Positions 1 to 11,562 of a stretch of DNA of 11,562 nucleotides are shown here, one piece after another (within the stretch, counting starts at the first letter, position 1; each line of letters opens with the position of its first letter). The notes beneath the pieces were generated by a model that was not told the DNA's origin, did no database searches, and was given only the letters and a program-made list of their open reading frames with translations. Position numbers and translations under genes: made by a program. This stretch comes from Verrucomicrobiia bacterium (GTDB lineage Bacteria; Vulcanimicrobiota; Vulcanimicrobiia; Vulcanimicrobiales; Vulcanimicrobiaceae): positions 1 through 11,562 of the forward strand of contig DATKGB010000185.1 of the NCBI GenBank assembly GCA_035544315.1. Direction: 5' to 3'.

Positions 1-54
1 GGAATAGGAGCGGAGGGCGCGCTTTGGCGTGGGCCGTCCCTTGCCGAGAAGACC

Positions 55-84
55 TTGACGATCTCGGCCTTAATCGGGTATAAC
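55..84 (+). promoter_or_regulatory. Putative sigma70-type promoter for the GntR-SPFH-hydrolase operon: TTGACG (55-60), 18-nt spacer, TATAAC (79-84)
   Basis: Read directly from the sequence. The -35 is near-consensus and the -10 is reasonable, but the spacer is 1 nt longer than optimal. It lies 38 nt upstream of the GntR ATG at 122. There is no obvious Shine-Dalgarno for the first gene, and the putative start falls inside the operator palindrome. Confidence 0.4.
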
Positions 85-86
85 CA

Positions 87-112
87 TATTGTCCTAATAC
101 ACCAGGACAATA
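87..112 (+). promoter_or_regulatory. Palindromic operator TATTGTCCT-N8-AGGACAATA directly abutting the -10 element, probably the autoregulatory site of the adjacent GntR/YtrA-like repressor
   Basis: Perfect 9-bp inverted arms (87-95 and 104-112) with an 8-nt spacer, seen in the sequence. It contains the GT...AC core typical of GntR-family operators and overlaps the predicted transcription start. Confidence 0.45.
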
Positions 113-121
113 AAGACAACA

Positions 122-505
122 ATGCAGGCAACCGATTTCCACCTCGACGGGGCGAGCGCCGTCCCGGTTTACGCGCAGCTCCGCGAGCAAGTGCTTCACG
201 GCATCGCTCGGGGCGCGCTCGTGCCCGGCCAGCAGCTTCCGACCGTCCGCGAGATCGCGATCGTCCTGCGGGTCAACCCCAACACCGTCAACCGTGCCTA
301 CATCGAACTCGAGCGTGAGGGCGTGCTGCAGACCTTCCGCGGACGCGGAACGTTTTTGGCCGAACGTCCCACCGGCGCCGACGACGGACTGCGTCGCCGC
401 CGCCTCCACGAACTGGCCGCGCGCGCGCTTGGCGAAGCTGTCGGCCTGGGTTATCCGGGTCGCGAACTGATCGATCATCTCTTGGAACTACTAGGAACGG
501 AGTAA
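122..505 (+). CDS. GntR-family transcriptional regulator, short YtrA-like form (127 aa): N-terminal winged HTH with only a minimal C-terminal domain
   Basis: ATG at 122, TAA at 503-505. The translation VYAQLREQVLHGIARGALVPGQQLPTVREIAIVLRVNPNTVNRAYIELEREGVLQTFRGRGTFLA is a textbook GntR wHTH. The short length matches the YtrA subfamily. It is the first gene of the + strand operon, 7 nt before the next start. Confidence 0.85.
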   Translation: MQATDFHLDGASAVPVYAQLREQVLHGIARGALVPGQQLPTVREIAIVLRVNPNTVNRAYIELEREGVLQTFRGRGTFLAERPTGADDGLRRRRLHELAARALGEAVGLGYPGRELIDHLLELLGTE

Positions 506-512
506 CTTCAAA

Positions 513-1442
513 ATGCCATCACTCCTACTCACCAACGCCGCTACCGTTCGCGCGTCGCGCACCGGCCGCGGACGTATCAATCCTATCGCTGCGTTCTTGG
601 CCGTCGCCATCGGTGCGATCGGCGTCAACAGAGGACTACACCTTCAAAGTACACCGCTGATCGTCGCAAGCGTCATCGTCGCCACCCTCGTCTTGGTGAG
701 CATTCAAATGGCCAACCCGTGGGAAAAGGCAGTCGTGCTACGCGCGGGACGGTTCCGCAAACTCGCGGGGCCCGGATTATTCGGGATGATTCCCATCGTC
801 GATAGCGTTGCGATGTGGATCGATCAACGCGTGCAGACCTCAACCTTTAGCGCCGAGGAGACGCTGACCAAAGACACCGTCCCGGTCGACGTCGATGCGG
901 TTTTGTTCTGGGTCGTGTGGGATGCGCAAAAAGCCGCGCTCGAAGTGACTTCTTACGCGCAAGCAATCGAGTGGGCCGCTCAAACCGCGCTGCGCGATAT
1001 CATCGGCACGACCACACTGGCAGACCTGCTCTCCAACCGGCAGATAGCCGACGGCTATCTGCAAAAAGCGATCGACGCGCGGACCACGCCTTGGGGAATC
1101 ACCGTCAACTCCGTCGAGATTCGCGACATCAAGATTCCCGATTCGCTTCAAGACGCGATGTCTCGACAAGCCCAAGCCGAACGCGAAAGCCAAGCCCGCA
1201 CGATCCTGGGCAACGCGGAATGTTTGATCGCGCAATCGTTCGTCGAAGCCGCCAAGGCCTACCAGAATAACCCGGTCGCGCTGCATCTGCGCGCGATGAA
1301 TATGCTCTACGAAGGGTTGAAGGAAAAAGGGGCCATGATCATCGTACCCAGCACCGCCGTCGAAACCATGGGCTTAGGCACCATCGGCGGCTTGGCCGCA
1401 CTTTCCCCGCAAGTCGTACCCCAAGGAGGCCCGAATGCCTAA
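513..1442 (+). CDS. SPFH / band-7 (stomatin/prohibitin-like) membrane protein with an N-terminal TM anchor, 309 aa
   Basis: ATG at 513 preceded by AGGAACGGAG (493-502). Hydrophobic N-terminus IAAFLAVAIGAIGV and IVASVIVATLVLV. The SPFH core WEKAVVLRAGRFRKLAGPGLFGMIPIVDSV...IDQRVQT is present, and the C-terminal ALHLRAMNMLYEGLKEKGAMIIVPS is typical of prokaryotic stomatins. The stop TAA at 1440-1442 overlaps the next gene. Confidence 0.85.
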   Translation: MPSLLLTNAATVRASRTGRGRINPIAAFLAVAIGAIGVNRGLHLQSTPLIVASVIVATLVLVSIQMANPWEKAVVLRAGRFRKLAGPGLFGMIPIVDSVAMWIDQRVQTSTFSAEETLTKDTVPVDVDAVLFWVVWDAQKAALEVTSYAQAIEWAAQTALRDIIGTTTLADLLSNRQIADGYLQKAIDARTTPWGITVNSVEIRDIKIPDSLQDAMSRQAQAERESQARTILGNAECLIAQSFVEAAKAYQNNPVALHLRAMNMLYEGLKEKGAMIIVPSTAVETMGLGTIGGLAALSPQVVPQGGPNA

Positions 1443-2985
1443 CCGCTTCGCCCTGGCAACGCTCGCACTGTGCGTCGCCGCTATCGGCGCAACGCCCGCC
1501 CCACCCGCCCGTCCGCCCGACGGCACCTACACCTATACCGTTTCGGGCGTCCCGGGCCTTACCCAAACGACGATCGTCGTTCGCAGCAGCGCTTCGGGCT
1601 TCAGCGTCATCGAGAACGTCGTCCTGCCTAGCGGTGCTGCCGTATCGACGCAAACCGACTACGACACGCAAACCCTGCTGCCCACGCATTATCGCGTCTC
1701 TCAAAACGGTAAGACCACCGATATCGTATTTGCGAACGGCACTGCGACGCTCCTCGAGCCGCCGACCGCGCGTTCAAAACCTGCGGGCACGAAAGGCTTA
1801 ACGATCGGTGAGGGACTGTTCGCCTTGCCCATGATGCTCCCGGCGATCGTTGCATCTGCCGGAGGGCAACCCATCGCCGATTTGGCGATCAACGGCGGCT
1901 TGACCGTCGTCACTCTCACACCGACGAGCGCGGCCGACGCGCGACCTGCCGGCGTGCCCCAAAACGACCTGGAAAGCGCCATCGGCTACCCGAACGGGCT
2001 ACGCGAAACGTTTTGGTCGAACCCGACTACGTATGCCGTCGATCGAATCGGCCTGGGCACGGCCGCCGCCCTCACGCTCAACAACTACAGCACCGCAACG
2101 ACCGCCGTAACGCCCGCACCGGCCGCGGTTCTGCCGACGCCTTACCCGACGGCGCAGCCGCACTTCAGCAGCCGCGACGTTTCGTTTGCGTCGAGCGGCG
2201 GCGCAGCGATTGCCGGAACGCTGACGATTCCCAACGATCCCAAAGGCCGACGGATGCCGGCTTTCATCTTCATACACGGGAGCGGAGCGGGCACGCGCGA
2301 CGCCGCCGTCCCTGCAAATCCAACGTTTCTGGATTTGAGTAACGCGCTGTCGAACAATGGCGTCATCGTACTTCGTTACGACAAACGCGCCATTGGGAAG
2401 AGCACCGGCGAGGGAACCGAGGATTGGCATCCCCTTGGCGACGATGCGCGCGCCGCTATCGCGTTTCTCAAACGCCAACCCTGGGTCGATCCACATCGGA
2501 TCTTTATTCTCGGCCATAGTGAAGGCGGCGAAATCGCGCCGTTGATCGCCCCCTCGATTCCCAATCTCGCCGGCATCGTGCTGATGGCCGGCCCGGCGAT
2601 CTCGCTTGATCGGATCATTGGAAAACAGTTGCCCGGCGACAAGAACGCCGCGTATCGCACGGTGCTCTTGAAAGCGTTCTCGTCGTATGCCGGCCTGGAT
2701 CCGGCCGTCTACATCACCAAAGTTAACGTGCCGATCCTCGTGTTGCAAGGGGGCCGCGACATTCAAGTCTTGGCGAGCGATCTTCCGCATCTCGTCGATG
2801 CAGCCCGCGCCGCGCACCGCAAGATTACCGTGAAGGTGCTACTTGAAGACGATCACTTGTTCTTGCGTCTGCCGGCAAGCGCCGTTAGCAACGCTTCGGA
2901 ATATTTCGTCCCGGCGCCGCTCGATCCGCGCGTTCCGCAGACGATCTTGCAGTGGCTGCGCTCGCTGCCTACTTCTGCGCGGTGA
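1435..2985 (+). CDS. Secreted two-domain protein: signal peptide, ~230-aa N-terminal domain of unknown family, Pro/Thr/Ala-rich linker, and C-terminal alpha/beta-hydrolase (serine hydrolase with GHSEGG nucleophile elbow), 516 aa
   Basis: ATG at 1435 with strong SD AAGGAGG (1423-1429), overlapping the SPFH stop by 8 nt (ATGCCTAA). Signal-like N-terminus MPNRFALATLALCVAAIGATPAPPA. The hydrolase part contains FIFIHGSGAG, ILGHSEGGEIAPLIA (GxSxG), later Asp-rich turns and LLEDDHLF (candidate catalytic His). TGA at 2983-2985. Confidence 0.75.
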   Translation: MPNRFALATLALCVAAIGATPAPPARPPDGTYTYTVSGVPGLTQTTIVVRSSASGFSVIENVVLPSGAAVSTQTDYDTQTLLPTHYRVSQNGKTTDIVFANGTATLLEPPTARSKPAGTKGLTIGEGLFALPMMLPAIVASAGGQPIADLAINGGLTVVTLTPTSAADARPAGVPQNDLESAIGYPNGLRETFWSNPTTYAVDRIGLGTAAALTLNNYSTATTAVTPAPAAVLPTPYPTAQPHFSSRDVSFASSGGAAIAGTLTIPNDPKGRRMPAFIFIHGSGAGTRDAAVPANPTFLDLSNALSNNGVIVLRYDKRAIGKSTGEGTEDWHPLGDDARAAIAFLKRQPWVDPHRIFILGHSEGGEIAPLIAPSIPNLAGIVLMAGPAISLDRIIGKQLPGDKNAAYRTVLLKAFSSYAGLDPAVYITKVNVPILVLQGGRDIQVLASDLPHLVDAARAAHRKITVKVLLEDDHLFLRLPASAVSNASEYFVPAPLDPRVPQTILQWLRSLPTSAR

Positions 2986-3424
2986 CCTGTGCGACGGTCA
3001 CCGGGCTGGCCTTGTTGCCCCACGCCGAGCGAATATAGGTGATCGCCGACGCGATGTCGCCCGCGCTCAAGACCGAACCCCACTTGGGCATCTCGCCGTT
3101 GTAGGTTTGCCCGGCGATGACGATCTTGCCGATCAAGCCGTCCTTGACGATGTGAATCACACGCATCGGATCGCCCACGACCACCGGATTGCCCGCCAAC
3201 GGCGGAAATGCCCCGGGCGAACCCGCGCCGTTGGAACCGTGACAGCTCGAACAGTTGGTATCGAACACTTTGGCGCCGTCGCTGGCCGAGGTGGCCGTAG
3301 CGGCCATCGCCGTCGAGGCCACCGCAGCGCTGCGGCTGGCTGAGGAGGCGGCGTGGCCGCCGCCCGAACATGCCGCCAACGCGAGCGAGCCCGCGGCCGC
3401 CAAGAGTGCTAAGGATCGATGCAT
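2969..3424 (-). CDS. Class I c-type cytochrome, lipoprotein (151 aa): lipobox signal, Ala/Ser-rich linker, single CXXCH haem site and Met sixth ligand
   Basis: ATG at 3424-3422 with SD AAGGGG 9 nt upstream. N-terminus MHRSLALLAAAGSLALAAC-SGGG (lipobox LAAC). Haem motif CSSCHG; the distal GEMPKWG is typical of c551/c6-type cytochromes. TAG at 2971-2969. It lies 15 nt downstream of the SEDS gene on the same strand, and its 3' end overlaps the convergent hydrolase gene by 17 bp. Confidence 0.8.
   Translation of the reverse strand: MHRSLALLAAAGSLALAACSGGGHAASSASRSAAVASTAMAATATSASDGAKVFDTNCSSCHGSNGAGSPGAFPPLAGNPVVVGDPMRVIHIVKDGLIGKIVIAGQTYNGEMPKWGSVLSAGDIASAITYIRSAWGNKASPVTVAQVTAQK
2981..3002 (+). 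terminator. Hairpin GGTGACC-tgtgcgac-GGTCACC spanning the hydrolase stop codon, inside the 3' end of the convergent cytochrome c gene; possible 3'-end or stabilising hairpin for the + operon
   Basis: Perfect 7-bp stem with an 8-nt loop, seen in the sequence. The downstream tract gggcuggccuuguugcc is only weakly U-rich, so this is not a canonical intrinsic terminator. Confidence 0.2.
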
Positions 3425-3439
3425 GACGTAATGCCCCTT

Positions 3440-4648
3440 TTACGACGAGCGCGCGCGTGGGCGCGAACTGAGCGCCCAAGCCAGTGAAATCAAGAGTACG
3501 TTAGCGACCAGCGAACTCCCACCGTAGGAGATAAACGGCAACGTGATGCCGGTCAACGGGAAGAGGCCGATCACCCCGCCGACGATGATGACGACTTGAA
3601 AGCCCAACGTCGCCGCTAAGCCGACCGCAACGAGCTTGGCGTACAGATCGGGTTGCTCGGCACCGACGGCAAAGATGCGGCGGACGATTACCAAGAACAG
3701 CACCAGCACGATCAGCGCGCCCAACAACCCGAACTCTTCGGAGTACGCGGCATAGACGTAGTCGGTTGCGACGTCGGGAATGAACAACGGATGCCCGAGC
3801 CGATAGCCGGTCCCGAACAGACCTCCCGCGGCAAGCGAATAGTAGCCCTGCGCCGCTTGGTAACCCGCGCCGTGCGGATCGGCAAATGGATTCTGCCAAA
3901 CGCTCAAACGCGCCTGAACGTACGAGAAATGCCGCATCGCCCAGGTAGCGGCCAGCGCGAAAACGCCAAAGCCGCCCGCGACGATATCGATCCGCCGCGT
4001 CGCAACGTAGAGCATCGCTGCAAAGGTTGCCAACAGCAGCGTAGCCATGCCCAAATCGCGCTGCAGCACGAGTATCGCCATCGATGCGCCCCATCCCAAG
4101 AACAGCGGCCCGAGGTATTTGAGATTGCTCCGAATCGACCAGGCGCGGGCTTTGGCGATCACGTCGGCGGTTTCGGCAAGGTATGCGGCTAAGAAAAAGA
4201 CGATGAACAATTTGATCAGCTCGACCGGTTCGTACTGGACCGGGCCCAAGCGGATCCACAAACGCGCGCCGTTAACTTCCTGACCGAAGACCAGCAGCAG
4301 CAAGAATAGCACGAACGACGCCAGCACCCAAATGTATTTATACGCAGCCAAGCGTCGGAAACGCGCCAGCGCCGGCCCCAGCGCGATCGCCAACACCAGC
4401 GACACCAACAGCCAATCCAATTGCTTGCGTGCCAAATCGAGCGATATGCGCGCGACGACCAGCAATCCGATCGTGCATAAGACCACCGCCAATGCGGGCA
4501 ACACGTCGTCGCGCGTGACGTCGAGCGGCGCGAGGCCGACCCATAGGAGCGCGCCGACAGCCAGCAGCCACAACAGCCATGGCGCCCCCAATGCCCCGGG
4601 CGGCGCGAACGACAGCGCGAATCCTGCGATCGCCAGCGCGATCGCCAT
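3440..4648 (-). CDS. SEDS-family peptidoglycan glycosyltransferase (FtsW/RodA/SpoVE). The genomic context with FHA and PP2C genes suggests a RodA-like role
   Basis: Multi-TM protein with hallmark SEDS segments LGPVQYEPVELIKLFIVFFLAAY, NPFADPHGAGYQAAQGYYSLAAGGLFGTGYRLGHP, IPDVATDYVYAAYSEEFGLLGA (catalytic Asp region) and FISYGGSSLVANVLLISLAWALS. TAA at 3442-3440. The track ORF runs to 4900, but its first 84 codons are Arg-rich read-through overlapping the upstream PP2C gene. The first ATG after the PP2C stop is at 4648 (checked: cat at 4646-4648), and a TTG at 4672 is an alternative. Confidence 0.8.
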   Translation of the reverse strand: MAIALAIAGFALSFAPPGALGAPWLLWLLAVGALLWVGLAPLDVTRDDVLPALAVVLCTIGLLVVARISLDLARKQLDWLLVSLVLAIALGPALARFRRLAAYKYIWVLASFVLFLLLLVFGQEVNGARLWIRLGPVQYEPVELIKLFIVFFLAAYLAETADVIAKARAWSIRSNLKYLGPLFLGWGASMAILVLQRDLGMATLLLATFAAMLYVATRRIDIVAGGFGVFALAATWAMRHFSYVQARLSVWQNPFADPHGAGYQAAQGYYSLAAGGLFGTGYRLGHPLFIPDVATDYVYAAYSEEFGLLGALIVLVLFLVIVRRIFAVGAEQPDLYAKLVAVGLAATLGFQVVIIVGGVIGLFPLTGITLPFISYGGSSLVANVLLISLAWALSSRPRARSS

Positions 4649-4674
4649 CGGCGTCAGGCGCCGTGCCAGCAACC

Positions 4675-5412
4675 CTACCGAGTCAAACAAAATGCCAGCG
4701 CGCAGAAGATTGCCGCCGCAACGACGACGCTCGGACGTGGCCACGTTCGCGAGTGCGCGGCCGGCTCCGGCGACGGTACGTCGTCGGTACCGAACCGAAC
4801 GATCGCAACGCACTGGCTTGACGATGTCAACGGCGCTCGGCCCGCGAGCGCGACTGCCAGTCGCCGTCGCCCTTCGTCGTCGCGCAGACGACGCGTGCAC
4901 AGCGCGAGCACGTCACCATCGTCGACGGTGAAACGGCACATCGACGCGTCCACCTGCAACTGCGTACCGATCGAGCGGGATAGGATCCGCCCGTCCTCGA
5001 TCGCGTCGTCCTGCGTGAGCGCGACGACGTATCCGGCTCGCAGGAGATAGGCCGCCGTTCCGCCGGCGTGCGCGACGAACGCGCGGCGCCCGCTCACCAG
5101 CACGATCGTCAACGAACTCCCGGCGGTAACGTAATCTTCGTGCGACGCGCTCCGGGCGAACAACTCGCCGTTGACGCGCGCGACGATGGCCAGCAGCTCC
5201 TCGATCTCCGTGTGCCCTCGGCGCAGCCCGCGCATAAAGCGTTCGGTGCGGCCGCGACGCTGGCATTCGGCGCGCAGGCGTTCGAGCGTCGCGCGCGCGG
5301 CCGGTATGCCGTCGATGACTCCAAAGCCCGCGGCGACGGCAAAAATTTCGGTCGCGTCGTCCAAGCGGACGCATAACGAGGAAGACGGATCGCTTGAAAC
5401 CGCAACGCTCAC
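4675..5412 (-). CDS. PP2C/PPM-like Ser/Thr phosphatase homologue (PstP/PrpC-like) with a C-terminal TM anchor; catalytic metal-binding motifs appear degenerate (possible pseudophosphatase)
   Basis: GTG start at 5412-5410 overlapping the upstream FHA gene stop (GTGA). The core GSSLTIVLVSGRRAFVAHAGGTAAYLLRAGYVVALTQDDA parallels the PP2C GTT..VAHIGDSRxYLLRDG...T.DHS block. The C-terminal hydrophobic segment SVVVAAAIFCALAFCL matches the membrane anchor of PstP. Canonical GDSR reads GGTA and CSDGL reads CTRRL. TAG at 4677-4675. Confidence 0.65.
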   Translation of the reverse strand: MSVAVSSDPSSSLCVRLDDATEIFAVAAGFGVIDGIPAARATLERLRAECQRRGRTERFMRGLRRGHTEIEELLAIVARVNGELFARSASHEDYVTAGSSLTIVLVSGRRAFVAHAGGTAAYLLRAGYVVALTQDDAIEDGRILSRSIGTQLQVDASMCRFTVDDGDVLALCTRRLRDDEGRRRLAVALAGRAPLTSSSQCVAIVRFGTDDVPSPEPAAHSRTWPRPSVVVAAAIFCALAFCLTR

Positions 5413-5822
5413 GGCAGCTTCCCAACGTAGCTAATGCGCGTGGTGCCCACATCGATCGTATCGTTGGGTCGCACCTCGATCGCACCATCCAAGCGGCGTC
5501 CGTTAAGAAACGTGCCGTTACTGCTGCCGGCGTCGCTCACATACACGATGCCGTGCTGGGCTTCGAAGCGGGCGTGCAACCGGCTCACTTGGGGATCCAA
5601 GACCATGACGTTCGCGCTGCTCGAGCGTCCGACAACCATCGGACACACGCCTTCGTAGCGCTGCATCGCACCCGCGTGCGCGACCTCGAGCGCGATACGC
5701 ACGGGAAGCGACGGCCCGGTATCGCCGGCGCGATGGGCGCGCGGGCGCGCCGCGACGACGGCAAAGATGGCCAGCGCAGCCAGAATCTCGACCGAACCGG
5801 CGCGCAAACCCGCCTCGTTCAC
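5409..5822 (-). CDS. FHA-domain membrane protein (FhaB/FipA-like): N-terminal TM helix plus C-terminal FHA domain, 137 aa
   Basis: GTG start at 5822-5820 overlapping the upstream gene stop (GTGA). TM segment VEILAALAIFAVVAA. FHA hallmarks MVVGRSSSANVMVLDPQVSRLHARF, SSNGTFLNGRRL and NDTIDVGTTRISY. TGA at 5411-5409. Confidence 0.85.
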   Translation of the reverse strand: MNEAGLRAGSVEILAALAIFAVVAARPRAHRAGDTGPSLPVRIALEVAHAGAMQRYEGVCPMVVGRSSSANVMVLDPQVSRLHARFEAQHGIVYVSDAGSSNGTFLNGRRLDGAIEVRPNDTIDVGTTRISYVGKLP

Positions 5823-6520
5823 GAGCCGGCTTCCAGGCGCATTTCGGTTTTGCCGAACGTCACCAGGTCGCCCGGCGCGAGCCGGCGCGTTTCGACGCGC
5901 TCGCCGTTAACGAACGTGCCGTTGGTCGAGCCCAGGTCGTGGACGATCGGACTACCCGAATCGACGTCGATCACCGCATGGCGTCGCGATACCGATGGAT
6001 CGACCAAGAAGAGTTCGGAGTCGTCGCTGCGGCCCACGTTCAGCGAGCCGTCGATCGTATACACACCGTAGGCCGGAATACCTTTGACCATGCGCAGTTG
6101 AAAGCGCGCCGGTACGGAGTCCGCGCGAGGAAATTCGATGGGATCGGTGTGCACGAGCGTGCCGGGTTCGATCTCGACGGCGCCGGTCGGGATCGACGCG
6201 CGCGGCTGCATGCGGATTTCGACGCCGCCGTCGGAAAATGCGATGTCGACGCGTGACGCCATGTCGACGAGCAGTTGCGACCACTCGCGTTCGAGGTACG
6301 CGCCGTGGGGGGCCAACCGTTCGAGATCGTCGGGATTGACGTACACGACATACTTTCCCGGAGCGACCAGCCCATCTTCGCCGCCGCGCGTGGCCGCCTC
6401 CATGGTCGCGACGAGTTTGCGCGCGATCTGAGCCGGCTCGAGATCGCTCGGAAACGTCTTGGCAAACGCGCGCTCGACAAACGCAGCGCAGGCCGATTCA
6501 ATCCGGGAAAGCCAGCTCAC
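5819..6520 (-). CDS. FhaA-like protein: N-terminal DUF3662-type domain plus C-terminal FHA domain (~233 aa)
   Basis: The N-terminal SWLSRIESACAAFVERAFAKTFPSDLEPAQIARKLVATME matches the FhaA N-terminal domain. The C-terminal FHA reads LNVGRSDDSELFLVDPSVSRRHAVIDVD...VHDLGSTNGTFVNGERV...GDLVTFGKTEMRL. Start re-called to GTG at 6520-6518, which overlaps the rsmB stop as GTGA. The track start at 6703 adds 61 Arg-rich residues that overlap rsmB coding. Confidence 0.8.
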   Translation of the reverse strand: MSWLSRIESACAAFVERAFAKTFPSDLEPAQIARKLVATMEAATRGGEDGLVAPGKYVVYVNPDDLERLAPHGAYLEREWSQLLVDMASRVDIAFSDGGVEIRMQPRASIPTGAVEIEPGTLVHTDPIEFPRADSVPARFQLRMVKGIPAYGVYTIDGSLNVGRSDDSELFLVDPSVSRRHAVIDVDSGSPIVHDLGSTNGTFVNGERVETRRLAPGDLVTFGKTEMRLEAGS

Positions 6521-7848
6521 ATGTGTCGCTCCAGCCGCGCAACGTAGAAACCGTCTCGTCCTTGCAGCCCGGGCGGCACCAGGACGTCGCCCTGGCGCGT
6601 CCCAAATGGCCCAAAGACCGCGGGAATCAGGCCGCGAGAGAAATCGTGCGTTCGAAGGAACGCGTCGACGACCTCCACGGATTCGCGCGGATCGGTCGAG
6701 CACACCGCATAGACCAGCACGCCGCCCGGATGTACGTGAGGCGCGACCGCCGCCAGCATTGCCGCTTGCGTCGCAGCCAATCGCGCGCCGTCATCCGCGC
6801 GTTTGCGCCAGCGAGCCTCGGGATGCCGCCCGACCACGCCGACGCCCGAGCACGGGGCGTCGACTAGGACCCGATCGAAGCGCTGCTGCGCCGGTACGAT
6901 CTCGCCGGTAGCATCGCCGACGACGATCGACGCCGCCGCACCCGCCGACGCCAGGCGCTCCTCCAACAGTTTTGCCTTGCGCGCGTCTTGCTCCAGGCAC
7001 CAGAGCGTACCCTCGCCTTTCATGCGCGCGGCGAGTTGCAGCGCCTTATTGCCGCGCCCGCTGGCGACGTCGAGGACCGTTTCGGTCGGCTGCGGGTTGA
7101 GGATTGCGACCGGCATGGCTGCCGATTCGCCTTGAAAGAACCAGGCGGCGTCGGCCGCGCGTTCGCGCGCACTGTGCGAGCCGCCGCCCACGATCAGACT
7201 CTCTTCGACGTACTCCGAGCGCCGGACGTCGCTCCCCGACGCGCGCAAACCGCTCTCGACCTCGTCGACCTCAGCGCGTAGCCGATTGACGGTGATCGCA
7301 CTGCGCGCCGGCAAGTTGACCGCAACGCAAATGGCTTCGAGCGAATCGGGAAAGGCCGCGCGCCATTGACGCACCAGCCACGTCGGCAGCGAACAGGCGA
7401 CGCTTAAGTATTCGTCGGCATCGTCGAAGTCTTCGGGCGCGGGCGGCAACGGACGATCCCGCAGGAACGAGCGCAGCACGGCGTTGACCAGCCCCGCGAC
7501 GCCTCTGTGTCCGTACTTTTTAGCAAGGTTGACATACTCGAAGACCGTCGCGTGTTCGTCGGCTTGCGTAAAGACGATCTCGTAGATGCCGAGCCGAACG
7601 ATCTCGGCGATCGTCGGCGGCAGCGGTTGGGGACGATCCCCGATAAAGGCACGCGCGTACCAGTCCAGCGTTCGGCGCATCTTGATCGATCCGTAGGCTA
7701 ACTCGGTTGCAAACGCGCGATCGCGCGGTTCGAGCGAGGCTTTGCGCAAACGATAGTCGAGCGCTTCTTGCGCACCACGTTCGGCGCTGGCTGCCTCGGC
7801 CGGAAAAACGTCGCGCACGACTTGCAACGCAACGTCGCGCGCGTTCAC
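6517..7848 (-). CDS. rsmB: 16S rRNA (cytosine967-C5)-methyltransferase RsmB/Sun: NusB-like N-terminal domain plus SAM-dependent methyltransferase domain, 443 aa
   Basis: N-terminal RDVALQVVRDVF...DRAFATELAYGSIKMRRTLDWY (NusB-like). Methyltransferase motifs LDVASGRGNKALQLA, DRVLVDAPCSGVGVVGRHPEARW and VYAVCS. GTG start at 7848-7846 overlaps the fmt stop (GTGA). TGA at 6519-6517. Confidence 0.9.
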   Translation of the reverse strand: MNARDVALQVVRDVFPAEAASAERGAQEALDYRLRKASLEPRDRAFATELAYGSIKMRRTLDWYARAFIGDRPQPLPPTIAEIVRLGIYEIVFTQADEHATVFEYVNLAKKYGHRGVAGLVNAVLRSFLRDRPLPPAPEDFDDADEYLSVACSLPTWLVRQWRAAFPDSLEAICVAVNLPARSAITVNRLRAEVDEVESGLRASGSDVRRSEYVEESLIVGGGSHSARERAADAAWFFQGESAAMPVAILNPQPTETVLDVASGRGNKALQLAARMKGEGTLWCLEQDARKAKLLEERLASAGAAASIVVGDATGEIVPAQQRFDRVLVDAPCSGVGVVGRHPEARWRKRADDGARLAATQAAMLAAVAPHVHPGGVLVYAVCSTDPRESVEVVDAFLRTHDFSRGLIPAVFGPFGTRQGDVLVPPGLQGRDGFYVARLERHM

Positions 7849-8765
7849 GTCGCGTTCCCGTTCCGCTCGCGCGATCGAACGTATTCCGCACCGCCGGCAG
7901 GGCCGCGATTGGGCGCGATCACTTCATCGATGGCCACAACGCCGCTTCCGGACTGCACCAACGCGACCCGATCGCGGACGCCCAAGAGCGTCCCGGGCGG
8001 CGCGGGGCTGACGATGTCGGTCGCAATTGCCGCCCGAACGACTTTCACCGATTCGCCCAGCAGGGTTGCGCGCGCGCACGGCTGCGGCGAATATGCGCGC
8101 ACGTGGTCGACGATTTGCTTGGCCGTCCAGGTCCAGGCGATTTCGAGATCGGCTTTGCCGATCGGTCGGGTGGCGCTGGATTCGCCCGCTTGCGGCGTTC
8201 GCGGCAACGAGCCTTGCCGTGCCAAGTCGAACGCATCGCCCAGCAAGCGCGCGCCGTGCTCGGCCAGCCGATCGTGCAAGGAACCGTAATCGTCGTCCGG
8301 AGCAATCGCGATGCGCTCTTGGAGCACCACGTCGCCGGTATCCATGCCGGCATCCATCAGCATGATCGAAACGCCCGTCGCCGCATCGCCGTTTCGCAAC
8401 GCCGTTTGAATCGGCGTCGCGCCTCGGTACTTTGGCAACAGCGACGGGTGAACGTTGAGCGCCCCTACCTTCGGAAAGTCGAGCAATTCTTGCGGAAGGA
8501 TCTTGCCGTACGACGCCAACGCGAACGCATCGAAGGCTTCTCCTGCAAGTTCGGACGCGAATGGTTTGAGACGTTGGGGTTCGTAGACGCGCAGTCCAAG
8601 TTCGAGCGCCGTAGCCTTAACCGGCGACGGAGTTAATTTCTGCCCGCGGCCGGCGGGTCGATCCGGTTGCGTAACGACCGCAACGACCTGCGTGCGTTCC
8701 GCTGCAACGCGCAAGCTGGGCACCGCGAAGGTGCTGGTGCCAAAAAAGAGCGTCCGCAAAAGCAT
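7845..8765 (-). CDS. fmt: Methionyl-tRNA formyltransferase (306 aa)
   Basis: The translation from the internal ATG at 8765-8763 (checked: cat at 8763-8765) reads MLLRTLFFGTSTFAVPSL...VVTQPDRPAGRGQKL...GALNVHPSLLPKYRGATPIQ, a classic Fmt. The track ORF start at 9188 is a 141-codon read-through into def. The ATG is 1 nt after the def stop (TAG-C-ATG). TGA at 7847-7845. Confidence 0.9.
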   Translation of the reverse strand: MLLRTLFFGTSTFAVPSLRVAAERTQVVAVVTQPDRPAGRGQKLTPSPVKATALELGLRVYEPQRLKPFASELAGEAFDAFALASYGKILPQELLDFPKVGALNVHPSLLPKYRGATPIQTALRNGDAATGVSIMLMDAGMDTGDVVLQERIAIAPDDDYGSLHDRLAEHGARLLGDAFDLARQGSLPRTPQAGESSATRPIGKADLEIAWTWTAKQIVDHVRAYSPQPCARATLLGESVKVVRAAIATDIVSPAPPGTLLGVRDRVALVQSGSGVVAIDEVIAPNRGPAGGAEYVRSRERNGNAT

Positions 8766-8766
8766 G

Positions 8767-9318
8767 CTACGTTGCCGAGGCGGCTTCCTCGACGGAGCGC
8801 TCGCGCTCTTCTCGTGCGGCATCTTCGGCTTCTTCTTCGGCCAGCGTTCGAAGGTTGCGAACTTTGTCCACATACAGCACGCCGTTGAGATGGTCGATCT
8901 CGTGCTGAATGCAGTGTGCGAACAATCCGTCGCCTTCCAAGCGAATCTTCTCGCCGAAACGATCCAGTCCGCTGATGGCGATGTGCGTGAAACGTAATGA
9001 TTCGCCAACGTATCCAGGAACCGACAGACAACCATCGCGGCGCCATTCCTCGCCTTGCGTGAGTTCCAGCTTGGGATTGACCACGACGAACGGGCCGTGC
9101 GTTTCGTCGTCATCGTGCAAATCGATCGTGAAGATCCGTTTGGAAACGTTGACCTGTGGCGCGGCCAGACCGATGCCCGGCGCGTCATACATCGTCTCGA
9201 ACATATCGTCGATCAATTGCTGAATCAGCGGATCGCGCAGTTCCTCAAGATGCACCTTCTTGGCGATCTTTCGCAACGTCGCATGACCATCGGCAATAAT
9301 CTCGCGCACATAAGGCAT
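8767..9318 (-). CDS. def: Peptide deformylase (about 183 aa; start uncertain between ATG 9318 and ATG 9360)
   Basis: Motifs GIGLAAPQV, DGCLSVPGY (EGCLS-type) and QHEIDHLNG are present. The N-terminal MPYVREIIADGHATLRKIAKKV resembles the canonical Def N-terminus, so ATG at 9318 is preferred. ATG at 9360 (MAGSNLATVEAWRP...) would add 14 residues. The track start at 9549 runs into the inverted-repeat element and is rejected. TAG at 8769-8767. Confidence 0.85.
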   Translation of the reverse strand: MPYVREIIADGHATLRKIAKKVHLEELRDPLIQQLIDDMFETMYDAPGIGLAAPQVNVSKRIFTIDLHDDDETHGPFVVVNPKLELTQGEEWRRDGCLSVPGYVGESLRFTHIAISGLDRFGEKIRLEGDGLFAHCIQHEIDHLNGVLYVDKVRNLRTLAEEEAEDAAREERERSVEEAASAT

Positions 9319-9395
9319 GGGCCGCCAGGCTTCGACGGTGGCGAGATTTGACCCCGCCATTCTTGTCGGCCTGAGCTTTGTCGAAGGGGCGGCCG

Positions 9396-9568
9396 CTCGC
9401 GAACCCCGCTGATCGTGGGGGTCGAATGTGGGACTTCCGATTTTTTTGAAAGCGCCCGGAGGGCGTATTCCTTTGGCCGTTTCAAAAAAACGGCGGAGTA
9501 GGAGCGGCCATGGATGGCCGCGACGAGCGTCCCCACATTCGACCCCCACGATCAGCGGGGTTCGCGAG
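9396..9568. repeat. 173-bp palindromic element: perfect 37-bp inverted repeats (9396-9432 and 9532-9568) flanking a 99-bp, comparatively AT-rich, hairpin-dense core; candidate MITE-like element or long structured regulatory/terminator region between hslU and def
   Basis: Arm CTCGCGAACCCCGCTGATCGTGGGGGTCGAATGTGGG equals the reverse complement of 9532-9568 with no mismatch. The core holds mirrored T7...A7 runs (9441-9451 versus 9480-9490) and hairpins gccgttt-caaaa-aaacggc (9476-9494), cgccc-gga-gggcg (9453-9465) and gcggccat-gg-atggccgc (9503-9520). Two track ORFs (9225..9536 - and 9428..9664 +) translate the identical peptide HSTPTISGVRE, because each reads one arm. Confidence 0.7.
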
Positions 9569-9587
9569 ATCGACGATTGCCGGGTAG

Positions 9588-11014
<1,427 letters not shown>

Positions 11015-11015
<1 letters not shown>

Positions 11016-11545
11016 TACTCCAAGGTCTCCACGACGATATCGGCGTTGGTATAGATGCAGATCTCGCTGGCGATCTCCAGCGATTTGCGGGCGATCGCTT
11101 CGGCTCCCAAATCGGTGTTGCGCATCAGCGCGGCCGCTGCGGCCTGGGCGTACGCGCCGCCCGAACCGATCGCGGCAATCGGTTCGTCGGGTTCGATCAC
11201 GTCGCCGGTTCCCGAAAGTACGAAGAGATGCTCGGGCGTACCGACGATCAGCAACGCCTCGAGACGGCGCAGCGCGCGGTCCTGTCGCCAATCCTTGGCC
11301 AATTCGACCGCGGCACGTGTGAGATCTTTGAACTCGTTGAACTTCTTCTCGAACTTCTCGAGCAGCGTGATGCCGTCGGCGGCCGAACCGGCAAAGCCGG
11401 CCAAGACCTTTCCGGCGGCCAAGCGCCGCACTTTGCGCGCGCCATGCTTCATCACGATCTTATCCAGGGTAACCTGCCCATCGCCGGCGATTGCCAGCAT
11501 CCCGTTTCGACGGACGGCCAAAATGGTGGTCGAACGAATTTTCAT
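11015..11545 (-). CDS. hslV: ATP-dependent protease subunit HslV (ClpQ/CodW-like), 176 aa, with a short N-terminal extension (MKIRS) before the conserved Thr-Thr
   Basis: [42 protein letters not shown]...[17 protein letters not shown]...GSGGAYA are canonical HslV motifs. ATG at 11545-11543, and there is no alternative in-frame start directly before the TT codons. TAA at 11017-11015. The whole gene lies inside the window. Confidence 0.9.
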
Positions 11546-11562
11546 CGAATCGTTGGCGCGGA

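Follow-up and report, generated by a model that had tools for sequence, protein, structure and literature searches.

A def-fmt-rsmB-FHA-PP2C-SEDS gene order conserved across Eremiobacterota, with a predicted PP2C-fold pseudophosphatase and no linked kinase or class B PBP

We found that the gene order def-fmt-rsmB-fhaA-fhaB-PP2C-SEDS is the standard, phylum-wide arrangement in Eremiobacterota (WPS-2; Vulcanimicrobiota under the current NCBI name) and appears to be specific to this lineage. The arrangement was characterized in a stretch of 11,562 nt (the window) and compared with 161 related loci, representing 80 species-representative Eremiobacterota genomes and 81 loci of deeper-branching lineages. 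The cluster is the Eremiobacterota form of the known FhaA-FhaB-PP2C-RodA module for cell-wall growth, here joined to def-fmt-rsmB, without kinase or PBP and, in the window's branch, with a predicted dead PP2C. We consider it reasonably likely that the FHA readers recruit or restrain its RodA-type SEDS polymerase.

Pfam and NCBIfam searches of the window identified, on the minus strand, the genes def, fmt, rsmB, fhaA, fhaB, PP2C-like, SEDS and cytochrome c, in that order. These gene identities bear out the description of the locus in the first-pass annotation as a hybrid of a Firmicutes-type def-fmt-rsmB block and an actinobacterial-type fhaA-fhaB-PP2C-SEDS block. The product of def (peptide deformylase, 8767..9318) scored 160 bits with Pfam Pep_deformylase and 154.5 bits with NCBIfam TIGR00079, both above the cutoff; an alternative upstream start, the ATG at 9360, is used by gene callers and by the first-pass annotation. 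The TAG stop of def at 8767 is separated by 1 nt from the ATG of fmt (methionyl-tRNA formyltransferase, 7845..8765; NCBIfam TIGR00460, 227 bits, cutoff 201.5). The third gene, rsmB (16S rRNA m5C967 methyltransferase, 6517..7848), encodes NusB-like and methyltransferase domains (Pfam Methyltr_RsmB-F, NusB and RsmF-B_ferredox) and scored 267-302 bits with the NCBIfam rsmB models, slightly below their equivalog cutoffs. It starts with GTG at 7848, and its TGA stop overlaps the GTG of fhaA at 6520.

The genes hslU (9588..11015, minus strand; Pfam AAA_2) and hslV (11015..11545, minus strand; Pfam Proteasome, 82 bits) are conserved neighbours upstream of def. Inspection of the sequence revealed an unstranded inverted-repeat element of 173 nt with perfect 37-nt arms in the hslU-def spacer (9396..9568). 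Among 174 loci, it was present in this organism only, and it may separate the transcription of hslVU from that of the def operon. Scanning the window for Rfam families and tRNA genes yielded no matches.

Comparison of synteny returned the same gene order in 161/161 related loci. Every one of the 88 genome-set loci had the identical order (60 of them as complete 10-gene strings), as did 81/81 loci of the divergent set; Pfam-labelled neighbourhoods agreed with it. Wherever both genes were present, rsmB was followed directly by fhaA with no gene between, down to about 35% identity in FhaA. FhaA, FhaB and SEDS were never lost, and hslVU preceded def in essentially every locus that extended far enough to include the region. 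The FHA-PP2C-SEDS module is permanently attached to the end of def-fmt-rsmB, with hslVU upstream, across the phylum. The first-pass annotation had proposed an unusual, possibly lineage-specific rewiring; the lineage specificity was supported, and the order proved invariant instead of unusual. Its caveat that the order might be common and already described in the phylum applied in its first half, and a literature search found no description of the Eremiobacterota def-fmt-rsmB-fhaA-fhaB-PP2C-SEDS arrangement.

The full-length FhaA profile gave 1560 matches, and the 120 of them that were listed all came from Eremiobacterota. A search with the FhaA N-domain returned only short or partial Eremiobacterota proteins, and a search of 50%-identity representatives was dominated by multi-FHA proteins, leaving about 22 usable full-length FhaA clusters with uninformative names. 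The query for the metagenome scan was a 7-sequence subset of FhaA, as the 18-sequence alignment was too diverse.

The final gene of the minus-strand run in the window (2969..3424) encodes a monoheme c-type cytochrome (Pfam Cytochrome_CBB3 and Cytochrom_C), which carries a CSSCH motif and a signal resembling that of lipoproteins (LAAC). The CxxCH motif was kept in 85/85 relatives. That this gene closes the cluster, as had been stated, is true for the window's branch of the phylum but not for other branches: only in the window-type branch was SEDS followed by a cytochrome c gene, and the next gene in ten loci of the active-PP2C branch encoded a phosphoesterase, a GH15 protein, a CarboxypepD_reg protein or a product with no Pfam match.

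All four GTGA start/stop overlaps claimed in the first-pass annotation (at 7848, 6520, 5822 and 5412) are present in the sequence, with correct frames. The accompanying claim that every junction is a 4-nt overlap was correct for these four but not for PP2C-SEDS (26-nt gap) and SEDS-cytochrome (15-nt gap); with the ATG at 4648 as the SEDS start, the spacer is 26 nt, the length seen most often in relatives. In the related loci, a 4-nt overlap was possible at fmt-rsmB in 66/79, at rsmB-fhaA in 41/81, at fhaA-fhaB in 65/81 and at fhaB-PP2C in 17/72, with a 10-nt overlap at the last junction in 47 others. Tight junctions also occur elsewhere in the genome: hslV and hslU overlap by 1 nt (TAATG, with the hslU ATG on the hslV TAA), and on the plus strand the Band7 and hydrolase genes share 8 nt. 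Because 4-nt overlaps are the usual junction style of this genome, and because a gap of 10-24 nt separates rsmB and fhaA in roughly half of the related loci, the claim that the overlaps imply obligate co-translation is overstated. From the overlaps and the conserved adjacency we infer co-transcription as an operon.

The same rsmB-fhaA gap would suit an explanation that we regard as unlikely, namely that the FHA-PP2C-SEDS genes merely inherited their position, are served by internal promoters and have no functional tie to translation maturation. Promoters inside coding sequence are possible, and in the homologous mycobacterial cluster the kinase genes are transcribed from start sites of their own (PMC6554272). 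However, mere contiguity sits poorly with the direct succession of rsmB and fhaA in every locus with both genes, across very divergent lineages, and with the lack of a terminator-like signal between the two. A promoter and terminator consensus scan detected nothing above shuffle expectation.

The PP2C-like gene (4675..5412, minus strand) encodes a protein of 245 aa that carries a hydrophobic helix at its C terminus as a tail anchor. Fold prediction and motif alignment identify it as a predicted PP2C-fold pseudophosphatase. Its scores were below cutoff for Pfam PP2C (18.4 bits, cutoff 20.3), Pfam PP2C_2 (16.9 bits, cutoff 24) and NCBIfam Stp1 (45 bits, cutoff 230). An AlphaFold model (pLDDT 84.7) had Stp1, PppA, PstP and tPphA as best Foldseek matches (probability 1.0, TM about 0.55-0.61). 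The positions corresponding to PstP D38, D118, D191 and D229 are occupied by A, G, R and Q, meaning that all four metal-binding aspartates are lost. The PstP reference sequence matches the alignment in parts, and its motif positions agree with the published residue numbers. None of the four Asp residues was present in 64/66 genome-set relatives; across relatives, the residues were R56/E4/A3/S3/H1 at D38, G44/A11/S9/T2 at D118 and H37/R24 at D191, with Asp in one sequence at each of the last two positions. The former metal pocket is lined by Arg, at PstP position 38 in 56/67 sequences or at 191/192 (at 192 in 60/67), and Arg20, which binds phosphate, remains in 58/67. The calling of this gene a phosphatase in the first-pass annotation was not upheld, given the 0/4 metal-binding Asp and the scores below the Pfam cutoffs.

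The protein is nevertheless maintained. Its median dN/dS was 0.144, similar to those of rsmB (0.15) and fmt (0.137), with saturated pairs at ~40% amino-acid identity left out of the interpretation. On these sequence grounds, we classify it as a conserved, putatively catalytically dead pseudophosphatase under purifying selection. Such strong selection could also be expected if the protein were still an enzyme, with a rebuilt site (His, Glu and Arg for Asp) and phosphatase or other hydrolytic chemistry; His at 191 and Glu at 229, found in most dead-clade members, could bind metal in principle. We consider this highly improbable. The replacements vary by sub-clade (A/G/R/Q in the window vs. R/G/H/E, the most common set), unlike a conserved new catalytic centre; D118 has given way to Gly, Ala or Ser; the protein has a shorter flap segment; and 15 loci have lost the gene. 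Several of the dead proteins are annotated by JGI as 'serine/threonine protein phosphatase PrpC', and our finding corrects this automated annotation.

Across the phylum, we counted 25 loci with an active-type PP2C, 86 with a dead one and 15 with the gene deleted. The active-type relatives, which carry the signature DDGDDGDN, pass Pfam, whereas the dead forms fail. Counted on an approximate, midpoint-rooted NJ tree, these states imply roughly three independent inactivations and ~7 deletions. Two PP2Cs that had appeared dead (L119 and L130) were wrong-frame shadow ORFs and are active-type when read in the tblastn frame; the nearest PP2Cs outside the family (P0035 and P0036) lie in gene contexts unrelated to the cluster. 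The window's branch (Baltobacterales/Baltobacteraceae) has retained PP2C as a membrane-anchored PP2C-fold protein, with some sub-lineages having deleted the gene. Since the pseudo-PP2C has been deleted repeatedly (15 loci), some lineages can clearly do without it.

The two FHA proteins, both encoded on the minus strand, appear intact. The fhaA-like product (5819..6520, 233 aa) consists of an FhaA_N domain, a short linker and an FHA domain, and has the FhaA architecture by Pfam (FhaA_N, PF12401 or DUF3662, 66.9 bits, cutoff 25; FHA 74.1 bits, cutoff 20.7). The fhaB/fipA-like product (5409..5822, 137 aa) combines an N-terminal membrane-anchor-like segment with a C-terminal FHA domain (Pfam FHA, 61.6 bits); only the FHA part matches NCBIfam FhaB_Rv0019c (NF049868; 53.9 bits, cutoff 125), and a hydrophobic 17-mer was found within the first 55 residues in 137/137 loci. 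In both FHA domains, the phosphothreonine-binding residues GR / SxxH / NG were at least 98% conserved in the 82 genomes compared, also where PP2C is dead or missing.

The first-pass annotation had noted neither a Hanks-type kinase nor a class B PBP, and Pfam likewise found no protein kinase or transpeptidase domain among the gene products of the window. No such domain appeared in the Pfam-labelled gene tables for longer contigs of this organism either, and the tables for related loci contained no Pkinase or class B PBP. The Hanks-kinase motif HRDxKxxN...DFG was absent from 1.43 Mb + 0.74 Mb (2.17 Mb) of flanking sequence, scanned as 10 kb around each of the 161 loci. Since the FHA domains keep their phosphothreonine-binding residues, a Ser/Thr kinase is probably encoded elsewhere in the genome, in line with the earlier suggestion that the phospho-donor is unlinked. 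The lack of a kinase within 10 kb of any locus, together with the repeated inactivation and deletion of the phosphatase, could be read in another way: phosphothreonine signalling has collapsed in the window's lineage, leaving the FHA proteins as constitutive, phosphate-independent scaffolds of SEDS. We judge this unlikely, as the conservation of the Arg, Ser, His and Asn phosphothreonine contacts would not be expected without binding of a phospho-ligand. The active-PP2C branch is also without a nearby kinase, and therefore a missing linked kinase does not imply missing phosphorylation.

The SEDS gene (3440..4648, minus strand) encodes a peptidoglycan polymerase of the RodA/FtsW family (402 aa; Pfam FTSW_RODA_SPOVE, 236.5 bits), with Thermus RodA (6BAR) as its closest solved relative (E = 3e-39). 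Thermus RodA D255 aligns with the D of ATDYVY, the Glu/Lys pair of ELxKL is kept, and the catalytic Asp was present in 89/89 sequences with a motif match. The FtsW and RodA models scored 237 and 220 bits, respectively, both below cutoffs of about 337. The gene has no adjacent cognate class B PBP, and no PBP followed it in any locus where downstream genes were checked. A class A PBP encoded 4-7 kb downstream in 23 loci was rejected as a SEDS partner as its gene is convergent; in three loci with labelled genes, it adjoins an alpha-2-macroglobulin gene. A transpeptidase regular expression (SxxK...SxN...KTG) was dropped because it did not recover the known class A PBP of locus L006, which served as positive control.

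Taken together, our preferred reading of a growth module joined to def-fmt-rsmB would work as follows. The module would be transcribed with def-fmt-rsmB, tying its expression to growth. Cytoplasmic FhaA and membrane-anchored FhaB would both read the marks of a Ser/Thr kinase encoded elsewhere and would recruit or restrain the RodA-type SEDS polymerase, predicted to be catalytically intact and to pair with a class B PBP likewise encoded elsewhere. In the Vulcanimicrobiaceae-type branch, PP2C would erase the phosphothreonine marks; in the window's branch, the dead PP2C would be no eraser and most likely serves as a non-catalytic membrane adaptor in the same complex. The functional roles of FhaA, FhaB, PstP and RodA have been described in mycobacteria (PMC3989709, PMC6554272, PMC11898655). 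A bolder proposal, which we hold to be quite unlikely, is that the dead PP2C, with its Arg-lined former metal pocket, now reads or protects phosphate marks without hydrolysing them, forming with FhaA and FhaB a three-reader, eraser-less module, and that the Eremiobacterota order is the ancestral Terrabacteria operon, the source of both the Firmicutes (rsmB-rlmN-prpC-prkC) and the actinobacterial (fhaA...pknB) arrangements.

A largely uncultivated phylum thus keeps the readers and the polymerase together without the kinase or PBP, while the phosphatase has been repeatedly killed or deleted and the dead protein has stayed under selection. The FHA-PP2C-RodA-PbpA-PknB locus is the textbook case of Ser/Thr-phosphorylation control of actinobacterial cell-wall growth. 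The Eremiobacterota loci provide a natural series for addressing the role of a non-catalytic PP2C fold, the functional core of the module, and the relation of Firmicutes-type to actinobacterial-type arrangements.

The actinobacterial cluster is located near oriC, and M. tuberculosis FhaA is roughly 527 aa long. In contrast, the Eremiobacterota module is joined to def-fmt-rsmB and not near oriC, and its FhaA (216-240 aa) is without the long linker of the M. tuberculosis protein. The first four genes of the actinobacterial cluster fhaA-fhaB-pstP-rodA-pbpA-pknA-pknB (M. tuberculosis Rv0020c-Rv0014c) share their order and architectures with the window: FhaA_N+FHA, then a small FHA protein and a PP2C, each anchored in the membrane, and a RodA-type SEDS (PMC6554272, PMC11898655). 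The Eremiobacterota cluster breaks the pstP-pknB gene link, which has been reported to be universal in both Actinobacteria and Firmicutes (PMC6554272). A pknB-fhaA cluster has also been reported in a minority of Firmicutes, which makes the strict Firmicutes/Actinobacteria split drawn earlier too simple (PMC6554272). Compared with the actinobacterial cluster, Eremiobacterota are without pbpA and pknA/pknB, and PP2C is dead or absent in the window's branch.

The topA-trmFO-hslVU context upstream of the Eremiobacterota cluster resembles the Firmicutes gene order. As in the window, a same-strand PP2C-family gene comes after def-fmt-rsmB in the B. subtilis order def-fmt-rsmB(yloM)-rlmN(yloN)-prpC-prkC-cpgA-rpe (PMC8359813). 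However, two FHA genes stand in the place of rlmN and SEDS in that of the PASTA kinase prkC; cpgA and rpe are absent from the Eremiobacterota arrangement, and rsmB overlaps fhaA directly, with no rlmN or kinase. In the known PP2C-fold pseudophosphatases (the C-terminal domain of E. coli RssB, and animal TAB1 and PHLPP2), the fold is likewise kept and the metal residues are lost, with non-catalytic retention (PMC6546054, PMC12002173). Unlike these, the window protein is a stand-alone, tail-anchored membrane protein encoded in a cell-wall operon; with active orthologues still present in a sister branch of its phylum, the change from active to dead is traceable gene for gene.

We identified the genes of the window with Pfam and NCBIfam. 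In transcription order on the minus strand, they are hslV (11015-11545), hslU (9588-11015), def (8767-9318, with an alternative start at 9360), fmt (7845-8765), rsmB (6517-7848), an FhaA-like gene encoding FhaA_N and FHA domains (5819-6520), a gene for a small FhaB-like FHA protein (5409-5822), a weakly matching PP2C-like gene (4675-5412), a SEDS gene (3440-4648) and a gene for a lipoprotein-like monoheme cytochrome c (2969-3424). Beyond the last of these, plus-strand genes for GntR, Band7 and alpha/beta hydrolase proteins are convergent with the cluster. The four GTGA overlaps listed in the first-pass annotation (at 7848, 6520, 5822 and 5412) were all found, each in the correct frame pair; the remaining junctions are gaps of 1 nt (def-fmt), 26 nt (PP2C-SEDS) and 15 nt (SEDS-cytochrome c). 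The four overlaps alone are not remarkable, as other junctions in the window are just as tight: hslV and hslU share TAATG, and the Band7 and hydrolase genes overlap by 8 nt.

In the related loci, a 4-nt overlap was possible at fmt-rsmB in 66 of 79 cases, at fhaA-fhaB in 65 of 81, at rsmB-fhaA in 41 of 81 (the remainder being mostly gaps of 10-24 nt), at SEDS-cytochrome c in 21 of 69 and at fhaB-PP2C in 17 of 72, with a 10-nt overlap in 47 others. Judging from this spacing, the cluster genes are very likely co-transcribed and in part translationally coupled. The obligate co-translation proposed earlier exceeds the sequence evidence, given that the junction type varies among relatives and tight junctions occur elsewhere in the window. 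A consensus scan for promoters and terminators gave nothing over shuffle expectation. A reading in which the order reflects mere inherited contiguity, with internal promoters, is less well supported.

The database matches of the window were confined to metagenome contigs, and homologues of its PP2C-like and FhaA proteins were labelled Candidatus Baltobacteraceae, Eremiobacteraeota or Vulcanimicrobiota among the matches listed. An FhaA-alignment scan with one genome per GTDB species retained 80 of 178 relatives, nearly all carrying the label of this phylum. When the ten proteins of the window were searched against this genome set by tblastn, the order hslV-hslU-def-fmt-rsmB-fhaA-fhaB-PP2C-SEDS-cytochrome c was recovered in every locus. 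The string was complete in 60 loci and broken in the rest only by contig ends or the absence of PP2C. A scan of metagenome contigs added a divergent set of about 80 loci, whose FhaA proteins are 33-48% identical to those of the window's lineage and the lineage of locus L007. Here the order was (hslVU)-def-fmt-rsmB-fhaA-fhaB-(PP2C)-SEDS throughout, and fhaA was always directly preceded by rsmB. Five independently obtained Pfam-labelled neighbourhoods showed the matching order. The arrangement is therefore the norm in the phylum and not a local rearrangement, and the "unusual rewiring" suggested at first does not hold. We found no description of the Eremiobacterota arrangement in the literature. 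The same type of locus also occurred in metagenome-assembled genomes labelled Alphaproteobacteria, Acidiferrales/Acidoferrum, Babeliales or Verrucomicrobiae (loci L034, L035, L039, L040, L045, L065 and L084; protein P0130), with FhaA 56-61% identical to that of the window, which probably reflects wrong labels or faulty binning of the contigs.

Upstream of def, the window carries a 173-nt element (9396-9568) in the hslU-def spacer. Its 37-nt arms (9396-9432, 9532-9568) are perfect inverted repeats, and its interior contains a 16-nt imperfect repeat with A7/T7 runs on either side. Of 174 loci, only the window and L089, which represent one organism, have this element; the spacer of the close relative L004 is only ~52 nt long. 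The element may have arisen as a MITE-like insertion, or it may act as a strong hairpin/terminator separating hslVU from def. In 66 of 72 loci, hslU and def are more than 400 nt apart, and most genome-set loci have an ORF of ~170 aa there (e.g., L006:5544-6056) with no Pfam match, which is missing from the window and L004. Further upstream, topA and a GIDA-family gene (trmFO-like) precede hslVU in L004:1-3008 and L006:1-3073. This topA-trmFO-hslV-hslU order resembles topA-gid-codV-clpQ-clpY of Firmicutes, so that the phylum has two stretches in which gene order is Firmicutes-like.

Our main new result concerns the PP2C-like protein, which in the window's branch is, as judged from its residues, a pseudophosphatase. 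The window protein scored under the Pfam and NCBIfam cutoffs. It was aligned to true PP2Cs and to a sequence that we take to be Mycobacterium tuberculosis PstP, parts of which match a printed alignment. The motif positions of this reference reproduce D38, D118, D191 and D229, presumably the published numbers of the metal-binding residues. At these four positions, the window protein has A, G, R and Q. Across 67 genome-set sequences, position 38 was R56/E4/A3/S3/H1, position 118 was G44/A11/S9/T2/D1, and position 191 was H37/R24, with D in one. Several of the dead proteins (P0015, P0020 and P0022-P0025) bear the JGI label "serine/threonine protein phosphatase PrpC", which is contradicted by the missing metal-binding residues.

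The PP2C fold is retained in the predicted structure. The AlphaFold model (pLDDT 84.7, pTM 0.77) matched the bacterial PP2C structures Stp1, PppA, PstP and tPphA in Foldseek at probability 1.0. A hydrophobic helix (residues 227-244) forms the C-terminus of the model, and a hydrophobic C-terminal segment is present in 98 of 110 members of the family. The median dN/dS of the gene was 0.144 (26 independent pairs), near those of rsmB (0.15) and fmt (0.137), while fhaA and the SEDS gene gave 0.09 and 0.07; on this basis, we rejected a pseudogene. A PP2C-like protein with a rebuilt active site is less well supported than a pseudophosphatase.

Loss of PP2C activity seems to have recurred. The divergent branch, which includes a Vulcanimicrobiaceae-labelled contig, has at the same position a PP2C of ~300 aa with a full DDGDDGDN-type signature, passing Pfam PP2C_2 with 42-45 bits against a cutoff of 24. 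Of 126 scorable loci, 25 had an active-type PP2C, 86 a dead one and 15 none; in the last, fhaB adjoins the SEDS gene, with 30-110 nt between. FhaA, FhaB and the SEDS gene were missing from no locus. With a rough NJ tree built from rsmB+FhaA+FhaB, irreversible parsimony required ~3 inactivations and ~7 deletions. The inactivations fall in the large Baltobacterales clade, in L007 and in the L128/L129/L133 group, and their substitution patterns differ from one another. Locus L174, counted among the 86 dead, retains a truncated, frameshifted remnant (L174:5202-5624) with ~110 recognisable residues in a 567-nt fhaB-SEDS gap, which looks like an intermediate toward the clean deletions of the 15 other loci.

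The FHA readers and the SEDS polymerase look functional from their residues. Both FHA domains keep the phosphothreonine-binding residues of GR, SxxH and NG, with conservation of at least 98% over 82 genomes, among them the genomes in which PP2C is dead or absent, and FhaB has a hydrophobic N-terminal segment in all 137 of 137 loci. Among solved structures, the SEDS protein comes nearest to Thermus RodA (6BAR, E = 3e-39), and it retains the D255-equivalent catalytic Asp and a Glu/Lys pair; NCBIfam assigns it to neither RodA nor FtsW. The genes that follow def-fmt-rsmB form a conserved, compact string encoding a pair of phosphothreonine readers, a membrane protein with the PP2C fold and a polymerase of the RodA type.

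As first noted, the window encodes neither a kinase nor a PBP. The Hanks-kinase motif HRDxKxxN...DFG was absent from the 1.43 Mb and the further 0.74 Mb of related loci that we scanned, and the Pfam-labelled gene tables held no Pkinase domain. In the window's branch, the slot following the SEDS gene is occupied by cytochrome c. This lipoprotein-like gene was found there only in the branch with PP2C dead or absent, and not in the active-PP2C branch, where the ORFs checked 3' of SEDS in ten loci were unrelated genes, encoding phosphoesterase, GH15 and CarboxypepD_reg proteins, and three without a Pfam match. In 23 genome-set loci, a class A PBP that carries a BiPBP_C domain is encoded 4-7 kb downstream of SEDS. 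We rejected it as the SEDS partner: it is convergent and, in three gene-labelled loci (L089:13840-16510, L090:9606-12276 and L006:14416-20744), adjoins a very large alpha-2-macroglobulin gene (~1870 aa). It resembles the familiar pbpC-A2M pair and lies outside the cluster.

In the most likely mechanism, by homology with mycobacterial proteins (PMC3989709, PMC6554272, PMC11898655), FhaA and FhaB would regulate wall growth and bind to cell-envelope proteins that bear phosphothreonine marks, the marks being written by a kinase encoded elsewhere in the genome and erased by the active-type PP2C. The PP2C of the window's branch would persist as a non-catalytic membrane adaptor, the SEDS protein would partner a class B PBP encoded elsewhere, and the def-fmt-rsmB transcript would drive the module, tying its expression to growth. 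An FHA pair acting as a phospho-independent scaffold is less well supported than phosphothreonine reading.

Compared with known systems, the string has its first three genes in common with the Bacillus subtilis operon defA-fmt-yloM(rsmB)-yloN(rlmN)-prpC-prkC-cpgA-rpe (PMC8359813), and the next four with the actinobacterial cluster fhaA-fhaB-pstP-rodA-pbpA-pknA-pknB (PMC6554272, PMC11898655). With a PP2C gene downstream of rsmB, as in Firmicutes, "hybrid" is a fair description. The accompanying view, in which the two blocks are separate and each belongs to its own phylum, is too tidy, as a pknB-fhaA cluster is reported also in a minority of Firmicutes (PMC6554272); overall, the first-pass observation stands and its interpretation survives only in part. 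PP2C pseudophosphatases are known from the RssB C-terminal domain, TAB1 and PHLPP2 (PMC6546054, PMC12002173), and we came across no description of one that belongs to a cell-wall cluster. The Eremiobacterota string is a variant of an already known module, defined by its phylum-wide conservation, by having neither kinase nor PBP, and by a phosphatase recurrently inactivated yet retained.

Follow-up and report, generated by a model that had tools for sequence, protein, structure and literature searches.

A single-copy inverted-repeat element with a conserved, covarying core at the hslU-def junction in a sub-clade of Baltobacteraceae

What is a perfect inverted repeat doing between hslU and def? 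The element concerned occupies positions 9396-9568 of an 11,562-nt stretch of DNA (GCA_035544315.1, DATKGB010000185.1:1-11562; hereafter, the window), the sequence of which is that of the JGI metagenome contig Ga0395909_001102. A first-pass annotation made from this sequence had wavered between a MITE (miniature inverted-repeat transposable element), a processing or termination structure separating hslVU from the def operon, and a protein-binding palindrome. Relatives of the encoded HslU and Def proteins place the window in the phylum Eremiobacterota, family Baltobacteraceae. Pfam-confirmed genes on the minus strand include hslV, hslU, def, fmt, rsmB, fhaA/FHA and ftsW/rodA, and the order, entirely on this strand, is hslV, hslU, the element, def, fmt, rsmB, fhaA, a second FHA gene, a gene of unknown function and ftsW/rodA. 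The hslU-def gap (227 nt) is the largest between co-directional genes of the contig. As originally described, the element begins 19 nt past the hslU stop and ends 35 or 77 nt ahead of def, the two distances corresponding, respectively, to the ATG at 9360 chosen by the gene caller and to the start at 9318 (MPYVREI) used by the relatives. The predicted parts of the element and their surroundings are listed in Table 1.

Table 1. Coordinates of the hslU-def element, its predicted helices and the flanking features in the window
Feature	Position	Strand	Remarks
hslU, upstream gene	9588-11015	-	475 aa; stop codon 9588-9590
Spacer, 19 nt, from hslU stop to element	9569-9587	-	not conserved in L101
P1 5' strand (hslU-to-def direction; right arm of the first-pass annotation)	9532-9568	-	G-rich inner end
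Core: three-way junction with P2 and the P3-P4 domain	9433-9531	-	73-84% identity among four lineages
P2 hairpin, GCGGCC-AUCCAU-GGCCGC (sense); antisense loop AUGGAU	9504-9521	-	G-C to C-G swap in the other three lineages (columns 67/78)
Single-stranded linker between P2 and P3: sense CUCCUACUCC, antisense GGAGUAGGAG	9495-9504	-	conserved
P3 domain: CCG+U7GAAA paired with UUUCA7+bulged U+CGG	9437-9493	-	encloses conserved CCAAAGGAAU and P4
P4 hairpin, (C)GCCC-UCC-GGGC(G)	9453-9465	-	closing pair C-G to A-U in L094 (columns 124/128)
P1 3' strand	9396-9432	-	outer part contains the 13-mer AGCGGGGTTCGCG
Segment from element to def start at 9318	9319-9395	-	conserved boxes GGCGGGGTC (9350-9358) and TCGAAG (9330-9335)
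def, downstream gene	8767-9318	-	183-aa form; first gene of def-fmt-rsmB-fhaA-fhaB-...-ftsW/rodA
Antisense small ORF, 25 aa, MDGRDERPHIRPP...	9510-9587	+	AGGAG 5 nt upstream; candidate only

The anatomy initially reported for the repeat was reproduced in full. A repeat search of the window recovered two arms complementary at 37 of 37 positions and separated by a 99-nt core. The arm 37-mer occurs twice in the window, both occurrences being the arms, with 0.00 copies expected from 200 shuffles, in line with the view that such a repeat is very improbable by chance. The core is indeed AT-richer (GC content of 0.57, compared with 0.68 for the arms and 0.63 for the whole window) and contains two GC hairpins as well as a T7 tract (9441-9447) that pairs with an A7 tract (9484-9490) in P3, whereas each arm carries an internal CCCCGC-TGATC-GTGGGG stem-loop. 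Either strand can fold, as had been proposed: both do so far better than their shuffled versions (z = -12.1 and -10.0), and the predicted folds use the full closing stem, P1, formed by the two arms. An assembly artefact is ruled out because the same sequence was obtained from two other JGI samples, one of which (L002) has it whole and the other (L003) as far as the end of its contig.

Homologous elements are present at the same hslU-def junction, and in the same orientation, in three lineages besides that of the window (L001/L002; arms paired at 37/37 positions). The nearest, L101, lies on a 1.95-Mb JGI contig that is 94.2% identical to the window over 10.1 kb and has arms paired at 35/37 positions. 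The second (L103+L092/L093; HslU and Def, respectively, 90% and 86% identical to those of the window; arms 29/31) was pieced together from contigs whose overlap lies within the element, and the third is L094 (Def 85% identical; arms 42/44). The bearers are uncultured soil bacteria that make up a small clade of Baltobacteraceae. Other relatives carry at this position a plain 41-52-nt spacer with no element (L089/L090/L091, with Def 88% identical, L098 and L104), a small HTH_3 ORF with no element (L095-L097 and L099) or other genes (L005 and L006). Trees built from def-fmt-rsmB and from Def group the four bearers with L089 in one clade and leave all other loci outside, a topology that fits a single gain in an ancestor followed by vertical inheritance with at most one loss. 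Thus, the distribution fits a single-copy, vertically inherited element that would have been inserted in the ancestor of a Baltobacteraceae sub-clade to which it is restricted. The spacers of the element-free relatives are too diverged for a clean empty-site comparison of insertion boundaries and target duplication.

Searches for dispersed as opposed to conserved copies returned the conserved copy at hslU/def and no dispersed ones. A 23-mer from the arm had zero matches in 185,579 GTDB species genomes and, in the JGI metagenome collection, hit no locus but this one; because the arms vary between orthologous copies, they are the wrong probe for other copies. BLAST searches with the element and with the core against 1.5-1.6 Mb of fetched loci yielded the hslU-def copies only. 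A covariance model of the core (R1) scored 117-133 bits on the four complete copies and 68 bits on the truncated L092 copy, compared with at most 17 bits elsewhere in 0.5 Mb that included every Eremiobacterota locus. A pattern of the core had no match in viral contigs, and BLAST with the element gave one chance 44-nt match among plasmids and none among phages. Six-frame peptides, which would reveal spurious ORFs annotated over other copies, had no match among 5.8 billion proteins, and an exhaustive HMMER search produced three weak matches to long unrelated proteins that we take as chance. Dispersed copies with other arms, beyond the ~1.6 Mb searched for the core, are unlikely. Within ~10 kb on each side, no gene for a transposase, RAYT or recombinase and no adjacent regulator gene was found.

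In six assemblies, at least eight contigs (L003, L086, L087, L088, L092, L093, L102 and L103) stop within the element or beside it, which could be taken as a sign of repetition. L086 ends exactly k-1 = 30 nt into the arm, and relatives co-occurring in the same sample share identical 32-nt stretches of the core. An inverted repeat longer than k and these common stretches explain the ends; the breaks have assembly causes and are therefore not evidence of repetition.

Taken together, these results are at odds with a MITE. There is one detectable copy, the arms are at chance identity between lineages and have different termini, the core is the most conserved part (the reverse of what characterizes a MITE), and no target-site duplication is common to the four copies, in agreement with the initial failure to see an obvious one. 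A related and less demanding proposal is that the element goes back to a mobile element of a non-autonomous kind (a MITE, a REPIN or a Correia-like element) that was inserted once in an ancestor, is now an immobile relic, owes its symmetry to self-correction of the palindrome and has no function in the host. Such a history would be in keeping with the additional DNA at this junction compared with the outgroups and L089, where the spacers measure 41-52 nt, and with a junction that tolerates other insertions, such as the HTH_3 ORFs of L095 and L099 and the genes of L005 and L006. The inverted arms around a core also resemble the layout of Correia repeat enclosed elements (CREE) and REPINs, the hairpin in the window arms is REP-like (CCCCGC-N5-GTGGGG), and L099 has tandem CCC(C)AC-N4-5-GTGGGG hairpins. 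The palindrome TCGCGA, found at both ends of the window element and absent from the other copies, could conceal a 6-bp duplication. Nevertheless, the lack of a second arm or core copy in any search run, the poor conservation of the arms, whose termini differ in every lineage, and the absence of a common duplication and of a nearby transposase or RAYT gene all speak against a relic, as does a core whose conservation and compensatory changes require purifying selection. We thus regard a functionless relic as unlikely.

The core was aligned across the four lineages, among which it is 73-84% identical. The P2-P4 helices were drawn by eye from the same four sequences that were scored for pairing. 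On this structure, 97.9% of the combinations at the 24 core pairs are paired, compared with 41-60% when the partners are slid by 1-3 columns. Four core pairs, distributed over the three helix domains P2, P3 and P4, have changed on both sides, and none has changed on one side only. The changes are G-C to C-G in P2, C-G to G-C in the P3 extension, A-U to C-G in P3 and C-G to A-U in P4; with n = 4 lineages, covariation has little statistical weight. RNAalifold also arrives at P2 and P3. P3 has the consensus U7GNAA/UUNCA7, a 3-bp extension and a bulged U. The linker that joins P2 to P3 contains CTCCTACT without variation in any of the four lineages; L101 has other bases in place of the final CC. 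The comparison of orthologous hslU-def intergenic regions, suggested along with the first-pass annotation, thus revealed double-sided changes exclusively in the core helices. Given that the lineages are ~23% apart in coding DNA, the 73-84% identity of the core and its compensatory changes indicate purifying selection, and the retention of pairing while bases change argues for nucleic-acid pairing over sequence-specific recognition by a protein.

In P1, pairing has been kept while the sequence was replaced. The arms measure 31-44 nt with 0-2 mismatches per lineage, whereas identity between lineages is 0.46-0.64 for the arms, equivalent to chance (0.55 for shuffles), and 0.73-0.84 for the cores; the arm termini are all different (CTCGCG, GCCGGT, GGTTAC and GAAGCG). 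The turnover is already extensive between the window and L101, with the hslU-def intergenic regions sharing ~58% identity against a surrounding background of 93-99%. The inner 18 bp of P1 can be aligned between the two, the inner ~18 nt of the 5' strand being homologous, and display three double compensatory and two single changes. In contrast, the outer ~19 bp of both arms, together with the adjacent spacers, are lineage-specific and non-homologous, and yet the arms are still complementary. The 13-mer AGCGGGGTTCGCG also occurs in the unoccupied hslU-def spacer of the outgroup L104 and is otherwise absent from 1.63 Mb of loci, bar identical copies of the window locus. The sharing of AGCGGGGTTCGCG with an empty spacer suggests that the 5' arm of the window is an inverted copy of the local spacer. 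The inner part of P1 would then evolve by ordinary compensatory substitution, whereas the outer stem appears to be renewed wholesale, by inverted copying of neighbouring spacer DNA through a template switch across the hairpin, and selection in P1 would act on pairing alone, not on sequence.

Pairing under selection could also matter at the level of DNA, with the element acting as a protein-bound palindrome or single-stranded DNA hairpin, or through an effect on replication or supercoiling; P2 (an 8-2-8 palindrome) and P4 could be regarded as operator-like sub-sites. The helices are strand-symmetric, the core changes lead from one Watson-Crick pair to another with no G.U intermediates, and the mixed strand signals described below are what a DNA-level constraint would be expected to leave. 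P1 of the window is perfectly Watson-Crick, and its 37/37 pairs free of G.U suit DNA-level homogenisation as well as they suit selection on RNA. Extrusion of a cruciform, however, is kinetically disfavoured by a 99-nt spacer, protein operators conserve bases and do not covary, no regulator gene is adjacent, and a branched fold of four helices with conserved single-stranded linkers is typical of RNA. A role as DNA is accordingly, in our judgement, distinctly unlikely.

A further DNA-based explanation is an inverton, in which a recombinase would flip the 99-bp core between the repeats and so switch the expression of def or hslU. Near-perfect inverted repeats of 31-44 bp around ~100 bp match this format, and mixed orientations could cause contigs to break, at least eight of which end at the element. 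Against this, the core points the same way in all four lineages and wherever an assembly spans it, no promoter-like site was found in the core on either strand, a recombinase gene is absent within ~10 kb, and the contig breaks have a simpler explanation in a repeat longer than k (as in L086) and shared 32-nt core stretches. An inverton is therefore very improbable.

If the element acts as RNA, the strand has to be decided. With no terminator between the two neighbouring genes, which run in the same direction, sense RNA is expected. Several features, however, would suit a functional molecule read from the plus strand, either a structured small RNA or a leader that is translated and has P1 as its closing stem. 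The six mismatches in the arms are without exception transitions, and five of them are A.C in the sense strand and hence G.U in the antisense strand, a bias with p ~0.1 under neutrality; the copy of the window also has an antisense U.G pair at a place where C.A stands in the sense strand. In four of four lineages the antisense strand has the lower minimum free energy, by 2-16 kcal/mol, and the consensus fold reaches -38.6 kcal/mol antisense versus -30.6 kcal/mol sense. The antisense consensus gains a helix, CCGGAGGG/UCCUUUGG, the G.U pairs of which are kept by each of the four lineages; this helix would explain the invariant CCAAAGGA. Pairs that favour the sense strand also exist: two lineages show G.U at the inner P1 end, and L094 has a single U.G. 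The C-G to A-U double change of L094 suits a strand-neutral P4 better than the antisense-only helix.

The antisense strand further carries AGGAG-N5-9-ATG in all four lineages, with GGAGUAGGAG followed by AUG, and four GGA motifs per lineage, among them those of the P2 loop, the P4 loop (GGA) and the linker GGAGUAGGAG. The binding consensus of CsrA/RsmA is CANGGANG, and the antisense loop of P2 is the CsrA-like CAUGGAUG in three of four lineages and CCUGGAUG in L094. The antisense product could thus be an RNA bound by a CsrA/RsmA-type protein or an mRNA that carries the small ORF and is set free by RNase III; a literature search on Eremiobacterota repeats or CsrA came back empty. The antisense ORF, despite its Shine-Dalgarno-like motif and ATG in all four lineages, encodes a peptide of 25-61 aa in which only seven residues, M(D)GRDER, are conserved, and it is probably a by-product of P2. 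An ORF spanning the element in the sense strand was also considered and rejected, as it is open in the window alone and indels elsewhere break its frame. No antisense promoter-like site was detected in any lineage and no terminator after the element, and antisense transcription is not expected of an element that sits between two co-directional genes. On balance, an antisense molecule appears rather unlikely.

We are thus led back to the sense strand and to a lineage-specific structured RNA within the hslVU-def transcript, in which a long duplex would close a three-way junction and serve as a processing or stability site of the RNase III type. We assign this reading a probability of roughly 40%; we infer the action as RNA, the choice of the sense strand, cleavage by RNase III and the duplication mechanism. 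RNase III requires ~20 bp or more of duplex and is largely indifferent to sequence. P1 offers an uninterrupted or nearly uninterrupted duplex beyond this length in every lineage (37/37, 35/37, 42/44 and 29/31 pairs). In a read-through transcript, a nearly perfect duplex of 31-44 bp would be a generic substrate of RNase III, and cleavage at P1 would separate the hslVU message from the def-fmt-rsmB message and define their ends. The element may, in addition, stabilise the two messages, as in intercistronic stabilisation, and the ~100-nt core might be released and persist as a small RNA. Compensatory substitution in the inner stem and templated inverted duplication in the outer stem would keep such a substrate intact.

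The earlier alternative of a processing or termination structure is thereby split. Its first half has gained ground, inasmuch as the structure is conserved, its helices covary and a separation of hslVU from def is the favoured reading; its second half, at least as a canonical Rho-independent terminator, was rejected because no U-tract follows the 3' arm of P1 in any lineage. The U7 tract is internal and paired with A7, and terminator scans gave only weak internal matches of a hairpin plus T residues, at about the rate of shuffles. No promoter consistent across lineages was found in or near the element on either strand. The sequence ahead of def is suggestive in this respect: in outgroups, TAGAAT precedes the def ATG by 8-9 nt (in L098, GAGAAT does so by 11 nt), L089 has TCGAAT at this position, and all bearers of the element have TCGAAG. 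The outgroup TAGAAT is a possible promoter for a leaderless def mRNA, and its replacement by TCGAAG would be consistent with a def gene that relies on upstream transcription and processing.

The search against 4227 Rfam models, at gathering and permissive thresholds, retrieved no family match, which makes the motif an undescribed one, in agreement with the original failure to recognize a known RNA family. The best scores (26 bits versus a threshold of 83 bits for the window and 41.6 versus 196 for L094) are noise from miRNA-precursor hairpins, and no tRNA or tmRNA was found in the element.

A documented precedent is in Neisseria, where the CREE hairpin in an mRNA is a target that RNase III binds and cuts, altering the expression of neighbouring genes (PMC2649163). 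These elements, which have a 26-bp Correia repeat, number more than 100 copies per genome and are confined to Neisseria (PMC2649163). CREE/NEMIS and the hslU-def element share inverted-repeat ends around a conserved core, a size of 100-160 bp and a location in intergenic regions that are often transcribed, and the precedent is for the very mechanism proposed here. The difference is that CREE have a conserved repeat and are demonstrably mobile, whereas the hslU-def element has one detectable copy, lineage-specific arms and no identified IHF-type site. An actual Correia element was rejected, since the sequence is different, the phylum is another (Eremiobacterota) and the copy is single.

REPINs, in which compensatory changes across the hairpin have been reported, have invariant 16-mer ends that are the most abundant words of the genome and an associated RAYT transposase gene (PMC3116915). 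Like the hslU-def element, REPINs and BIMEs consist of two inverted, partly self-palindromic arms and a spacer, and are predicted to form a long hairpin in single-stranded DNA or mRNA. However, the ends of a REPIN are fixed and its spacer is free, whereas here the ends vary, the core is conserved and no RAYT is nearby. Membership in this class was rejected on the grounds of variable and unique ends and the absence of transposase-like genes within ~10 kb on each side.

In the RNase III stems of rRNA operons, of the intercistronic regions of phage T7 and of rpsO-pnp, it is the length of the duplex that counts, and the sequence covaries freely. These stems, too, are long duplexes formed by sequences that flank a functional RNA segment within a polycistronic transcript, although known RNase III sites are usually bulged or looped and span 20-30 bp. 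Integron attC sites are imperfect inverted repeats in which the structure is conserved and the sequence is not. In attC, the outer R''/R' sites are conserved and the middle varies, and an integrase and a cassette array are needed; the hslU-def element has the reverse arrangement and is not accompanied by an integrase.

A bolder version of the RNA reading would make the element an undescribed class of Baltobacteraceae RNA, in which cleavage of a continually rebuilt duplex would free a ~100-nt three-way-junction core from the hslVU-def transcript or an antisense one. Once free, the core could work in trans, for instance by binding proteins as a GGA-rich sponge, or couple the heat-shock protease to the def-fmt enzymes of translation start; we put this forward as a tentative possibility.

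The importance of the element is moderate, as it is known from a narrow clade and four sequences. In practical terms, metagenome assemblies break at it time and again, at a locus that is conserved in other respects. It also contributes a candidate motif to the non-coding RNAs of Eremiobacterota, of which hardly any are listed, and offers a natural example of a long helix that appears to be held by selection on pairing through a near-complete turnover of sequence between genomes that are 94% identical, which would be of use for models of compensatory evolution and palindrome maintenance. If it is indeed an RNA processing element, an operon junction in an uncultured phylum would have gained post-transcriptional control in place of a promoter.

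The junction between hslU and def is an insertion hot spot. In other Baltobacteraceae, represented by the outgroup loci L095 and L099, a small open reading frame of the HTH_3 type (Xre/HigA-like) is inserted between the two genes, and L099 additionally carries two direct copies of a hairpin motif, CCC(C)AC-N4-5-GTGGGGGGCGCGGA, which is similar to the small hairpin within the arms of the element in the window. A second long hairpin, unrelated to the element and found only in the element-bearing lineage L094, lies between the element and def; its 31-nt arms (the 5′ arm G-rich, the 3′ arm C-rich) are 90% complementary and enclose a 20-nt loop.

In six assemblies, at least eight contigs in total terminate within the element or no more than 6 nt from it. 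In one of them, L087, the sequence turns into CCCCCCC precisely at the boundary of the element (window 9396); this change may be due to a different allele or to a poly-G read artefact. On the strand antisense to hslU and def, a short open reading frame retains its Shine-Dalgarno-like motif and ATG in all four element-bearing lineages, with conservation of the peptide confined to the first seven residues. The box upstream of def reads TCGAAG in these same four lineages, TCGAAT in L089/L090, relatives devoid of the element, and TAGAAT, 8-9 nt 5′ of the def ATG, in outgroup genomes, the variant in L098 being GAGAAT at 11 nt. The outgroup TAGAAT may serve a leaderless def mRNA as its −10 box. Elsewhere in the window, a gene of ~229-245 aa without a Pfam match separates two FHA genes from ftsW/rodA; the corresponding position in actinobacterial fhaA-fhaB clusters is occupied by the PP2C phosphatase PstP.

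Coordinates of features at the hslU-def junction and of the gene next to ftsW/rodA
Feature	Location	Strand	Detail
HTH_3 ORF and L099 hairpin-motif regions (listed jointly)	L099:30-330, L099:364-621; L095:3652-3963		
Second long hairpin	L094:648-729		
Contig termini at element	L003 end; L086/L087/L088 starts; L092/L093 starts; L102/L103 ends		
CTCGCGAG/TCGCGA palindrome	window 9397-9402 and 9562-9567; L094:366-373 and 729-738; L101 arms		
Outer imperfect repeat	L094:358-383 / 720-745		
Antisense ORF	window 9510-9587	+	25 aa; AGGAG 5 nt 5′ of ATG
def-upstream box	window 9330-9335; L104:7484-7489; L095:3986-3991; L098:3985-3990; L099		~10 nt before def in L099
Gene of ~229-245 aa	window ~4900-5600 (L001:6965-7654)	−	

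The palindrome CTCGCGAG/TCGCGA recurs in several lineages at or close to the base of the stem, and in L094 an outer imperfect repeat encloses the entire 390-nt intergenic block. This suggests that later material was inserted into a palindrome of older origin.
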